DNA from: Halarcobacter sp.
Lineage (GTDB): Bacteria; Campylobacterota; Campylobacteria; Campylobacterales; Arcobacteraceae
Assembly: GCA_963676565.1 (NCBI GenBank)
Contig: OY781089.1
Coordinates: 1,920,001-1,984,000 of the forward strand
Direction of reading: 5' to 3'
Length of the DNA: 64,000 nucleotides
Below the pieces are notes generated by a model. That model saw only the letters and a program-made list of their open reading frames with translations, was not told the DNA's origin and did not search any database. The position numbers were made by a program, and so were the translations under genes. The first letter of the stretch is position 1. Each line of letters begins with the position of its first letter. This document shows, piece by piece, positions 1-64,000 of the stretch.

Positions 1-1455
1 ACTCAATTTCAGATACAACAAACTATGCAATTAATGAAACAACAGGTGAAGTTACACTTACAGAAGCAGGAGCTAATTTAGTTAACTCTGGACAAGAGTT
101 ACCAGCATTTAATGTAACAGCAACAAGTGCAGGAGTAGATGGTTCAAGCCAAACAGTACAAAACTTAGATCCAGCAGTTACAACAGTAAATGATGCTATG
201 ACTGGCTTTGAGATGAATGAAGTTAATAACTTCACTGAAGATTCAACATCTGCAGGAGATACAGTAACAACAGTAAAAACTGCACCAAGTGATGAAGATG
301 GTGGAGATATCACATACTCAATTTCAGATACAACAAACTATGCAATTAATGAAACAACAGGTGAAGTTACACTTACAGAAGCAGGAGCTAATTTAGTTAA
401 CTCTGGACAAGAGTTACCAGCATTTAATGTAACAGCAACAAGTGCAGGAGTAGATGGTTCAAGCCAAACAGTACAAAACTTAGATCCAGCAGTTACAACA
501 GTAAATGATGCTATGACTGGCTTTGAGATGAATGAAGTTAATAACTTCACTGAAGATTCAACATCTGCAGGAGATACAGTAACAACAGTAAAAACTGCAC
601 CAAGTGATGAAGATGGTGGAGATATCACATACTCAATTTCAGATACAACAAACTATGCAATTAATGAAACAACAGGTGAAGTTACACTTACAGAAGCAGG
701 AGCTAATTTAGTTAACTCTGGACAAGAGTTACCAGCATTTAATGTAACAGCAACAAGTGCAGGAGTAGATGGTTCAAGCCAAACAGTACAAAACTTAGAT
801 CCAGCAGTTACAACAGTAAATGATGCTATGACTGGCTTTGAGATGAATGAAGTTAATAACTTCACTGAAGATTCAACATCTGCAGGAGATACAGTAACAA
901 CAGTAAAAACTGCACCAAGTGATGAAGATGGTGGAGATATCACATACTCAATTTCAGATACAACAAACTATGCAATTAATGAAACAACAGGTGAAGTTAC
1001 ACTTACAGAAGCAGGAGCTAATTTAGTTAACTCTGGACAAGAGTTACCAGCATTTAATGTAACAGCAACAAGTGCAGGAGTAGATGGTTCAAGCCAAACA
1101 GTACAAAACTTAGATCCAGCAGTTACAACAGTAAATGATGCTATGACTGGATTTGAGATGAATGAAGTTAATAACTTCACTGAAGATTCAACATCTGCAG
1201 GAGATACAGTAACAACAGTAAAAACTGCACCAAGTGATGAAGATGGTGGAGATATCACATACTCAATTTCAGATACAACAAACTATGCAATTAATGAAAC
1301 AACAGGTGAAGTTACACTTACAGAAGCAGGAGCTAATTTAGTTAACTCTGGACAAGAGTTACCAGCATTTAATGTAACAGCAACAAGTGCAGGAGTAGAT
1401 GGTTCAAGCCAAACAGTACAAAACTTAGATCCAGCAGTTACAACAGTAAATGATG
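1..1455 (+). repeat. 315-bp tandem repeat, about 4.6 visible copies, essentially identical
   Basis: actcaatttcagatacaaca recurs at 1, 316, 631, 946 and 1261. The only difference I noticed is c>a at 1151. Confidence 0.95.
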
Positions 1456-4400
1456 AAACAGTAGTGGTAGAAGATAATGTAACTACAAGTGAAGATATTG
1501 CAATAAATATTGATGTTTTAGTAAATGATACAGATGAAGAAGGTAATATATCACCAGTTGTTTCAGTTACACAAGGTTCAAATGGAACTGTAACAATTAA
1601 TGAAGATGGAACAGTAAAATATACACCAAATGAAGACTTCAATGGAACAGATAGCTTTACATATACAAACGAAGAGGGAAACACAGAAACTGTAAATGTA
1701 ATAGTAGATCCAACAAATGATAATCCTATAGCCGTAGATGATGGTAATATCTCATCAGTTACGTACACAGTAAATGTAGACAATGTTCTAAATACAGATG
1801 CTTTTACCGTAAAAGCTTATAATAGTGAAGGAGTTGAAGGAGAATTAGCATTAAGAAAAGATTCAAGTCCTGAAGGTTTTGGTGTAGCTGGTGATGATGT
1901 TTCTAATGGAGCTTCTTCTGAAATTGGTGGTGAAGAGTATATTGCAATAGAATTCAAAGATGATATTCAAAGTGTTGATGTTTCTTTTGCTTGGATGGCA
2001 TCATCAGAAAATGCAGAAATTGGCTTTTATAAAGATGGTGTACTTATAGACACTCAGTACAAAATGGGTGGTACAGATAGAGTTGATGGACCTTATAATT
2101 ATGAAACTTCAGATGGACAAGCATTTGATGAAATTCGATTTGCCGGGTATGGAACAAATTCTGATTTCCTATTACATGAAATAACTGTAAATACAGTGGA
2201 TTCAACATTTGAAACAAATGAAGACACAGCAATTACTATTGATGTATTAGATAATGATACTGATGTAGAGGGAGATGAACTATCAATTATCCAAATCCAA
2301 GGGCAAGATGTAAGTACTGGTCAAACAGTTAATATCTCTGAAAATGGTGAAGTTATTGGTACAGCAAAAGTTGTTAATGGACAAATTGAGTTTACTCCTG
2401 GGGAAAATTTACAAAACCTTAGTGATGGTGAAAATCAAAATGTGACTTTTGATTATACTGTTAGTGATGGTAGTTTAACTGATACTGCAAATGTAACAGT
2501 TAATGTTACAGGAATAACAGATAACTTTGTTCCAACAAGCGAAGATGAATCTCAGTCAATCAAGTTTGAAAGTTTAAATGAAATTGATACAACATCAACT
2601 AATCTTATAATTACTCTAGATACTTCAGGTTCAATGTCTATGGAAGATTATGGAGGGGTTGTTACATTAGATGATGGATCAACTACAACAAGATTTGAAA
2701 TTGCAAAAAATTCATTAATTGATACAATAGAAGCATATAAAGAACAAGGTTCAATTGATGTAAACTTAACATTATTTGGAAGTTCAGGAGCAAACATTGG
2801 ATGGATGAGTTCAGATGAAGCAATCACCTATTTAGAAAGTCTATCAATGGATCAAAATGGAGACTTATTAAAAGATGGAAATGATTATAATGTTTCGGGA
2901 AATGGTACTGATTATTATGAAGCAATTACTGCAACAGATAATATTGATTTTAGTGGTCATCCTGCAGATAAGAATGTGGGTATATTTATATCTGATGGTG
3001 ATCCAACAGAAAATTGGTGGATGGTAAATAGTGAATATGATTCAGCAATTCAAAACTGGAAATCTTTTATTGATAATAATAATATTGATTTAAGTGTTTA
3101 TGGAATAGGTGAAAATGTAAGTTCTTCTTACCTAGACATTATTCAAGTTACTGATGGTAAAGTTGCCTCAATTATTACAAATGAAGCAGATATGTCAGAT
3201 ACATTAGTTGCTGAAGCAATTTCTAAAAGTGTAAGTGGGAATATTTTAGATAATGTTAGTGGTGGAGATGGAGATATATCAATCGTAAAAATAACTATTG
3301 ATGGCGTTGATTACACTGCAAGTGATATGCCTATAACAACACCTGATGGTGCAACATTAAATGTTGACTTCTCAAGTGGTAACTATACATATTCTGCTAA
3401 GGCAAATTTATTTACTGAAGATACTACAGAAACATTTATCGTTACAGCTTCAGATGAAGATGGTGATGAAACAAACTTTAATGTACATATAAATATAGAT
3501 GCTGCAGACTCACAAAATTATATTCAAAGTGACTATGATTACTGGGCTGATAATGAAAATATAGATGGAACAGTAAACAGTGATTATATTAATATTGGAA
3601 CGGGAAATAATAAAACTATTAATGCTGGTGATGGAGATGATATAATTGATACACCAATACAAGTCGGAAATAATTTAGGTACAGGTCATATTATTGATGG
3701 AGGAGAAGGAAACGATAAGTTAATTATTGATGATGTATTAGATAGTGGTTCTTATAAATATGAAATTACAGCTAATGGAGACGGAACATTTGATATTGAA
3801 AAAATTGGATACAATGATTATAGTCAATGGTCTTTAAATCATTATGCCGTTACAGTTGATAGTATAGAAGCAATAGAGTTTACTGACAAAACTTTTGTAT
3901 TAAATGATTCTGGTGATGCTTTTGTTGAAAGTACAGACAGTAGTGCCGATGACTTACTAGTAGCAACTTTAGTTGATGGTATCGTAGAAGGTGCTTATTA
4001 TGAAACTTCTTCAGGAGTAACAGGATACACAGATGAAAATGGTAACTTTAACTTTAGAGAAGGGGATTCTGTAACATTTAGTGTTGGTGGAGTAGTTTTA
4101 GGTACTGCAACAGCAGAAGATATCGCTTCAGGTCAAACTTTCTTACAAGATATAGCTGATGTAGATAGAACAGATTTAAATGATGAGTACCTAGAAAACA
4201 TGGCAGTATTCCTACAATCTATTGACACAGCAGATAGTGGTGATGATATTGTTATTACACAAGCTATGAGAGATGCCCTTGCTGACGTGACAATAGACCT
4301 TACAACTGCAACAGAAGAGGAAATTAAATCTTTAATTGAATCAATTGGTGGAAACTATGTAGGTGAAGATGCAGCAATGGTTCACGTTCAAGAGATGCTT

Positions 4401-5027
4401 CAAGAGTATGCAGGTATAGATGAATCTGAGTTTGATGAAAGAATATCTGATGATACATTAACTGCAACATTAGGAAAAGAACCACAAGCAGGAATTGAGT
4501 TTACAACTTCTTCAGGAGTTTCAGGAACTACAAATGATGATGGAAGTTTCTTCTATAATGAAGGAGATGAAATCACATTTACAAAAGATGGAGAAGTATT
4601 ATCAACAATAGATTCAAATGCCATTGGTGATGATTCATTAATTACATTTAATGAACTAGAAAGTTTAAATCAAACAGAAATAGACTTTGACAATCTTGAA
4701 CTTGATTTTGATAATTTAAATGAGATTACAGATAGTGATGATACTACAGTTTACGAAAAAGATGAGTCTTTAGAAGATAAAGAAATCGCTATGGAAGATA
4801 TGCTTACAAGTGAAGACTCTGATTCTTCTTTATCAACTTTACTAGGTGAAACAGAAGAGGATAGAAATATCACTTCGCTAGATGAACTTAAAACCGAAGA
4901 AACAACTACTCAAGATGATGGAAATGATGAATATTGCCCATTTAAAGCTTTAGAAGAAAGTTCTGGAAATCTTATTTCAAATATTGAAGCTGATGACACA
5001 ACAGATATAGATGATCATAATTCATAA
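1..5027 (+). CDS. Giant repetitive surface adhesin (cadherin/Ig-like repeats, vWA domain, RTX-like Ca-binding motifs), 5'-truncated by the window edge
   Basis: Reading frame open from the window start (ORF track begins at an internal Met, 198). 105-aa tandem repeats, tandem-95/VCBS-like segments, vWA MIDAS motif DTSGSMS, glycine/aspartate motifs GDGDDII and GGEGNDKL, very acidic composition. Confidence 0.85.
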   Translation, partial: SISDTTNYAINETTGEVTLTEAGANLVNSGQELPAFNVTATSAGVDGSSQTVQNLDPAVTTVNDAMTGFEMNEVNNFTEDSTSAGDTVTTVKTAPSDEDGGDITYSISDTTNYAINETTGEVTLTEAGANLVNSGQELPAFNVTATSAGVDGSSQTVQNLDPAVTTVNDAMTGFEMNEVNNFTEDSTSAGDTVTTVKTAPSDEDGGDITYSISDTTNYAINETTGEVTLTEAGANLVNSGQELPAFNVTATSAGVDGSSQTVQNLDPAVTTVNDAMTGFEMNEVNNFTEDSTSAGDTVTTVKTAPSDEDGGDITYSISDTTNYAINETTGEVTLTEAGANLVNSGQELPAFNVTATSAGVDGSSQTVQNLDPAVTTVNDAMTGFEMNEVNNFTEDSTSAGDTVTTVKTAPSDEDGGDITYSISDTTNYAINETTGEVTLTEAGANLVNSGQELPAFNVTATSAGVDGSSQTVQNLDPAVTTVNDETVVVEDNVTTSEDIAINIDVLVNDTDEEGNISPVVSVTQGSNGTVTINEDGTVKYTPNEDFNGTDSFTYTNEEGNTETVNVIVDPTNDNPIAVDDGNISSVTYTVNVDNVLNTDAFTVKAYNSEGVEGELALRKDSSPEGFGVAGDDVSNGASSEIGGEEYIAIEFKDDIQSVDVSFAWMASSENAEIGFYKDGVLIDTQYKMGGTDRVDGPYNYETSDGQAFDEIRFAGYGTNSDFLLHEITVNTVDSTFETNEDTAITIDVLDNDTDVEGDELSIIQIQGQDVSTGQTVNISENGEVIGTAKVVNGQIEFTPGENLQNLSDGENQNVTFDYTVSDGSLTDTANVTVNVTGITDNFVPTSEDESQSIKFESLNEIDTTSTNLIITLDTSGSMSMEDYGGVVTLDDGSTTTRFEIAKNSLIDTIEAYKEQGSIDVNLTLFGSSGANIGWMSSDEAITYLESLSMDQNGDLLKDGNDYNVSGNGTDYYEAITATDNIDFSGHPADKNVGIFISDGDPTENWWMVNSEYDSAIQNWKSFIDNNNIDLSVYGIGENVSSSYLDIIQVTDGKVASIITNEADMSDTLVAEAISKSVSGNILDNVSGGDGDISIVKITIDGVDYTASDMPITTPDGATLNVDFSSGNYTYSAKANLFTEDTTETFIVTASDEDGDETNFNVHINIDAADSQNYIQSDYDYWADNENIDGTVNSDYINIGTGNNKTINAGDGDDIIDTPIQVGNNLGTGHIIDGGEGNDKLIIDDVLDSGSYKYEITANGDGTFDIEKIGYNDYSQWSLNHYAVTVDSIEAIEFTDKTFVLNDSGDAFVESTDSSADDLLVATLVDGIVEGAYYETSSGVTGYTDENGNFNFREGDSVTFSVGGVVLGTATAEDIASGQTFLQDIADVDRTDLNDEYLENMAVFLQSIDTADSGDDIVITQAMRDALADVTIDLTTATEEEIKSLIESIGGNYVGEDAAMVHVQEMLQEYAGIDESEFDERISDDTLTATLGKEPQAGIEFTTSSGVSGTTNDDGSFFYNEGDEITFTKDGEVLSTIDSNAIGDDSLITFNELESLNQTEIDFDNLELDFDNLNEITDSDDTTVYEKDESLEDKEIAMEDMLTSEDSDSSLSTLLGETEEDRNITSLDELKTEETTTQDDGNDEYCPFKALEESSGNLISNIEADDTTDIDDHNS

Positions 5028-5028
5028 A

Positions 5029-5056
5029 AAGAAACCCTAAAAGAATAGGGTTTCTT
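5029..5056 (+). terminator. Hairpin, probable terminator after the adhesin
   Basis: AAGAAACCCTA-aaagaa-TAGGGTTTCTT inverted repeat directly after the stop codon. Confidence 0.65.
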
Positions 5057-5100
5057 AAGAAAAAATGAATAAATATTTATATATACTTTCATTTCTTTAT

Positions 5101-5176
5101 GACCCTGTCGTCTAGTGGCCAAGGACATTTGGATTTCCTCCAAAGAACGTAGGTTCAAATCCTACTGGGGTCGCCA
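5101..5176 (+). tRNA. tRNA-Glu (anticodon TTC at 5135-5137), atypical anticodon loop
   Basis: Cloverleaf: acceptor GACCCTG/TGGGGTC, D-arm GTCT/GGAC, anticodon stem TTTGG/CCAAA with loop ATTTCCT, T-arm GTAGG-TTCAAAT-CCTAC, discriminator G, encoded CCA. Confidence 0.85.
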
Positions 5177-5357
5177 TTCTTTTTTTATACTCTTAGATTT
5201 GTATTTATCTTTAAATTAGCTTCTCAAATTTTCATATATTTTCAATTAATTTTTTTTTAGAATTTAAAATCTGATATTAGAAAACAAGTAAATAAATCCT
5301 ATAATTTTTAATAATATTAATTATATAATTAAAGCAAATTAAATAAATAGGGCTGTT

Positions 5358-6569
5358 TTGAAATTATTACACACTTCCGATTGGCATCTTGGTCAGAATT
5401 TTATGGGTAAAAGTAGGGTGGAGGAGCATGAAGCTTTTTTATCTTGGCTTTTAGAAACAATAAAAGAAAATAATATAGACGTATTACTTGTATCAGGAGA
5501 TATCTTTGATACAGGAACACCACCAAACTATGCACTTGAACTTTACTACAACTTTTTAAAACAATTATCACAAGTGAATAGTTTAAATACCACAATTATA
5601 ACAGCTGGAAATCACGACTCTGTATCAACACTAAAAGCACCAAAGCAACTACTTGAAGCACTAAATGTACATGTAGTAGTAAATGGTGATGAAGATGAAA
5701 ACATAATCATCCCTATAAAAGAGCCTCTTATAGAAAATGCTACTACTAAAGCAATAATTTGTGCAGTGCCATTTTTAAGAGATAGCGTCATAAGACAATC
5801 ACTTGGTGGGGAAACAGTAAGTGATAAAGAAAAACTTGCAAACAATGGTATCAAAGCTTACTATAAAAAAGCCTACAACAAAGCAAAAGAATTAGACTCA
5901 AATACACCTATCATAGCTATGGGACACTTGACTACAGTTGGTAGTAGAAGTAGTGAGAGTGAAAGAGATATTTATATAGGTGGAACACTTGATATTGGTG
6001 GGGATTATTTAGCTAGTATGTTTGACTATGTAGCTTTGGGACACTTGCATATCAATCAAACAGTTGGCTCTGTAAAAGGTACACATGTAAGATACTCAGG
6101 CTCTCCAATACCTCTTAGTTTTTCTGAATCTAAAAACACTCAAAAAGTAAATCTAGTAACTATAGAAGAAGATGTAAAAATAGAAGAATTAGAAATCCCT
6201 TTAAAAAGAAAGCTTCAAGTTATCAAAGGTGATTTAGAGACTATCAAAAAAGAGCTAAAAGCTATCGAAGATAAAACAACATGGATAGAAGTTCATATAA
6301 AAGATGACAACCCAATGTTTGCAAATACAGAAATAAGAGAACTAGCCACAAAAATAGAGCTAACAATCCTAGCAGTTAAAATAGAAAAAAGTGAAAAGCA
6401 ATTAAGAGCAAAAGAGTTAAAAGCTATAAGCCTAGATGAACTAAGTGTTCAAGAGGTTTTTGAGAAAAGATTAGAGTTAGAAGAGATAGAAAACAAAGAG
6501 TTTAAAGAGCAGTTATCTCAAACTTTTAATGAAGTGGTCTCAAATCTTCATCAAGAGGAACAAATCTAA
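5358..6569 (+). CDS. sbcD: Exonuclease SbcCD subunit D (Mre11 family)
   Basis: Metallophosphoesterase motifs HTSDWHLG, GDIFD, GNHD, LGHLH and YSGSP. TTG start. Confidence 0.95.
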   Translation: MKLLHTSDWHLGQNFMGKSRVEEHEAFLSWLLETIKENNIDVLLVSGDIFDTGTPPNYALELYYNFLKQLSQVNSLNTTIITAGNHDSVSTLKAPKQLLEALNVHVVVNGDEDENIIIPIKEPLIENATTKAIICAVPFLRDSVIRQSLGGETVSDKEKLANNGIKAYYKKAYNKAKELDSNTPIIAMGHLTTVGSRSSESERDIYIGGTLDIGGDYLASMFDYVALGHLHINQTVGSVKGTHVRYSGSPIPLSFSESKNTQKVNLVTIEEDVKIEELEIPLKRKLQVIKGDLETIKKELKAIEDKTTWIEVHIKDDNPMFANTEIRELATKIELTILAVKIEKSEKQLRAKELKAISLDELSVQEVFEKRLELEEIENKEFKEQLSQTFNEVVSNLHQEEQI

Positions 6570-9500
6570 TGAAGATATTAAAAGTAAGACTACAAAATAT
6601 AAACTCCCTAAAAGGTGAGTTTGAAATAGATTTTCAAGAGTTTTTAAAAGATGAATCTCTTTTTGCCATAACAGGACCAACAGGAGCAGGGAAAAGTACA
6701 ATTCTTGATGTAATCACTTGTGCTTTATATGGAAGAACAGCAAGATTAACAAACCCAAATGACCTGATGAGTAGACACACAGGTGAGTGTTTATGTGAAG
6801 TGGAGTTTGAGATAAAAGGCAAAATATATAGAAGTTCTTGGGCTCAAAAAAGAGCCAGAAAAAATCCAAATGGAAACTTCCAATCTGCAAAGATGGAAAT
6901 AGTAGAACTTGACTCTAACAAAATACTAGAATCATACCTTTCAAAAGTACCAAAGGTAGTAGAGGAAATCTCAGGACTTGATTTTGATAGATTTGTTCAA
7001 TCTATGATGTTAGCCCAAGGAAGTTTTGATGCCTTTTTAAAAGCCAAAGAAAACGAGCGTTCAAACCTATTAGAAAAAATCACAGGAACATATATCTACA
7101 AACAGATCTCACAAAGTATCTATGAAACATACTCACACAAGAAAAAAGAGATAGAAGCCGATGAGATTGCACTAGGAAGTATAGAACTACTAGAGCCAAA
7201 CATAGTGGAAGAAAAAACAAAACAACTAGAAACAAACAAAAAAGAAAAACAAGAATTAGATAAAAAAGAGAGCGAACTTAAAAAACTATCAAACTACTTA
7301 GAAACCCTAACTAAACTAGAACTAGATAGCCAAAAATACAACCAAGAGTTTGAGCAAATAAGCAAAAAAAAAGAAGACAATAAAGAGCAGTTTATAAAAC
7401 TAGAACTAGCAAATAAAGCCATAAGAATACAAGCCCTAAACCAAGAGAAAAACCAACTAACAAACACAATCACAAATGATAAACAGAGCTTAGAATCTTT
7501 GCAAAAAGAAGACAAAGAGTTAAAAGAACAAATCCAAACAAAAGAACAAGAGTTTAAACTTGCTAAACAAAGCCTTGAAAAAGAGCAAACAACATACAAT
7601 GAAAACTATAAAAAACTAAAAGAGTTAAGAACTATAAAAACACAAAGTGATGGTAAAAACCAGCTTTTCATAGAAAAAAGCAAAAAAATCTCACAACACC
7701 TACAAGAGTTGGCAAACCATTTTGAGATAGCTTTTGAAACACTTTTAAATGATGAATCACAAATAGACAATCTATACAAAAACTTCTCATCAAATCTAGA
7801 CACAAAAAAAGAGCAGTTAGAAACTTTAGTAGAACAATACAAAGCACTAGAAACCAAAACAAAAGATATAAACCAAAAAGAGCAAAACACAAGAGCCAAA
7901 CTAAAAGAGATAGAAGCCCTTCTAAAAGCCCTAAGTGATTATGAAACACTACAAGAGCAAATCACACAAGAGCAAAACAAGATAAAAGAGTACAACTCTC
8001 AAATAGAATCACAAACAAAACTAAACCAAGAAAAAACAAAACTAATAAACCAAATAAACGAAACTCTAACTTCACTAAAACAAACAAGAGAAAAAGAGCT
8101 TCTTATCAAAAACTACGAGCAAGATAGAGCCAAACTAAAAGATGGGCAAGAGTGTTTTTTATGTGGCTCAAAAGAGCATCCATATATAAACCACTCTTTA
8201 AATATTGACTTAGACAAAACAACAGCTAAAATAAAAGAGCAAGAAAACTACCTACAAGAGCAAAACAGTGAACTAAACAAAGCTCAAATAAACCTAGCAA
8301 AACTTAGCTCAAAACTTGAAAGCTCAAACCTAGAAATACAAAAGCAACAAAGTACAAAAGAGCAAATGGAAGAGTTCTTTAAAACAAATGATTTCAAAGT
8401 ACGAGAAGACTCAAAAGCCACACTACAAGAGCAAATGCAATTTTGCGAAAACGAGTTAAAAGAGTATGTAACTTTAAGAGAACAAAAAGAGTCTTTACAA
8501 GCAAAAAAAGAGTCTCTACAAGCATCTTTAAATAAAAAGTTGCAAAAACAACAGCAGATAAACACAAGCATAAACACTATAAAAGAGTTAAAAGAGGAAC
8601 AATCAAAAATAAAACAAGAGATAACAAAGCTTCAAACCCAAAGCAAAAATATCTTAGATATAGAAGATTTAGACCTTTTTGAGAAAACTATCCAAGATAG
8701 TTTAGATACTGTTTCAAAACAATATAACAGTTTGCAAAACCATCTTTCAAGCTTAAAATCAAAAGATGAATCCCTATCAAAACAGATAATTCAACTAAAC
8801 AAAAAACAAGAAGATGACAAACAAAACCTAGAACTCATAAAAGAGAAGTTTGAAAAAGCTTTAGTAGAGTATGGCTTCAACTCACAAGAGGAATTTGAAA
8901 AAGCAAATTTACCAAAAGAAGAGTTTGAAACCCTAACAAACCTATGCAAAACCATAGAAGAGAAATACACACAAATACAAACTCTAAAAATAGACACAAA
9001 CAAAAAACTAAAGGAACACAAACTCTTAGAAAAAGAGATAAACCCTACAAATCAAAATAAAGATGATATAAACAAAGAGTTACAAAACCTACAAATCACA
9101 ATAGACCAACTACAAGAAACCATAGGAAGTATCTCAAAAGAGTTAGAGATAAATACTCAAAATATAAAAAAATCAGAAGATAAAATCAAACAACTAGAAA
9201 AGAAAAAACAAGCCTTCCAAGTATGGGTTAAACTAAACGATATGATAGGCTCAAGCCAAGGGGACAAGTTCGCAAAATTTGCCCAAGGTATAACCCTAGA
9301 CCAACTAATCTACCTAGCAAACAAACACCTAGAGATACTAAGCCCAAGATATGAACTGCAAAGAAATACAGAATCAAACAAACTCTTAGATATAGAAATA
9401 ATCGACGGCTTCCAAGGTGACGCAGTAAGAGGTGTAAACACACTCTCAGGAGGTGAGGGCTTCATAGTAAGTCTATCTTTAGCCTTAGGATTATCAAGTC

Positions 9501-9724
9501 TAGCAAGCCAAAAGATAAGTATAGACTCACTTTTCTTAGATGAAGGGTTTGGAACACTAGATAGTGATAGTCTAGAACTAGCACTAAATGCACTAAATCA
9601 ATTACAAAGTTCAGGAAAGATGGTAGGTGTGATTTCCCATGTGGAAGCACTAAAAGAGCGAATTCCATTGCAGATAAAGGTTGAGCCTAAGGGTGATGGG
9701 ACGAGTGTGTTAGGTTTTAACTGA
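6569..9724 (+). CDS. sbcC: Exonuclease SbcCD subunit C (Rad50-like SMC ATPase)
   Basis: Walker A GPTGAGKS, long coiled coil, zinc hook CFLC, signature LSGGE, Walker B LFLDEGFG, ISH motif. Overlaps the sbcD stop. Confidence 0.95.
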   Translation: MKILKVRLQNINSLKGEFEIDFQEFLKDESLFAITGPTGAGKSTILDVITCALYGRTARLTNPNDLMSRHTGECLCEVEFEIKGKIYRSSWAQKRARKNPNGNFQSAKMEIVELDSNKILESYLSKVPKVVEEISGLDFDRFVQSMMLAQGSFDAFLKAKENERSNLLEKITGTYIYKQISQSIYETYSHKKKEIEADEIALGSIELLEPNIVEEKTKQLETNKKEKQELDKKESELKKLSNYLETLTKLELDSQKYNQEFEQISKKKEDNKEQFIKLELANKAIRIQALNQEKNQLTNTITNDKQSLESLQKEDKELKEQIQTKEQEFKLAKQSLEKEQTTYNENYKKLKELRTIKTQSDGKNQLFIEKSKKISQHLQELANHFEIAFETLLNDESQIDNLYKNFSSNLDTKKEQLETLVEQYKALETKTKDINQKEQNTRAKLKEIEALLKALSDYETLQEQITQEQNKIKEYNSQIESQTKLNQEKTKLINQINETLTSLKQTREKELLIKNYEQDRAKLKDGQECFLCGSKEHPYINHSLNIDLDKTTAKIKEQENYLQEQNSELNKAQINLAKLSSKLESSNLEIQKQQSTKEQMEEFFKTNDFKVREDSKATLQEQMQFCENELKEYVTLREQKESLQAKKESLQASLNKKLQKQQQINTSINTIKELKEEQSKIKQEITKLQTQSKNILDIEDLDLFEKTIQDSLDTVSKQYNSLQNHLSSLKSKDESLSKQIIQLNKKQEDDKQNLELIKEKFEKALVEYGFNSQEEFEKANLPKEEFETLTNLCKTIEEKYTQIQTLKIDTNKKLKEHKLLEKEINPTNQNKDDINKELQNLQITIDQLQETIGSISKELEINTQNIKKSEDKIKQLEKKKQAFQVWVKLNDMIGSSQGDKFAKFAQGITLDQLIYLANKHLEILSPRYELQRNTESNKLLDIEIIDGFQGDAVRGVNTLSGGEGFIVSLSLALGLSSLASQKISIDSLFLDEGFGTLDSDSLELALNALNQLQSSGKMVGVISHVEALKERIPLQIKVEPKGDGTSVLGFN

Positions 9725-9737
9725 AAGGAGTTTTAAT

Positions 9738-10844
9738 ATGGATATTAGTGTAAATGCAGGACCAAGAGCTATTAATGGTTTTGCTCTACAGAGGAATACT
9801 GCACTATTTTTATTATTAGATAATTTTATTGATAAATTTAAAGATAAAGAATATTTTATAAGTTTAGAACATCATGATGATTTTTTATTTTGTTTTTTTG
9901 ATTCAAAAAATGATGTTGAGTATATTGAGGCATATCAATCAAAAAAGAAATCTCCTGACGTATGGAAAATAAATGATGAATTACTTGAAATCATTAATAA
10001 GCTTTTAGAAACGGGGAATAAATTACTAGAAGATTCAATTAATAAAAGTATAAACTATAAACATTCTTTATTTTTTTCATCTAATAGTACAATATTTTTG
10101 GAAGAAAAAATAAAAAAAACTAAAACTACTTCTTCTAAATCAATTAATAAATCGATTAATGAAGAAGAAAGTGTTATATCATTTAAAGATTTAGATATAG
10201 AGTTGCAAAATAAAATAAGAAAAAAGCTAAAAGACTTTAGTTTAACAGATGAACAAGAAAAAGAATCAAACAATTTAAATTTTATTTATATTGCTTTTAC
10301 CAGAAAAGACAAAGAACAACAAAATCAATTGCATGGAAAACTTCAAGAGGTATTTAAAGAAGATATTTATGATTACAGAGCAGCTTTAGATGCACTAATG
10401 TATTTATTTAGAGAAATAGAGGCTACATACAATCAAGGACATAAAGCAAAATTACTTGATAAAACTAAAAGAGTTTCTAGTAAAACAATTAATAAAACTA
10501 TGAAAATATTAACTACTAAATCAAAAGCATTTGATTATTGGAGAAGAGAAGCAAAGAATATTTCTAAAGCATTATTAATCAAGCCTTATGAAAAAGAAGA
10601 TTTTGAAGAATATTTTAAATCTTCTTTTGAGTTATTTAAAAGTATTGAAGAAGCAGAGCATAGAAAGATTTTTAAATTTGTAGATGAAAACTATTTAGAT
10701 TGTAAATCTATTATTGAAGAAGATTGTGTCTTAGAATTGCTTGAAAAGTTTAAACAAGATAAAAATACATATTTTGAAGATATACAGTTAAAGGCAGTGA
10801 TATATGCATCATATTTTGAAGCAATAAATAAAAAGGAAAATTAG
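9738..10844 (+). CDS. Lamassu LmuA-like effector with Cap4/DUF4297 PD-(D/E)XK endonuclease domain
   Basis: N-terminal AG..A..GF..Q, EHHDD and YQSKK motifs typical of Cap4-type nucleases. Directly upstream of an SMC-like ATPase. Confidence 0.75.
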   Translation: MDISVNAGPRAINGFALQRNTALFLLLDNFIDKFKDKEYFISLEHHDDFLFCFFDSKNDVEYIEAYQSKKKSPDVWKINDELLEIINKLLETGNKLLEDSINKSINYKHSLFFSSNSTIFLEEKIKKTKTTSSKSINKSINEEESVISFKDLDIELQNKIRKKLKDFSLTDEQEKESNNLNFIYIAFTRKDKEQQNQLHGKLQEVFKEDIYDYRAALDALMYLFREIEATYNQGHKAKLLDKTKRVSSKTINKTMKILTTKSKAFDYWRREAKNISKALLIKPYEKEDFEEYFKSSFELFKSIEEAEHRKIFKFVDENYLDCKSIIEEDCVLELLEKFKQDKNTYFEDIQLKAVIYASYFEAINKKEN

Positions 10845-10845
10845 T

Positions 10846-12582
10846 ATGAAGAAAACAATGGTAATTAAAAGGTTTTTTGCTTATTCTGAAGTTAATAATA
10901 AATATTTTAATGCAAACTTTATTGATGGAGTAAATATTGTTTATGGCAAAAATACTTCTGGGAAAAGTACACTCTTACAATCATTACTTTATACTTTTGG
11001 AATAAATGATGAGATAACAAAATTAAAAGATGTTTTAGATGAAAAAGTTATTTTTAGAATAGATTTTGATTTAGTTAGTGATAGCATAGAACATGTAAGT
11101 ATTGTTAGAGATGATGAGCTTATAATAATTAAAAGAGATAATATACCTATTAAGAAATTCATAGGTATAAGTGGTGATAAATCAGCGGAACATAAAGCTT
11201 TGAAGTTATATTTAGGAGAACTATTTAATTTTACTTTACATTTGGAAAGTTCTGGTGAATATAAACAAGCCTCTATAGAGTCTATGTTTTTACCTTATTA
11301 TGTGGCACAAGATGTGGGATGGGTATATAGACATAAATCATTTAGAGGATTGGATTTTATAAAAAACTTTAAAAGGGATTTTTTTGACTATTATTTAGGA
11401 ATCATTAATGATTATGATAGGGAAGAAAAAACTAAATTAGAAAAAGAAAAAGCTGAATTTGAAAATGAAATTAAGTTTTTATCTAATTTTGAAAGAAAAA
11501 GTGATGATATTTTATTATCTAAATTAAAGGATGAAAAATTTGTTATAGAAGCTAATAAATATATAGATGAATACACTAAAAACAAAACAGAACTAATAAA
11601 ACTTGAGAAGGATTATATTCTTAAATCAAATAAACTTTCTTATTTAGAAGAAAGAAAAAAAATTTTAAATAAAGTAAAAACTGCATTAAAGAAACAAGTT
11701 CCTTTAGAGTGTAATTGTCCTACATGTAATCAGAAATTACCTAATAACATTGAAGCAATATATACATATTATCAAAATATTAATGATAATAATAAACAAA
11801 TTAGTGATATCAATAAAAAAATAGAAGAATTAAAGAAGCTTAAAGGAACTATTAATTCCTTAGAAAAAAAGATTCAAGAATTAAAAACTTTAATTTTCAA
11901 AGATTATGAGATTTTATCAAAATATCAAATTGATGAATTAAGCTTTGAAACATGGATCACTAATAAAACTAATGTAAAATTATCTGAAAATATAGAACAA
12001 AAAATTGGAAAAATAGTAATTGAACTTGATAAAGTGGATGAGAAATTAAAAGCATTTAAAACTGATAAGGAAATATTGTCAGAACGTAGTAAAATGGATT
12101 ATAAGTTTAAAATTTATTTTGAACGATATCTTAAGGATTTAGGTGTTAAAGAGTTTGATAATGATAGGTTTCTTCTATTATACAAAATTCCTGCATTTCC
12201 AAGACAAGGTGTAGAACTTTTAAAAACCTTACTCGCTTATAATTTTGCATTTAATAAGATAATTGAAGAAACTAGTTATGTACATAGATTCCCCTTTTTA
12301 CTAGATGCAATTTTTGAGGGTGACTTTGAAGATGATAATAGAGAAAAAGTATTAAGTTTTATTAGTAAAAATTATCCATCTGATACTCAACTAATTTTTT
12401 CAATAGCTGACTCAAAAAACAATCAAATTTCAGTAAATGATTATAATGAAAAATTTTTTCATAAAAATGCTAGTCTTATATGTATTGGAAATAATGAAAA
12501 TGAGAGAGCTTTTTTAAGTAAATATCAAAATGAATTTGATGATTATTTGGATGAGACGTTAGAACTTATTAATTATATTTAA
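10846..12582 (+). CDS. Lamassu LmuB-like SMC/ABC ATPase
   Basis: Walker A GKNTSGKST, Q-loop YVAQD, coiled coil with CPTC hook, C-terminal LAY..A and FPFLLD Walker B. 1 bp gap from the upstream gene. Confidence 0.75.
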   Translation: MKKTMVIKRFFAYSEVNNKYFNANFIDGVNIVYGKNTSGKSTLLQSLLYTFGINDEITKLKDVLDEKVIFRIDFDLVSDSIEHVSIVRDDELIIIKRDNIPIKKFIGISGDKSAEHKALKLYLGELFNFTLHLESSGEYKQASIESMFLPYYVAQDVGWVYRHKSFRGLDFIKNFKRDFFDYYLGIINDYDREEKTKLEKEKAEFENEIKFLSNFERKSDDILLSKLKDEKFVIEANKYIDEYTKNKTELIKLEKDYILKSNKLSYLEERKKILNKVKTALKKQVPLECNCPTCNQKLPNNIEAIYTYYQNINDNNKQISDINKKIEELKKLKGTINSLEKKIQELKTLIFKDYEILSKYQIDELSFETWITNKTNVKLSENIEQKIGKIVIELDKVDEKLKAFKTDKEILSERSKMDYKFKIYFERYLKDLGVKEFDNDRFLLLYKIPAFPRQGVELLKTLLAYNFAFNKIIEETSYVHRFPFLLDAIFEGDFEDDNREKVLSFISKNYPSDTQLIFSIADSKNNQISVNDYNEKFFHKNASLICIGNNENERAFLSKYQNEFDDYLDETLELINYI

Positions 12583-12606
12583 GAAAATAGAAAATAGGGG
12601 TCAGGT

Positions 12607-12694
12607 GATAACGATAACTTTCTTTTAAATTAGATAGATTACAGTATTGCAAAGTGCAATATTTATAAGTAAAGATATTTTTTAATGTTATTAT
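12607..12694 (+). repeat. Imperfect ~88-bp intergenic direct repeat, copy 1
   Basis: gataacgataac...ttttaaattagatagattacagTATTGCAaagTGCAATA...atgttattat aligns with 16536-16620. Confidence 0.7.
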
Positions 12695-12766
12695 ATTTCA
12701 AAAGTTTTATAAACCATTTTCCTGACTTCGGGAACATGGTTATCAAATCCAATAAAAGGTTTTATT

Positions 12767-13165
12767 TTGGAACAAGATTATAACAACTGGAACAATATTA
12801 AAAAAGAAATTGCAAAAGATAATATATCTGTAGGATTTAAAAATAGAGATATATTTTATATGAATATGGGCAAAAATATTGGTTTTGAACAAGATGGCAA
12901 AGGTAAAAACTTTGTTCGTCCTGTAGTCGTTGTGAAAGGGTTCAATAAAAATATGTTTTTTGGTATTCCTTTATCTACAAAAATAAAAGAGGGTAAGTTT
13001 TATTATAGATTTTCATTTTATAAAAAAGATAAAGAAGTAGAAAATATTGCTTTGTTATCTCAAATGAGACTTTTCAGTACAAAAAGACTTTTAAATAAAA
13101 TTGGAATGATGAATATTGGGGATTTTAAAAATATGAAAAATAAATTTAAAGAATTGATAGATTAA
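12767..13165 (+). CDS. PemK/MazF-family endoribonuclease toxin, no adjacent protein antitoxin
   Basis: Motifs G.NIGFEQDG, RPVVVVK, GIPLST and LSQMRLFSTKRL..KIG. TTG start. Confidence 0.8.
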   Translation: MEQDYNNWNNIKKEIAKDNISVGFKNRDIFYMNMGKNIGFEQDGKGKNFVRPVVVVKGFNKNMFFGIPLSTKIKEGKFYYRFSFYKKDKEVENIALLSQMRLFSTKRLLNKIGMMNIGDFKNMKNKFKELID

Positions 13166-13259
13166 CCCCATCAAAAAGATGGGTCGTCCCGTAGGAATTT
13201 AGAATATGATTATAACACAAATTATAAATAAATGCAACAACAAACAAAGGTAAATTACA

Positions 13260-14735
13260 ATGAACCTATCTAAATCCCTCTACACAAAAGGTATCCAATG
13301 CCCCAAAGCACTTTGGCTTAAAAAATATAAGCCAAGTGTTCTAACACCACCAGATGAACAAGCCCAAGCTATATTTGAAACTGGAAATATAGTAGGGGAT
13401 TTAGCTTGCCAGCTTTTCCCTGATGGTAGGGAAGTGGCATATACTACAAGTTATGATGAGATGATATATACTACAAAAGAGTGGATGGAAGAGGGTGTAT
13501 CAAATATCTATGAAGCTACTTTTAGCTATGAGGGCATACTTATCATGGTAGATATTTTAAAAGTAGAAAGTGATGGTGTATCTATCTATGAGGTTAAAAG
13601 TTCTACTGAGGTAAAAGATATTTATATTCATGATGTATCTATTCAGTATTATGTTTTACAAAACTTAGGCTTTAGTATAAAAAGTGCAAGTGTAGTGCAT
13701 ATAAACAATGAGTATGTAAGATGTGAGTCTTTAGAGTTATACAAGCTTTTTAAGATAGTTGATGTCACAAGTGAAGTACAAAGCTTACAATCAAATATCC
13801 CAAATATATTAAAAGAGTTTGAAATCTATTTAGAAGATAAAGTAAATGAGCCAGATATAGATATAGGAAAACATTGTAATAAACCTTATGAGTGTGATGC
13901 TAAAAATTATTGTTGGAAAGTACAAAGGCAGATACCTGAGTACTCTATCTTTAATATTTTCAATCTAGGAAGTAAAAAGCAAGTGGAATTATACAATCAA
14001 GGTATCATAGATATAGAAGATATCCCAGTAGATTTTGATATGACTGCAAACCAAAAACAAGCAGTAGAAAACTACAAATCAAAAGCAAGCTATATAGACA
14101 AAGAAAATATCAAAGCCTTTTTAGAAAACCTCAGATATCCAATCTATCACTTAGACTTTGAAACCTACCAACAAGCCATACCACAATACAAAGGTATAAA
14201 ACCCTTCGAGCAAATCCCTTTTCAATACTCACTTCATATAGAGTATGAAGATGGTACTTTGGAGCATAAAGAGTATTTGAGTGAGGATAGTGTAGATAGT
14301 AGATATGAATTAGCACAAAAACTATGTGAAGATATCCCAAGTGATGTTACAGTATTAGCTTACAATATGAGTTTTGAAAAAGGTGTGATAAAAAGACTAG
14401 CAAACCTTTTCCCTGACCTAAGCTCACACCTACTAGCTATAAATGAAAATATGCAAGACCTAATGCTACCTTTCCAAAAAAAGTGGTATCTAACACCAAG
14501 TATGAAAGGAAGCTACTCTATAAAGTATGTATTACCAGCACTTGTACCAGAGTTTGAAAAAGCATATAAAGAGTTAGAAGGTGTACAAAATGGAAGCCAA
14601 GCTATGAATGCCTTTACAAATCTAAGTAAACTAGATGAGGTAAGTAAACAGAAGATGAGAACTTCACTTTTCGAGTATTGTAAACTTGATACGTTAGCTA
14701 TGGTGAAGATATTAAATAAATTGAAGGGAGTTTAA
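13260..14735 (+). CDS. DUF2779-type protein: N-terminal RecB/Cas4-like nuclease plus C-terminal RNase H-like/DnaQ exonuclease-like domain
   Basis: LSKS..CPK.LWL start, DIL...YEVKSS..D..IQYYV, Cys cluster HCNKPYEC...YCW, then HLDFET, AYN..FEK, SIKYVLP and YCKLDT. Confidence 0.8.
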   Translation: MNLSKSLYTKGIQCPKALWLKKYKPSVLTPPDEQAQAIFETGNIVGDLACQLFPDGREVAYTTSYDEMIYTTKEWMEEGVSNIYEATFSYEGILIMVDILKVESDGVSIYEVKSSTEVKDIYIHDVSIQYYVLQNLGFSIKSASVVHINNEYVRCESLELYKLFKIVDVTSEVQSLQSNIPNILKEFEIYLEDKVNEPDIDIGKHCNKPYECDAKNYCWKVQRQIPEYSIFNIFNLGSKKQVELYNQGIIDIEDIPVDFDMTANQKQAVENYKSKASYIDKENIKAFLENLRYPIYHLDFETYQQAIPQYKGIKPFEQIPFQYSLHIEYEDGTLEHKEYLSEDSVDSRYELAQKLCEDIPSDVTVLAYNMSFEKGVIKRLANLFPDLSSHLLAINENMQDLMLPFQKKWYLTPSMKGSYSIKYVLPALVPEFEKAYKELEGVQNGSQAMNAFTNLSKLDEVSKQKMRTSLFEYCKLDTLAMVKILNKLKGV

Positions 14736-14736
14736 A

Positions 14737-15153
14737 TTGGAAGAAAAAAAAGAAGAGAATAAAAATATTTTAGAAATAGAATGTCCCCATTGTAGTGAGG
14801 CAAATACAATAAAACTGTCAAATGAAATTAAATGTAAAAAATGTAATAAAACATTACAAGGATTTAAATATAAAAGTATTATATTAAGTGGATTAACAAC
14901 TTTAATTATAGGATCCGGAATTGGTGTTACAGCAGATGCTTATTTAAATATTAATAGAGCATCAGTTAAAACTGAATATAAGATGATGAAAACATGTATT
15001 AGTAATCATGGGAATTATAAAAGTGTAAGAGATAATTGTGCTTGTGCAGTTGAATCAATGCTTGGAGTTATAGATGCACAAAAAGCTAGACTTTATTCAG
15101 GTGAATGGTTAGAAAATATTTTAAATGAAAAATATAAAGATTGTAGGGACTAA
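14737..15153 (+). CDS. Hypothetical protein with zinc ribbon, one transmembrane segment and Cys-rich C-terminus
   Basis: CPHC...CKKC, hydrophobic stretch IILSGLTTLIIGSGIGV, later C..CAC..C. TTG start 1 bp after the previous gene. Confidence 0.6.
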   Translation: MEEKKEENKNILEIECPHCSEANTIKLSNEIKCKKCNKTLQGFKYKSIILSGLTTLIIGSGIGVTADAYLNINRASVKTEYKMMKTCISNHGNYKSVRDNCACAVESMLGVIDAQKARLYSGEWLENILNEKYKDCRD

Positions 15154-15482
15154 TCAAACCAATGTTCTGGTTTTTCATCATCTAAAAGTTCTTGAATAAA
15201 ATATGTTTCATTTAAGAACTTGTAAAAATCATTAAGTTGATTTATTGTTTCTCTTTGGAAATTTCTTTTTTCTTCTATGCCTTCTTTCCATCGTTCGATT
15301 TTTCTTTTTAAATTCTTTACTTCTGTATCTTCTTCAAGATGGATACTTAAATAAAATTTTGCAAAACCATATATATTGTTTGGTTCAAATTTATCTGTTT
15401 CTTGTATCTCTTTTTCAAATAAATTCCATAGATTTACAAATTCTTCATAATTAGAATTTTTTGTCCCCATTTTTGTCCCCAT
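15150..15482 (-). CDS. Small helical hypothetical protein, possibly a DNA-binding regulator, divergent from the peptide-Thg1 unit
   Basis: 110-aa ORF. The first 8 codons (MGTK MGTK) come from a 12-bp tandem repeat, so the true start is uncertain. Confidence 0.5.
   Translation of the reverse strand: MGTKMGTKNSNYEEFVNLWNLFEKEIQETDKFEPNNIYGFAKFYLSIHLEEDTEVKNLKRKIERWKEGIEEKRNFQRETINQLNDFYKFLNETYFIQELLDDEKPEHWFD
15459..15482 (+). repeat. 12-bp tandem direct repeat TTTTGTCCCCAT x2, candidate operator
   Basis: Exact copies at 15459-15470 and 15471-15482, with a GC-rich core in an AT-rich divergent promoter region. Confidence 0.7.
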
Positions 15483-15545
15483 AATAATTGTTAATATTCT
15501 AAATAGTTATTTAAATAATAACTAAAAAATCAAAAGGAGAAGATT

Positions 15546-15686
15546 ATGTCAAACAATAATCATAAAGCAAATCAAGGAAATTCAAACAAAGGTACAAGTG
15601 GTACAAATAGTGCCTATGCAAAAGTTCATGGAAATAGAGGTACCCAAATGAATCCAAATAATACAAAAGGTTCAAGGGGTAAATAA
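15546..15686 (+). CDS. Unannotated 46-aa Asn/Gly/Lys-rich peptide MSNNNHKANQGNSNKGTSGTNSAYAKVHGNRGTQMNPNNTKGSRGK
   Basis: RBS AAAGGAG (15533-15539) before ATG 15546. Its TAA overlaps the next ATG (TAATG), indicating translational coupling. Not in the ORF track. Confidence 0.8.
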   Translation: MSNNNHKANQGNSNKGTSGTNSAYAKVHGNRGTQMNPNNTKGSRGK

Positions 15687-16477
15687 TGGACTTAAATAAA
15701 GAGTTAGAAACATTATTTGAAAAGTATAAAAGAATTGAACACGAATCATTAAAAATTGATATAGTTCCAGATAATAAATTTTTAGTTGTAAGGCTTGATG
15801 GATTTAAAGTAACAAAAAACTATTTAAAAGATGTTATTGTAAATGAAAAACTTACGAATGCTATGAACTATTCAATTAATCAACTTTTTAAAAGGTTTAG
15901 AACTTATTTTACTAATGAATATTCTTCTTCAATAATAGGGACATTTTATGCAAACGATGAAGTTTCAATAATCCTCTCTAATAAAATGAATTTATCAAAA
16001 GATACTTATGGGCGAAACCTAGAAATAAAAAGAGTAATGAAAGTTTGTACAATATTTGCAGGAGCAATTTCATCATTTATGACAGAAAAAATGAATGAAA
16101 TTTTATATTTTGATGCAAGACCATTAATATTAAGTCAAAATGAACTTGGAGAATATATTTATTCAAGGCAATTAGTGGCTACTAGATATGCTTACTGGAA
16201 AATATTAAGATTAAATAATATAGAAGGATGGGAACAGGATTTTTATAAAAAAGATTTATTGAATTCTAAAAATAAAGTTAGTGAAATAGGTAAACGACAG
16301 GATGCGAATAAAATTATTAATTCATATTCTTATAATTTGATTGATAATAATATTAAACCTTCTTTTGTTTCATATAATCTATTCAAAAAGTATAACAATA
16401 GTGATGAAATTCAGAAATCAATTGATGAAAAAATTAATCAAATTATAATGTCAAGAGAGAAAATAGTGAAAATTTAA
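15686..16477 (+). CDS. Divergent Thg1-like (tRNA-His guanylyltransferase family) 3'-5' polymerase/nucleotidyltransferase
   Basis: Ordered Thg1 motifs: VVRLDG (D38), NDEVS (D91/E92), R..K (116-119), FDAR (142-145), Y...RQ (157-162). Confidence 0.75.
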   Translation: MDLNKELETLFEKYKRIEHESLKIDIVPDNKFLVVRLDGFKVTKNYLKDVIVNEKLTNAMNYSINQLFKRFRTYFTNEYSSSIIGTFYANDEVSIILSNKMNLSKDTYGRNLEIKRVMKVCTIFAGAISSFMTEKMNEILYFDARPLILSQNELGEYIYSRQLVATRYAYWKILRLNNIEGWEQDFYKKDLLNSKNKVSEIGKRQDANKIINSYSYNLIDNNIKPSFVSYNLFKKYNNSDEIQKSIDEKINQIIMSREKIVKI

Positions 16478-16535
16478 CTAGCTAACACCTCTGAGGATGA
16501 ATCTCCACTTTTACTAAGGAAGCTCTTAGTGAATA

Positions 16536-16620
16536 GATAGCGATGACTATTTTAAATTAATAGATTATGATATTGCAAAGTGTAATACTTTTTAATAAAA
16601 ATATTTTTTTATGTTATCAT
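16536..16620 (+). repeat. Imperfect intergenic direct repeat, copy 2
   Basis: gatagcgatgactattttaaattaatagattatgaTATTGCAaagTGTAATA...atgttatcat aligns with 12607-12694. Confidence 0.7.
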
Positions 16621-16683
16621 TTATGGATATTTCCTAAAAATAGAAAAACGATAAATATATTTATTTCAAAGTAGGGCAGTAAT

Positions 16684-17322
16684 ATGAATGAAGTAATAAT
16701 TGATGAAGATATAAAAAATAAAATCTATACTATAAGAGATATGCAAGTTATGCTTGATAGTGACTTAGCAAAACTTTATGATGTGGAATCTAAAAGACTT
16801 AATGAACAAGTAAAAAGAAATATTGCACGATTTCCCCAACAGTTTCGTTTTCAACTTACTGAAGAAGAATATCAAAACTTGAGGTCGCAATTTGCGACCT
16901 CAAGTTCAAATGATTCTTTAAGGTCGCAATTTGCGACCTTAGAAAATATGAGAGGAAAGCATAGGAAATATTTACCTTATGTATTTACAGAGCAGGGTGT
17001 TTCTATGCTTTCAGCAGTACTTAAAAGTGATAAAGCTATTGAGATAAGTATCCATATTATAAATAGTTTTGTTAAGATGAGACAATTTTTGTCACACAGT
17101 GGTGATGTATTTAAACGACTAGAATTAGTTGAAAAAAGGCAAATAACTTATGAAATAAAAACAGATAAAAAATTTGAAAATTCACATGATAGATTTTTGA
17201 TATTAGATGATAAAGAACTTTACCATATAGGAGCTAGTTTGAAAGATTTAGGTAAAAAGTGGTTTGCTTTTTCAAAGATGGATTTAAGAAGTTTTGATGT
17301 TTTAGAAAGGTTAGAAACTTGA
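16684..17322 (+). CDS. ORF6N (KilA-N-like) domain DNA-binding protein, probably internally deleted
   Basis: IYTIR..QVMLDSDLA.LY.VE...LNEQVKRN..RFP..F.FQLT and PYVFTEQGVSMLS motifs. C-terminal HDRFLILD...YHIGASLKDLGKKWF. Confidence 0.85.
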   Translation: MNEVIIDEDIKNKIYTIRDMQVMLDSDLAKLYDVESKRLNEQVKRNIARFPQQFRFQLTEEEYQNLRSQFATSSSNDSLRSQFATLENMRGKHRKYLPYVFTEQGVSMLSAVLKSDKAIEISIHIINSFVKMRQFLSHSGDVFKRLELVEKRQITYEIKTDKKFENSHDRFLILDDKELYHIGASLKDLGKKWFAFSKMDLRSFDVLERLET

Positions 17323-17350
17323 TACTTTGGCTATGGTGAAGATATTGAAG

Positions 17351-17376
17351 AAGTTGAAAATTGAAATTTTCAACTT
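17351..17376. terminator. Inverted repeat at the right edge of the accessory island
   Basis: AAGTTGAAAATT-ga-AATTTTCAACTT. Confidence 0.45.
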
Positions 17377-17453
17377 ACATTTTTAGGTAATGTTATTATA
17401 ATCTTCTTTTACTATAGTGCAAATATTATATTATGCTTTATATGGAGAAAAAT

Positions 17454-18446
17454 ATGAATAATAAAAAAATACCATTATCTGTATTAGATTTAATTCCAGT
17501 AGGTGAGGGCTTCACCATACCACAAGCTATTGAAAACAGTACAAAACTAGCCCAAGGGGTTGAAAAGTTTGGATTTACTCGTTATTGGGTTGCGGAACAT
17601 CACAATTTCCCAGGAATTGCTAGTGCCGCTACTTCTGTTGTCTTAAGTTATATTGGGTCACAAACTAAAAACATAAGAATAGGTTCGGGTGGGATTATGT
17701 TGCCCAATCACTCCCCTTTAGTTATTGCAGAGCAATTTGGTACTTTGGAGTCTTTATATCCAAATAGAATAGATTTAGGACTAGGTAGAGCTCCTGGTAC
17801 TGATAGACAAACAATGATGGCATTAAGACGAGATATTAATAATGATGATTTTCCTTCGATGCTTAAATATTTACAATACTATTTATCAGATGAAGCAGGT
17901 AAAAAAGGGATAAAAGCAATACCCGGATTCGGATTAGATATTCCTATTTGGTTACTTGGTTCTAGTACCTTTAGTGCACAATTAGCTGCCCAAAAAGGTT
18001 TACCTTTTGTTTTTGCTTCACACTTTGCACCTGATTTGATGGATGATGCTGTAAGAATATATAAACAAAACTTTAAACCATCTGCTCAACTAAAAGAGCC
18101 TTATGTAATGGTTTGTATCAATATTGTATGTGCAGACACAAATGAAGAAGCTCAATATTTAGCCACAACTGAACTTCAAAAATTTCTTTATCTTCATAGG
18201 GGAGACAATAAACAATTACCAAAACCAACAGAAGACATGAATAGCTTATGGGAAGAGTGGGAAGAACGAGGTATAAGACATAAAACAAGAGAGTCTATCT
18301 GGGGAACACCAGAATATGTTAAAGAAAGACTTGAACGTCTTATTGAAAGAACTGGTGCAAATGAAATCATGGTAAACTCAATGATACATGATCCAGATAA
18401 AAGAATAAAATCCTATGAACTTATCTCAAAAGTTTGGTTTGAGTAA
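17454..18446 (+). CDS. LLM-class flavin-dependent oxidoreductase (luciferase-like monooxygenase, YhbW type)
   Basis: LSVLDL, YWVAEHHN, IRIGSGGIMLPNH, RIDLGLGRAPG and WLLGSS motifs. Start placed at 17454 after GGAG. Confidence 0.9.
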   Translation: MNNKKIPLSVLDLIPVGEGFTIPQAIENSTKLAQGVEKFGFTRYWVAEHHNFPGIASAATSVVLSYIGSQTKNIRIGSGGIMLPNHSPLVIAEQFGTLESLYPNRIDLGLGRAPGTDRQTMMALRRDINNDDFPSMLKYLQYYLSDEAGKKGIKAIPGFGLDIPIWLLGSSTFSAQLAAQKGLPFVFASHFAPDLMDDAVRIYKQNFKPSAQLKEPYVMVCINIVCADTNEEAQYLATTELQKFLYLHRGDNKQLPKPTEDMNSLWEEWEERGIRHKTRESIWGTPEYVKERLERLIERTGANEIMVNSMIHDPDKRIKSYELISKVWFE

Positions 18447-18514
18447 TATTTGGACTAAAAGATAACAAAAGCTTTAAAACTAATTATAATATACTTCCAT
18501 AAAAAAGGATTTAG

Positions 18515-18796
18515 ATGGCAAAAGCGACTGCTAGGCATATCTTATTAAACAACGAAAAACTAGCTAGAAAACTAAAAAAAGAGATTATCAAAAATGAAAT
18601 CACTTTTGAAAAAGCTGCTAAAAAATTCTCAAAATGCCCTTCAAAAAAAAGTGGGGGAAACTTAGGTACTTTTTCAAAAGGTGAGATGGTAAAAGAGTTT
18701 GACACTATTGTATTCAAAGAGGATTTAAATAGAATTCATGGACCCATCAAAACTGAGTTTGGGTTTCATTTAATTGAGATTTTAGCTAGATACTAA
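18515..18796 (+). CDS. ppiC: Parvulin-type peptidyl-prolyl isomerase
   Basis: ATARHIL, FSKCPS..SGGNLG, GEMVKEF and GPIKTEFGFHLI motifs. Confidence 0.9.
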   Translation: MAKATARHILLNNEKLARKLKKEIIKNEITFEKAAKKFSKCPSKKSGGNLGTFSKGEMVKEFDTIVFKEDLNRIHGPIKTEFGFHLIEILARY

Positions 18797-18849
18797 TCAA
18801 AAAATATATTATATTTTAGATAACATACAAAAAAATTTAGGAACATTTT

Positions 18850-19155
18850 ATGGCAAAATTTATAAAACTAAAACTTGAAGAGACTTATCAAATCCCAGAT
18901 AAATGGGAACTTGTTACAAATGAAGAAGGAATAACTAAAATAAAAGTATCAGAAAATGAATATTATGACTTTGGATCTATTCCTTATTGTTCACCTTCTT
19001 TAGAATCTGATGAAGAGATGATGTTATTACCAGAAGAATATCTTGAGGTTCAAAGTAAAGGTTTAGAGTTGATTATGGCTGATGGTAATGTATCTGTAAT
19101 TGAAGATGAAAATGAGATAAAAGAGATACTTGATTCTGATGATGAAGAGCTTTAA
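18850..19155 (+). CDS. Acidic hypothetical protein
   Basis: 101-aa ORF with AGGA RBS. No motif recognised. Confidence 0.6.
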   Translation: MAKFIKLKLEETYQIPDKWELVTNEEGITKIKVSENEYYDFGSIPYCSPSLESDEEMMLLPEEYLEVQSKGLELIMADGNVSVIEDENEIKEILDSDDEEL

Positions 19156-19183
19156 TATTTAGAAAGTAAATAAAGAAGAAAAC

Positions 19184-19208
19184 ATAAAATAGGAAAATCC
19201 TATTTTAT
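19184..19208. terminator. Bidirectional terminator-like hairpin
   Basis: ATAAAATAGGA-aaa-TCCTATTTTAT between convergent genes. Confidence 0.6.
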
Positions 19209-19248
19209 CTCTTTTGAGTTTGTGCTTCTTTTCGTAGTTTTTTTAACT

Positions 19249-19824
19249 TTACCAACGTGCTTTTTGTTTTTTACTAGGAATTAGATATGGAAGTATTAAT
19301 CCGAAAATAAGACCAGCTCCTGCAACAATACCACCATATGTGAACCAACGCATCAATAGTTCATTTTGTTCTTTATCTAGCTTCTCATTTAACTTTTCAT
19401 TTTTTTGTTGAACTTGTTTTAGCTCTTTGCTCAAAGATGAATTTAACTTTTTTAATTCTTGCACTTGGTTAATATTAGTGTCTAACTCTTTTTCTAAAGT
19501 TATTTTATTTTTATCCATTTTTGAATATGAGATTTTTAGTTCTTCTAACTGTTTTTTTAATCCTGGTTGATTTGAAATATATTTTGAGCTCATCCAAACA
19601 TTACGACCTTTTGAATCTATTATTTGAGTATATTCTGCATTTTCACTTGTACTTACTACTTTGATTTTTTCACCTGCATTTACTATTCCTACAATTTTAT
19701 ATTTTGTTCCTGGCCCTGAATGGGTATATGTAAATAATTCGTCTGAAACATAATAGTTCGCTGCAAATGCTGATGTGCCTAGACAGACAGTGGTAAATAG
19801 TATTGAAAATCTTTTTTTGATCAT
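19249..19824 (-). CDS. SH3 domain protein (YgiM/TIGR04211 type)
   Basis: Signal peptide, YVSDEL....SGPG..Y.IVG SH3b motif, coiled coil, C-terminal WF.YGG.VAG.GL..GL.LP anchor. Confidence 0.85.
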   Translation of the reverse strand: MIKKRFSILFTTVCLGTSAFAANYYVSDELFTYTHSGPGTKYKIVGIVNAGEKIKVVSTSENAEYTQIIDSKGRNVWMSSKYISNQPGLKKQLEELKISYSKMDKNKITLEKELDTNINQVQELKKLNSSLSKELKQVQQKNEKLNEKLDKEQNELLMRWFTYGGIVAGAGLIFGLILPYLIPSKKQKARW

Positions 19825-20006
19825 TTTTAACCTTTATAGTAAATAATTATTTTTTAAATTTTTACAATTATAACCTATGAAGTTATTAATATTCCTTAGT
19901 GATATTAAATGAATTTCCAAGATGTTATTGAAGTAGCTTTTAAATTGAGATTTTAGCTAGGTATTAATAAAAAGTTAAATATAATTCCAAAAATTAATTA
20001 CCTAGG

Positions 20007-20372
20007 ATGATTATGAATAAAATAGTTCTAAAACCAAAAAGTCAAAAAAGATTTAGTTTATATTGCCCATTTACAAATGAAAAACTATATAACGATGATA
20101 GTTCATTTGAAATATATGAAGGTGCTGGAAACTATCTTTTCTCTATATGTGAAGATTGTCTTTTTGTTGATGCTGGAAACAACGAAGAGATTGAAAACTA
20201 TTGGAAAGATTCTGCTATAAAAGCTATTGAAAAGTTTGTAGAAAATCATAAAGAAGATAATATTTTAGTTATTGAAGTTCAAGATGGTGAAGATACTTAT
20301 TGGTTTGGATTTTTAAATGAAGAAAATATTGAATTAACAGAAGAAGAGATAGAAAAAAGATTTATAAAATAG
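20007..20372 (+). CDS. Hypothetical protein
   Basis: 121-aa ORF containing YCPF and CEDC. Confidence 0.6.
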   Translation: MIMNKIVLKPKSQKRFSLYCPFTNEKLYNDDSSFEIYEGAGNYLFSICEDCLFVDAGNNEEIENYWKDSAIKAIEKFVENHKEDNILVIEVQDGEDTYWFGFLNEENIELTEEEIEKRFIK

Positions 20373-20389
20373 GGGGAACCCTATTTTAT
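20364..20389. terminator. Bidirectional terminator-like hairpin overlapping two convergent stop codons
   Basis: ATAAAATAGGG-ggaa-CCCTATTTTAT. Confidence 0.65.
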
Positions 20390-20697
20390 GACATTTGATT
20401 TTGTGTAGATCTTTCGTAGTTTTCTATAACTTCTAAATTTTGAAGTTGAATTACTTTATGTAAATTTATTGCATCTATAACCCACCAGATAAATAATCCC
20501 AACAATATAATATAACCCACAAGTATAAAAACAGTAATAGCTCCAACCAATCCTAATACTGGATATAACCACCATTTTGACATCCCAGCATATAATCTAT
20601 GAATACCTAGCCAACCAAGAAACCACCAAAATAAATAAGCTAGCAGAACACTTTTTTGTTGTGTTTTTGCTTTCTCTAATCCAAAGTCTGTTGCCAC
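20386..20697 (-). CDS. TM2 domain membrane protein
   Basis: KS..LAYL.WWFLG.LGIHRLY.G motif. GTG start with AAGGA RBS. Confidence 0.85.
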   Translation of the reverse strand: MATDFGLEKAKTQQKSVLLAYLFWWFLGWLGIHRLYAGMSKWWLYPVLGLVGAITVFILVGYIILLGLFIWWVIDAINLHKVIQLQNLEVIENYERSTQNQMS

Positions 20698-20860
20698 TTT
20701 TTTTATCCTTTATTTTTCAATAAATCAAATTATTAATTATGGAAATTATATCGAATAATTTATTATTATTTCTTTTGCGTTAAATAATCAGTAGTAATCA
20801 AATCTTAATTATGTTAGAATTTAAATTCCAAAATAAAATACTTCTCAAGGGATTAGTAAT

Positions 20861-21727
20861 ATGGAATATCAAATCTCCAACAATTTTATCACTGCGTGTG
20901 TAAAAGACCATGGTGCTGAGCTTTTCAGTTTAAAAAGAAATGGTGTAGACCTTGAATATATGTGGCAAGCTGATGAAAGTTATTGGGGAAGACACTCTCC
21001 TATTTTATTTCCAATAGTTGGAAAACTTTTGGATGATGAGTATGTTTATAAAGACAAAACTTACAAAATGACCCAACATGGTTTTGCAAGAGATTGTAAG
21101 TTTGAACTTTTTGAAGCAAAGAAAAATTATCTATGTTTTAAACTTCAATCCAACGAACAAACCCTTGAAAAATATCCCTTTGATTTTGAACTTTTTATCT
21201 CCTATGCACTTCTCGAAAACAAATTAAAAATCACTTACAAAGTTGTTAATTTATCAGAAAATACAATGCCTTTTTCTATTGGGGCACATCCAGCTTTTAA
21301 TTGGCCTTTAGATGATGAAAGAAGAAGTGAGTGTTATTTTAGATTTGATGAAACCAATGAACTTGAAAGACTACCTTTAACAAAAGATGGTATCTCATCA
21401 AGGAAAGAGTATATTGAACTTTTTGATGAAAGATTATATTTAAACAAAAAAATATTCAAACACGATGCTTTGGTTATAGAAAATTTAAAAAATAAATCAG
21501 TTATTTATAAAAATTGCATAAATGACAAGTTTGTTCAACTTGATTTTGAAGGTTTTGAATACCTAGGATTATGGTCAAAACCATGTGGTGCGCCATTTAT
21601 TTGTATTGAACCTTGGCATGGAATTGCAGACTTTACAGACCATAATAAAAATATAGAAGAAAAAAAAGGAATGAAGTTTTTAGAAAAAAATGAATTCTTT
21701 GAAAGTTTTTACACAATCGAGATTTAA
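20861..21727 (+). CDS. Aldose 1-epimerase family protein (LacX-like)
   Basis: GAEL.S, EYMWQAD..YW..HSPILFP.VG, HGFARD, GAHPAF and FICIEPW motifs. Confidence 0.9.
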   Translation: MEYQISNNFITACVKDHGAELFSLKRNGVDLEYMWQADESYWGRHSPILFPIVGKLLDDEYVYKDKTYKMTQHGFARDCKFELFEAKKNYLCFKLQSNEQTLEKYPFDFELFISYALLENKLKITYKVVNLSENTMPFSIGAHPAFNWPLDDERRSECYFRFDETNELERLPLTKDGISSRKEYIELFDERLYLNKKIFKHDALVIENLKNKSVIYKNCINDKFVQLDFEGFEYLGLWSKPCGAPFICIEPWHGIADFTDHNKNIEEKKGMKFLEKNEFFESFYTIEI

Positions 21728-21810
21728 AAACTAATCCATAAAGCCCATTATAAGGCTTTTTTTAGCTGTTATTTGATATTTTATGATTAATTTTAATTTA
21801 TGGATTTTTT

Positions 21811-22851
21811 ATGATTGTAAACATTACTTTACCTGACAATACTTCTTACGATATTACAATAGACACATTAAAGAATATGACCTTTGATAGAAAAGTTGTA
21901 GTAGTAACCAACCCAACTATTAGTGCTTTGCATTTAGACTATTTAACTTCTAAAATCGATGCAAAAGAACTTTCTATTGTTACTATTCCTGATGGGGAAG
22001 AGTACAAAAGAATGAACACACTAGAAACTATACTTGAACATTGTTTTGAACACAAACTAAATAGAAGCTCACTACTAATTGCATTTGGTGGTGGAGTTAT
22101 TGGTGATATGACAGGTTTTGCTGCTTCAATTTACCAAAGGGGAATTGATTTTATTCAGATTCCAACTACTTTACTTTCACAAGTAGATGCAAGTGTTGGT
22201 GGTAAAACTGGAATAAACAACAAATATGGAAAAAATTTAATTGGTGCCTTTTATCAACCAATTGCTGTAAATATTGATCCCCACTTTTTATCAACTTTAC
22301 CAAAAAGAGAGTTTGGGGCTGGTGTTGCAGAGATAGTTAAGATGGCAGTTACTTTTAACAGTGACTTTTTTAAATGGCTTGAAGAAAATGATTTAAATGA
22401 TGAAGAAAATATTAAAGTAGCTATTGCAAAATCAGTTGAAACAAAAGCTTGGGTTGTTTCTCAAGATGAAAAAGAAAGAGGACTAAGAGCAGCCTTAAAT
22501 TATGGACATACTTTTGGTCATGTAATTGAAAATGAAACAAATTATGATACATATTTACATGGAGAAGCTGTTGGTATTGGGATGACGATGGCAAATGCAC
22601 TAGCAGTAAAAATTGGATATATGACACAAGAAGACTCAAATAGAGTTACTGCATTACTTAAAAAATACGATATTCCAACAACATACAATATCAAAGATGT
22701 AGAAGATTTCTATGAACACTTTTTCTTAGATAAAAAATCTTTAGATAATAAAATCAAATTTATTGTACCAAAAGGGATTGGTGATTGCGAAATTACTGCA
22801 AATATATCAAAAGAGGATGTGATAGAAGTTTTAAAAGGTTTTAATTCGTGA
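21811..22851 (+). CDS. aroB: 3-dehydroquinate synthase
   Basis: GGGVIGDM.GF, PTTLLSQVDASVGGKTG, NYGHTFGH and LHGEAV motifs. Confidence 0.97.
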   Translation: MIVNITLPDNTSYDITIDTLKNMTFDRKVVVVTNPTISALHLDYLTSKIDAKELSIVTIPDGEEYKRMNTLETILEHCFEHKLNRSSLLIAFGGGVIGDMTGFAASIYQRGIDFIQIPTTLLSQVDASVGGKTGINNKYGKNLIGAFYQPIAVNIDPHFLSTLPKREFGAGVAEIVKMAVTFNSDFFKWLEENDLNDEENIKVAIAKSVETKAWVVSQDEKERGLRAALNYGHTFGHVIENETNYDTYLHGEAVGIGMTMANALAVKIGYMTQEDSNRVTALLKKYDIPTTYNIKDVEDFYEHFFLDKKSLDNKIKFIVPKGIGDCEITANISKEDVIEVLKGFNS

Positions 22852-24584
22852 AAATTTTAAAAACTCTTTTTATTAGCTCTTTGTTTGCTATTAGTTTATA
22901 TTCTCAAGAAAATGAAAATATCATTGAAAAAGCAGGAAATTTAGTTAATAGTGTAGTTAATGATGCAAAAGAGATTGTAGTTAATAATCTTGATGATATT
23001 AAAAGAATTGAAGAGGAAAAAAAGCTACAAGAAGAAGCTGAACGAATAAAAAAAGAGGAAGAGGAAAAAAGATTATTAAGAGCGGTTAAAATTAATGATA
23101 TAAAAAAAAGAATTGCCTTAATTGATGAACAACTAAAAGACAATATCTTACTAAAAAGATATAACAACTATGATGCGTATAGAAAAATCTCTGAAGAATT
23201 AATTCTATTAAAGAAAAGTTTAACTAACTTAGATGATAGAAGTGCAGATCAGATTTATCATTTAAACAATAAAATTAGAATTAAGAAAAATGAATTAGAG
23301 CTTATTTCAGAATACAAGGGCTCTCCAATTGGTTCTTTAATTGACCCACCTGAAATTGAAAATTATGAAGTTATTTCAAATCCATTTGGGATATTAAATG
23401 CTTTATCTTATATCAAAAAATTAGAAAACAACAAAAAAGACTTTTTGTCTGTCGAAACTAGGGTTAGGGAACTTACAAACCTTTTAGAGGAGAAGCTTTT
23501 TGCCTATTTAGAGTTATACAACTTTGAGCAAAAGCAAGAATATAAAGAAGAGTTAGAGTTTTTAGAAAAAGAGAAAAAAGACTTTAATATGGTTTTAGAA
23601 ATTGTATCAACAACTGAAGAGGTTTATACAAGAAAAATAGAACAAGTTATTTTAGAAACAAAAGGTCAAATCTCAGAACAAATTGAAAAAATATTCAATC
23701 TTGGATTGATAATCGTAATTTTATTTTTTGTTGCTTTTTTAATAAAACTTGCACTTAAGAAGTATTTTTCTCAAAATGAAAACTATTATATGACAAATAA
23801 AATCATAAATTTTACAGTTGTCTTTTTTGTTTTGATGGTCTTACTTTTTTCTTATATTGATAATGTTTCATACATCGTAACAATCCTTGGGTTCGCATCT
23901 GCGGGTATTGCTATTGCCTTAAAAGATTGGTTTATGTCTATTTTTGGTTGGCTTGTTATTGTAACTTCAGGTTCAATCTCAGTAGGTGATAGAATCAAAG
24001 TAACAAGAGATGGTCAACAAGTTGTAGGTGATGTACTTGATATTTCATTATTCAAGATGACTATTAGAGAAGATATTACATATACTTCATATAGAGTTAA
24101 TAGAAGAACAGGAAGAATTTTCTTTATTCCAAATAACTATATTTTTTCTGAGATGATTGCAAACTATACACACTCAGGATTAAGAACAGTTTGGGATGGA
24201 ATTGATATTGCTATTACTTTTGATTCAAATCATAAAAAAGCACAAAATATTGTAAAAAATATTTTAAAACACTACTCAAAAGGTTATACAGATATCACTA
24301 GAAAACAGCTTTCAAAAATGAGAAGCAAATATCAGTTAAGAGCAACAGGTGTAGAACCTAGAGTTTACACCTTTGCTGAACCATACGGTATAGTGATTTC
24401 AGGATGGTATTTAACAAACTCATATTCAGCATTGGTTTTAAGAAGTACAATGTCTCCTGAGATTATTGAAGCATTTTTAAAAGAAGATGATATAACAATC
24501 GCATACCCAACTCAAACAGTAAACACTACAGGTGGTAATCAAAACTTTAGAGTTCCACCTGCTGATTTACCAGAGGTGCCATAA
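22848..24584 (+). CDS. MscS-family mechanosensitive channel with large periplasmic N-terminus
   Basis: Signal peptide, coiled coil, TM helices, GFASAGIAIALKD, VGDRIKV and IAYPTQ motifs. Confidence 0.85.
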   Translation: MKILKTLFISSLFAISLYSQENENIIEKAGNLVNSVVNDAKEIVVNNLDDIKRIEEEKKLQEEAERIKKEEEEKRLLRAVKINDIKKRIALIDEQLKDNILLKRYNNYDAYRKISEELILLKKSLTNLDDRSADQIYHLNNKIRIKKNELELISEYKGSPIGSLIDPPEIENYEVISNPFGILNALSYIKKLENNKKDFLSVETRVRELTNLLEEKLFAYLELYNFEQKQEYKEELEFLEKEKKDFNMVLEIVSTTEEVYTRKIEQVILETKGQISEQIEKIFNLGLIIVILFFVAFLIKLALKKYFSQNENYYMTNKIINFTVVFFVLMVLLFSYIDNVSYIVTILGFASAGIAIALKDWFMSIFGWLVIVTSGSISVGDRIKVTRDGQQVVGDVLDISLFKMTIREDITYTSYRVNRRTGRIFFIPNNYIFSEMIANYTHSGLRTVWDGIDIAITFDSNHKKAQNIVKNILKHYSKGYTDITRKQLSKMRSKYQLRATGVEPRVYTFAEPYGIVISGWYLTNSYSALVLRSTMSPEIIEAFLKEDDITIAYPTQTVNTTGGNQNFRVPPADLPEVP

Positions 24585-25853
24585 ATGAATTTCTCAACAA
24601 ATAAACAAAAAGTTTTTTTCAAAACTTTTGGATGTAGAACAAATGTATTTGATACTCAAGTTATGATGAGTAATCTAAAAGATTTTGAAGTAACACAAGA
24701 TGAAAAAGAAGCTGATATCGTTGTAATTAACTCTTGTACAGTAACAAATAGTGCTGATAGTACAGCACGTGGTTATATCAACTCATTAAACAAGTTTAAC
24801 AAACCGCCAAGGGTTGTTTTTACAGGATGTGGGGTTTGGACAAAGGGTGAAGGACTTTTTAATGAAAACAAAGTTGACTCACTTTTTGGACACTCTGAAA
24901 AAGAAAAAATCAACGATTTATTGAAAAATGAAGAAAGATTTTTTGATGCCGGAGATTTAGAACATATTGATGATACTATTGTTGAAGAGTTTATTGGAAA
25001 AAGTAGGGCGTTTATCAAAGTTCAAGAGGGATGTGACTTTAGATGCTCATATTGTATTATTCCATATGTAAGGGGTGATGCAAGAAGCTATAAAGAGGAT
25101 AAAATCCTTGAACAAATTGAAAAGTTAGCTTCAAATGGTTTTGGAGAATTTATCTTAACTGGTACAAATGTAGGAAGTTATGGTAAAAAACAACATACAT
25201 CTTTAGCAAAACTTCTTAAAAAAATGTCACAGATTAAAGGTGTTAGAAGAATTAGAATGGGAAGTATTGAACCTATTCAAATTGATGATGAATTTAAAGA
25301 GATCATCAATGAGCCATTTATGGCAAAACATCTTCATATAGCACTTCAACACACATCTAAAGAGATGTTAAAAATCATGAATAGAAGAAATAAAGTTTTA
25401 TCTGATTTAGAACTTTTTGAGTTCTTAAGGGATAATGGCTATGCCTTAGGAACTGATTTTATTGTTGGTCATCCAGGGGAAACAGATAAGTTATGGAAAG
25501 AAGCAGTTGAAAACCTTCATAGATTTCCTTTAACTCATGTTCATGCCTTTACTTATTCAAAAAGAGATGGTACACCAAGTGCAACTATGAAAGATATTGT
25601 AAGGGGAGATATTGCAAAAGAGCGATACAATGAATTAGTATCTATAATTGATGAAAAAAACTATCAGTTTAGAAAGAACAATAAAACCACTTTAGAAGTT
25701 TTAATTGAATCACAAAAAAATGGTAACTATGTAGGCTTAGATCAACATTTCAATCAAATAGAAGTACAATCATCTGCGGATTTAGTAGGAGATTGGATTT
25801 TTATTGATGACTATGAAGCAAGGCAGGATAAAAATGTCGCAGAATTTAAATAA
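24585..25853 (+). CDS. mtaB: tRNA t6A37 methylthiotransferase
   Basis: TFGCRTN, INSCTVT, radical SAM CDFRCSYC and HVHAFTYS.R.GT motifs. Confidence 0.92.
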   Translation: MNFSTNKQKVFFKTFGCRTNVFDTQVMMSNLKDFEVTQDEKEADIVVINSCTVTNSADSTARGYINSLNKFNKPPRVVFTGCGVWTKGEGLFNENKVDSLFGHSEKEKINDLLKNEERFFDAGDLEHIDDTIVEEFIGKSRAFIKVQEGCDFRCSYCIIPYVRGDARSYKEDKILEQIEKLASNGFGEFILTGTNVGSYGKKQHTSLAKLLKKMSQIKGVRRIRMGSIEPIQIDDEFKEIINEPFMAKHLHIALQHTSKEMLKIMNRRNKVLSDLELFEFLRDNGYALGTDFIVGHPGETDKLWKEAVENLHRFPLTHVHAFTYSKRDGTPSATMKDIVRGDIAKERYNELVSIIDEKNYQFRKNNKTTLEVLIESQKNGNYVGLDQHFNQIEVQSSADLVGDWIFIDDYEARQDKNVAEFK

Positions 25854-27297
25854 AAACAAACTTGATAAAAACATAAAACTAATGGGAATTTCAGCCGTAG
25901 TTTTATTGGTACTTTTTTTATATACACTTTATAAAAGTAGTGAACATATACAACAAAGTTCTTACTACTTTGGAATAATCTTTTTACTATTTCTTTTAGC
26001 CTTTGCAATATTTGCAAGGCTAAAACAAGATAAAATTCAAAAATTCTTAAACAAAACAAAAACAAATAACAATACTTTTTCAACACAACTTGAAACTGCC
26101 CAAGAATCAAAAGAGGAAATGAGTTCAACTATTACTGCTGTTAATTCAAATACAACCTTCAAAGATGTAGCTGGAATTTCTGAGGTTAAAGGTGAGCTTG
26201 AAGAGATTGTTGATTTTTTAAATAACCCAAGTAAATATATGCAATTTGGTGTGAAGTTACCAAAGGGTGTTTTATTGGTTGGACCTCCTGGTGTTGGTAA
26301 AACCCTTATAGCAAGAGCAGTTGCAGGGGAAGCTGATGTTCCATTTTTTTATCAAAGTGGTGCTTCTTTTGTACAAATCTATGTTGGTATGGGTGCAAAA
26401 AAGGTGCGAGAACTTTTTATGAAAGCAAAAGCTTCTGCTCCTGCAATTATATTTATTGATGAGATTGATGCTATTGGTAAACAAAGAGGTGGTAAATCAA
26501 ATGATGAAAGAGAATCTACATTAAATGAGCTTCTAACTCAAATGGATGGTTTTGATGGTGAATCTGGAGTTATTGTTATTGCTGCAACAAATAAAATAGA
26601 AGTACTAGATGAAGCACTTTTAAGAGCAGGAAGATTTGATAGAAGAGTTTTTATTAATCTACCAAATAAAGGTGATAGAAAAAAGATATTAGAGCTATAT
26701 TTAAAAAATAAACACTATGAATTTGATTTAGAGAAACTTGCTATTGATACTGCTGGATTTAATTCTGCAGCACTTTCAACACTTATAAATGAAGCCCTTT
26801 TAAATATGATAAAAAGAGATTCAAAAAACTTAGAGTTAGAAGATATTGAAATTGCAAAAAGAAAAATCGAGTTTGGTAAAAAAGAGACTCTTATTTTAGA
26901 TGAAAAACAAAAAGAGATTTTAGCTATTTATCAAGCTAGTAAAGCTTTTATTTCTAAATCAAAAATAGCATTGTTTGAAGAGGGAATCTCAAAAATTGAC
27001 TCAGTTTATCCTTCTTACAATGAATTACTTGAGAATATAAAAAGATATCTTGCTGGAACAATTGGTGTTGAAGTTATTAAAAAACAAAGATATGCGATAA
27101 ATGATGAAGATATTAAAAGTGCTTACTCTTTAGCTGATTCAATTGTTACAAACCATAAAATGGCAAAAGATGCAAACGCTTTAATAGAAAAAGTTAGTAA
27201 TGAACTAAGAACAAATCTATCTGAAAATATTCAAGAGATAAATAGATTAAAAGAGATTATCTTAAAAAATGAGGTTATAAATCAAGATGACCTTTAA
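25834..27297 (+). CDS. FtsH-like membrane AAA+ ATPase lacking the HEXXH protease motif
   Basis: Two TM helices, GPPGVGKT, IFIDEIDA and LRAGRFDR. AIYQASKA sits where FtsH has AYHEAGHA. Start placed at the Met at 25834. Confidence 0.85.
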   Translation: MSQNLNKNKLDKNIKLMGISAVVLLVLFLYTLYKSSEHIQQSSYYFGIIFLLFLLAFAIFARLKQDKIQKFLNKTKTNNNTFSTQLETAQESKEEMSSTITAVNSNTTFKDVAGISEVKGELEEIVDFLNNPSKYMQFGVKLPKGVLLVGPPGVGKTLIARAVAGEADVPFFYQSGASFVQIYVGMGAKKVRELFMKAKASAPAIIFIDEIDAIGKQRGGKSNDERESTLNELLTQMDGFDGESGVIVIAATNKIEVLDEALLRAGRFDRRVFINLPNKGDRKKILELYLKNKHYEFDLEKLAIDTAGFNSAALSTLINEALLNMIKRDSKNLELEDIEIAKRKIEFGKKETLILDEKQKEILAIYQASKAFISKSKIALFEEGISKIDSVYPSYNELLENIKRYLAGTIGVEVIKKQRYAINDEDIKSAYSLADSIVTNHKMAKDANALIEKVSNELRTNLSENIQEINRLKEIILKNEVINQDDL

Positions 27298-27811
27298 GTA
27301 TTTTAGTGGTTTTTCTTTAGAAAAGGAAAGTGAACTTTTTAAAGAATATATAAACGAAAATGATTTTACAGTTTGTGGTTTTTCCTATGGAGCTATAAAA
27401 GCTTTTGAGGAAGTTTATAACGGAAATCAAAGAGTTGATAACTTACAACTTTTTTCACCTGCTTTTTTTCAAACAGAAGATAAAAGATTCAAAAGAACAC
27501 AACTGATGTTTTTTAAAAAAGATGAAAATACCTATTGCGATAATTTTTTAGAAAACATCTCTTTTCCCTCAAACTTTAAAATGAAACAATTCTTTAAAAA
27601 AGGTTTATATGAAGAGTTAGAGGAACTTTTAAATTATGAATGGGATGAAACAAAACTTCAAGAGCTTACAAACAGAGGTGTTAAAATCGAAGTTTATTTA
27701 GGTGAAGAGGATAAAATATTTGATTCTTTAAAAGCTTGTGAATTTTTTAGAAACTATGTAACAGTTTATTTTATAAAAAATGTTGGACATATATTAAAAG
27801 AAAAGGAATAA
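27287..27811 (+). CDS. bioV: Pimeloyl-ACP methyl ester esterase BioV
   Basis: YFSGFSL start, GFSYG nucleophile elbow, LQLFSPAFF, terminal GH. Conserved epsilonproteobacterial context. Confidence 0.8.
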   Translation: MTFKYFSGFSLEKESELFKEYINENDFTVCGFSYGAIKAFEEVYNGNQRVDNLQLFSPAFFQTEDKRFKRTQLMFFKKDENTYCDNFLENISFPSNFKMKQFFKKGLYEELEELLNYEWDETKLQELTNRGVKIEVYLGEEDKIFDSLKACEFFRNYVTVYFIKNVGHILKEKE

Positions 27812-27813
27812 TA

Positions 27814-28344
27814 TTGATAGCAAAAATTGGAATTATAACAGCAAGTGACAGAGCAAGTAGAGGGGAATATGAAGATATCTCTGGACAAGCAATAATTGAC
27901 ACTATGAATGATTATTTAACGTCTCCTTGGGAAAGTGTATATAGATGTATTGAAGATGATCAAAAAACAATTGAAGATACTATGAAGGACTTAGTTGATA
28001 ATGAAGGGTGCTGTTTAGTTGTAACAACAGGTGGAACTGGACCTGCTGCAAGGGATGTTACCCCTGAAGCTACTGAAGCTGTATGTGATAGAATGATGCC
28101 AGGTTTTGGAGAGCTTATGAGAGCAGAGTCTCTTAAATTTGTACCAACTGCAATTCTTTCAAGACAAACAGCCGGACTTAGAGGAAGTTCTTTAATTGTA
28201 AATCTTCCTGGAAAACCAAAATCAATAAGAGAATGTCTTGATGCGGTTTTCCCTGCAATACCTTATTGTATTGATTTAATGGAAGGACCATTTTTAGAAT
28301 GTAATGAAGAGGTTATTAAACCTTTTAGACCAAAGAAAAAATAA
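27814..28344 (+). CDS. mog: Molybdopterin adenylyltransferase
   Basis: SDRAS.G.YED.SG, TTGGTG...RDVTPEA, PGFGE and NLPGKPK motifs. Confidence 0.95.
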   Translation: MIAKIGIITASDRASRGEYEDISGQAIIDTMNDYLTSPWESVYRCIEDDQKTIEDTMKDLVDNEGCCLVVTTGGTGPAARDVTPEATEAVCDRMMPGFGELMRAESLKFVPTAILSRQTAGLRGSSLIVNLPGKPKSIRECLDAVFPAIPYCIDLMEGPFLECNEEVIKPFRPKKK

Positions 28345-28352
28345 TAGCTAAT

Positions 28353-28381
28353 ATGAAATGTACAAAGCATGTACATTTCAT
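28353..28381. terminator. 12-bp inverted repeat after mog (terminator or operator)
   Basis: ATGAAATGTACA-aagca-TGTACATTTCAT. Confidence 0.5.
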
Positions 28382-28508
28382 GTAAAAAGAATGTAAGAAT
28401 TAATAAAAAATAAAATATTTTGTTAATTCTTTAAGATTTACTAAAAAAAAATATTTATTTTATCTTATTTAATTTATAGTTATATATATACTACTAAAAG
28501 AGGTCAAA

Positions 28509-29843
28509 ATGAAAGGTATTTTTTTCGCATTAGTGATGGCTGTTGCAACTTTTTTAATTGCTGGTTTAGCTTTTAATACGCAACATGCAACACTATTTGG
28601 AATTATTGTATTCCTTGTAGCTTTATGGACAAATGAAGCACTACCATTAGGGGTTGTATCTTTACTTCCTATAATTTTATTCCCAAGTTTAGATATTATC
28701 AGTACAAATGCAACTGTAGCAAACTACTCTAAATCTACTATATTTTTATTTTTAGGTGGGTTTATGATGGCTATTGCAACTCAAAAAACTGAACTTCATA
28801 AGTTTATTTCAAATAAACTTTTAACCCTTTTCCCAAATACACCAAGGGGTGTTTTATTTTCATTGTCAATTACAAGTGCTTTTCTAAGTTCACTTATTTC
28901 AAACACCACAACTGCACTTTTATTAATACCAATTGCAATGTTTCTAACTGATAATATAAAGTTAAAAATGAGATTAGTTTTAGCTATTGCCTATGGAGCG
29001 AGTATTGGGGGAATAGTTACACCAATTGGAACACCACCAAACTTAATATTACTGGGGTTTATGGAGCAACATGCAATAGAAGCAATTCCATTTATCAAAT
29101 GGATGATTTTAACAGGACCTTTAGCATTAGCGATGCTAATAGTTGTACCTTTTGTACTATCTTTAGGTGTTCAAGATTTATCTTTTGAAAAAGAATTGTC
29201 AGATAATCAAAAATTAACAGTTGAGCAAAAAAGATTAATGTACATGTTAGGTTCTTTAGTTGTTTTACTTTTAGTAAATTCAAAAATAGAACCATACTAT
29301 TCAGGATTAGGTTTAAATGAAAAAGGAATCCTTCTTGGATACGGACTTTTAATGTTTATACCAAAAATAGGTTTCTTAACATGGGAAGATTCAAAGAAAA
29401 TTCCATATGAAATTATTTTTCTTTTTGGTGCAGGGTTTTCCATTGCAGCTGCATTTTCCCAAACGGGACTTGCTTCCCAAATTGCAAATTATCTATTAGG
29501 TATAACTGATTTTCCAGCGATATTATTGATTTTAATAGTTGCTTCTTTGATTACATTTACAACAGAGATTACTTCAAATACAGCCTTAATCTCAATTGCT
29601 TTACCAATAATCTATTCTTTAAATGAAGTTGCTAATGTTGATATCACACTTATTTTAATGGTTGCAACAATTTGTGCTTCTTATGCCTTTATGCTTCCAA
29701 TTGCTACACCACCAAATGCTATTGCAATGAGTAGTGGTGCAGTAAAAGTAAAAGATATGTCTAAATACGGAATAGTATTTAATATTGTAGGAATAGTATT
29801 TGTTACAATAACCGCCCTTGTTTATTGGCAGTATGCTCTGTAA
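28509..29843 (+). CDS. SLC13/DASS sodium-coupled anion symporter
   Basis: Two SNT motifs, GG..TPIGTPPN and AFMLPIATPPNA, multi-pass membrane protein. Confidence 0.92.
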   Translation: MKGIFFALVMAVATFLIAGLAFNTQHATLFGIIVFLVALWTNEALPLGVVSLLPIILFPSLDIISTNATVANYSKSTIFLFLGGFMMAIATQKTELHKFISNKLLTLFPNTPRGVLFSLSITSAFLSSLISNTTTALLLIPIAMFLTDNIKLKMRLVLAIAYGASIGGIVTPIGTPPNLILLGFMEQHAIEAIPFIKWMILTGPLALAMLIVVPFVLSLGVQDLSFEKELSDNQKLTVEQKRLMYMLGSLVVLLLVNSKIEPYYSGLGLNEKGILLGYGLLMFIPKIGFLTWEDSKKIPYEIIFLFGAGFSIAAAFSQTGLASQIANYLLGITDFPAILLILIVASLITFTTEITSNTALISIALPIIYSLNEVANVDITLILMVATICASYAFMLPIATPPNAIAMSSGAVKVKDMSKYGIVFNIVGIVFVTITALVYWQYAL

Positions 29844-29856
29844 TAAATTTAAAAAA

Positions 29857-31698
29857 TTAAAAAGAGGTGGTAGTAAAAACTCTTCTATTACCATCTTTTT
29901 TAATTTGAGAGAAGTTATCTAAATAATCTAAGTATGTAATTATATATTTTCTACTTAATGGAAACTTCTCTTTAAAATTTTGAATATCAATATAACCTTC
30001 TGTTGTAATTATATTTTTCATAACTTTTATAATATCTGTTAAAACTCTACTGTGTATAAAAAGATTATGTTGTAACCTTACAACAGCCTTTTTTGCACAT
30101 AAAGATTTTAAAATATCATCTCCCGTTTTTCTATCTAAATCCATCTCATCATAGATATTATATGGAGCAGTTGGAGTTAACCCTTCCTCTTCCAGTCTAT
30201 TTAAAATTATATCTTCTAATGATGTTTTAATATCTACTTTTATGTTTTTATTCTTGTATAGATTTCCCTCTTTTTCTAAGAAGTCTTCTTCTACCAACTG
30301 ATTTAATGCTAAATCAATAAAACTTTCACTTGCCCATTTCATTCTTAAGGCTAATGACGAGTTTGAAAGTAGGGCAAATTGATTTTTTCTATATATCTGT
30401 TTTATAATTTCAACTATTTTATTTTTTGTTTCAATTGGATAGATAACTAAAGCTTTTTCATCAATAAAACAATTATCTAAATCTTTTGCATACTCTAAAG
30501 CCTTTTCATGACTTAAAGCAAATCTTTGAGCAGAAGAAACTAATCCCAAGCCTTTTCTATGGGCATTTAGTAAAACCTTATATGCCTCATTGATATCTTC
30601 TTTTTCTAAAACTTCTAAAAGCTCTAATTTTTGAGATTTTTTCATTGGGTCAATTATTGGATTTAAAATTTTTCCACCAGCTACTGTTTGATTTCCTTCT
30701 CTTATAATGATTTTTTCTTTATAGATTGAAAATATTTCTTCATTAAGCTTCAATATTGCAAAACCATTTTCTGCATCACTTTGGGTATTAAATAAAAGAG
30801 CCTTACCTTCAACTTTTTTAGAGCCTATAAAAATTGAATAGTTTTGATTGTGTTTAAGTTTTTTACCCTTTAAAGCTTTAAAAGAGATGTCAACACTATT
30901 GAATCCTCTTAAATATCCTTTTTTAGAGATTAAAAAACCTTTTTTTATCTCATTAGATTTAATCCCTGAAAGATTTATTGCTGTTCTATTTGATATATTT
31001 GAAACTTCTGTATCTTCTCCATGAACTTGAAGGTTTTTAATTTTTACATCTTTTTTTATATCACAAATAAAAACTTTTTCATTTACTTCAATTGGCTTAC
31101 CTAAAACAGTTCCTGTTACAATCGTTCCGGTACCTTGTGCAGAGAAAATTCTATCAACATAGTATCTAAAAAAGTTTTCTTCAACTTTTGTATTGGCATT
31201 TAGTGTAAAAAGCTTCTCTTTTAATTTATTTATTGAGTTTTCATCATAAATTGAAACAGCACATGAAAATAAAATATCAAAGTCAAACTCTTTTACAAAT
31301 GATTCAATCTCTTCAACAATTTTTGGAAGCTCCTGTTCTTCAACTAAATCTTTTTTTGTAATAGTTAGTATGGCATTTTTTACACCTAATAGGTTTAAAA
31401 TCTCCAAATGCTCTATGGTTTGAGGCATAATTTTTTCAGAAGCACTAACTACAATCATAACACAGTCAAAAGAGAATGCTCCGGCAATCATATTCTTAAC
31501 AAGTTTTTCATGTCCTGGTACATCAATAAATGCAATATTTTGTGTTTCATTACTTAGATTTGAAAAACTTAAATCAATGGTTATTCCTCTTTGTTTTTCC
31601 TCTTTAGTACTATCACCTTCATAACCATTTAAAGCTTTAATTAAAGCTGTTTTACCATGGTCAATATGTCCGCAAGTTCCAATTATGTAATTATTCAT
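29857..31698 (-). CDS. selB: Selenocysteine-specific elongation factor
   Basis: GHIDHGKT, RGITIDL and DVPGHEK motifs. C-terminal winged helix LSRKY.I.YLDYLD. Confidence 0.95.
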   Translation of the reverse strand: MNNYIIGTCGHIDHGKTALIKALNGYEGDSTKEEKQRGITIDLSFSNLSNETQNIAFIDVPGHEKLVKNMIAGAFSFDCVMIVVSASEKIMPQTIEHLEILNLLGVKNAILTITKKDLVEEQELPKIVEEIESFVKEFDFDILFSCAVSIYDENSINKLKEKLFTLNANTKVEENFFRYYVDRIFSAQGTGTIVTGTVLGKPIEVNEKVFICDIKKDVKIKNLQVHGEDTEVSNISNRTAINLSGIKSNEIKKGFLISKKGYLRGFNSVDISFKALKGKKLKHNQNYSIFIGSKKVEGKALLFNTQSDAENGFAILKLNEEIFSIYKEKIIIREGNQTVAGGKILNPIIDPMKKSQKLELLEVLEKEDINEAYKVLLNAHRKGLGLVSSAQRFALSHEKALEYAKDLDNCFIDEKALVIYPIETKNKIVEIIKQIYRKNQFALLSNSSLALRMKWASESFIDLALNQLVEEDFLEKEGNLYKNKNIKVDIKTSLEDIILNRLEEEGLTPTAPYNIYDEMDLDRKTGDDILKSLCAKKAVVRLQHNLFIHSRVLTDIIKVMKNIITTEGYIDIQNFKEKFPLSRKYIITYLDYLDNFSQIKKDGNRRVFTTTSF

Positions 31699-33040
31699 TT
31701 ATTATCTCTTTTAAAATATTTTCTATTTGTACTATTTCATCTTTTGCTATTGTTCTAAAATCTAATAGAAATTGTTCATTTTCAATTCTTCCTATAATAT
31801 TTTTGGCTCTTAATAATCTTTCTATTTTATTTGGTTTATAGTTTTTAAAACTTACTGATAGTGCAATAGTTGGTATTTTTTTGTTTGGAGTTGTACCTCC
31901 ACCAATTACAGTTTTTGTTTCTATAACTTCTGTTTTACTAATATCTTTTATTTTTTCTTGTAATAAAATTGCATTTTCTTTTAATTCATCAAGGGATTTA
32001 AAAAGCATATTTAGTGTTGGAATATTTTCAAGTTTTCCTAAAAGAATAGATTTCATATTCTCTTCAAGTAAAGCAAGGGTTAACTTATCAACCCTTAACA
32101 TTCTAAGAAGTTGATTTTTCTTTAGTTGGTCTATATATTTTTTCTTCCCAACTATAATTCCTGCTTGGACACTTCCTAAAAGCTTATCTCCTGAAAAGCT
32201 CAGAAGAGATGGCTTAGCTTCCATATATTTTAAAACAGATGGTTCACTTTGGTCAAGTCCATAAGGTAAATCAATTATATGACCACTTCCCATATCATAG
32301 TAATCAATCACATCATGTTCTTTTGCCACCTCTATAATCTCTTTAAATGAAACCTCTGAAGAGAAACCTTCAATTGAATAGTTTGATTTATGTACTTTCA
32401 TTAACATTGAAGTGTTTTCATTTATTGCATTAATATAGTCTTTTAGATGTGTTTTATTTGTTGTTCCAATCTCTTTGAGTGTTGCGCCACTGCTACCCAT
32501 AACATCAGGAACTCTAAAACTACCACCTATTTCAACTAGTTCACCACGACTAACAACAACCTCTTTGTTTTTTGCAAAGGTATTTAGTATCAAAAAAACT
32601 GCACTTGCATTGTTATTTACAATTAATACATCTTCACACCCAAGTAATTTTTTTACAACAGTTGAGATATGAGAATACCTTTCTCCTCTTTTTCCTAATT
32701 CTAAGTTATATTCTAAGTTATTATAAGAAGTTGCTATTTGTTTAACAGCATCAAAAGTTTTACCATCAATTAAACTTCTACCTAAGTTTGTATGAACAAT
32801 AACTCCTGTTGCATTGATTACTTTTTGAAGCGAAGGTTTTGTAATCTCTTCATATTTACTTATTACTTCTTGAATAAGTTTAGTTTCATCTATTTTTTCA
32901 ATATTTTCTTTTAAGATATTATCTCTTAGATTATTGATAACATTTTTTGCAATTGATAATATTAGAGGTTTTGACATCTCTTCAAAAGCTTTGTTTGAGA
33001 CAAACTTGTCTACCTTTGGAATTGATTTCAGTAAATCCAT
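31691..33040 (-). CDS. selA: L-seryl-tRNA(Sec) selenium transferase
   Basis: INATGVIVHTNLGRS, VNNNA, SRGELVEIGGSFRVP and FSGDKLLG (PLP lysine). Confidence 0.97.
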   Translation of the reverse strand: MDLLKSIPKVDKFVSNKAFEEMSKPLILSIAKNVINNLRDNILKENIEKIDETKLIQEVISKYEEITKPSLQKVINATGVIVHTNLGRSLIDGKTFDAVKQIATSYNNLEYNLELGKRGERYSHISTVVKKLLGCEDVLIVNNNASAVFLILNTFAKNKEVVVSRGELVEIGGSFRVPDVMGSSGATLKEIGTTNKTHLKDYINAINENTSMLMKVHKSNYSIEGFSSEVSFKEIIEVAKEHDVIDYYDMGSGHIIDLPYGLDQSEPSVLKYMEAKPSLLSFSGDKLLGSVQAGIIVGKKKYIDQLKKNQLLRMLRVDKLTLALLEENMKSILLGKLENIPTLNMLFKSLDELKENAILLQEKIKDISKTEVIETKTVIGGGTTPNKKIPTIALSVSFKNYKPNKIERLLRAKNIIGRIENEQFLLDFRTIAKDEIVQIENILKEIINE

Positions 33041-33095
33041 TTTTAACCTTTTGGAAATTTTAAATAAAGATGTTGTATAATTTCAACCTTGATTT

Positions 33096-33194
33096 GGGGG
33101 GTATGTGACCCTGGTGGGCACCACAGGCTTCAACCCTGATTGGCGGTTTATGTGTATACGCCGCGGTAGGTTCGATTCCTACACCTTCTCGCCA
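33096..33194 (+). tRNA. selC: tRNA-Sec (anticodon TCA at 33130-33132)
   Basis: D-loop TGGT, anticodon arm CAGG-CTTCAAC-CCTG, long variable arm GGCG...CGCC, T-arm GTAGG-TTCGATT-CCTAC, 3' GCCA. Divergent from selA, with TATAAT at 33076-33081. Confidence 0.92.
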
Positions 33195-33424
33195 TACCTC
33201 AAATCTATACAAAATCTTCAAATATAAAATAAAATATCGTGCCTTATTTCACTTAATTTTAGCTATTTCAATGTTTTATAAGTTTAGATTATAACTAATT
33301 TTAAATCAGTAAAGTCTTAATTTGTAAAAAAAATTTTACTAAAAATCGTCATAGTTAAGTTATAATTGAATACTTATTCAATATAATAATATTAGGTTTT
33401 TTATTATTTTAAAAGGGAAAGATT

Positions 33425-33811
33425 GTGAAAAAAATTTTAGTTGTTGATTATGATAATTATATCTCTTCTTATAATTTTTTAAATAGATTAACAACTTATA
33501 AAATTGAGTATGTAAACTGTTATTCAGAATTTAAATTAAAATTTAAAAATAAAAAATATGATTTATGTATTTTAAGTATTGAAGATAACATAGAAAAAGA
33601 CTTTCTTGTATATGATATTTTAGCTTTAGACAAGTATCAAAATATCTTACAATTAGTAAGATCTGACTCTCAGTGTTTTTTTGATAAAGATTGTAAAAGC
33701 TGCGAAAAATATAATATTAAAACTATATTTAGTGATAACGAAGAAAAAATTATAAAGTATATAATAAGCTTTGAAACTTCACTATGTGAGTTTACAAAGC
33801 TTAATATTTAG
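33425..33811 (+). CDS. Degenerate receiver-like protein with Cys cluster
   Basis: KKILVVD...KYDLCILS resembles REC beta1/beta3 but lacks the phospho-acceptor Asp. CFFDKDCKSC in the C-terminal half. GTG start. Confidence 0.55.
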   Translation: MKKILVVDYDNYISSYNFLNRLTTYKIEYVNCYSEFKLKFKNKKYDLCILSIEDNIEKDFLVYDILALDKYQNILQLVRSDSQCFFDKDCKSCEKYNIKTIFSDNEEKIIKYIISFETSLCEFTKLNI

Positions 33812-35100
33812 AACTCTTTTATAACAACTTTATTTCTACCTGTATTTTTTGCATTGTATAAAGCTTCATCTGCTCTTTTTATACTATCTTTTATATCTTC
33901 GTTTAAAGAGTGAATAGTTCCACCACAAGAACAAGTTAATTTTATATCATTAGTAAAAGTTGAATTTTCAATATTTTTTCTTAATTTCTCAAGGCTTATT
34001 TCTAAATCGTTATAATTTTTTATCTTTAAGATAAATATAAACTCTTCTCCGCCCCATCTAATAAGATAATCATCCATTCTAGAATATTTTTTTATTATTT
34101 TTACAAAATCGATTAAAACATCATCTCCCACATCATGTCCGTAGGTATCATTGATATTTTTAAAAAAGTCGATATCTAAAATAGCAATACCAAAATTATA
34201 GGTTTCATCCACAAATTTTGATATTAGTTTTCCATAATTATCCTCAAAATACTCTCTGTTAAATGCACCAGTTAATTTATCATGAATAGTTTTATCTTTA
34301 AGTTGAAGTTGTTTTAAAAATGTTTCACTAATATCTGTAAAAGTTAATACTATTGTCTCTTCGTGTTGTGCAATAGTGACTTTAAAAGCTTTTATATTCA
34401 TAGTTTTATGACATAAAATAGATACTATTCTCTCTGACTCAGTTAAGCTTTTTAAACTTTCAATCCAGTTTTCATTTTCATTTACTTTTCCTAAATGGAA
34501 GTAGTTTTCGTTTTCTATAAAGCTTTTTTCAATAGAAGTGTATTCTTTTTTTAATTCATCTAACTTTTCACATGCGTAAAAGTCTAATAGTGTTTTATTA
34601 GCAAATGTGATTTCTAAATTTTTATTATATAAAGCTATCATTGTTGCTTGTGTATTTAAAATCATATGTAAAAAGTCATTTTGCTTTGAGATCTTTTCTT
34701 GAAGTTTTTCTACTTTTCTTTTGATATTTAAAACTTCAAGAGTTTTTTCTAAAACATCCTCTAATATATCTAAATCAATAGGTTTAATAATATACCTATC
34801 TACTTTATATTTAATTGATTCTAGTAAGTATTGGGTGTCATTATGGGCAGAACAAACAATAATAGGGATAGCCTTATTTTTTTCTCTAATTGTCTTGATT
34901 AATTCTAAACCATCAAGATTTGGCATTCGAATATCAGTTAAAATTATGTCAACTTTTTTCTTTTCATATATATTTAATGCCTCTTGTCCATCTTTAGCCA
35001 CATAAACACAATTAAAATAATCTTCTAATACAGAGCTTAACATCTGTGATACTAGTTGGTCATCCTCTGCGTATAAAATTGAAAGTTGAGACTGTTTCAT
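33808..35100 (-). CDS. Response-regulator diguanylate cyclase (REC-PAS-like-GGDEF)
   Basis: ILYAEDD, TDIRMP.LDG, HDKLTGAFNR, DIDFFK.INDTYGH and RWGGEEF motifs. Confidence 0.92.
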   Translation of the reverse strand: MKQSQLSILYAEDDQLVSQMLSSVLEDYFNCVYVAKDGQEALNIYEKKKVDIILTDIRMPNLDGLELIKTIREKNKAIPIIVCSAHNDTQYLLESIKYKVDRYIIKPIDLDILEDVLEKTLEVLNIKRKVEKLQEKISKQNDFLHMILNTQATMIALYNKNLEITFANKTLLDFYACEKLDELKKEYTSIEKSFIENENYFHLGKVNENENWIESLKSLTESERIVSILCHKTMNIKAFKVTIAQHEETIVLTFTDISETFLKQLQLKDKTIHDKLTGAFNREYFEDNYGKLISKFVDETYNFGIAILDIDFFKNINDTYGHDVGDDVLIDFVKIIKKYSRMDDYLIRWGGEEFIFILKIKNYNDLEISLEKLRKNIENSTFTNDIKLTCSCGGTIHSLNEDIKDSIKRADEALYNAKNTGRNKVVIKEF

Positions 35101-38100
35101 TTTTCATCCTTGTTTTCTAGAGGAATTTCGATTGTAAAAACTGTAATATTATCTTGTACTTTAACATTTATTTTTCCTGATATAGAATCTTCTATTATTA
35201 ATTTTGACATATATAATCCTAATCCTGTACCATTTTTTTCCTCTTTTGTAGAAAAGTATGGTTCAAAAATATTTTCTATTATATTTTGAGGTATTCCCCC
35301 AGCATTATCTTCAATTTTAATTATTAGCTTTTCATTTTCTAATAAATTATATATTTTTATATAAAAGTTTGGATTCTCTTTATTTAATGCTTCTATACTA
35401 TTATTAAGCATAGTTAATAAAACTTGTAACAATTCATTTTTAAAAGTATATATTTTTAGTTTTTGTAAATTATTATATTCAATAATAAGATTATCAACTC
35501 TATTACTTATAAGAACTTTCAAACTTCTATAAAATTCTTCTAATAAAAAAAACTCTTTTTTCTTATCTGGTTTATAAAAATTACAAAAATCATCTATAGT
35601 TTGTGATAGGTGTTTAATAATATCATTTGTTGTATTTTTGTAAAAAATAAATTCATCTTTTTGAGCTACACTAGGCTCTACTTTTCTAATGAACATTTGA
35701 GTTAAAACAGATAATTGATTTAAAGGTTGTCTCCATTGGTGTGCTATCATATTTAACATTTCACCTTGAAGTGCCAATTTACTTTGTTTTTGTAGTAAAA
35801 ATGCCTGTTGTATTCTCTCTTTTTCATTTAAAACTTTTTCTGTAACATCTTGGATTGTTGCTATTGTTTTTATTGGTTTATTGTTAATATCGTGAATTAT
35901 TTTCCAATAAAGTATCATATATTTAACTTTTTTAGTTGGTGTTACTATTCTTAATTCAGTATTATGTTCTTTGTCAGTGTTATAAGAGTTGAAAAGTTTT
36001 TCCCTAAACTCTTCTTTTTCATCAGGATGAATAAATTTAAACAAGATATCTCTACTTATTTTTGGATAATCTTTTTGAGAAATTTCAAAAATATCATAAA
36101 TAGAATCATCTATCTCTTCATAATAGTCTTTAGATAAATCATTTACAAAGGAACTAATTTTTGCCATTTTACGGGCTTGTTTTAAACTATCTGTTAGTTG
36201 CTTTTCTTTTTCTCTTTTTTTATCAAGTATTTTTATATATCTAAATTGAAGAAGGGCAATAATAATCAATAATATAAATAAAACATACCATAACCATTCA
36301 TAGCTTTTCTCAATTACATATTTAGATATTCTGTAATTTGATGCGAAATTATTTAACTCTTCTTTAGAAAAATTACTTATAGTTTTATCAATTGATGAGT
36401 GTAAAAGAGGGTATTTATTATTTACCAAAATTGCACCATTTGCCTTTAAGCTATCAAAAATATCATCAATCTTAAATTTATCAGGTCCATATTTTCTTAT
36501 TATTTCGTCAGCAGTATATGTTGTAAGAATAAAATGAGATTTTGAATCTTTTTTTATTATGTTCATAATCTCATCAATATTTGAATTAACAATTACTTTT
36601 GCTTTAGGATATCTTTCTAGAAATTGACTTTTAAATATTTTATCTTTTACATAAAATGTATGATTATCTAACTGGCTTAAATTTGAAATATATGGATTAT
36701 TTATAGACCCAACTGAAACATAAAACTGATTAAGTATAGGTTTTGTAAACTTAAAATTTTTAAATCCTGTATAGGTGTTTTTTATAATTGAAATGAGATC
36801 ACATCTATTTTTATTTATATTTTCTTCAAACTCTTTTAGGCTATTTGAGGCTATGGGAGTAAACTTAATATTTAGTTTTTTTGATATCTCATCATAAATT
36901 TGACCAGAAATACCAATTAGTTTACTATCTTCAACTCCATCTATTGGATAGTGTTTATATCTTGAACATACTGTAAACTCATTTTTTGTTTTTAAAAAAT
37001 CTATCTCTTCTTTTGTTAGCTGATTATTTTTATCTTTTTGTGAATCATCTCCCAACCATTTTCTTAAAATTGTATTTTTTTCTTCTAAACTTAAGGAGTT
37101 AATACTTTTATTTATAATTGATTGAAGTATTTTGTTATTTGGTTCAACAGCTGCAATTGTATTTGGGGAGAACTCTTTTATTGTATGACTTGAATGGATA
37201 TCTTTAATTCCATACTTCGCTAGAATATGTTTATCCCTGTGAAAAGTGATTACTGCATCAACCTTTCTATTCTCAAGTAGAAAAAAAGTTTCTAAGGTTG
37301 TTTTTTGACCTCTAATTTCTATTTTATCTTTATATTTTTCAAAGGAGTTTTTTAAAGACAAAATATTTTGGTTGTAAGCAACTTTTTTCCCATATAAATC
37401 TTTTATTGAATCTATTTTGAAGGAATTTGAATCTTTAGTAAATATACTATATGAGGACCTTGATAAAGGTTCTGCTTCAAGTAAGTTTTCTTTTTTTGCA
37501 ATATTTTTATTAATTGCAGGTATTACATCTATATTTCCATTTTTTAAATCATTGATTATCTCTTTCCATGATTTGTCTATAAATTCAACTTCAAACCCAA
37601 GGTTTTTACTTAAGGTTTTATAGGTATCTATAATTATTCCATTTAAATTTCCACTACTATCTTTAAAAAAAAGTGGTTCAAATACAGATGAGTGACCCAC
37701 TTTAATAATTGGATTTTCTTTTAAATATTTAATTTCTTCATCAGTAAAAAGATTGTTATACTTATCTATTTGGGTATCATCAGAAATGTTCATATTCCAC
37801 TTTAGTCTTAACTCTTTTAAAGTTTCTTCTGAAATTGTTTTTAAACCCTTTTCAAAGATACTAATTGCCTCGGGGTATTCTTTTATAATACCTATAAACA
37901 CTGGAATTTGTTTGTGATATAAATTTGTATCATGAACTGCTGGTAAAGATTTTTTTGACAAGAGATAATTTACACCATTGACTGTTGGAATAATATCTAT
38001 TAAACCATTAGATAATTTTTCATAACCATCAGCTAAATTATTAATGTAAACAATATTTTTTATGTTTAGTTTATTAATAATATTTTGATGAGTTATTTGA

Positions 38101-38540
38101 TTTTTTTCTATACCTATAGTAAGGTTTTTTAAATCACTATTAGTGAAGTTATTTTTATTTTTGTAATTTGTAGATAAAGAATATTCAATAATTGTATAGG
38201 GCGATGAAAAGTTTAAAAAATCTTCTCTTTGAGGTGTTTTTACAATATTGATAAGACCATCAATTTTTTTATTTTTTACTTGCTCTTGTATTTTAGTCCA
38301 GTCTCCAACAACTAATTGAAAGTTTGCTCCTGTTGCTTTATTAATAAGTTCAAGTATATCTGCATCAACTCCAGTTATTGTTCCATTTTCATTAACAATA
38401 TTTGAAGGTTCCCATCCTGCTCCCGTACCAAGTGTAATTGTATTATGAGATTTTAAAAAGTTTTTTTCTTCTAATGTAAGTTCTATATTACTTGAAAGTA
38501 AAGAAATCGAAAAAAAAATCAAATAAAGAAAAAGTTTCAA
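35097..38540 (-). CDS. Sensor histidine kinase with three periplasmic solute-binding domains and PAS
   Basis: Three repeats starting LT.EE..FL, TM helix, PAS (IHPDE), IAHQWRQPL H-box, DNAGGI and GTGLGLY. Confidence 0.9.
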   Translation of the reverse strand: MKLFLYLIFFSISLLSSNIELTLEEKNFLKSHNTITLGTGAGWEPSNIVNENGTITGVDADILELINKATGANFQLVVGDWTKIQEQVKNKKIDGLINIVKTPQREDFLNFSSPYTIIEYSLSTNYKNKNNFTNSDLKNLTIGIEKNQITHQNIINKLNIKNIVYINNLADGYEKLSNGLIDIIPTVNGVNYLLSKKSLPAVHDTNLYHKQIPVFIGIIKEYPEAISIFEKGLKTISEETLKELRLKWNMNISDDTQIDKYNNLFTDEEIKYLKENPIIKVGHSSVFEPLFFKDSSGNLNGIIIDTYKTLSKNLGFEVEFIDKSWKEIINDLKNGNIDVIPAINKNIAKKENLLEAEPLSRSSYSIFTKDSNSFKIDSIKDLYGKKVAYNQNILSLKNSFEKYKDKIEIRGQKTTLETFFLLENRKVDAVITFHRDKHILAKYGIKDIHSSHTIKEFSPNTIAAVEPNNKILQSIINKSINSLSLEEKNTILRKWLGDDSQKDKNNQLTKEEIDFLKTKNEFTVCSRYKHYPIDGVEDSKLIGISGQIYDEISKKLNIKFTPIASNSLKEFEENINKNRCDLISIIKNTYTGFKNFKFTKPILNQFYVSVGSINNPYISNLSQLDNHTFYVKDKIFKSQFLERYPKAKVIVNSNIDEIMNIIKKDSKSHFILTTYTADEIIRKYGPDKFKIDDIFDSLKANGAILVNNKYPLLHSSIDKTISNFSKEELNNFASNYRISKYVIEKSYEWLWYVLFILLIIIALLQFRYIKILDKKREKEKQLTDSLKQARKMAKISSFVNDLSKDYYEEIDDSIYDIFEISQKDYPKISRDILFKFIHPDEKEEFREKLFNSYNTDKEHNTELRIVTPTKKVKYMILYWKIIHDINNKPIKTIATIQDVTEKVLNEKERIQQAFLLQKQSKLALQGEMLNMIAHQWRQPLNQLSVLTQMFIRKVEPSVAQKDEFIFYKNTTNDIIKHLSQTIDDFCNFYKPDKKKEFFLLEEFYRSLKVLISNRVDNLIIEYNNLQKLKIYTFKNELLQVLLTMLNNSIEALNKENPNFYIKIYNLLENEKLIIKIEDNAGGIPQNIIENIFEPYFSTKEEKNGTGLGLYMSKLIIEDSISGKINVKVQDNITVFTIEIPLENKDEK

Positions 38541-38620
38541 ATTGTAGCCTTATATTTTATTATTTTATTGTATCAAAATAAATAAAATTATAAAAACATT
38601 GATAATAATATGCTTCTTAT

Positions 38621-39655
38621 TTAATAAATCATAATAGGACTTGCTCCTCTTGGAATAACTTCACCTATAATAGAAGCATAACCAAAACTTAATTCTTCTA
38701 TAACCTTTATATACTCTTTTGCATCTTCTTCTTTCATGGCTATTAATAGACCTCCTGATGTTTGAGCATCACAATATTGTAAATAACAATCATCAGTTGA
38801 ACACATTATTGTAGTTTTATCTTTTAGAAATTGCATGTTCTTTTTTGTACCACCAGGAAAAATTCCTTGATTAGCTAACTCTATAGCTTCATTGATAATT
38901 GGTACTTCTCCACAATGAATTGCAAATGAATTAAAATTATTTGTAGATTCTAAAGCATGACCTAAAAGACCAAACCCAGTCACATCTGTAACTGAACTAA
39001 CATCATAATCTCTTAAAATTTTTGAAGGTAAATAGTTTAAAGCCTCTAAGATTTTTACAGTTTCATTTTTTGTACTTTCATCTAATAAATCTTTTTTTAT
39101 TGCAGTTGTTAGAATACCCATACCAAGAGGTTTAGTTAAAACTAAGACATGTCCAATTTTTGCTGTATTATTTTTATATATTTTTTTAGGATGAACCATT
39201 CCTGTTACAGAAAGACCATAAAACATCTCTGGAACTTCAATTGTGTGACCACCCATTAAAAGCCCTCCACACTCCTGAATCTTTTCATTCCCACCTCTTA
39301 GCATCTCTTTTAAGACTTCTGTCCCGTGATTTTTTCTATCAAAACCAACAATATTTAATGCAGTTTTAACATTTGCACCCATTGCAAAAACATCTGAAAG
39401 TGAATTTGCAGCAGCAATTTTTCCATAAATATAAGGATCGTCAACTACAGGAGTAATAAAATCTAAGGTTTGGACTATTGCTTCTTCATCATTAATTTTA
39501 TACACAGAAGCATCGTCATTGTTTTCAAATCCAACAAGAACACGACCATCACATGGAGATAGGCTAATTATAGATTGTTTTAGGTCTCCCGGACCCATCT
39601 TAGCTGCTCAACCTGCGGCACGAACGAATTTTGTTAGTTTATATTCTTCATTCAT
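38621..39655 (-). CDS. selD: Selenide, water dikinase; selenoprotein with UGA-Sec at codon 16 (39610-39608)
   Basis: Extending the ORF upstream gives MNEEYKLTKFVRAAG-U-AAKMGPGDL, matching the G(U/C)xxK active site. Also DDA, DFITP, AAANSLSDVFAMG, TDVTGFGLLGH and DAQTSGGLL. Confidence 0.95.
39582..39596 (-). promoter_or_regulatory. Candidate SECIS of selD
   Basis: On the minus strand, GGGTC-CGGGA-GACCT hairpin starts 11 nt after the UGA and has a G-containing loop. Confidence 0.6.
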
Positions 39656-39843
39656 AAATTCTCTTTTAGCTAGTTACTATAAGCTTAAATTATAATATAT
39701 AAAAATATTTTTAATTAAATTAATATTTGATTAAATTTTACAATTAATGTAGTTAAAATTAGATTAATATATTAGTTATACATATAAGCAATAATTTTAT
39801 TTAAGAAATAATTAATTAAAAAAGCAATATAGTTTCATATTAT

Positions 39844-39946
39844 AAGCATTGCCTAAGGTTTAGGCTAGACATAAAAAATTCTTTTTTACTTGACTACTTA
39901 TGCTGTTTATCGTCTAAGGTTTAGACGCACATGATTTAAAGACAGT
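39844..39946 (+). ncRNA. Candidate structured cis-regulatory leader RNA (copy 1 plus a partial tandem copy)
   Basis: AGCAT/ATGCT outer stem, GCCTAA-GGT-TTAGGC hairpin, TAGACA...TGACTA arm, second hairpin CGTCTAA-GGT-TTAGACG at 39911-39927. Matches 42236-42304 with compensatory changes. Confidence 0.6.
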
Positions 39947-40007
39947 ACTTACAAAAAATATTCTTCTTTTTCTCATGTATTACAAAAATTATACAAAGGA
40001 AAATAAA

Positions 40008-41330
40008 ATGGGTGTTGCAGAACATAAAAAACTACTTTCAGATATTGGTGTTGATGTTGACAGACATGCTCAAATGATGAGTATGGGATTAGAATCTTAT
40101 GAGGCACAATTTAAGTCTCAAAATAACAGACCTAAGGGTATGGAATACTTTGATTGGTTTATGAGTGAGATTCAAGGTCAAAGAATTGCAGAGATTAATA
40201 AATTAAGAGCAGAAAATAAGCCTGCAGTTGGTACATTTTGTATTTTTGTTCCTGAAGAGATTATTGTAGGTGCTGGTGGGGCATGTTTTGGATTGTGTGG
40301 TGGAAGTCCTGCTACAATTGCCGATGCTGAAACTGAACTTCCTAGAAATATTTGTCCACTAATTAAATCAGCCCATGGTTTTAAACTTCAAAGAACATGC
40401 GCATATACACAAAGTTCAGATTTTATTTATGGCGAGACAACATGTGAAGCTAAGAAAAAAACTTGGGAAATCTTAAACAAACATCATCCTGTACATGTTA
40501 TGAATATCCCACATATGAAAAGGGAAAAAGATCTTAAAATGTGGCAAGAAGAGATTGTTGAATTTAAAGAGCATATAGAAGAAGTTGCAGGGAAAAAACT
40601 AAGTTTAGAAGAGATGATTGAAGGAACAAAAATCATTAATGAAAAAAGAAAAGCAATGCAAAGACTTGATGCTTTAAGGGGAATGGACCCAGATGTTGTT
40701 CCTATCTCTGGTAAAGATGCACTTTTTATTAATCAAATGGGATTTTTAGATGACCCAAAAAGATACACTCAAAAAGTAAATGAATTGTGTGATGAATTGG
40801 AAAAAAGAGTAGAAGAAAAAAATTCTGTGTTTGAAGAAGATACTCCAAGACTTATGGTTTTAGGAACTCCTATTGCTCCACCAAACTGGAAACTTCATAC
40901 TGCTGTTGAAGGTTCAGGTGGTGCTATTATAAATGAAGAATCATGTATCGGTCACAGATATTATAAAGATAATGTTGATTTAGATAGTGTTAAGAGTGAA
41001 GAGGATTTAATGAAACAATTAATGCAAAGATATAGTGCAGTTGATTGTGCTTGCTTTACACCAAATACACCAAGAATTGATAAAATTTTAAAAATGTATG
41101 AAGATAGATGTGCTGATGGAGTTATTTATTATACTTTATCTTTCTGTCATACATATAATGTTGAATCTCATCTAGTAACAGAAGCACTTGAAGCTGCTGG
41201 AATCCCATGTTTAGTTATTGAATCAGATTATTCACCTGAAGATGCAGGTCAAATTAAAACTAGAGTTGAAGCATTTTTAGAGTCAATCTCTTTTAAGAAA
41301 AAAGCAAAAAACTTTAAAAATAAAGACTAA
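40008..41330 (+). CDS. Double-cubane-cluster reductase (DCCP; 2-hydroxyacyl-CoA dehydratase D-component family)
   Basis: GTFCIFVPEE, GLCGG, PRNICPLIKS, GETTCEAKKK, EESCIG.RY, DCACFTPN, FCHTY and TRVEAF motifs. Start placed at 40008 after AAGGA. Confidence 0.85.
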   Translation: MGVAEHKKLLSDIGVDVDRHAQMMSMGLESYEAQFKSQNNRPKGMEYFDWFMSEIQGQRIAEINKLRAENKPAVGTFCIFVPEEIIVGAGGACFGLCGGSPATIADAETELPRNICPLIKSAHGFKLQRTCAYTQSSDFIYGETTCEAKKKTWEILNKHHPVHVMNIPHMKREKDLKMWQEEIVEFKEHIEEVAGKKLSLEEMIEGTKIINEKRKAMQRLDALRGMDPDVVPISGKDALFINQMGFLDDPKRYTQKVNELCDELEKRVEEKNSVFEEDTPRLMVLGTPIAPPNWKLHTAVEGSGGAIINEESCIGHRYYKDNVDLDSVKSEEDLMKQLMQRYSAVDCACFTPNTPRIDKILKMYEDRCADGVIYYTLSFCHTYNVESHLVTEALEAAGIPCLVIESDYSPEDAGQIKTRVEAFLESISFKKKAKNFKNKD

Positions 41331-41332
41331 AT

Positions 41333-42094
41333 ATGTTTTGGGGAGTTGACGTTGGTTCCACATATACTAAAATATGTGGAATTGATGAACAAAAACAGAT
41401 TATTGATACAATAGTTATTCCAACAATTGTAAATCAAGATGAGATAGTAAAAGATTACTTAAGTAATAAAAATGTTGAGATGTTAGTTTCAACTGGATAT
41501 GGAAGGCATATGATTGAAGACACCTTTTCATGTCCAGTAATTTCAGAAATAAAAGCCCATGCCAAAGGTGCATACTATTTTGCCCAAGAATCTCAAATGG
41601 TAATTGATTTAGGTGGTCAAGATAGCAAAGTTATTATGTTAGATGGAAATGGCGGTTTTGTAGATTTTAAAATGAATGATAAATGTGCCGCTGGAACTGG
41701 AAAATTTTTAGAAATAGCTTCAAGTAGAATGGGACTTACTCTTGAAGAGTTTTCAAAAATTGGCTTTGAAGCCAATAAAGAACTAAGTATCTCAAGCATG
41801 TGTGCAGTTTTTGCAGAATCAGAAGTGATATCTTTAATTGCAAAAAAGGAGAGTGCCGCAAATATTTGTTATGCTGTTCATGATTCCATTGCCTCAAGAC
41901 TTGCCTCAATGGCAAGAAAATTTGCTATCAAAAGTGATGTAATTTTATTTACAGGAGGAGGGGCATTAAATGGTTTTTTACTTCATCTTCTATCAAAAAA
42001 ATTAGAAAAAAATGTAATTAGTGTTGGTTATCCTCAATTAACAGGGGCTATAGGTGCTGCTTTATCTGGTTTTGAAGTTTGTAAAGAACTGTAA
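41333..42094 (+). CDS. ATP-dependent electron-transfer activase (BadF/BadG/BcrA/BcrD, HgdC/DCCP-R type)
   Basis: GVDVGSTYTK, STGYGR, DLGGQDSK, MNDKCAAGTG and SMCAVFAESE motifs. Confidence 0.92.
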   Translation: MFWGVDVGSTYTKICGIDEQKQIIDTIVIPTIVNQDEIVKDYLSNKNVEMLVSTGYGRHMIEDTFSCPVISEIKAHAKGAYYFAQESQMVIDLGGQDSKVIMLDGNGGFVDFKMNDKCAAGTGKFLEIASSRMGLTLEEFSKIGFEANKELSISSMCAVFAESEVISLIAKKESAANICYAVHDSIASRLASMARKFAIKSDVILFTGGGALNGFLLHLLSKKLEKNVISVGYPQLTGAIGAALSGFEVCKEL

Positions 42095-42164
42095 GAAAAA
42101 AAGTTAATTTTGTTCATTAAATAACAAAGAATATATTAAACTAACTTAAATCATTATTTTTAAC

Positions 42165-42182
42165 GGTAAATTTTTTTTTACC
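42165..42182. promoter_or_regulatory. Palindromic operator candidate GGTAAA-N6-TTTACC
   Basis: GGTAAAttttttTTTACC. Same geometry at 51750, 59171, 59292 and 33323. Confidence 0.55.
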
Positions 42183-42235
42183 TTTAAGAAAAGATTTATA
42201 TTTAATAGTTTAGTATTACATTTAATATTTAAAAA

Positions 42236-42319
42236 AAGCATCAACCTAAGGTTTAGGTTTGGACATAATTGATATGCGTGAAATTATTATGACTACACAT
42301 GCTTCAATACACTTGGAGT
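42236..42319 (+). ncRNA. Candidate structured cis-regulatory leader RNA (copy 2) with RBS-sequestering alternative hairpin
   Basis: AAGCAT/ATGCTT outer stem, AACCTAA-GGT-TTAGGTT hairpin, TGGACATAA...TTATGACTA arm. GCTTCAA (42301-42307) can alternatively pair with TTGGAGT (42313-42319, the RBS). Confidence 0.62.
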
Positions 42320-42324
42320 AATAA

Positions 42325-43419
42325 ATGAACAGAAGAACTTTCTTAAAAAACACAACAATATTGGCTGCAACTTCTACAGTTATACCTAACTTAGTATTTG
42401 CTAATGAAAATAAAAATCCTTTTGGTATCAAAGAGGGTGTTAGAAAATTTACGATTAACAACAATTTTAAACTTGAATCATCAAAAGAAAAAGCTCAAAT
42501 CTGGATTCCAGTTCCATTAAGTTCTAATTATCAAGAATTAGTTGATATCTCTTATTCTGGAAACTATGAAAAAGCAGAAATCGTAGAAAATGAATACAAT
42601 ACAAAAGTTTTATATGCAACTTGGAAAACTGAAGAAAAAGAACCAACAATTGATGTAAAATTTGAGGTAATGACAAAACAAACTTTTGCAGATTTATCAA
42701 AAGCTAAAAATGACGAAAATTATTCAACAAAAATTAAACAATATCTTGAGCCAACAGCTCATATCCCTGTAAATGACAAACTTAAAGAGTTTACTGCACA
42801 AATTATAAAAGATGCAAAAACTCCTTTAGAAAAAGCTCAAGCTATTTATGACTGGACAGTAACTACTATGTATAGAGACAACTCAGTTATAGGATGTGGA
42901 GTTGGAGATGCAGGTAAAGCATTAGATGAAAAAATATATGGTGGAAAATGTACAGATATTAGTTCTGTGTTTGTTTGTTTATTAAGAAATGCAAATATCC
43001 CATCAAGAGAAGTATTTGGTATTAGAGCTGGTAAATCAAAAATCTCAAAAGTTTGTGGTAAAGCAGACGAAAAAGGTTTTGCAAATATTACTGGTGGACA
43101 ACATTGTAGAGCAGAGTTTTATGTAAGTGGTCTAGGTTGGGTTCCAGCAGATCCAGCAGATGTTACAAAAGTAAGACTTGGTGAAAAATTAACAAATGAA
43201 TCTCAAAAAACAATTGATACAAAAAACTTTATGTTTGGAAATTGGGAAATGAATTGGGTTGCATTTAACTATGCTAGAGATTTTGTTTTAAATCCAAAAC
43301 CAACTCAATATCCTTTAAATATGTTAGGGTATCCGTATGCTGAAATAGGTGAAGATGCACAAAACTACTATGATGCAAAAACTTTTGCATATAGTTATAC
43401 TTCTCAAGAGAGAGTATGA
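42325..43419 (+). CDS. Tat-exported transglutaminase-like protein
   Basis: MNRRTFLK Tat signal. Catalytic Cys-His-Asp in GGKCTD, HCRAEF and WVPADP. Confidence 0.88.
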   Translation: MNRRTFLKNTTILAATSTVIPNLVFANENKNPFGIKEGVRKFTINNNFKLESSKEKAQIWIPVPLSSNYQELVDISYSGNYEKAEIVENEYNTKVLYATWKTEEKEPTIDVKFEVMTKQTFADLSKAKNDENYSTKIKQYLEPTAHIPVNDKLKEFTAQIIKDAKTPLEKAQAIYDWTVTTMYRDNSVIGCGVGDAGKALDEKIYGGKCTDISSVFVCLLRNANIPSREVFGIRAGKSKISKVCGKADEKGFANITGGQHCRAEFYVSGLGWVPADPADVTKVRLGEKLTNESQKTIDTKNFMFGNWEMNWVAFNYARDFVLNPKPTQYPLNMLGYPYAEIGEDAQNYYDAKTFAYSYTSQERV

Positions 43420-43745
43420 AAAAAAAGGTAAATTTACCTATTATTGGTGCGGTTTTTACCGCACTATTATCAACACTATGTTGTTTACCAGCATTTTTAT
43501 TTATTTTCTTTGGTATTTCAGGTGGAGTTTTAACTTATTTTACAACACTTGAATATATAAGAATCCCAATGGCTGTTTTAACGGTTGTTTTATTTATCTA
43601 TGGAATTAGAAAGCTAAATAAAAAAATAAAATGTGAATGTACAAAGGCTGAAAAACTTAAAAATTATAGTTTTGTAATATTGTCATTTCTTTTAGTTTTA
43701 TCTATACTTTTATATCCTGAGATAATTCCAATGTTTATGGAGTAG
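43416..43745 (+). CDS. MerT-like small metal transporter
   Basis: STLCC.P in TM1, three TM helices, CEC in the loop. Confidence 0.75.
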   Translation: MKKKVNLPIIGAVFTALLSTLCCLPAFLFIFFGISGGVLTYFTTLEYIRIPMAVLTVVLFIYGIRKLNKKIKCECTKAEKLKNYSFVILSFLLVLSILLYPEIIPMFME

Positions 43746-43748
43746 TAT

Positions 43749-44030
43749 ATGAAATATTTATTAGTATTAGTTCTTTTCATAAGTTCTATTTTTGCACAAC
43801 AAACTTCAGTTTTTGAAGTTAAAGGTATGCATTGTCCTTTATGTACAACAGCCGTTAAAAAAGCTATTAGAAAACTTGATGGTGTAGAAAAAGTAAGCGC
43901 CCGATTAAACACAAAAAGAGTAACTGTTATACATGATGAAAAAGTTACAATTGACTCAATTTTAAAGGCAATAAAAACTACATCTTATGAAGGTGTAGAA
44001 ATCTCTACAGAAAAAGCTATATCAAAATAA
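43749..44030 (+). CDS. Periplasmic heavy-metal-associated (MerP/CopZ-like) protein
   Basis: Signal peptide and GMHCPLC metal-binding motif. Confidence 0.85.
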   Translation: MKYLLVLVLFISSIFAQQTSVFEVKGMHCPLCTTAVKKAIRKLDGVEKVSARLNTKRVTVIHDEKVTIDSILKAIKTTSYEGVEISTEKAISK

Positions 44031-44173
44031 TAAACTAGTAAATATTTTATTTTCAATAATTGGGAAATAATTTTTTACTTTTTAAACTTCCTTTTAAAAT
44101 AATTTTTATAATATAATTAAATTTATTTATTAAAAATTTAATTTAAATAAATATTCACTTTCAAGGAGAAAAT

Positions 44174-46267
44174 ATGTATGGATTATGGCAGAAGCTTTTT
44201 GGTAATCTCAAAGTTTTTAAAAAAATGTTGTTGGTGTCAATTATATCGTTAATCTCGATGCTTATTTTAACTTGTATCCTTTTGTTAGGACAAGAAGAAA
44301 TGATGGTTCAAGAGAAAAAAACTCAGTTAGTTAATGTAATTGACCTATCCTACAGTTTCGTTGAAAAAGAATATAAAAGATTTAAAGCTGGCGAAATTAC
44401 AGAAGAAGAAGCTAAAAATAATGTAATTGAAGCATATAAAAGTTTAAGATATCAAGGTAATAATTATATTTGGATAAATGATAATAATATAGATTCAGTA
44501 AAAATGATTATGCATCCAATAGATTCAGATTTAGCTGGTAAAGTTATGGATGCTAAAGTTTATAATGCTGCTACAGCAATTGATTTTGGAAAAGATTCAA
44601 AATCAAGTAAAAAATTAGCAAATACTAATATGTTTAAAGCCTTTGTAGAAGCTACACAAGATAATGGTTCAGGTTTTGTTCATTATTCAAGAGTTGATGA
44701 AAAAACAAATAAATTACAAAAAAAGCTTTCTTATGTAAAAGAGTTTGCTCCATGGGGATGGGTTTTTGGTTCTGGGATTTATATTGATGATATAGATGAA
44801 GAGTTTATGCATTCTGCGCAAAAAGCAGCCTTAGTTGTTTTAATCATACTTGCTATTTTGTCTTTTAATTTTAGTATGATTACTAAAGAGATTGTATTTA
44901 AAGTGACAACTATAAATGAAGGTTTAGAAAACTTTTTTGCATATTTAAATAGAGAAACAAATGATGTAGAGATTAAACAAATTATTTGTAGAGATGAGTT
45001 TGGTGCTATGTCAGATTTAATTAATACAAATATTGAAAAAGCTAAAAAAGGTATTCAAGAAGATAGAGAATTAATTGATGAAACAATAACTGTCCTTGGT
45101 GAATTTGAACAAGGTGATTTATGTCAAAGGGTTAATATAAATGTTTCAAATCCAGCAATGCAACAGTTAAAAGAAGTATTAAATAATATGGCTGAACACT
45201 TAGAACATAATATTGATACTGTTTTAGATGTTTTAGAAAAATATTCTAACTTTAATTACCTTGACAAAGTTAATACAAATGGTATTCAAAAAGATTTATT
45301 AAAACTTGCAAATGGAGTTAACACTTTAGGTGATTCAATTACAGCTATGTTAGTTGCAAGTAAAAGAGATGGTTTAAAACTAGATGATAGTTCAGCTTTA
45401 TTATTAGAAAATGTAGAATCTTTAAATAATAATGCCAATGAAGCAGCCTCTTCATTAGAAGAAACAGCAGCATCATTAGAACAGATGACGGGAAATCTTA
45501 GAAGTAATACACAAAATATTGATGAGATGGCTCAAATCTCACAAAAAGTTACTAAATCTGCAAAAGATGGGGAAATTCTAGCAACTCAAACAACAACTGC
45601 AATGGAAGAGATTGATACGCAAGTAAACTTAATCAATGAGTCAATTACTGTAATTGATCAAATTGCATTCCAAACAAATATTCTTTCACTAAACGCAGCT
45701 GTAGAAGCTGCAACAGCAGGTGAAGCAGGGAAAGGTTTTGCAGTAGTTGCACAAGAGGTTAGAAATCTTGCGAATAGGTCTGCAGAGGCTGCAAAAGAGA
45801 TAAAAAATTTAGTTGAAAGTGCAACAAGTAAGGCAAATGAAGGTAAAGAGATTGCTACAAATATGATTAATGGTTATGTGGCATTAAATGAAAATATTAA
45901 TCAAACTATTACTTTAATTAATAATGTTGAAATGTCTAGTAAAGAGCAATTAACAGGAATAGAACAAATCAATCAAGCAGTTGCACAATTAGATACACAA
46001 ACACAAATGAATGCACAAGTTGCTTCTCAAACACAAGAAATAGCCTTAGCAACAGATAAAATTGCAAAAATGGTTGTTGATAGTGCTGATGAGAAAGAGT
46101 TTGTAGGAAAAGAAAAATTAAAAAGAAGAGATAGAACATTACGGAAAACTTACACAGGTGTAGAAAGAAGAGAGCTAGAAAAAATTATTAAACCTTCTCT
46201 TTCAGTAAAAAATGAGAGTATAAAAGCTAAAATTGAAGAAAAAGATGATGAGTGGGAAAGCTTTTAA
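44174..46267 (+). CDS. Methyl-accepting chemotaxis protein with Cache domain
   Basis: TM-sCache-TM architecture, [37 protein letters not shown], terminal EWESF pentapeptide. Confidence 0.95.
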
Positions 46268-46276
46268 AGGTTTTAT

Positions 46277-47710
46277 TTGAATTCAAAATATAAAGTTATT
46301 ATAGTTATTACAAGTTTATTAATAGTTTTATCAATAAGTATATCTTTTATAAATTATGTAGTATCTTTAAATAGTGCTCAAAAGCAATTAAAAGATCAAT
46401 CTCTTCCTTTATCTTTGGATAATATTTACTCTGATATTCAGAAAAATATTATCCAACCTTATTTGGTTTCTTCAATGATGGCAAATGACACTTTTGTTCA
46501 TGATTGGTTATTAAATGAAGAATCAAATGAAAAGAAAATCATCAAGTACCTTGAAGCTATTAAAAACAAATATAATATGTTTAATACCTTTTTGGTTTCT
46601 AATGAAACAAAAAACTATTATACTCCCCATGGAGTTGTTGAAAAAATTAAAAAAGATAATCCAGCAAATAAGTGGTATTTTGACTTTTATAGTTCTCAAG
46701 GTAAACATGAAATAAATTTAGATTTTAATGAACACATGTCAAACAATATGATTATGTTTATTAATTATAAAATTTTTGATAGTGACTTTCACTTTATTGG
46801 TGCAACAGGTGTTGCTATTAAAATATCTTATATTGATGAATTACTTGAGACTTTTAGGACTAAATATAATTTTCAAGTAACATTTTTTAATAAAAATGGA
46901 AAAGTGGTTTTATCTGAAAGAAAATTTTATAAATATAAAACTATAAAAGAAGATGAAACACTTAAAAAATTTGAAAATGTAATAATCTCTAAAAAAAGTA
47001 ATATTATTGAATATGAGCATAATGATTCAAACTATATTATAAATACAAAGTATATACCTGAGCTTGACCTATATTTAACAGTAAAAGCAAATTTAGATGA
47101 TTTTACTGAAGATGTAAAAAATATTTTTTATTTTAATCTGATTATATCTATTTTTATCACCTTTGCAATCTCTTTCATTGTTTTTTATATTATTAAAAAT
47201 TACAGTAGAAAATTAGAGTATTTATCTCAATATGATTCTTTAACTGATCTTTCAAATAGAAGGGATTTTGAAGAGAAATTAAATAGAGAAATTGATTTAT
47301 ACAAAAGAAAACCCCAAAATATATCTTTTGTATTTTTAGATATTGACAATTTTAAATCAATAAATGATAATTATGGTCATGCAAAAGGGGATTTAGTTTT
47401 AAAAGAGATTGCAAATATTTTAAAAAGAAATATTAGAAAAACAGATATAGTTGGTAGATGGGGTGGTGAAGAGTTTGTTATTGCTTTTATTGGTTCATCT
47501 TTAGAAAATACTATGTCAGTTTGTGAAAATATTAGAAAAGAGATTGAATCAAATATAAAAATAAAAAAATTAGTAAGTCTTAATGTAACTGCAAGTTTTG
47601 GTATAACATTATTAAAACAAACAGATAATGTTGATACAATTACTTCAAGGGCAGATGAAGCAATGTATCAATCAAAAAATAATGGAAAGAACCAAATAAA
47701 TAGTTTATAA
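46277..47710 (+). CDS. Membrane sensor diguanylate cyclase
   Basis: Two TM helices flanking a Cache-like domain, DSLT..SNRR, DIDNFK.IND.YGH and RWGGEEF. Confidence 0.92.
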   Translation: MNSKYKVIIVITSLLIVLSISISFINYVVSLNSAQKQLKDQSLPLSLDNIYSDIQKNIIQPYLVSSMMANDTFVHDWLLNEESNEKKIIKYLEAIKNKYNMFNTFLVSNETKNYYTPHGVVEKIKKDNPANKWYFDFYSSQGKHEINLDFNEHMSNNMIMFINYKIFDSDFHFIGATGVAIKISYIDELLETFRTKYNFQVTFFNKNGKVVLSERKFYKYKTIKEDETLKKFENVIISKKSNIIEYEHNDSNYIINTKYIPELDLYLTVKANLDDFTEDVKNIFYFNLIISIFITFAISFIVFYIIKNYSRKLEYLSQYDSLTDLSNRRDFEEKLNREIDLYKRKPQNISFVFLDIDNFKSINDNYGHAKGDLVLKEIANILKRNIRKTDIVGRWGGEEFVIAFIGSSLENTMSVCENIRKEIESNIKIKKLVSLNVTASFGITLLKQTDNVDTITSRADEAMYQSKNNGKNQINSL

Positions 47711-47715
47711 GAAAT

Positions 47716-48210
47716 TTAGATGATTATTTCATCTAAATTTTTATTTCTTACATCATCAATTTGAAAACAAGCATTTGCTATTTTTCTTGCTGTATCATCT
47801 TTGTACTTTTCTACAATAGCTTTAATACATTTTAGTTCATCTTTATCAAACATAGAAGGATCAAAATCCTCTTCCATTTTTAAAAAGTTTAGTTCAATAA
47901 ATTTTTCTTTTGTAAGAATTTCAATATCAATAAAGTCAAGCATATCTGTAATAAAATAAAGTCTTTCGTCATCCTCTTCTAAATCTTCACCATTTGCAAT
48001 AATATCAAAGAGTTCAGCTAAAACAAGAGCTTCTGGGTTTCTTTTTTGTTTTATATATTTATCACCAAAGATTTTTTTACCTGTAGTTTTAAAAAAGTCA
48101 TAATCGATTAAAAATAGTAAAATTAGTAATTTTCTATCATTTAAATGTTTTACATCTTCATCAATCATGTAAATTATTGCATTTGCAACTTTTGTTATAT
48201 CAATATTCAA
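47716..48210 (-). CDS. Panacea/SocA-like (DUF4065) domain protein
   Basis: K..NAIIY...L..RKL..LLFLID.......GK.I.GD.Y pattern. TTG start 9 bp after the response regulator. Confidence 0.6.
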   Translation of the reverse strand: MNIDITKVANAIIYMIDEDVKHLNDRKLLILLFLIDYDFFKTTGKKIFGDKYIKQKRNPEALVLAELFDIIANGEDLEEDDERLYFITDMLDFIDIEILTKEKFIELNFLKMEEDFDPSMFDKDELKCIKAIVEKYKDDTARKIANACFQIDDVRNKNLDEIII

Positions 48211-48219
48211 AATATTCCT

Positions 48220-48900
48220 TTAAATTAAATCTAATGATTCTTCATTAAATTTGTATGTTTTATGGGCAACCTTTGTTAAAATCTTTTTTTCTGCCAATTC
48301 TTTAAAAAGCTTAATCAACGTAGGTTTAGAAATTGAGATTTTATCCATAATATCTGAATATGAGGTTACAAGCTCATTGTTACTGTCTAAATTTGAAATA
48401 ACATATTTTATAATTTCAACTTGCTTACTATCTGTAACTGCTGATATTGTTTTTATTACATTAATATTTTTTTGCATCTCATGGGATTGAACAATTGGAA
48501 ATAAAATATCATGCAAGGTATTTAGTAATTCTTTTATATTTATCGGTTTTACAATATAGTTTTCAACTTTTAGTTTTATAGCATCTAAAAGATATTTTGT
48601 ATCTGTATGGGCCGTTGTTAAGATAGTTGGTATATTTATATCTTTTTGTTTTATATCCCTTAAAAAGTCAATTCCATTTTCATTTTCTAATAAAATATCT
48701 GAAATTATAACATCAACTTTTTTATTTTCTAAAACTTCATGTGCTTCTTCTGATGTATTTACAGCATAAACATTTGCAACAAAATCATCTAAAATATCTT
48801 TAGTATGAGTTAGAAGAGATTTGTCATCTTCTAAATACAATATATTAAAGGTTGACAAGATATTAAGGTTTCGCTCTATAGTCATCACTTTGTCCTTCAT
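48220..48900 (-). CDS. Response regulator (REC plus C-terminal winged HTH)
   Basis: ILYLEDD, ISDIL, TAH and YIVKP motifs. C-terminal ISKPTLIKLFKEL HTH. The start may be 48885. Confidence 0.88.
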   Translation of the reverse strand: MKDKVMTIERNLNILSTFNILYLEDDKSLLTHTKDILDDFVANVYAVNTSEEAHEVLENKKVDVIISDILLENENGIDFLRDIKQKDINIPTILTTAHTDTKYLLDAIKLKVENYIVKPINIKELLNTLHDILFPIVQSHEMQKNINVIKTISAVTDSKQVEIIKYVISNLDSNNELVTSYSDIMDKISISKPTLIKLFKELAEKKILTKVAHKTYKFNEESLDLI

Positions 48901-50485
48901 TTTTATTATCTAATGGAATATCCACAATAAAAAGTGCTCCATATTCTAGTTTCTCACTATTTATTTTATTGTAAACATTCTTACACTTTATATTACCATT
49001 CATATGTTTTTCAATAATTTGTTTAGACATATAAAGCCCAATTCCAGTTCCTGCACTTTTATATTTGGTTGTAAAGTATGGTTCAAAGATATGTGGAAGT
49101 ATTTTTTCATCTACTCCACCAGCATTATCATATGTAAGAATTCTTGCTTTTTGTCTATACTCTTTAACAACAATCTTAATAGCTTTTTCCTTATCAAGAT
49201 TTTTTAAAGCATCTTTTGAGTTTGAAATCATATTTAAAACTACATGGGATAATTCATTATAGTATCCATAAATATTTAAGTCATTCATGATGATAATATT
49301 TAATTTAATATTCTCTTTTTCAAGTATATATTTAGATAAATCCGCTGCATGTAAAACACAATCTTTTACTGAAAACTTAACTTTATCTTTATTTGGACTA
49401 AAGAAATTTTGAAAGTCATCTAAGGTGTTTGACATATTTTCTGCAAGAAGTACAGCATCTTTAGTCTTTTGTTCAACAAATTCAAATGATAGCTTTCCAA
49501 ATTCCATTTTTGTCTGAAATGATTGGATAATCATCATTAGTGAACCTAAAGGTTGTCTCCATTGGTGGGCAATATTTCCTAGCATTTCACCTAAACTTGC
49601 AAGTTTTGATTGCTGGAACATAATTAAGTCTTTTTTCCTTGAGTTTGCAACTTCTTTTTTTATTTTTATTTCAAGATAATCATTAAGTTCTTGTAACTCT
49701 TTTGTCTTTTCATTTACTGCATCTTCAAGGTTAAAGTGTAATTTTCTAAAGTTATTGATTAATAAAACTGATAAAATAATTGAAAATAAAAATACAAAAA
49801 TAATAGAATAGATTAAAATAGTAGTTAATAGATTAAAGGTTTTTTGAGTCTCTCTTTTTTCTGTTACTGCTAGATTTAAATCATAGTTTGTAAGGTTTGT
49901 AATATATACATTTACTGAATTTATCTCAAAGTAAAGTTTATCAATAAAAAATATAGCCTCAACAAAGTTGCCCCTTTGAAGAAGTTGAACTATTCTATTA
50001 ATATCTTTATGCAAATCTGAGATTTTTTCATTTATATTAAAAATCAAATTACTTTGTAAAATTTTTTCATTGTCATCTTCTTTGTTTATCTCAAAAAAAT
50101 CATTAATAAAATTAGTAATAAAAGATTTCTCATATTTTTTGTCAATAGTTGCTTTTTTATAGTTGTTCCAACTTTTGTTAATAAGTTGTTGCGCTAATGA
50201 GATAATATCTTTTGCTTGATAAATGGTGATATTTTTTTGTTGAATTTCATAAAATGTATCATAAATATTGATTTTATAGATATCTTTAATATTTTCTAAT
50301 TCAATTATTGGCTTTGTTCTTTTTTCAAATAGGGTATCAAAATCACTTTTCATTGAGTAAACTGATATTTGTGATAAAGCAATAATAGATATCATACCAC
50401 CTGTTATAATAAACAGTAAAATAGAACTTTTATATCTAAATGACAAATTCTCATAATAATGTAGTGTTTTTTTAATCATCTTCAT
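48863..50485 (-). CDS. Sensor histidine kinase with four-helix periplasmic domain
   Basis: Two TM helices, IAHQWRQPL, NSKDA, DNAGGV and GTGIGLY motifs. Confidence 0.92.
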   Translation of the reverse strand: MKMIKKTLHYYENLSFRYKSSILLFIITGGMISIIALSQISVYSMKSDFDTLFEKRTKPIIELENIKDIYKINIYDTFYEIQQKNITIYQAKDIISLAQQLINKSWNNYKKATIDKKYEKSFITNFINDFFEINKEDDNEKILQSNLIFNINEKISDLHKDINRIVQLLQRGNFVEAIFFIDKLYFEINSVNVYITNLTNYDLNLAVTEKRETQKTFNLLTTILIYSIIFVFLFSIILSVLLINNFRKLHFNLEDAVNEKTKELQELNDYLEIKIKKEVANSRKKDLIMFQQSKLASLGEMLGNIAHQWRQPLGSLMMIIQSFQTKMEFGKLSFEFVEQKTKDAVLLAENMSNTLDDFQNFFSPNKDKVKFSVKDCVLHAADLSKYILEKENIKLNIIIMNDLNIYGYYNELSHVVLNMISNSKDALKNLDKEKAIKIVVKEYRQKARILTYDNAGGVDEKILPHIFEPYFTTKYKSAGTGIGLYMSKQIIEKHMNGNIKCKNVYNKINSEKLEYGALFIVDIPLDNKNEGQSDDYRAKP

Positions 50486-51620
50486 TTATCTTTTTAAAAG
50501 TTGAATCTTCGTATTTAAATAAATAAACATTGTTTGATAGTTGATCTTTTTTATGGTCAAGTTTAATACCTCTTAACATCTCATTTGGAAGTTTATTCCA
50601 TTCTTTTAAGAAAGCACTTCTAGTTAATGTACCTTTTACATTTTTAATTGATTCAACAACACTTTTCGCAACAAGAAAGGCTTCCAGGGAGATAAAACCT
50701 AATGATTCTTTAGGATAATATCTTCTCATCATATATTTATACTCCCTAACAATTTCAATTTTAAAATTATCAAAACTTGGAACTACTTGAGAAAAAATTA
50801 CATTTTTTGTTTCATACTTTAGCTCTTTTACAATAGCACTTGCATCACCAAAGGAGATATTACAAAAAATTGAATTTTCTAATAAAGGGTCTAACTTGGC
50901 TTTTTTTATAAATAATGCATTTGCTTTATATGCACCCACCATAATAATAGCTTCAGGGTTTGAATCTCTAATTTCACTAAATGCATGCTTTATTGATAAG
51001 GTATTTCTTTTATACATACCCTCACCACTTAAAGTTAAACCTCTATTTCTAAGAGATTTTATAGTTGAAACAAAACCCTCTTCACCATAATCATCATTTT
51101 GATAAAAAACAGCAAATCTTTTTATATTTTTTTTAGTATTTAAATACTCAATTATTCTATCAATCTCTTCATAATAAGAAGCTCTAAAGTTTACAATGTT
51201 TTGTTTATTTTTATCCCTTAAAAAAGAAGCCCCAGTAAAAGGAGCTATAAATGGTATAGAGTTGTTTTCTATAATAGGTAATATTTTTTTTACTGTAGGG
51301 GTACCAACATAACCATAAAATGCAAATAAATCTTTTCTCTTTAATAGTTTATTTGTATTTTCAATTGTTAGATTTGGCTCATATTTGTCATCTAGTGAAA
51401 CTAAAGATATTTTTTTCTTATTTGGTAAAATACTTTTTTCATTAACATATTTAAAGTAGGCATTTGTACCAATCTCTACATTATGTCCCCAGTCTTTCAT
51501 AATACCAGTTTTAGGTAATGAAGCCCCAAGTATTATATTGTTGCTATAATATTTTTGATCATTGAAAAAATAAACAAGAGAGGTAAAAATAATAAAAAAT
51601 GCAATTAAAATTTTTTTCAA
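50472..51620 (-). CDS. Periplasmic LivJ/K-like solute-binding protein, probable kinase accessory sensor
   Basis: LDDKYEP, GYVGTPT, NFRASY and YQNDDYG motifs. Overlaps the kinase, with no permease genes nearby. Confidence 0.85.
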   Translation of the reverse strand: MKKILIAFFIIFTSLVYFFNDQKYYSNNIILGASLPKTGIMKDWGHNVEIGTNAYFKYVNEKSILPNKKKISLVSLDDKYEPNLTIENTNKLLKRKDLFAFYGYVGTPTVKKILPIIENNSIPFIAPFTGASFLRDKNKQNIVNFRASYYEEIDRIIEYLNTKKNIKRFAVFYQNDDYGEEGFVSTIKSLRNRGLTLSGEGMYKRNTLSIKHAFSEIRDSNPEAIIMVGAYKANALFIKKAKLDPLLENSIFCNISFGDASAIVKELKYETKNVIFSQVVPSFDNFKIEIVREYKYMMRRYYPKESLGFISLEAFLVAKSVVESIKNVKGTLTRSAFLKEWNKLPNEMLRGIKLDHKKDQLSNNVYLFKYEDSTFKKINEDD

Positions 51621-51749
51621 TAATTCTCCTTAAATAAATAATTATACCATAATAGTAAACTTAAATTTAACAAAAATTAAAAAGTTATATAAATTTAGTA
51701 AAAAAAACTTAACTAATTAAGCTTTGATAAAGTTTAAACATTTTAAAAT

Positions 51750-51767
51750 GGTAAAATATTTTTTACC
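51750..51767. promoter_or_regulatory. Palindromic operator candidate GGTAAA-N6-TTTACC
   Basis: GGTAAAatatttTTTACC, 15 bp upstream of the polyferredoxin start. Confidence 0.55.
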
Positions 51768-51782
51768 AATAAGGCATAGGTT

Positions 51783-53486
51783 ATGCAAGAGTATATTTAC
51801 TACAACAAACAAAACTTAGATTTTCCATTATCTGAAAAGATTTTAGTGACTAACAATATGATTGAATATAAAGATTCAGATTTTATTGTTTCAAATACAA
51901 ATCTTTTTAATGCAGAACTAGTTGCTGATGAAATCGACTTTTATATTAGAAACTCACAAGATACAATAGCTAATAAAATTAAAAATGTTGAAAAACTTTA
52001 TGACTTAAATGAAGTAAGGTTTGACAATGCACAAGATATGACATTTAGTCAAGATGTACAGAAAAAAGTTTTATTAATTTGTGATGAGTCATGGAAAAAA
52101 GAGTTTATTAAAAAAATAGTCTCAAATGAATTCGATCTTTTTCATATAAATGAAAATATTTTAAAATCAATTGATGGTTCAATTGGAAATTTAAATGTAA
52201 TAGTAGATGATGAGAATAAAGATGTAACTTTAAATGTAGACCAAATTATATGGTTTGACATGAAAGATGAAGGTAAAAAACAAAGTGGTTGTTTTGATCC
52301 TCTTGAAACTTCTATTGATGATGTTTTAGCTCAAGTAAGAGCGAATATTTCAAATTATGAATATAGAAAATTTTTAACTTATGATAAAACTATCTGTCAA
52401 TATCACGAAAGAAGAGAAGAAACTTGCGCTAAGTGTGTAGACGTTTGCCCAACAACTACAATTATTAAAGATGATAAAAATAAACATTTACACTTTTCTC
52501 AAATTGATTGTCATGGATGTGGCGGTTGTATCTCAGTATGTCCAAGTGGTGCTTTAGATTATACACCATCAAATAGAGAGTCTATTTATTCAATGAGTAA
52601 ATTTTTCGATGGACATATCCCTTTGATTGTTCCACATAAAATGAATATCTCATCTTTAGAAGTATCCTTAAAAGAGAATGTTTTACCATTTAAAATAGAA
52701 GGTGAGAAATTTTTACATGAATCAACTTTATTAACATTATTGCAAGAATCAGGTTCACAAGTAGTTTTTTATACTGACTTTTTATCTAAAGGAACAATTG
52801 ATTCTATTTCTATATTAAATCAAATTTATCAAGCAAAATATCAAAAAGATGCAATTATCGTTGTAATGAATAAAGAAGAGTTGATTGATGCTTTAGAAAA
52901 AGCAGATTTTATTGATGGGTCTAAATATAAATTAAATGATATGAGTTTAAGAAAAAGAGAAAATTTTGCAATAAGACTTTCAAAAATTGTTGGTGAATAT
53001 GATTATGGTGAAGTACAAACAGGACCAAATGTTCATTATGCAAAGGTTGAAGTAAATGAAGCAAATTGTACTTTATGTTTATCATGTGTTGGTGCATGTA
53101 ATGTAAATGCAATCTTTGCAGATGCTAAAGACAATACTTTAAGATTAAATCCTTCTTTATGTACATCATGTGGATATTGTGAAGCATCTTGCCCTGAAGC
53201 AGACTGTTTAACAATAAAAAGAGACGTAATTGAATTACAACCTATGTGGTTTAAAGAAAATATTTTAGCAAAAGATTCACTTTTTGCCTGTGTTGAGTGT
53301 GGTAAAGAGTTTGCTACAACAAAATCAGTTGAAAAGATTGCAAAAATCATGTCTCCTATCTTTGCTAAAGATCCAATCAAAGAAAGAACACTTTATTGTT
53401 GTGAAACATGTAAACCAAAAATTATGATGAAAAGTTATATGGAAAATAAAGATGCATATAATAATCCACAAGGTGTAAGTTTATGA
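51783..53486 (+). CDS. Multi-[4Fe-4S] ferredoxin-domain protein associated with fdh clusters
   Basis: CAKCVDVCP, CHGCGGCISVCP, CTLCLSCVGAC, CTSCGYCEASCP and CVEC...CETC. Confidence 0.88.
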   Translation: MQEYIYYNKQNLDFPLSEKILVTNNMIEYKDSDFIVSNTNLFNAELVADEIDFYIRNSQDTIANKIKNVEKLYDLNEVRFDNAQDMTFSQDVQKKVLLICDESWKKEFIKKIVSNEFDLFHINENILKSIDGSIGNLNVIVDDENKDVTLNVDQIIWFDMKDEGKKQSGCFDPLETSIDDVLAQVRANISNYEYRKFLTYDKTICQYHERREETCAKCVDVCPTTTIIKDDKNKHLHFSQIDCHGCGGCISVCPSGALDYTPSNRESIYSMSKFFDGHIPLIVPHKMNISSLEVSLKENVLPFKIEGEKFLHESTLLTLLQESGSQVVFYTDFLSKGTIDSISILNQIYQAKYQKDAIIVVMNKEELIDALEKADFIDGSKYKLNDMSLRKRENFAIRLSKIVGEYDYGEVQTGPNVHYAKVEVNEANCTLCLSCVGACNVNAIFADAKDNTLRLNPSLCTSCGYCEASCPEADCLTIKRDVIELQPMWFKENILAKDSLFACVECGKEFATTKSVEKIAKIMSPIFAKDPIKERTLYCCETCKPKIMMKSYMENKDAYNNPQGVSL

Positions 53487-54190
53487 TAGATAATCAGAAG
53501 TTAAACAAAGCAAGAGTTCTTTATTATGGACTCTTCTCTTCTGTATTCTCTTTTATTAATAGTAAAAGTGATTATGAGAAGGTTATACATACTATTGAAT
53601 TTTTAAGTCAAAATCCAATTGATGAAAATAGTAAAGTTGCTTTCGCAAGTATTAAAGACTTTTTCGAAAAAAAGGGTTTTGAAGGTTTAAAAGAAGAAAA
53701 CAATAATCTTTTTTTTAGTCCAAGTACTTCATTTATTCCAGTTACAGCTTCTTTTTATGAAGAGGATAGGGATGATGGACAAAAAAGAGTTGAAATGTCA
53801 GGATATGTTTTAAAATCTAATTTTAGAAAAAATAATGAAAGTTTTAAAGAATCAGAAGATCATATATCTTTTATTTTTGCATTTTTACAAAAAGTTATAG
53901 AACAAGATATAAAAAATGATAAAAACCAATTAGTACTGGATGTTTTTTCTAACATTCTAAATACTATAGTTGATAGATTTATTGAAAATGTTTATTTCCA
54001 TGAAAGTAGTGTTTTTTATAAAAATATTGCAGTTATATTAAAAGTTTTTATTGAGTTAGAAAGAGTTTATTTAGATGTTAAAAAAGTTGAAACTACAAAT
54101 ATTAGAGTTCAACAGGAATTATTTCATCAAAAGAAAAAAGGTTTTACAAAAAGAGCAAAAAGAAACTTTGACGAAGTTACAAGTTTATAG
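53483..54190 (+). CDS. TorD/DmsD-family chaperone (copy 1)
   Basis: P.TASFY and ESEDHI motifs. Lies upstream of fdhA. Confidence 0.85.
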   Translation: MIDNQKLNKARVLYYGLFSSVFSFINSKSDYEKVIHTIEFLSQNPIDENSKVAFASIKDFFEKKGFEGLKEENNNLFFSPSTSFIPVTASFYEEDRDDGQKRVEMSGYVLKSNFRKNNESFKESEDHISFIFAFLQKVIEQDIKNDKNQLVLDVFSNILNTIVDRFIENVYFHESSVFYKNIAVILKVFIELERVYLDVKKVETTNIRVQQELFHQKKKGFTKRAKRNFDEVTSL

Positions 54191-54204
54191 TTCATTTTTT
54201 TTAA

Positions 54205-54306
54205 TTTTAAATATGCATTTATTGCATATTTAAAAAATGTTTCAAAATAATATCACATTATTCGCTCTTTTTTATAATATGCAAAATTTGCATATTATAA
54301 AAAAGA
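54205..54306. promoter_or_regulatory. Two palindromes with core AATATGCA-N5-TGCATATT upstream of fdh cluster 1
   Basis: 13-bp arms at 54205-54235 and 20-bp perfect arms at 54266-54306. Related site at 59081-59101. Confidence 0.6.
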
Positions 54307-54377
54307 TACCAGAGAAAAACTATTTTTTTGTGGTATCTCTTTTAAATGAAGGAGAAATTTTAGCTTGGAGGAGAGCA

Positions 54378-54584
54378 ATGAAAGAACAAAGAAGAAGTTT
54401 TATCAAAAAAACTCTTGGTGCAAGTGCTTTGGTAGCAGCAGGTGCTGCAACAACGGCAATTGCTAATAGTGATAGTAAAAATTTCACTAGTTCAAATGGT
54501 GTAGTAGTTGGAAAATCTAATAAAAAAGAGATTTTATATAAAGAAACTGCAGAATGGGAAGCTTTTTACAAAGCTAGTTATTAA
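54378..54584 (+). CDS. Small Tat-signal protein of fdh region (copy 1)
   Basis: True start after GGAGGAG. MKEQRRSFIKK Tat motif, GVVVGKS.KKEILY...W..FY. Confidence 0.85.
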   Translation: MKEQRRSFIKKTLGASALVAAGAATTAIANSDSKNFTSSNGVVVGKSNKKEILYKETAEWEAFYKASY

Positions 54585-54607
54585 TTGTATTATTAAGGAG
54601 AAGATAA

Positions 54608-57448
54608 ATGGGTAGTAATTTACTCAATGATTTATCTTTGAAAATGGGAAGAAGAAACTTTCTTAAACTTGCTTCTATTGGAGCAGGGGTTGGTGCTACA
54701 TCTATGTTTGCATCAAGTAATAGTGTAAGAGAAGCAACACAAGAGGAAGTTAAAAATCCATTTCCTGGATCAAAGAGAGTCAAAACAATATGTAGTATAT
54801 GTTCTGCTGGCTGTGGAATTATTGCAGAAGTACAAAATGGTGTTTGGGTAAGACAAGATGTTGCACAAGACCATCCTATTAGTGAGGGTAGTCATTGTTG
54901 TAAAGGGATTGACCAAATAGATTTGGTTAAAAGTAAACAAAGGGTTAAATATCCTTTAAAAAAAGTAAATGGAAAATGGGAAAGACTTTCTTGGGAAACA
55001 GCCATTAAAGAGATTTCAGAAAAGATGCTTAAGTTAAGAGCAGAAAATGGTCCGGATGTGGCTATGTTCTTAGGTTCTGCAAAATTTAATTTACAACAAG
55101 CTTTTTATTTTAGAAAATTTGCTGCTTTATGGGGTACGAATAACATAGATCACGTAGCAAGAATTTGACATAGTGCAACAGTCGCTGGTGTGGCGAATAC
55201 ATGGGGTTATGGTGCTATGACAAATCATTTTGGTGATGTTGTTGGAAACTCAAAAGCAATTTTTATGATTGGTGCAAACTCAGCAGTTGCAAATCCTATT
55301 GGATTTAAACATATGCTGCAAGCAAAAGATAGAAATAATGCAAAACTTATTGTCGTGGATCCTGTATTCACAAAATCTGCTGCAAAAGCGGATCATTATT
55401 TAAGAATTAGAACCGGTACAGATGTAGCTTTTATCTATGGATTATTGCATGTTATTTTCAAAAATGGCTGGGAAGATAAAAACTTTATTGAAAGTCGTGT
55501 ATATGGAATGGATGAAGTTAGAGAAGAAGCAAAAAAATGGACACCGGAAGAGACTTCCGATGTAACTGGTATTCCTGCATCTCAAATTGTTCAAATTGCT
55601 ACTTTATTAGCAAAAACTAAACCTGCTACCGTTGTATGGGCACTGGGAATTACTCAACACAGTACAGGTACATCAAATACAAGAATACTTCCTATTTTAC
55701 AATTAGTTCTTGGAAATATGGGTAAAAAAGGTGGAGGATGTAATATTATTAGAGGACATGATAATGTTCAAGGTTCTACTGATATGTGTTGTCTTGCTGA
55801 TAGTTTACCTGGATATTATGGTTTAGGTGAAGCTTCTTGGAAATATTATGCAAAAGCTTGGGGCTTAGATTATAACTGGCTTCAAAACAGATTTGCAGCT
55901 CCTAAATGGATGAATGAAAAAGGTTTCTCTCTTGCTAAATGGTGGCAAGGTGTACTTCAAGAAGAAAAAACTTACTCTTCAAGTCCAATTAGAGCTTTAT
56001 GGGTTCAAGGTACTGGTATTACATCTATGGCTCAAACTGCAAAAGTGCAAGAGGCGTTAGATAAATTAGATTTATTAGTTGTTGCAGAACCATTTGTAAA
56101 TGAAGCTGCTGTTATTACAAGTAAAAAGGATAATATCTATATTTTACCTGTTGCTACACAGTTTGAAAACGAAGGAAGTGTAACAGCTACAAACAGATCT
56201 TCTCAATGGAGAAGTAAAGTTGTTGACCCATTATATGAATCAAAAACTGACCACGAAGTGATGTTTGAATTTGCAAAACAGTTTGGTTTTTATGATGAAT
56301 ATACTAAAGCCATGAAAATGGATGTTGTTGATGGTGAATATAAACAAGTTAAAAATGAGTTTAATTGGCCAGATGATGCATCAAATGAACTTGCAAGAAC
56401 AGTTAAAACTATTGGTCTTGGTGGTTGGACTGCAAAAAGACTTAGAGAACATCAAGAAAATTGGCATCTGTTTGATCCTATTACTTTAGAAGGACGTGGA
56501 AAATACAAAGGTGAATATTATGGTTTACCTTGGCCTAGTTGGGATACTAAACATCCTGGAAGTCCTATTTTATATGATGTTGATACTCCTGTTAGCCAAG
56601 GTGGTATGGGATTCAGAAATAGATTTGGTTTAGAACATGATGGGGTTTCACAATTACCAGATGAAGGTCTAAGTGTAAAAGGCTCAGATATTAAAGGTGG
56701 ATACCCAGAAATTACAAAAGCAAATATCGAAGAGGTTTTAGGAATAAAACTTACAGATGAAGAAAAAAGAAAAATGGGTGCAAACTGGAAAGTTGATTTA
56801 AGTGGAATTATTCAAGAAAAATGTAATGAAAAAGGTGTTTGTGTTTATGGAAATGCAAAAGCAAGAGCTAAAGTATGGACATTCCCTGACCCTGTTCCAA
56901 AACATAGAGAACCAATCCACTCTCCAAGAATGGATTTAGTAAGAAAATATCCAACTTATGAGGATCAAACAAATAACTTTAGAGTTGATGTTAGATTTAA
57001 ATCTGAGCAAACTGCCCAAGATTGGTCAAAAGAGTTCCCAACTATGCTTGTTACAATGAGAGTTGTAAATTTAAGTGGGGCTGGTATGCTTGAGCGAACA
57101 AGTAAATATCTTTCTCATATTACTCCTGAAATGTTTGCTCATATTAATCCAGAATTAGCAGCTGAACATGGACTAAGAGATGGTGATATGATGTGGTTAC
57201 ATTCTCCACAAGGAACAAAGATTAAGGTTCAAGCACAATACAGTGATAGAGTTACTCCTGATAGAATCTCTTTACCATACAACTTTGCTGGTGTTATGCA
57301 AGGTGTAGATATGAGTGCAAACTATCCAGAGGGAACAAAACCTTATGCAATAGGGGAAAGTTCAAATACTATTACAAACTACGGGTTTGATATTATCACT
57401 CAGATACCAGAGTTCAACGCTGGTTTATGTAGAATAGAAAAAGCATAG
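54608..57448 (+). CDS. fdhA: Formate dehydrogenase alpha subunit 1, selenoprotein (UGA-Sec at 55166-55168)
   Basis: Two in-frame ORFs joined by one TGA in DHVARI-U-HSATVAG. Tat motif RRNFLK, CSICSAGC [4Fe-4S], RGHDNVQG. Confidence 0.95.
55182..55196 (+). promoter_or_regulatory. SECIS of fdhA1
   Basis: TCGCT-GGTGT-GGCGA hairpin 13 nt after the UGA. Conserved in the paralog with a U-G to C-G change. Confidence 0.75.
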
Positions 57449-57457
57449 GAGAAGAAG

Positions 57458-58039
57458 ATGAGTGAAATGTCAAGAATGAAGTTTTTTTGTGATGAAGATA
57501 GATGTATAGAGTGTTTTGCTTGTGAAGTTGCTTGTGCTGAAGCACATGAGTTACCAGCAGGTATCAATAGAAGAAAAGTAATTACAATGAATGAAGGTAT
57601 TGAAAACCTTGAGTATTCATTATCAATTGCTTGTATGCATTGTACAGATGCACCTTGTGAACAAGTATGTCCAGTAGATTGTTTCTACATTAGAGAAGAT
57701 GGGATTGTTTTACACGATAAAGAAAAATGTATAGGTTGTGGTTATTGTTTATACGCTTGTCCTTTCGGCGCTCCTCAATTTCCACAAGATGGTGCATTTG
57801 GTACTAAAGGTGCTATGGATAAATGTACAATGTGTGCTGGTGGTCCGCTTGAAACAAATAGTGAACATGAAAGAGAACTTTATGGGCAAAATAGAATTGC
57901 GGAAGGTAAAGTTCCTATGTGTGCTGCTGTTTGTGCAACAAATGCTTTACTTGTAGGGGATTCTCAAAAAGTGTCTGAAATATATAGACAAAGAGTGTTA
58001 TCTAGAGGGCATAATCATACAAAACCTCAGACAATGTAA
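57458..58039 (+). CDS. fdhB: Formate dehydrogenase iron-sulfur subunit 1
   Basis: Four Cys clusters: CIECFAC...C, CMHC...PC..VCP, CIGCGYC..ACP and KCTMC...C..VC. Confidence 0.93.
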   Translation: MSEMSRMKFFCDEDRCIECFACEVACAEAHELPAGINRRKVITMNEGIENLEYSLSIACMHCTDAPCEQVCPVDCFYIREDGIVLHDKEKCIGCGYCLYACPFGAPQFPQDGAFGTKGAMDKCTMCAGGPLETNSEHERELYGQNRIAEGKVPMCAAVCATNALLVGDSQKVSEIYRQRVLSRGHNHTKPQTM

Positions 58040-58049
58040 AAGAGTTAAA

Positions 58050-58949
58050 ATGAAAACGAAATATATAGTTTTAACTCTATTGACACTATCAGCATTAGCC
58101 TTTGGAGCTAATGCAGATAGCGCAATATGGGGGAAAGACTTAGTACCCAACATTTTAGGTTATGATAAAGAGGGTTCATTGCATCTTGGACCTTTATTTA
58201 CACTTTTACAAGGTAAATATTTTTCAATTGCATTTTTAGCGATTTTGTTTGGTGTACCTGCAGTTTTCGCTATACACTATTTTATTATTGGACCTAAAAT
58301 ATTTTCTCATGATAGAAAAAAGATTAAAGTATTCAATATGTTTCATAGATTGATTCACTGGATTGCTGGATTTTCATTTTTAGTACTTATCCCAACAGGA
58401 TTTGTAATGATATTTGGTTCAGTATTTGAAGGTGGAACTTTTGTTAGAATCTGTAAAGAGTTACATGCAATTTCAACAGTGTTCTTTGCTATTTCTGTTA
58501 TTCCAATGACAATCATGTGGATAAGAGAGATGTTACCAACAATGGACGATGTAAAATGGATGATGATTCTAGGTGGATACTTAAGTAAAGTAAAAAGACC
58601 AATTCCTGCAGGTAAATTTAATGCAGGTCAAAAAATGTGGTTTTGGGTTTGTACATTTGGTGGGATTTTAATGATTCTAACTGGTGCAGCAATGTATTTT
58701 CAGGACTTCACTCTTCCTGTGCTTGCTACATATGGTATAACACAAATCGATTTTTTAAGAGCATGCGCAATTATTCATAATGTAATGGGAATGGCTGTAG
58801 CAGCATTATTTTTTACTCACGTATATATGTCAATGTTTGCAATTAAAGGTGCAATTCATTCGATGATTAGTGGGTATAAAGAGGAAGAAGAGATAGAAAT
58901 TCTTCACAGCTCTTATTACAAAAAGTTAAAAAAACAGAAAAAACTTTAA
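58050..58949 (+). CDS. fdhC: Formate dehydrogenase cytochrome b (gamma) subunit 1
   Basis: R..HW, GKFNAGQK.WFW, conserved His residues, multi-pass membrane protein. Confidence 0.92.
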   Translation: MKTKYIVLTLLTLSALAFGANADSAIWGKDLVPNILGYDKEGSLHLGPLFTLLQGKYFSIAFLAILFGVPAVFAIHYFIIGPKIFSHDRKKIKVFNMFHRLIHWIAGFSFLVLIPTGFVMIFGSVFEGGTFVRICKELHAISTVFFAISVIPMTIMWIREMLPTMDDVKWMMILGGYLSKVKRPIPAGKFNAGQKMWFWVCTFGGILMILTGAAMYFQDFTLPVLATYGITQIDFLRACAIIHNVMGMAVAALFFTHVYMSMFAIKGAIHSMISGYKEEEEIEILHSSYYKKLKKQKKL

Positions 58950-58976
58950 AAAATCCTCTCGAAAAGAGAGGATTTT
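58950..58976 (+). terminator. Rho-independent terminator
   Basis: AAAATCCTCTC-gaaaa-GAGAGGATTTT followed by T-rich sequence. Confidence 0.8.
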
Positions 58977-59080
58977 ATTATATTAATAAAAAAAATTAAA
59001 AAAAATTAGAAAGTTTTTTTTAATTTTAAATCTATCATTTATAACAATAAAAAAATATTTTTATTTAAAAAAAAATTTTT

Positions 59081-59309
59081 AATATGCGAAAAATGCATAT
59101 TTTTAAAACAATGAATTTTAGGGTAAAGTAAAATTTAGTTTTTCATTGTTAATAACTTTTATTACCTTTAGGTAAATAAAAATTTACATATTTTAGTTAT
59201 TTATTTTCATTTAAAAATTTTCTAATGCTCGTAAATATGGATGTTTTTCAGAAATGATTAATCTATATTTAAAGTTATATGTTTAAAATTAGGTAAATAA
59301 AAATTTACC
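59081..59309. promoter_or_regulatory. Regulatory region of fdh cluster 2 with two classes of palindromic site
   Basis: AATATGCG-aaaaa-TGCATATT (59081-59101), GGTAAAtaaaaaTTTACA (59171-59188), GGTAAAtaaaaaTTTACC (59292-59309), weaker copy at 59122-59139. Confidence 0.6.
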
Positions 59310-59386
59310 ATAATTATTTCATAGCATACTCTATGAAATAGAATTGAAGTAAATTATTACTTACTTTTAAAAGGAAAGAGGAAGTT

Positions 59387-60160
59387 ATGAAATATCAGGA
59401 GATTAATAAAGCAAGAGCTTTATATTATGCAATGTTTTCTAGATTTTTTGTTTTTACAACAGATAACAATAGATATCTAGAATTAATTACATTAATTGAC
59501 TCTTTAAAACAAAATCCTTTAGATGAATCTACAAAAGAGGCATTTGAAAATATTAGAGCTGTTTTAAAATCTGATTCAAATATTGCATTTATGAATGAAT
59601 TTGATGAGATTTTTCACTCACCACGTACAAAAACAGTTAGAACAACTGCATCATATTTTGATGAGAATATTGAAAGTGGTAAAAAAAGAGTTGAGATGCA
59701 AAACTTCTTAGGAAAAACAAAAATAAGAAGAGATGAATCTAAATACACTGATTATGAAGATCATATAGGTTTTATATTTACAGTTATGGCTGAATTATGT
59801 GAACTTCAAGCAGAAGGTCACGATGAGTATTCAAATACTATTCACTGTATCTTCGCACAAATTTTAAATGAATTTGTAGATGAATTTTCACAAGAATTAT
59901 ATGAGCATGAAAGTGCAGATATTTTTAAAAATGTAATTGTTTTATTAAAAGCATTTGTTGAGTTTGAAAGAATCTATTTAGAAGTTTCAAAACCAAACAT
60001 TGTTTCAAAACCTTCAAAAACAAAAGTTTCTGAAGAGATTTCAGATGAAGAAAAAGCTAGACGTGCAAGAAATAAAGCGATGAAAGCAAATGGACCTAAG
60101 AAAAAAGATGATGAATCTTGCCCTGTATTCGTAACTTACGATGTGGAAGATGGAATCTAA
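59387..60160 (+). CDS. TorD/DmsD-family chaperone (copy 2)
   Basis: TTASYF and YEDHIG motifs. Paralog of 53483-54190. Confidence 0.85.
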   Translation: MKYQEINKARALYYAMFSRFFVFTTDNNRYLELITLIDSLKQNPLDESTKEAFENIRAVLKSDSNIAFMNEFDEIFHSPRTKTVRTTASYFDENIESGKKRVEMQNFLGKTKIRRDESKYTDYEDHIGFIFTVMAELCELQAEGHDEYSNTIHCIFAQILNEFVDEFSQELYEHESADIFKNVIVLLKAFVEFERIYLEVSKPNIVSKPSKTKVSEEISDEEKARRARNKAMKANGPKKKDDESCPVFVTYDVEDGI

Positions 60161-60252
60161 ATAAAATCACCCCTTATGTGGCTTAAGTAAAGAAATGTCT
60201 TTTCTTTATTTAAGTCTCATTTTTGGGGCTAATCACAAAAAAAGGAGCAACT

Positions 60253-60459
60253 ATGCAAGAAAGTAGAAGAAATTTTGCTAAAAAAACTGCAATAGTTGTT
60301 GGTGCTACTGCTGTTGGTACCACGGTGTTAGCATCAGCTAACAATTCTACAAAGGCTGACGTAGAATCAAATGGTGTTGTTGTAGGGAAATCTCCTAAAA
60401 AAGAGATTCTTTACAAAAAATCAAAAGCTTGGGAAGATTTTTACAAACAAGCTTTATAA
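60253..60459 (+). CDS. Small Tat-signal protein of fdh region (copy 2)
   Basis: Start after AAAGGAG. MQESRRNFAKK, GVVVGKSPKKEILY...W..FY. Confidence 0.85.
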   Translation: MQESRRNFAKKTAIVVGATAVGTTVLASANNSTKADVESNGVVVGKSPKKEILYKKSKAWEDFYKQAL

Positions 60460-60474
60460 GAAGGAGAAGTAAGT

Positions 60475-63306
60475 ATGTCACAAAGTACATATGATGCACT
60501 CAAAGCAAAAATAGGTAGAAGATCATTTATTAAAATGGCTGCCGTTTCTGCTGCTGCTGGTGCAACAAGTGCTTTTGCTAATGATGGAGTTACTAGAGAA
60601 GCAACTAGTGAAGAGGTTAAAAATCCTTTTCCAGGTTCTAAAAAAGTAAAAACTATCTGTACTGCGTGTTCTGTTGGATGCGGTATTATAGCTGAAGTAC
60701 AAAACGGAGTTTGGGTTAGACAAGAAGTAGCTCAAGATCATCCAATTTCATTAGGTGGGCACTGTTGTAAAGGTGCTGATATGATTGATATGGTTAGATC
60801 AGAAGTTAGGTTAAAACACCCAATGGTAAAAGAAGCTGGAAAATGGAAAAGAATTTCTTGGGATGAAGCTTATACAAGAATTTCTGACAAAATGAATGCA
60901 TTGCATAAATCTGTTGGAGCTGATTCAGTTCAGTTCTTAGGTTCAGCAAAAATGAGTACGGAGCAAGCTTATTACTTCAGAAAATTTGCAGCAATGTATG
61001 GAACAAATAATATAGATCACCAAGCTAGAATTTGACATAGTGCAACAGTCGCCGGTGTGGCGAATACATGGGGTTATGGCGCTATGACTAACTCACTTGG
61101 AGATATCCAAAATGCTAAAGCTATTATTATATTTGGAGCAAACCCAGCGGTTAATCACCCTGTAGGTTTTGGACATTTCTTAAAAGCTAAAGAGAGAAAC
61201 AACGCTAAGATTATTGTTGTTGATCCAGTATTTACTAAAACAGCTGCAAAAGCTGATCATTATTGCAGAATTAGACCTGGTACAGATATTCCATTTATGT
61301 ATGGAATGTTAAACCTTATATTCCAAAATGGATGGCAAGATGATAACTTCATCAATGACAGAGTTTATGGAATGGAAGATATTATGGAAGAAGCTAAAAA
61401 GTGGACTCCAGAAAAAGTTGAGGACGTTACAGGCGTTCCTGCAGAACAATTAATGCAAATTACTAGATTGTATGCTAAATCTACTCCAGGTACATTAATT
61501 TGGGCTATGGGTCTTACTCAACACACAATTGGTTCTTCTAATACAAGAATGGCACCAATTTTACAACTTGCACTTGGAAACATGGGTGAAGAAGGTGGTG
61601 GAACAAACATCTTAAGAGGTCATGATAATGTTCAAGGTGCAACAGATATGTGTTGTTTATCTCATACATTACCAGGTTATTATGGACTTGCTGATGGTTC
61701 ATGGAAATACTTCGCAAAATCTTGGGGTGTTGACTATGAATGGTTAAAAGGAAGATTTAGAGCAAAAGAATGGATGAATAAACCAGGATTTACACTATCT
61801 AGATGGTGGGCTGGTGTTCTTGATGGAAAAGATGGTAACGATAAAGTAACTAATGGTGGAACAAACCTTAAAATGTTATTTGTTATGGGTAATGGTATTA
61901 CTTCAGTTGCACAACAAGCAAAAATCAAAGAGGGTCTAGACAATCTAGAAATGCTTGTACTTTGCGATCCTTTTGTAAATGAAGCTGCTATTTTAACAGA
62001 TAAACAAGATGACGTATTTATTTTACCAAGTGCAACACAATTTGAAACAAGTGGTTCAGTAACAGCAACAAACAGATCTGTTCAATGGAGAACAAAAGTT
62101 GTTGAGCCAATGTATGAATCTAAAACTGACCATGAAGTTATGTTTGAGTTAGCTAAAAGACTAGGATTCTATGAGCAGTTTACTGCTGGAATGAAAATCA
62201 AAGATAACAAAAAAGATTTCACTTGGCCAGAAGATGCAACTAATGAGATTGCAAGAATCATAAAAACTATTGGTTTAACAGGTTGGACAGCAGAAAGAAT
62301 CAAAAAACATACTGAAAATTGGCATATGTTTGATCAAATTTCAGGGCGTGGATATGGTGCTATGAAGGGCGAATATTATGGATTACCATGGCCATGTTGG
62401 ACGGAAAAACACGGTGGAAGCCCAATTTTATATAACATCAACAGAAGTGTAGTTGATGGAGGTATGGGATTTAGAAATAGGTTTGGATTAGAACACGATG
62501 GTGTATCTCAATTAGCTGGAATGGGAAGTGCTCCAAAAGCTTCATCTAATAAAGATGGATACCCAGAAATCACTAGAGATAACATTGAAGAGGTTCTAGG
62601 AATCACTTTAAGCGCTGATGAAAAAGCAAAAATTGGTAAAAACTGGAAAGTTGATACTTCTAATATTATTGCTGAAAAATGTATGGAAAGAGGAATTGCT
62701 CCTTATGGAAATGCAAGAGCAAGAGCTAAAGTATGGACATTCCCTGATCAAATTCCAATGCACAGAGAGCCATTACACTCTCCAAGAGCTGATTTAGTTA
62801 AAAAGTATCCAAGTTATGCTGATAAAGCAAATCACTATAGAGTTGATACTAAATATGCTTCAAAACAGTCAGAAAAAGATTGGTCTAAAGAGTTCCCAAT
62901 TAACTTGGTAACAGGAAGACTTGTAAATATGAATGGTGCAGGTATGGAAAATAGAGCAAGTAAATATCTTGCTGCATTAACTCCAGAAATGTTCTGTGAA
63001 ATTAATCCTAATTTAGCTGGTAAACTAGGAATTAGAGATGGTGCTATGATGTGGGTTCACTCACCAGAAGGTACTAAAATTAAAGTTAAAGCTAAGTATT
63101 CATTTAGTGTTAGTGAAGATAGAGTGTTTATGCCATTCCACTTTGCTGGTGCATTCCAAGGGGAAGATATGTCGCACAAATACCCAGCAGGTACAAAACC
63201 TTATGCTACTGGTGAGAGTGCAAATACAATTACAAATTACGGTTACGACATCATTACTCAGATTCCTGAGACAAAAGGTGGTTTATGTCGAATCGAGCTT
63301 GCCTAA
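60475..63306 (+). CDS. fdhA: Formate dehydrogenase alpha subunit 2, selenoprotein (UGA-Sec at 61033-61035)
   Basis: In-frame TGA in DHQARI-U-HSATVAG. Tat motif RRSFIK, CTACSVGC, RGHDNVQG. Confidence 0.95.
61049..61063 (+). promoter_or_regulatory. SECIS of fdhA2
   Basis: TCGCC-GGTGT-GGCGA hairpin 13 nt after the UGA. Confidence 0.75.
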
Positions 63307-63316
63307 GGAGTTGTAG

Positions 63317-63931
63317 ATGAGTAATAGTGAAAACGCTAGATTAAAATTTTACTGCGATGAACAAAGATGCATCGCATGTGATGGTTGTTCCGTAGCTTGT
63401 GCTGAAGCACATGAGTTACCAGCAGGTATCAATAGAAGAAAAGTAATTACAATGAATGAAGGTATTGAAAACCTTGAGTATTCATTATCAATTGCTTGTA
63501 TGCATTGTACAGATGCACCTTGTGAACAAGTATGTCCAGTAGATTGTTTCTACATTAGAGAAGATGGGATTGTTTTACACGATAAAGAAAAATGTATAGG
63601 TTGTGGTTATTGTTTATACGCTTGTCCTTTCGGCGCTCCTCAATTTCCACAAGATGGTGCATTTGGTACTAAAGGTGCTATGGATAAATGTACAATGTGT
63701 GCTGGTGGTCCGCTTGAAACAAATAGTGAACATGAAAGAGAACTTTATGGGCAAAATAGAATTTCTGAAGGTAAAGTTCCTGTTTGTTCAGCTATGTGTT
63801 CGACAAAAGCACTATTAGTTGGTGACTCTCAAGAGGTGTCTAAAATCTATAGACAAAGAGTGTTATCAGCTGGACATGGTGCTAAAGTTCAACCATATGG
63901 ATGGTCAACAGCATATAATTCAAATATATAA
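63317..63931 (+). CDS. fdhB: Formate dehydrogenase iron-sulfur subunit 2
   Basis: Four Cys clusters. Paralog of 57458-58039. Confidence 0.93.
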   Translation: MSNSENARLKFYCDEQRCIACDGCSVACAEAHELPAGINRRKVITMNEGIENLEYSLSIACMHCTDAPCEQVCPVDCFYIREDGIVLHDKEKCIGCGYCLYACPFGAPQFPQDGAFGTKGAMDKCTMCAGGPLETNSEHERELYGQNRISEGKVPVCSAMCSTKALLVGDSQEVSKIYRQRVLSAGHGAKVQPYGWSTAYNSNI

Positions 63932-63946
63932 TAAGGTAGATAGAGA

Positions 63947-64000
63947 ATGAAAACGAAATATATAGTTTTAACTCTATTGACACTATCAGTATTAGCCTTT
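63947..64000 (+). CDS. fdhC: Start of formate dehydrogenase gamma subunit 2 (runs off the window)
   Basis: atgaaaacgaaatatatagtttta... matches 58050 onward with one mismatch in 54 nt. Confidence 0.85.
   Translation, partial: MKTKYIVLTLLTLSVLAF

What the first reader, a model, noticed from the sequence alone, without database searches (positions are those of the whole stretch)
15150..16477. Thg1-like 3'-5' polymerase coupled to an unannotated 46-aa Asn/Gly peptide, with a divergent small ORF and tandem repeat, inside a defence island
Seen: 15686-16477 has the ordered Thg1 motifs (RLDG D38, NDE D91/E92, R..K, FDAR, Y...RQ) but has diverged after the DG motif and in the C-terminus. A 46-codon ORF with a strong RBS overlaps its start (TAATG). 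A 110-aa gene runs divergently across a 63-bp gap, with TTTTGTCCCCAT x2 at its start. Neighbours are Lamassu-like, MazF and DUF2779 genes. Established: Thg1/TLPs use two acidic residues for 3'-5' nucleotide addition to RNA 5' ends, and most bacteria encode G-1 of tRNA-His, so no housekeeping need is expected. Inference: a regulator-peptide-enzyme module acting in anti-phage defence or as a toxin-antitoxin unit. The enzyme could modify or repair tRNA 5' ends or make a nucleotide product, and the disordered Ser/Thr/Tyr-containing peptide could be its inhibitor, trigger or protein primer. I know of no described defence system built on Thg1.
Basis: partly seen in the sequence, partly recalled or inferred. 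Interest (0 to 1): 0.85.

Follow-up and report, generated by a model that had tools for sequence, protein, structure and literature searches.

The report
Thg1-like effector behind conserved small peptide
A rare relative of the tRNA-end-repair enzyme Thg1 sits in a swappable gene slot, filled in other bacteria by known RNA-cutting toxins, directly behind a tiny and very conserved peptide, which points to a new kind of toxin-antitoxin or anti-phage module.

Summary
15686-16477 encodes a 263-aa Thg1-superfamily protein: the AlphaFold model has pLDDT 94, all 32 significant PDB fold hits are Thg1/TLP, and D38, D91 and E92 are invariant. It is rare (75 representatives in 1.84 billion proteins; 6 of 184 genomes of the family). 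It is not needed for tRNA-His, because G-1 is encoded in the genome.

The 46-codon ORF is a real gene with a strong RBS and a TAATG overlap. It belongs to a large, unnamed, very conserved small-protein family (at least 1017 clusters across phyla, often mislabelled "alpha-amylase").

The gene that follows the peptide varies. It is HicA in 9 of 22 places in the family's genomes, the Thg1-like gene in 6 and an NYN RNase in 1. In Vibrionaceae the neighbours are ParE-like and ThsB-TIR genes. Two genomes of one genus share about 95% identical flanks and differ only in this slot (Thg1-like versus NYN).

The divergent 110-aa gene and a Zn-ribbon membrane protein go with the peptide, not with Thg1. The GTCCCC repeat is conserved in 10 of 11 loci.

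Best reading (about 0.5): the Thg1-like enzyme is an RNA-5'-end-modifying toxin or effector in a peptide-gated TA-like or defence cassette. Toxicity, substrate and peptide binding are untested.

The parts
15686..16477 (+). Thg1-like (TLP-like) 3'-5' nucleotidyltransferase-fold gene, 263 aa. It occupies the variable 'effector' slot of the cassette.
   Evidence: Pfam Thg1 E 1.8e-05, 25.1 bits, below the 29.2 cut-off. The family profile hits PDB Thg1/TLP at 4.6e-13 to 5.1e-09. AlphaFold2 pLDDT 94.3. All 32 Foldseek hits at E<=0.001 are Thg1/TLP. D38, D91 and E92 are invariant.
15546..15686 (+). 46-aa basic Asn/Gly-rich peptide gene (MSNNNHKANQGNSNKGTSGTN...GNRGTQMNPNN...), the conserved first gene of the cassette. 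Its stop overlaps the Thg1-like start (TAATG).
   Evidence: The family has at least 1017 clusters. The peptide is 87-96% identical between loci whose Thg1-like proteins are 36-37% identical. Nucleotide differences concentrate at third codon positions.
15535..15539 (+). Shine-Dalgarno AGGAG, 6 nt before the peptide's ATG.
   Evidence: Read directly from the sequence. AAAGGAG is conserved in the window and L006, and is AAAGGAT in L001.
15150..15482 (-). Divergent 110-aa gene of unknown function. It models as four helices. Its true start is probably the second ATG (M5).
   Evidence: M5 invariant in 11 homologs; pLDDT 80.2, four helices; no fold match at E<=0.001. No hit in Pfam, NCBIfam, PADLOC or PHROGs.
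15458..15481 (.). Exact tandem repeat TTTTTGTCCCCA x2 (minus strand: ATGGGGACAAAA x2) at the start of the 110-aa gene.
   Evidence: Two tandem GGGGACA-type copies occur in 10 of 11 homologous loci, whether or not the first copy is coding.
14737..15153 (+). 138-aa protein with an N-terminal CxxC...CxxC zinc ribbon, one hydrophobic segment and a Cys-rich C-terminal part. It is convergent with the 110-aa gene and travels with the 110-aa gene and the peptide.
   Evidence: Weak zinc-ribbon matches. Homologs sit in the same position in L001, L019, L023, L029, L030, L031, L034 and L036. The membrane segment was judged by eye.

Best explanation
The locus is a small conflict cassette (toxin-antitoxin-like or anti-phage). 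Its conserved part is a 42-50-aa basic Asn/Gly-rich 'NPNN' peptide. In this bacterial family the peptide is accompanied by a divergent 110-aa protein and a Zn-ribbon membrane protein. The second operon position is a swappable effector slot.

In this genome the slot holds a catalytically intact, divergent Thg1/TLP-family enzyme. In other genomes it holds HicA, an NYN RNase or a ParE-like toxin.

Shown here: the fold, the active-site conservation, the accessory (patchy) distribution, the translational coupling and the slot exchange.

Inferred: the Thg1-like enzyme acts as the toxin or effector. It would add nucleotides to, or adenylylate, the 5' ends of tRNAs or other RNAs and so block translation. 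That would make it a 5'-end counterpart of toxins that modify tRNA 3' ends. The peptide, made first and in at least equal amount, would keep the enzyme inactive or would gate it, until stress or phage infection removes the peptide.
For: 1. Thg1 fold and chemistry.
- AlphaFold2 model pLDDT 94.3 and pTM 0.91.
- Foldseek finds 32 PDB hits at E<=0.001, all Thg1/TLP; the best is 4kgk_A at 2.1e-10 with target TM up to 0.68.
- The family profile hits six distinct Thg1/TLP PDB sequences at 4.6e-13 to 5.1e-09 and aligns RLDG with RIDG, DEvS with DEYS and FDaR with FDSR.
- 44 of 44 family members match Pfam Thg1 at E<=0.001.
- D38, D91, E92 and D143 are invariant and R145 nearly so.

2. An accessory gene, not housekeeping.
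- 75 representatives at E<=0.001 among 1.84 billion proteins.
- Present in 6 of 184 genomes of the family and 4 of 22 genera.
- It is the only Thg1 match in the window's own genome.
- tRNA-His has an encoded G-1.

3. The slot is shared with known toxins. The gene after the peptide, at the 22 peptide places in 21 of 184 genomes, is:
- HicA at 9 places (Pfam PF07927, E 1.6e-15, tested on one);
- the Thg1-like gene at 6;
- NYN at 1 (PF01936, E 1.9e-27);
- an unknown 117-aa protein at 1;
- nothing adjacent at 4;
- a fused 98-aa form at 1.

4. Direct exchange of the slot. L019 and L023 come from two genomes of one genus. Their flanks are 95.9% identical over 1639 nt, up to the peptide's stop codon, and 94.4% identical over 773 nt from the next gene onward. 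Between these flanks lies the Thg1-like gene in one genome and NYN in the other.

5. The same coupling junction. TAATG is the junction in 4 of the 5 Thg1-like loci checked and in 7 of the 8 HicA loci checked.

6. In Vibrionaceae the peptide occurs in 25 of 301 genomes at 27 places, next to:
- ParE-like genes at 12 places (two tested: E 9.9e-17 and 7.4e-05);
- convergent ThsB-TIR genes at 4 places (one tested: E 9.4e-18).
It is also fused to larger proteins.

7. Fusions of the peptide motif to a ParE_like domain and to a Zc3h12a-type RNase exist.

8. The window locus lies beside Lamassu, MazF and PDC-S05 genes.
Against: - Nothing shows toxicity, an RNA substrate or peptide-enzyme binding.
- Characterised TLPs are repair enzymes, not toxins.
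- The peptide hardly changes (87-96% identity) between loci whose partner enzymes are 36-37% identical or unrelated. This does not fit a classical co-evolving antitoxin that binds its toxin specifically.
- The peptide also occurs with no adjacent effector at 4 of 22 places. At 6 of 27 Vibrionaceae places its immediate partner is only an acidic peptide. So it has a function of its own.
- The ThsB-TIR neighbours are convergent, not co-operonic.
- 4 of the 13 Thg1-like loci with enough upstream sequence (L002, L004, L005, L009) have no NPNN peptide of either kind.
- No PADLOC model matches the enzyme, the peptide or the 110-aa protein.
- Most partner assignments were made by eye from script listings. 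Only one or two members of each class were scanned against Pfam.
Confidence: 0.5

Rival explanations
1. RNA-repair enzyme. Like characterised bacterial TLPs, the protein would rebuild 5'-truncated tRNAs, for example after damage by a phage or by a competitor's nuclease. The peptide would be an unrelated stress protein that shares the operon.
For: The best fold matches are bacterial and archaeal TLPs (4kgk, 4kgm, 5axk to 5axn), which are solved with tRNA or NTP. The DxR signature, linked to 5' activation in passages of PMC2904730, is retained as D143-A-R145. Thg1 occurs sporadically in jumbo phages as a presumed repair function (passage of PMC7824862).
Against: The reported repair contexts for bacterial Thg1 are polynucleotide kinase, Macro and RNA ligase neighbours (PMC2904730 passages) and Tpt1 (PMC8120803 passage). 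None of these appears among the ten window neighbours scanned. The same slot holds HicA, NYN and ParE-like toxins, which damage RNA rather than repair it.
Confidence: 0.15
2. Peptide-modifying enzyme. The Thg1-like protein would nucleotidylate the peptide on Thr, Ser or Lys, or prime on it. The result would be a modified peptide or a protein-linked nucleotide product.
For: The two genes are tightly coupled by the TAATG overlap. The peptide has invariant G16, T17, G19 and N21 within KGTSGTN across 70 sequences. Thg1 chemistry includes an adenylylation step (abstract of PMC2904730).
Against: The same peptide precedes HicA, NYN and ParE-like proteins, which are not nucleotidyltransferases. Tyr24 is Asn in L001 and L019. 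4 of 13 Thg1-like loci lack any such peptide.
Confidence: 0.1
3. Signal-nucleotide synthase. As a palm-domain relative of GGDEF, Cas10 and mCpol enzymes, the protein would make a nucleotide second messenger that activates another component, for example the Zn-ribbon membrane protein.
For: [quoted passage not shown] Weak Foldseek hits to Cas10/Csm1 follow the Thg1 hits at E 0.014-0.04.
Against: All significant fold and sequence matches are to Thg1/TLP itself. The Zn-ribbon and 110-aa genes also accompany cassettes whose slot holds HicA or NYN, so they are not receivers specific to a Thg1 product. No known receptor domain for signal nucleotides was found among the neighbours.
Confidence: 0.07
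4. Housekeeping tRNA-His maturation by addition of G-1.
For: The family name. One metagenomic relative is labelled tRNA(His) 5'-end guanylyltransferase by its source.
Against: The only tRNA-His gene has G at -1 opposite C73. The gene is absent from 178 of 184 genomes of the family. It lies in a low-GC accessory stretch beside defence genes.
Confidence: 0.02

Closest known systems
Bacterial and archaeal Thg1-like proteins (TLPs), e.g. the Bacillus thuringiensis TLP (PDB 4KGK, 4KGM) and the archaeal TLP with tRNA (5AXK to 5AXN)
   Same: Same fold over about 250 aligned columns. Same metal-binding Asp/Asp-Glu and FDxR motifs. Similar size, and a standalone protein.
   Different: Only 14-19% identity to the solved structures. 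Below the Pfam gathering score. PF04446 is the only Pfam family reported, so no C-terminal Thg1 domain is matched. The segment after RLDG differs (RLDGFKxTKxYLKD). The gene context is a peptide-led cassette, not the polynucleotide kinase, ligase or Macro neighbourhoods reported for bacterial Thg1.
Type II toxin-antitoxin pairs with RNA-targeting toxins (HicAB, ParDE/RelBE-like)
   Same: Two short co-directional genes with a stop/start overlap. The same cassette carries HicA or a ParE-like toxin in other genomes. Distribution is patchy and mobile, on plasmids and in an integron cassette array.
   Different: The upstream partner is a 46-aa low-complexity peptide with no recognisable DNA-binding or HicB-type domain. 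It is nearly invariant across unrelated toxins. A Thg1-fold toxin appeared in none of the four literature searches run.
Panacea (PanA), the 'hyperpromiscuous' antitoxin domain, and the NetFlax network
   Same: One partner family is paired with many unrelated toxin domains (abstracts seen in the listing; passages of PMC10440598).
   Different: From recall, Panacea is a folded domain of about 150 aa whose sequence diverges with its toxin. Here the partner is a peptide of about 45 aa that stays 70-96% identical. The main text of PMC10440598 contains no mention of Thg1; its supplements were not read.
tRNA-end-modifying nucleotidyltransferase toxins (MenT-type toxins; toxSAS enzymes that pyrophosphorylate tRNA CCA ends)
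   Same: This is the proposed logic: a nucleotide-transfer enzyme used as a toxin that disables tRNA ends. The toxSAS case is stated in the abstract of PMC11782079 (listing). MenT is recalled and comes from no call.
   Different: Those enzymes act on the 3' CCA end and have unrelated folds. A Thg1-type enzyme would act on the 5' end. No activity has been shown here.

Membership tests
Thg1/TLP superfamily (Pfam PF04446) | Thg1-type palm-domain fold | tested here: met
   AlphaFold2 pLDDT 94.3. All 32 Foldseek PDB hits at E<=0.001 are Thg1/TLP, and the next hit is at E 0.014.
Thg1/TLP superfamily (Pfam PF04446) | Three metal-binding carboxylates (Asp in R-x-D-G; Asp-Glu in S/N-D-E) | tested here: met
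   D38, D91 and E92 are invariant in 44 sequences. They align with RIDG and SDE of yeast Thg1 (5xox).
Thg1/TLP superfamily (Pfam PF04446) | DxR signature at strand 4 (F-D-x-R), linked to the 5'-activation step | tested here: met
   F142-D143-A-R145. D143 is invariant and R145 is present in at least 90%. It aligns with FDSR. The role is taken from passages of PMC2904730.
Thg1/TLP superfamily (Pfam PF04446) | Score above Pfam's curated gathering cut-off | tested here: not met
   25.1 bits against 29.2, and 26.6 bits on the genome scan. However, 44 of 44 relatives match at E<=0.001, the best at 4.6e-14. The protein is therefore a divergent subfamily, not a non-member.
Thg1/TLP superfamily (Pfam PF04446) | 3'-5' nucleotide addition to RNA 5' ends | not testable with these tools
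   Needs an enzyme assay.
Housekeeping tRNA-His guanylyltransferase | The host tRNA-His lacks an encoded G-1, and the gene is conserved across relatives | tested here: not met
   G at -1, C73 and CCA are encoded. The gene is present in 6 of 184 genomes of the family.
Bacterial Thg1 RNA-repair operons | Neighbouring polynucleotide kinase, RNA ligase, Macro or Tpt1 genes | tested here: not met
   No such Pfam family among the ten window neighbours scanned. The expected contexts come from passages of PMC2904730 and PMC8120803.
Type II toxin-antitoxin module | Two small adjacent co-directional genes that are translationally coupled | tested here: met
   TAATG overlap.
Type II toxin-antitoxin module | One partner belongs to a toxin family | tested here: inconclusive
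   Thg1 is not a known toxin family. In homologous cassettes the same position holds HicA, NYN or ParE-like genes.
Type II toxin-antitoxin module | The antitoxin binds and neutralises the toxin, and the toxin alone arrests growth | not testable with these tools
   Needs expression and binding assays.
Catalogued anti-phage defence systems (PADLOC-DB 2.0) | Match to a model of a known or candidate system | tested here: not met
   No hit for the Thg1-like protein, the peptide or the 110-aa protein. The neighbours hit LmuA, LmuB and PDC-S05.

The most novel reading that the evidence does not exclude
The roughly 45-aa NPNN peptide would be a trans-phylum, nearly invariant gatekeeper. Because it does not co-vary with its partners, it would work through a universal cellular target such as RNA or the ribosome, not through toxin-specific binding. 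An acidic NPNN counter-peptide would oppose it. It would arm a whole set of interchangeable effectors (HicA, ParE-like, NYN, TIR, Thg1-like). In this reading the Thg1-like enzyme is the first toxin or defence effector that poisons cells by 3'-5' nucleotide addition to RNA 5' ends.
Probability: 0.25. Interest if true: 0.9.

Novelty: new variant of a known kind. Interest (0 to 1): 0.8.

Why it matters
- Thg1-type reverse (3'-5') polymerases are known from tRNA-His maturation and tRNA repair. Finding one in a slot that exchanges with classical RNA toxins would give the family a conflict role and predict a new way of disabling RNA, at the 5' end.
- The work also exposes a very large, unnamed and mis-annotated small-protein family: at least 1017 clusters, 70-96% identical across distant bacteria. 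Its members sit beside many toxin and defence genes, on plasmids and in an integron cassette array.
- How one nearly invariant peptide can serve unrelated effectors is an open and directly testable question for toxin-antitoxin and anti-phage biology.

Tried and rejected
The verdict was 'no answer', score 0.00. It is not used as evidence either way.
- **Expression.** No RNA holder was listed. Four RNA runs with the same species label had 0 reads laid. This is no test.
- **Viral collections.** No relative of the enzyme in IMG/VR. No tblastn hit of the peptide in 50,697 phage records. No PHROG for the peptide; the enzyme hits phrog_4717, a tRNA-His guanylyltransferase family, at 7.2e-05.
- **Protein Atlas.** Nothing usable for the 110-aa protein. 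Only unnamed clusters for the peptide.
- **110-aa protein.** No PDB fold match at E<=0.001. No convincing similarity to the 230-aa divergent protein of the Vibrionaceae loci (best single-comparison E 0.052), so that homology idea was dropped.
- **Basic versus acidic NPNN peptides.** hhalign gives probability 2.7%, with only an 11-column match at the NPNN motif. Homology is not shown.
- **Rfam** on 12500-17500: no match.
- **Promoter scan:** 17 sites found against 17.4 expected, so it is uninformative. No terminator-like site after the operon.
- **The listing of cluster members**: no organism names; one source label only.
- **Earlier findings of this scan:** none.
- **Literature.** Motif-string searches found nothing relevant. 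Searches for 'Thg1' with 'anti-phage', 'toxin-antitoxin', 'toxin/antitoxin' and 'defense island' found no paper describing a Thg1-based toxin or defence system. Supplements were not read.
It was repeated with a 19-sequence alignment.
Full report
**1. The observation**

- ORF 15686-16477 (+) encodes 263 aa.
- A 46-codon ORF at 15546-15686 (+) is preceded by AGGAG, 6 nt before its ATG. It ends in a TAA that overlaps the next ATG (TAATG).
- A 110-aa ORF at 15150-15482 (-) runs divergently across a 63-bp gap.
- That ORF starts inside an exact 12-nt tandem repeat, TTTTTGTCCCCA x2, at 15458-15481.

The neighbours are:
- LmuA (E 5.5e-126) and LmuB (E 6.8e-223) of Lamassu;
- a PemK/MazF toxin;
- a DUF2779 protein;
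- a 138-aa zinc-ribbon protein;
- downstream, an ORF6N protein that matches the defence candidate PDC-S05.

The genome has 28.4% GC. It is a relative of Malaciobacter canalis, whose chromosome carries the same block at 85% protein identity.

**2. The enzyme**

On its own the protein matches Pfam Thg1 only below threshold (25.1 bits against 29.2, residues 14-140). It matches two solved TLPs weakly (E 0.003 and 0.009).

An exhaustive HMMER search found 75 representatives at E<=0.001 among 1.84 billion proteins.
- An alignment of 44 of them has E18, R36, D38, G39, L47, D91, E92, K119, D143 and P146 invariant.
- All 44 match Pfam Thg1 at E<=0.001, and PF04446 is the only Pfam family reported for them.
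- Their profile hits six distinct Thg1/TLP sequences of the PDB at 4.6e-13 to 5.1e-09. It lines up RLDG with RIDG, DE-S with DEYS and FDAR with FDSR.

The AlphaFold2 model is confident (pLDDT 94.3, pTM 0.91). All 32 Foldseek hits at E<=0.001 are Thg1 or TLP structures. The best is the Bacillus thuringiensis TLP 4kgk_A (2.1e-10, target TM up to 0.68); the next hit has E 0.014.

This is a divergent but catalytically intact subfamily of the Thg1 superfamily. The DxR signature, linked in passages of PMC2904730 to the 5'-activation step, is retained.

**3. Not housekeeping and not a known repair operon**

ARAGORN finds one tRNA-His(GTG) gene in the genome. The base before +1 is G, the discriminator is C, and CCA is encoded. 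G-1 therefore does not need to be added.

The gene is present in 6 of 184 genomes of the family and in 4 of 22 genera. It is the only Thg1 match in its own genome.

The contexts reported for bacterial Thg1 are polynucleotide kinase, Macro, RNA ligase and Tpt1 (passages of PMC2904730 and PMC8120803). None of them appears among the ten neighbours scanned.

**4. The peptide is the key**

The 46-aa ORF recurs upstream of the Thg1-like gene in all six genomes of the family that have the enzyme, and in one metagenome contig, L006. In L006 it carries a one-base frameshift.

It is far better conserved than the enzyme. Window versus L019 gives 87% for the peptide against 37% for the enzyme. L001 versus L019 gives 96% against 36%.

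It is protein-coding. Over 25 ungapped core codons of 36 distinct genes, differences fall 2743, 2091 and 7023 at codon positions 1, 2 and 3. Synonymous codon differences (4954) outnumber non-synonymous ones (3249). These are pairwise counts and are not independent.

A profile search found 1017 clusters of 23-81 aa at E<=0.01 among 1064 candidates.
- Hosts include Arcobacter, Pasteurella, Pseudoalteromonas, Vibrio, Photobacterium, Aliivibrio, Massilia, Psychroserpens, Ureaplasma and Mycoplasmopsis.
- Several are labelled 'alpha-amylase' by their sources, and none has a Pfam domain.
- The consensus is ..NNHKANQxNSNKGTSGTNxAYAKVHGNRGxQ[LM]NPN...
- Pfam, NCBIfam, PADLOC and PHROGs have no model for it.

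**5. What follows the peptide varies**

In the 184 genomes of the family the peptide occurs in 21 genomes at 22 places. By inspection of the loci, the next gene is:
- a 75-77-aa HicA at 9 places (Pfam HicA_toxin, E 1.6e-15, tested on one; at L040 only a 28-codon remnant of the peptide is left);
- the Thg1-like gene at 6;
- an NYN-domain RNase at 1 (E 1.9e-27);
- an unknown 117-aa Cys-rich protein at 1;
- nothing adjacent at 4;
- a 98-aa fused form at 1.

The junction is the same. TAATG occurs in 4 of the 5 Thg1-like loci checked and in 7 of the 8 HicA loci checked.

The clearest case is a pair of genomes of one genus, L019 and L023.
- Their DNA is 95.9% identical over 1639 nt. This stretch covers the transporter, the Zn-ribbon gene, the 106-aa gene and the peptide, up to the peptide's stop codon.
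- It is 94.4% identical over 773 nt from the next gene onward.
- Between these flanks one genome has the Thg1-like gene and the other has the NYN gene.

In a sample of 301 Vibrionaceae genomes the peptide occurs in 25 genomes at 27 places. By inspection these are:
- 12 places next to ParE-like genes, 4 downstream and 8 upstream (two tested: E 9.9e-17, and 7.4e-05 just under the cut-off);
- 4 places with a convergent ThsB-type TIR gene (one tested: E 9.4e-18);
- 6 places where an acidic 44-47-aa peptide follows directly;
- 2 places followed by a 231-244-aa protein;
- 3 places where the motif is embedded in 236-237-aa proteins.

Longer proteins carrying the motif number 146 at E<=0.001. Examples are a ParE_like domain followed by two peptide copies, and a Zc3h12a-type RNase with the peptide at its C-terminus. 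Some of these may be read-through gene calls.

The motif also occurs on plasmids and in an integron cassette array of a Klebsiella plasmid.

**6. Acidic partner peptides**

A second small protein (..DELD.WSDINNPNNDADMDDWADAHNPNNDDY..) is also strongly conserved between Arcobacteraceae, Vibrionaceae and metagenomes. It lies in these positions:
- after the Thg1-like gene in L006 and L007;
- before it, in a diverged form, in L003;
- after HicA in L026 and L040;
- directly after the basic peptide in Vibrionaceae.

Of the 13 Thg1-like loci with usable upstream sequence:
- 7 have the basic peptide;
- 3 have an acidic one (L006 has both);
- 4 have neither (L002, L004, L005, L009).

The window's genome has no acidic NPNN peptide. 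The basic and acidic families share the NPNN motif, but homology between them is not shown.

**7. The 110-aa gene, the Zn-ribbon gene and the repeat**

Homologs of the 110-aa protein and of the Zn-ribbon protein flank the peptide whether the slot holds the Thg1-like gene, HicA, NYN or nothing (L001, L019, L023, L029, L030, L031, L034, L036, L037). They belong to the peptide's context, not to Thg1. One Thg1-like locus (L005/L009) keeps a 137-aa homolog without the peptide.

The 110-aa protein models as four helices (pLDDT 80.2) and has no significant fold match. A regulator role is therefore possible but unsupported.

The invariant Met is M5, the second ATG. Two tandem GGGGACA(A/T)-type copies occur in 10 of 11 loci, even where the first copy is not in a reading frame with a start codon. 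The repeat is therefore a conserved nucleic-acid feature. Two readings remain:
- the first copy supplies a GGGG(A) Shine-Dalgarno 5 nt before the true ATG;
- the pair is an operator that overlaps the divergent promoter region.

I could not separate these two readings.

**8. Interpretation**

The shown facts are these:
- an intact Thg1-type active site;
- an accessory distribution;
- translational coupling to a conserved peptide;
- exchange of the slot with HicA, NYN and ParE-like genes;
- fusions of the peptide to such toxins;
- a defence-island setting.

They are best explained by a toxin-antitoxin-like or anti-phage cassette in which the Thg1-like enzyme is the effector. The inferred mechanism is that the enzyme adds nucleotides to, or adenylylates, the 5' ends of tRNAs or other RNAs and stops translation, while the peptide restrains or gates it.

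The main difficulty is the peptide's near invariance across unrelated partners, together with its occurrence alone or with only an acidic peptide. This suggests that it acts through something common to all hosts (RNA, the ribosome or a protease), not by toxin-specific binding. I rate the effector reading at about 0.5.

The rivals are a repair enzyme (0.15), a peptide-modifying enzyme (0.1), a signal-nucleotide synthase (0.07) and housekeeping G-1 addition (0.02). The remainder is left open.

**9. Novelty**

In the held library, four searches combining Thg1 with anti-phage, toxin-antitoxin, toxin/antitoxin or defence-island terms returned no paper describing a Thg1-based toxin or defence system. 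Motif-string searches for the peptide returned nothing relevant. The main text of the NetFlax paper does not mention Thg1; its supplements were not read.

I file the locus as a new variant of a known kind: a TA-like or defence cassette with a new effector fold and a new peptide partner. The bolder reading is given separately.

Noticed in passing
L019 (2907-3680) versus L023 (1639-2362): Two genomes of one genus share about 95% identical flanks but carry a Thg1-like gene versus an NYN RNase gene exactly between the peptide's stop codon and the next gene. This is a clean natural cassette swap.
   Followed up: yes
L048, L049, L054, L058, L068 (about 1500-1760, peptide-oriented coordinates); L026 1889-2011: A basic NPNN peptide is directly followed by a conserved acidic NPNN peptide (pI contrast judged by eye). 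In four loci a 244-263-aa protein then follows; a 244-aa relative of it in L046 gave a weak HTH_3 match (E 0.002). This may be a two-peptide module that stands on its own.
   Followed up: partly
L006 104-250: In this metagenome contig the peptide gene is split by one extra base after codon 8 (a CCC run). Both parts keep the conserved residues and the TAATG junction. This could be an assembly error or a real frameshift.
   Followed up: partly
L016/L017/L018, divergent 529-531-aa ORF upstream of the peptide: In three Thg1-like loci the divergent neighbour is a conserved protein of about 530 aa with no Pfam match, instead of the 110-aa gene. One of these loci is on a 140-kb second replicon listed as an Aliarcobacter faecis plasmid.
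   Followed up: partly
L055-L057 (Vibrionaceae): The peptide plus ParE-like pair lies between a radical-SAM gene (Pfam E 9.2e-11) and a P-loop kinase-like gene. By eye this resembles a prokaryotic viperin neighbourhood; that was not tested.
   Followed up: no
window 16684-17322: The ORF6N/PDC-S05 gene is 212 aa here but 268 aa in M. canalis (L001 8938-9744), and its C-terminal part matches a different PDC-S05 model. It may be rearranged or truncated.
   Followed up: no
window 3-5027: A very long open frame (over 1600 aa) runs off the window's start. Regularly spaced 96-aa antisense ORFs every 315 nt suggest that it is a highly repetitive large surface protein gene.
   Followed up: no
window 33096-33190: A tRNA-SeC (TCA) gene. 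A tRNA-Glu lies at 5101-5176, just before the putative sbcCD genes (SbcC-type domains in the 1051-aa ORF; the 403-aa ORF was not scanned) and the Lamassu genes.
   Followed up: no
L042 3917-4198 (Klebsiella plasmid): A 93-aa ORF carrying the peptide motif lies in an integron cassette array between two beta-lactamase cassettes. It was only described.
   Followed up: no

Follow-up and report, generated by a model that had tools for sequence, protein, structure and literature searches.

Two short leaders in a genome of Halarcobacter sp. contain a conserved RNA fold that precedes selenium-linked genes in all 59 of its distinct matches. We propose that it represents a leader RNA that acts in cis on the genes of a selenium regulon as a translational switch, with a small selenium-related molecule as its likeliest effector, and hence an orphan riboswitch class; we give this reading a probability of about 40%.

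A conserved three-stem leader RNA

The window, i.e. the whole stretch of 64,000 nucleotides that was analysed, contains two three-stem leaders, each of about 65 nucleotides, one in front of an operon encoding a double-cubane reductase (DCCP) and its activase, and the other in front of an operon encoding a Tat-exported transglutaminase-like protein, a MerT-like protein and an HMA protein (Table 1). The motif shared by these leaders and the three copies of its central hairpin are present in the sequence as the preliminary description had them, and a fourth copy of the hairpin (NNCUAA-GGU-UUAGNN) occurs before yedF-selD, 7.6 kb outside the window. The window contains 5 matches to the 11-mer with at most one mismatch; 1.68 would be expected, and since 5 were also attained in 6 of 100 shuffles, the count alone is not significant; exact copies in the whole genome number 4, against 2 for the reversed control. 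The significance of the motif comes from the whole-genome E-values of the covariance model, its conservation in relatives and the covariation of its pairs. Scans with the Rfam 15 covariance models gave no match at the motif, whether run at gathering scores or relaxed to E up to 10, in agreement with the earlier view that it fits no recognised riboswitch class.

Table 1. Leader RNA elements and neighbouring genes in the window
Feature	Position	Strand	Evidence or detail
selD (selenophosphate synthetase), divergent from copy 1	38621..39655	-	in-frame TGA (Sec) 39608-39610
-10-like box TATAGT 5' of copy 1 (predicted promoter)	39828..39833	+	read from sequence
Leader copy 1, three-stem aptamer-like domain, before DCCP operon	39842..39907	+	model R1, 62.1 bits, E 1.5e-9 whole-genome
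Copy 1 P1	AAGCAU 39844-39849; 39845-39849 pair with AUGCU 39900-39904	+	
Copy 1 P2 hairpin GCCUAA-GGU-UUAGGC	39851..39865	+	
Copy 1 P3	39870-39892	+	
Copy 1 junction ACUAC	39893-39897	+	
Second P2-like hairpin CGUCUAA-GGU-UUAGACG, inside alternative stem P1'	39911..39927	+	
Relay helix ACAUGA (39929-39934)/UCAUGU (39973-39978)	39929..39978	+	minimum-free-energy fold
DCCP Shine-Dalgarno sequence AAGGA	39996-40000	+	sequence
DCCP gene	likely true start 40008-40010, gene end 41330	+	homologues begin MGVQEH; NF040772 E 4.4e-136
DCCP activase ATPase, BcrAD/BadFG family	41333..42094	+	
Leader copy 2, before Tat-transglutaminase/MerT-like/HMA operon	42234..42306	+	model R1, 76.6 bits, E 8.7e-13 whole-genome
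Copy 2 P1	42236-42241 with 42299-42304	+	
Copy 2 P2 AACCUAA-GGU-UUAGGUU	42243-42259	+	
Copy 2 P3	CAUAAU 42264-42269 with AUUAUG 42286-42291	+	
Hairpin sequestering the Shine-Dalgarno sequence, GCUUCAA (42301-42307)/UUGGAGU (42313-42319, holds the Shine-Dalgarno sequence); start codon 42325	42301..42319	+	minimum-free-energy fold
Tat-signal transglutaminase-like protein	42325-43419	+	Pfam/NCBIfam matches
MerT-like membrane protein	43416-43745	+	Pfam/NCBIfam matches
HMA/CopZ/MerP-like protein	43749-44030	+	Pfam/NCBIfam matches

The main form of the motif is a three-way junction, in which P1 pairs AGCA(U) with (A)UGCU, P2 is a nearly invariant NNCUAA-GGN-UUAGNN hairpin, a conserved GACAUAAA leads into a variable P3, and a joiner of the form CU...A is conserved. 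While the junction nucleotides are conserved, the best-conserved part is the 13-nucleotide hairpin, stem included, rather than the junction. Its apical loop is GGU in 46 of 54 cases, GGA in 4 and GGC in 2, with 2 deviants. In a MAFFT alignment made independently of the model, three pairs of P2 covary (AU 44/GC 8/GU 2; CG 50/GC 4; CG 52/UA 2), and RNAalifold runs on plain MAFFT alignments of the main type and of the selD type recovered P2 alone. The alignment of P1 and P3 is fitted to model R1; in it 90.9% of the cells are paired, and double changes are seen at 11 of the 19 pairs, a figure matched by none of 500 shuffles, while slid controls reach at most 46.7% paired. The own contribution of P1 to this covariation is small because P1 is almost invariant. 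The earlier claim of a covarying three-stem leader on the transcript strand is upheld by P2 on the free alignment and by the 11 double-changed pairs on the fitted one.

The GGN loop lies on the sense strand in all 59 main-type matches, and likewise in the selD, dsrE and yedF variants seen, and the stems include G.U pairs (GU 14 and GU 4 at two pairs of the model-fitted alignment); together these argue for an RNA rather than a DNA operator. The latter reading, by which the CCTAA-N3-TTAGG inverted repeat would be bound by a dimeric transcription factor that governs the selenium regulon, draws on the perfect short palindrome, on its proximity to -10-like boxes (the copy in the yedF leader lies within about 10 nucleotides of a TAAAAT box) and on the precedent of a LysR-type selenium regulator proposed in other organisms (PMC5322559). 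We consider it barely credible, given that the centre is asymmetric on the coding strand, that the G.U pairs would be mismatches in DNA, and that P1, P3 and the helix facing the Shine-Dalgarno (SD) sequence covary or stay conserved as pairings. A -10-like hexamer (at least 5 of 6 positions) is found in 48 of 52 distinct upstream regions, and in 33 of the 52 it ends 11-18 nucleotides 5' of the AGCA; from this conserved upstream box the motif is probably transcribed.

Within the same family, model R1 recovered the motif from 48 of 151 genomes, spread over 8 of 22 genera, and in a class-level search from 3 of 151 genomes, with no motif in families f18 (0/53) and f11 (0/60); these counts overstate independence because the genomes are relatives. 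A loose pattern scan returned at least 119 stretches, of which 80 loci were fetched; among the matches listed, the 20 loci that carry the motif by model R1 all have Campylobacterota titles (Arcobacter, Poseidonibacter, Sulfurimonas, Sulfurovaceae and others), and the other 60 lack a model match, so that pattern matches outside Campylobacterota are attributed to chance. Our literature searches found neither a 'selenium riboswitch' nor the hairpin sequence in context, and the Table S1d entries consulted in Stav et al. 2019 (PMC6429828), a study in which Arcobacter sp. L was analysed, include no selenium-linked motif.

Genes behind the leaders

The distance from the motif to the selenium-linked gene that it precedes is 5-100 nucleotides. 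In 42 of the 59 matches this gene encodes a TIGR04553-like putative selenate ABC binding protein; a further 11 precede Tat-transglutaminase/MerT/HMA operons, 5 precede DCCPs and 1 a YedE-like transporter. Divergent regions have a separate motif copy for each gene, and the transglutaminase/MerT-like/HMA operon of the window is also found 3' of the motif in relatives. Variants with little beyond the hairpin occur before selD, yedF and dsrE-like genes, which, together with the 59 matches, makes the tie to selenium genes tighter than could be seen from the window at first reading. In this genome the leader of the selD copy within the window contains no P2 hairpin. The substrates of the NF040772 DCCPs are unknown, and their link to SelD has so far been statistical, with 955 of 970 of them in SelD-containing assemblies in the part of the study consulted (Haft 2022, bioRxiv 10.1101/2022.07.06.499078). 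Co-regulation by the leader ties both these double-cubane reductases and the Tat-transglutaminase/MerT/HMA system to selenium, and more generally the regulon nominates new selenium genes.

A predicted translational switch and its candidate effectors

In copy 2 the GCUUCAA arm of the SD-sequestering hairpin overlaps the 3' strand of P1, so that this helix and P1 are mutually exclusive. An equivalent helix of 7-9 bp is present in 40 of 40 distinct platforms, against a mean best stem of 3.26 bp in tails with shuffled letters, and it persists through a change of the SD from GGAG to GAGG; the SD-hiding alternative helix pointed out earlier in copy 2 is thereby supported. In ViennaRNA folds of the free leaders the SD is paired in 50 of 50, with a mean unpaired probability of 0.02. 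Forcing P1 costs on average 3.3 kcal/mol and raises the unpaired probability of the SD to 0.56, the gain exceeding 0.3 in 42 of 50 leaders. Since forcing P1 frees the ribosome site, an effector that stabilises P1 would turn translation ON. We infer that the leader is OFF by default, with GCUUCAA paired to the SD, and that an effector would stabilise the junction, hold P1 closed and thereby free the SD; most likely, the RNA itself would bind the effector, a small molecule or ion complex related to selenium. It speaks against this reading that an importer for a trace element would unusually be switched ON by its ligand, and that leaders of the selD type seem to run in the opposite direction to the main type.

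The DCCP leader has a different platform. Here an alternative stem P1' (39901-39908 with 39940-39947, GCUGUUU/AGACAGU) surrounds the second P2-like hairpin, which is kept in 4 of 5 DCCP leaders with a GGU or GUU loop and is degenerate in one, and the relay helix encloses a U-rich tract (39964-39973) able to pair with the SD. Both alternative stems that had been described for copy 1, namely GCUGUUU/AGACAGU and the U-rich tract facing the AAGGA ribosome-binding site, are present, and all 5 DCCP leaders seen have them, a sample too small for a test; the ACAUGA/UCAUG(U) pairing likewise recurs in all 5. By the logic of these helices, the decision taken at P1 would reach the ribosome site through a three-helix relay. 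One aptamer-like domain is thus joined to two different expression platforms, and a single aptamer with differing expression platforms is typical of riboswitches. The leader also combines a covarying structured domain with placement in the putatively transcribed 5' leaders of one pathway (59/59) and a mutually exclusive platform, as a riboswitch would. Of the translational switch as first suggested, the SD-hiding helix, the covarying leader and the selenium-gene context stand, whereas nothing points to a metal or to Moco/Wco as its ligand.

A constitutive structural leader, which without any effector might for example stabilise the 5' end or damp translation by a fixed amount, would agree with a predicted default state that merely hides the SD. 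It appears very unlikely in view of the conservation of two mutually exclusive helices only about 3 kcal/mol apart, the strict association with selenium genes and the conserved junction nucleotides.

The hairpin-only leaders raise a more substantial alternative. Leaders of yedF, of dsrE-like genes and of one Tat-protein gene have just the P2 hairpin and an (A/G)UACAUAAA-like tail, with neither P1 nor P3, and such leaders fit a protein that reads the hairpin better than they fit a small-molecule pocket. It is conceivable, if on balance doubtful, that an RNA-binding protein other than SelB reads the P2 hairpin and an ACAUAAA tail, with one hairpin reused across a trace-element regulon. The hairpin, both stem and loop, is the most conserved element and the sole part common to the three-stem, selD-, dsrE- and yedF-type leaders; it occurs in tandem in DCCP leaders, and in the dsrE type it ends 7-8 nucleotides 5' of the SD, a position at which a bound protein would obstruct the ribosome. 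Set against this, a simple roadblock needs neither a three-way junction nor a P1 switch, and genus distributions suit neither of the two protein candidates. YedF/DsrE-like proteins as trans-acting factors were rejected, being absent (E up to 1e-20) from six motif-bearing genera (g19 0/6, g20 0/2, g21 0/2, g23 0/11, g26 0/6 and g32 0/5). A conserved 63-aa ORF beside yedF was also discarded, as it is absent from the motif-bearing genomes G008, G012, G013, G017 and G019 and is present in genera where the motif was not found (g27, 7/21; g30, 7/7; g35, 2/2). In the selD type a closing helix P1s looks compensatory by eye (ACAUU/AAUGU, AAUAUAU/AUAUAUU, AGAU/GUCU and CAAA/UUUG), but it fails a self-versus-cross test, self pairs averaging 5.19 bp and cross pairs 4.86 bp, with 5 bp attained by 60% of the latter.

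SelB itself is a distinctly improbable reader. Under this reading SelB, by itself or together with Sec-tRNASec, would bind P2 as a SECIS-like hairpin, and the occupancy of P2 would report selenium status and shift the equilibrium between P1 and the anti-SD helix; in hairpin-only leaders SelB would block the ribosome directly. The apical loop exposes G, as in a SECIS, with GGN in nearly all copies, and the genuine SECIS loops of this lineage begin with GG (GGUGU in fdhA, where the initial GGU noted before was found again by eye, and CC-GGG-GG in selD). The genes for SelB, SelA and tRNA-Sec adjoin motif loci, and the lone hairpin recurs before selD, yedF and dsrE-like genes. Thanbichler and Bock reportedly described in 2002 that the leader of E. 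coli selAB contains a SECIS-like element bound by SelB. The hairpins, however, sit near the 5' ends of the leaders rather than shortly 3' of an in-frame UGA, and have neither an in-frame UGA nor an ORF 5' of them. The P2 stems are near-invariant beside the loop (UAA/UUA), whereas the stems of the real selD and fdhA SECIS elements are wholly different. No such hairpin precedes selAB within the window, and nothing in a SECIS corresponds to the conserved GACAUAAA, to P1 or to the junction. Moreover, keeping uptake genes ON when Sec-tRNASec is plentiful would not be homeostatic. The SECIS mimicry advanced in the preliminary description had the GGN loop as its sole basis, and is not borne out by the missing UGA, the near-invariant stems and the lack of a hairpin before selAB.

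Three further candidates were dismissed. A T-box-like pairing of ACAUAAA with the variable arm of tRNA-Sec is complementary in this genome, but was rejected because that arm forms a covarying stem in which the complementary stretch is not conserved (of 31 distinct tRNA-Sec genes, only about 2 have UUUAUGU). A CsrA-type site with a GGA loop does not agree with the prevalence of GGU in the main type, GGA being seen mostly in variants of the selD and dsrE types. The idea of a leader peptide, or of UGA sensing at UGACUAC, fails in genera g19 and g23, where the AUG and the UGA are not conserved.

Returning to the riboswitch that we favour, a broader proposal, which we put forward with yet more reserve, is that in this leader we have the first RNA that senses selenium status, an orphan class with a selenium-metabolite ligand whose regulon is an unrecognised pathway of selenium acquisition and handling. 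If so, this pathway would comprise a PhnD-like ABC importer, the Tat-exported transglutaminase-like protein with its MerT-like and HMA partners, the DCCP and its activase, and would also take in YedE, YedF, DsrE-like proteins and SelD; the double-cubane reductases would gain a testable physiological substrate. The selenium regulatory network has been described as not understood, with only a LysR-type candidate proposed in the part of that work consulted (Lin et al. 2015, PMC5322559). As bacterial selenium sensing and regulation are largely unknown, a conserved leader RNA common to all selenium-handling operons of a lineage provides a direct experimental handle, usable as bait for a ligand or protein and as a reporter of selenium status. 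Were the effector a small molecule, it would define a new riboswitch class for an element without a known RNA sensor.

Comparison with known regulatory systems

The Vibrio add adenine switch, of the purine class (RF00167), is a three-way junction of about 65-70 nucleotides in which binding turns translation ON. The selenium leader is similar in its three-way junction, in the competition between P1 and an SD-sequestering helix and in its predicted ON response; it differs in lacking an Rfam match at E up to 10, in its other conserved nucleotides and in preceding selenium rather than purine genes, and there is no sign of the loop-loop contact of the purine class, as the P3 loop of the leader is not conserved. 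Like the E. coli selAB element, it places a hairpin with a G-rich apical loop ahead of genes of selenium metabolism, in their 5' leader, and either may couple expression to selenium status; unlike that element it does not precede selAB, and it has invariant stems, a junction with a P1 switch and a predicted ON response. The Moco/Wco riboswitch (RF01055) is likewise a leader RNA over a trace-element cofactor regulon that includes transporters, but matches the selenium leader in neither sequence nor structure and regulates other genes. The iron-responsive element and its binding protein form a eukaryotic, protein-dependent system; the leader resembles this element in being a short conserved hairpin reused in the untranslated regions of one trace-element regulon, with outcomes that would likewise be opposite in different contexts. 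The hairpin-only variants, in which an A-rich tail runs from the hairpin into the SD, match in size and layout the smallest riboswitches, of the preQ1-I type, although the classic loop-tail pseudoknot of that type is impossible in them because the P2 loop has 3 nucleotides. Finally, the selenium-responsive regulators LysR_Se and HrsM, as proposed for Sec-related genes in the portion of the source consulted (PMC5322559), bind DNA, whereas the leader described here acts on the RNA strand.

Leader copies and the surrounding selenium genes

Re-reading of the window bore out the preliminary description's account of the sequence of both leaders. Copy 1 and a second P2-like hairpin behind it are followed, after about 100 nt of further leader, by a double-cubane-cluster reductase (DCCP) gene (NF040772, E 4.4e-136) and then an activase gene, and copy 2 lies upstream of genes for Tat-signal transglutaminase-like, MerT-like membrane and HMA/CopZ/MerP-like proteins. 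This neighborhood is a selenium island, in which selD, with an in-frame TGA, is divergent from copy 1, and each fdhA paralogue has a SECIS hairpin with the loop GGUGU. In both selD genes of the genome the in-frame TGA (Sec) falls at codon 16 or 17, and both have a GGUCC-GGG-type SECIS; the P2 hairpin is found upstream of the second only (via yedF), the first having a short, plain leader.

Features of the leaders and of the selenium island (window positions unless marked L004, a locus of the same genome beyond the window)
Feature	Position	Strand	Basis or remark
Leader copy 1	39842-39907	+	sequence reading
P1, copy 1	39845-39849 pairing 39900-39904	+	sequence reading
P2, copy 1	39851-39865	+	sequence reading; GCCUAA-GGU-UUAGGC
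P3, copy 1	39870-39892	+	sequence reading
Second P2-like hairpin, 3' of copy 1	39911-39927	+	sequence reading; CGUCUAA-GGU-UUAGACG
Leader copy 2	42234-42306	+	sequence reading
P1, copy 2	42236-42241 pairing 42299-42304	+	sequence reading
P2, copy 2	42243-42259	+	sequence reading
P3, copy 2	42264-42269 pairing 42286-42291	+	sequence reading
tRNA-Sec	33096-33190		selenium island; alongside selB and selA
128-aa ORF	33425-33811	+	no known family; immediately 3' of tRNA-Sec
selD, first	38621-39655	-	
selD, second	L004 2163-3010		
fdhA paralogues (2)	54608-57448 and 60475-63306	+	each split by in-frame TGA (55166-55168; 61033-61035)
63-aa ORF	L004 1207-1395		no known family; ~7.3 kb past window end, between tupC and yedF hairpin

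Just four exact copies of CTAAGGTTTAG occur in the whole genome, every one on the + strand; the fourth, 7.6 kb past the window, is 30-40 nt 5' of a TIGR03527 YedF gene, behind which lies the second Sec-containing selD. The count of this 11-mer has no significance by itself, and it is conservation that places the motif beyond chance. R1, a covariance model of the main-type motif built from 16 leaders, all of the host genus, detected the two window copies against the whole genome at E 8.7e-13 and 1.5e-9 and has matches in 48 of 151 family genomes (8 of 22 genera). A loose pattern scan over 185,579 species genomes gave at least 119 stretches, from which 80 loci were fetched; among the matches listed, R1 confirmed 20 of the 80, all with Campylobacterota titles (Arcobacter, Arcobacteraceae, Poseidonibacter, Sulfurimonas, Sulfurovaceae and others), and the remaining 60, from many phyla, lacked an R1 match. 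In a class-level draw, mostly of two other families, the motif was found in 0/53 for family f18 and 0/60 for family f11.

Among the 59 distinct matches, the gene downstream is in 42 cases that of a TIGR04553-like 'putative selenate ABC transporter' binding protein, accompanied by a PhnC-like ATPase; the Tat-transglutaminase operon follows in 11 cases, DCCP in five and a gene for a YedE-like (Sulf_transp) protein in one. The tie of TIGR04553, YedE and YedF to selenium itself comes from comparative genomics, as given by the NCBIfam names and part of PMC5322559; that of DCCP has independent support in the portion of a preprint drawn on here, by which 955 of 970 NF040772 proteins come from SelD-containing assemblies (Haft 2022, bioRxiv 10.1101/2022.07.06.499078). 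In many relatives (e.g. genomes G019, G024, G012, G001 and G011) tRNA-Sec lies ~1.3-1.5 kb from the motif, in the order tRNA-Sec, selD, then divergent motif-controlled operon; the selenium genes of these genomes are thus gathered in a single compact island. The 63-aa ORF beside yedF (C-terminus ...AWIEELLK) is conserved in 58/151 family genomes, with the same arrangement in another family (locus L227).

Covariation and strand asymmetry

The covariation previously claimed for the hairpin extends to homologous leaders: in 54 distinct leaders aligned by MAFFT with no fitting to structure, P2 is predicted by RNAalifold, its outer pairs covary (AU 44/GC 8/GU 2; CG 50/GC 4; CG 52/UA 2) and its three loop-adjacent pairs are invariant. 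In the model-fitted alignment (56 distinct rows), which is biased towards R1, 90.9% of cells are paired, both-side changes occur in 11 of 19 pairs, 0/500 shuffles attain any of five measures, and sliding the partners reduces pairing to at most 46.7%. As P1 (AGCA/UGCU) is nearly invariant, its support comes from complementarity and from two natural variants, L061 and L068, in which it is shifted or re-paired. Over 50 distinct rows the consensus reads A-nn-AGCA-(u)-n-aCCUAAGGuUUAGG-U-un-GACAUAaa-[variable loop]-uuuaU-nnC-U-nnAu-a-UGCUUCA. Rfam 15 returned no match, whether at gathering scores or with E values up to 10, in line with the initial statement that no recognised riboswitch class is matched. 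The P3 loop, in the window (42274-42280) and in relatives, often has AUGC(A/G)UG (own genus) or UGCU (Sulfurimonas), a repeat of the P1 3' strand that is absent from some genera and could be a decoy pairing the P1 5' strand in the OFF state.

That this palindrome is a DNA operator is scarcely credible, since in all 59 main-type matches and in the variants its asymmetric centre is GGN when read along the strand that codes for the downstream gene, and the P2 stem contains G.U pairs. Divergent intergenic regions have a separate copy per gene, oriented with that gene. As judged from sequence, the element would act as RNA, not as DNA. Of 52 distinct upstream regions, 48 contain a -10-like hexamer (at least 5/6 positions), which ends 11-18 nt 5' of AGCA in 33 of the 52, a placement from which the transcript start is predicted a few bases 5' of P1. 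Most main-type leaders also have a conserved (T)TAAG...TTTAT ~40-45 nt 5' of AGCA (e.g. window 39800-39806). In many of the 52 aligned promoters it lies 5' of the -10-like box, and it may belong to the promoter or provide a site for further transcriptional control.

Predicted switching and variant leaders

A 7-9 bp helix is present in each of the 40 distinct ABC- and transglutaminase-type platforms. It pairs GCUUCAA(A)n, which starts within the P1 3' strand, with (U)nUUGGAGU or (U)nUUGAGGU, the arm containing the Shine-Dalgarno sequence (SD); for letter-shuffled tails the best stem averages 3.26 bp, and 0.4% attain the observed length. When the full leader is folded, the minimum-free-energy structure contains P2, P3 and this sequestor, with P1 absent. 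Among 50 distinct leaders as free RNA, the predicted SD unpaired probability averages 0.02 and is below 0.3 in every one; forcing four P1 pairs, at a mean cost of 3.3 kcal/mol, brings it to 0.56, with a rise of more than 0.3 in 42/50. With its SD paired when free and opened by forced P1, the main type would be poised as an ON switch awaiting a few kcal/mol of junction stabilisation: the free leader would hide the SD in the GCUUCAA(A)n helix (OFF), and closure of P1 would release it (ON). A constitutive structure, its state set by no effector, is very improbable. That the leader works at the RNA level, as a translational switch of a selenium regulon, we hold to be roughly 85% probable.

In the DCCP leaders the P1 3' strand overlaps UGCUGUUU, which can pair with AGACAGUA, enclosing the second hairpin; this pairing rivals the helix ACAUGA...AAAGA / UCUUU...UCAUGU, which otherwise occupies a U-rich tract complementary to the AAGGA SD. 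P1 formation would again mean ON, through a helix relay, a reading suggested by five leaders.

The selD-type leaders have ACCUAU-GGA-AUAGGU, with the loop-closing pair flipped, then (G/A)UACAUAAA. In 7/7 folded leaders the minimum-free-energy fold pairs the P2 5' half and tail with a downstream UUAUUUACAC(C)UUCCAUA-like segment; the P2 hairpin is forced at a cost of 2.5-7.5 kcal/mol, upon which SD accessibility drops by more than 0.3 in 3/7 and is the same in 3/7. Competing with an alternative fold, P2 itself would here be the switching element, and its modelled direction may, with some uncertainty, be OFF. A closing helix around P2 seemed compensatory by eye and failed a self-versus-cross test.

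DsrE-like proteins, equivalent to the C-terminal domain of YedF standing alone, are often encoded divergently from a main-type motif, by genes with a hairpin-only leader in which the hairpin is followed by AUACAUAAAGG running into the SD; such proteins, of 112-146 aa, are encoded in this divergent orientation in loci L221, L224, L225, L226 and others. Before yedF, both here and in another family, the hairpin also stands alone, as it does before a Tat-protein gene in yet another. Comparison of the main, selD-type and hairpin-only forms therefore gives P2 with an ACAUAAA-like tail as the common element. A second DCCP homologue (L030, genome G012; N-terminus MSVHEHKK) has a different leader, GUCUAA-GGU-UUAGAC then UUACAUG and AUCUACA, which looks like a further variant in its sequence.

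Candidate effectors and known systems

A small molecule bound by the leader, as in a riboswitch, is a reading that we hold tentatively; it is favored by the three-way junction and the conserved joiners, by the P1 switch and by the use of two different expression platforms on one aptamer. Leaders that keep only the hairpin, and the hairpin's base-specific conservation, point instead to a protein reader. SelB is the obvious candidate, and GGN loops are shared with genuine SECIS elements of this lineage, but the leader hairpins lack a UGA context and their stems are invariant, unlike any SECIS here, which makes SelB distinctly unlikely; another RNA-binding protein is somewhat doubtful. YedF/DsrE-like proteins and the 63-aa ORF were each ruled out as effector by their distribution relative to motif-bearing genomes, and leader pairing with the tRNA-Sec variable arm was ruled out, the arm being a covarying stem in which the complement to ACAUAAA is not conserved.

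A literature search found neither a 'selenium riboswitch' nor the hairpin in this context, and one table of a systematic ncRNA survey of an Arcobacter genome has no selenium-linked motif. Control by a leader RNA that occludes the SD is a well-known principle; novelty, if the proposal is true, would lie in the fold, in the regulon and in the element sensed.
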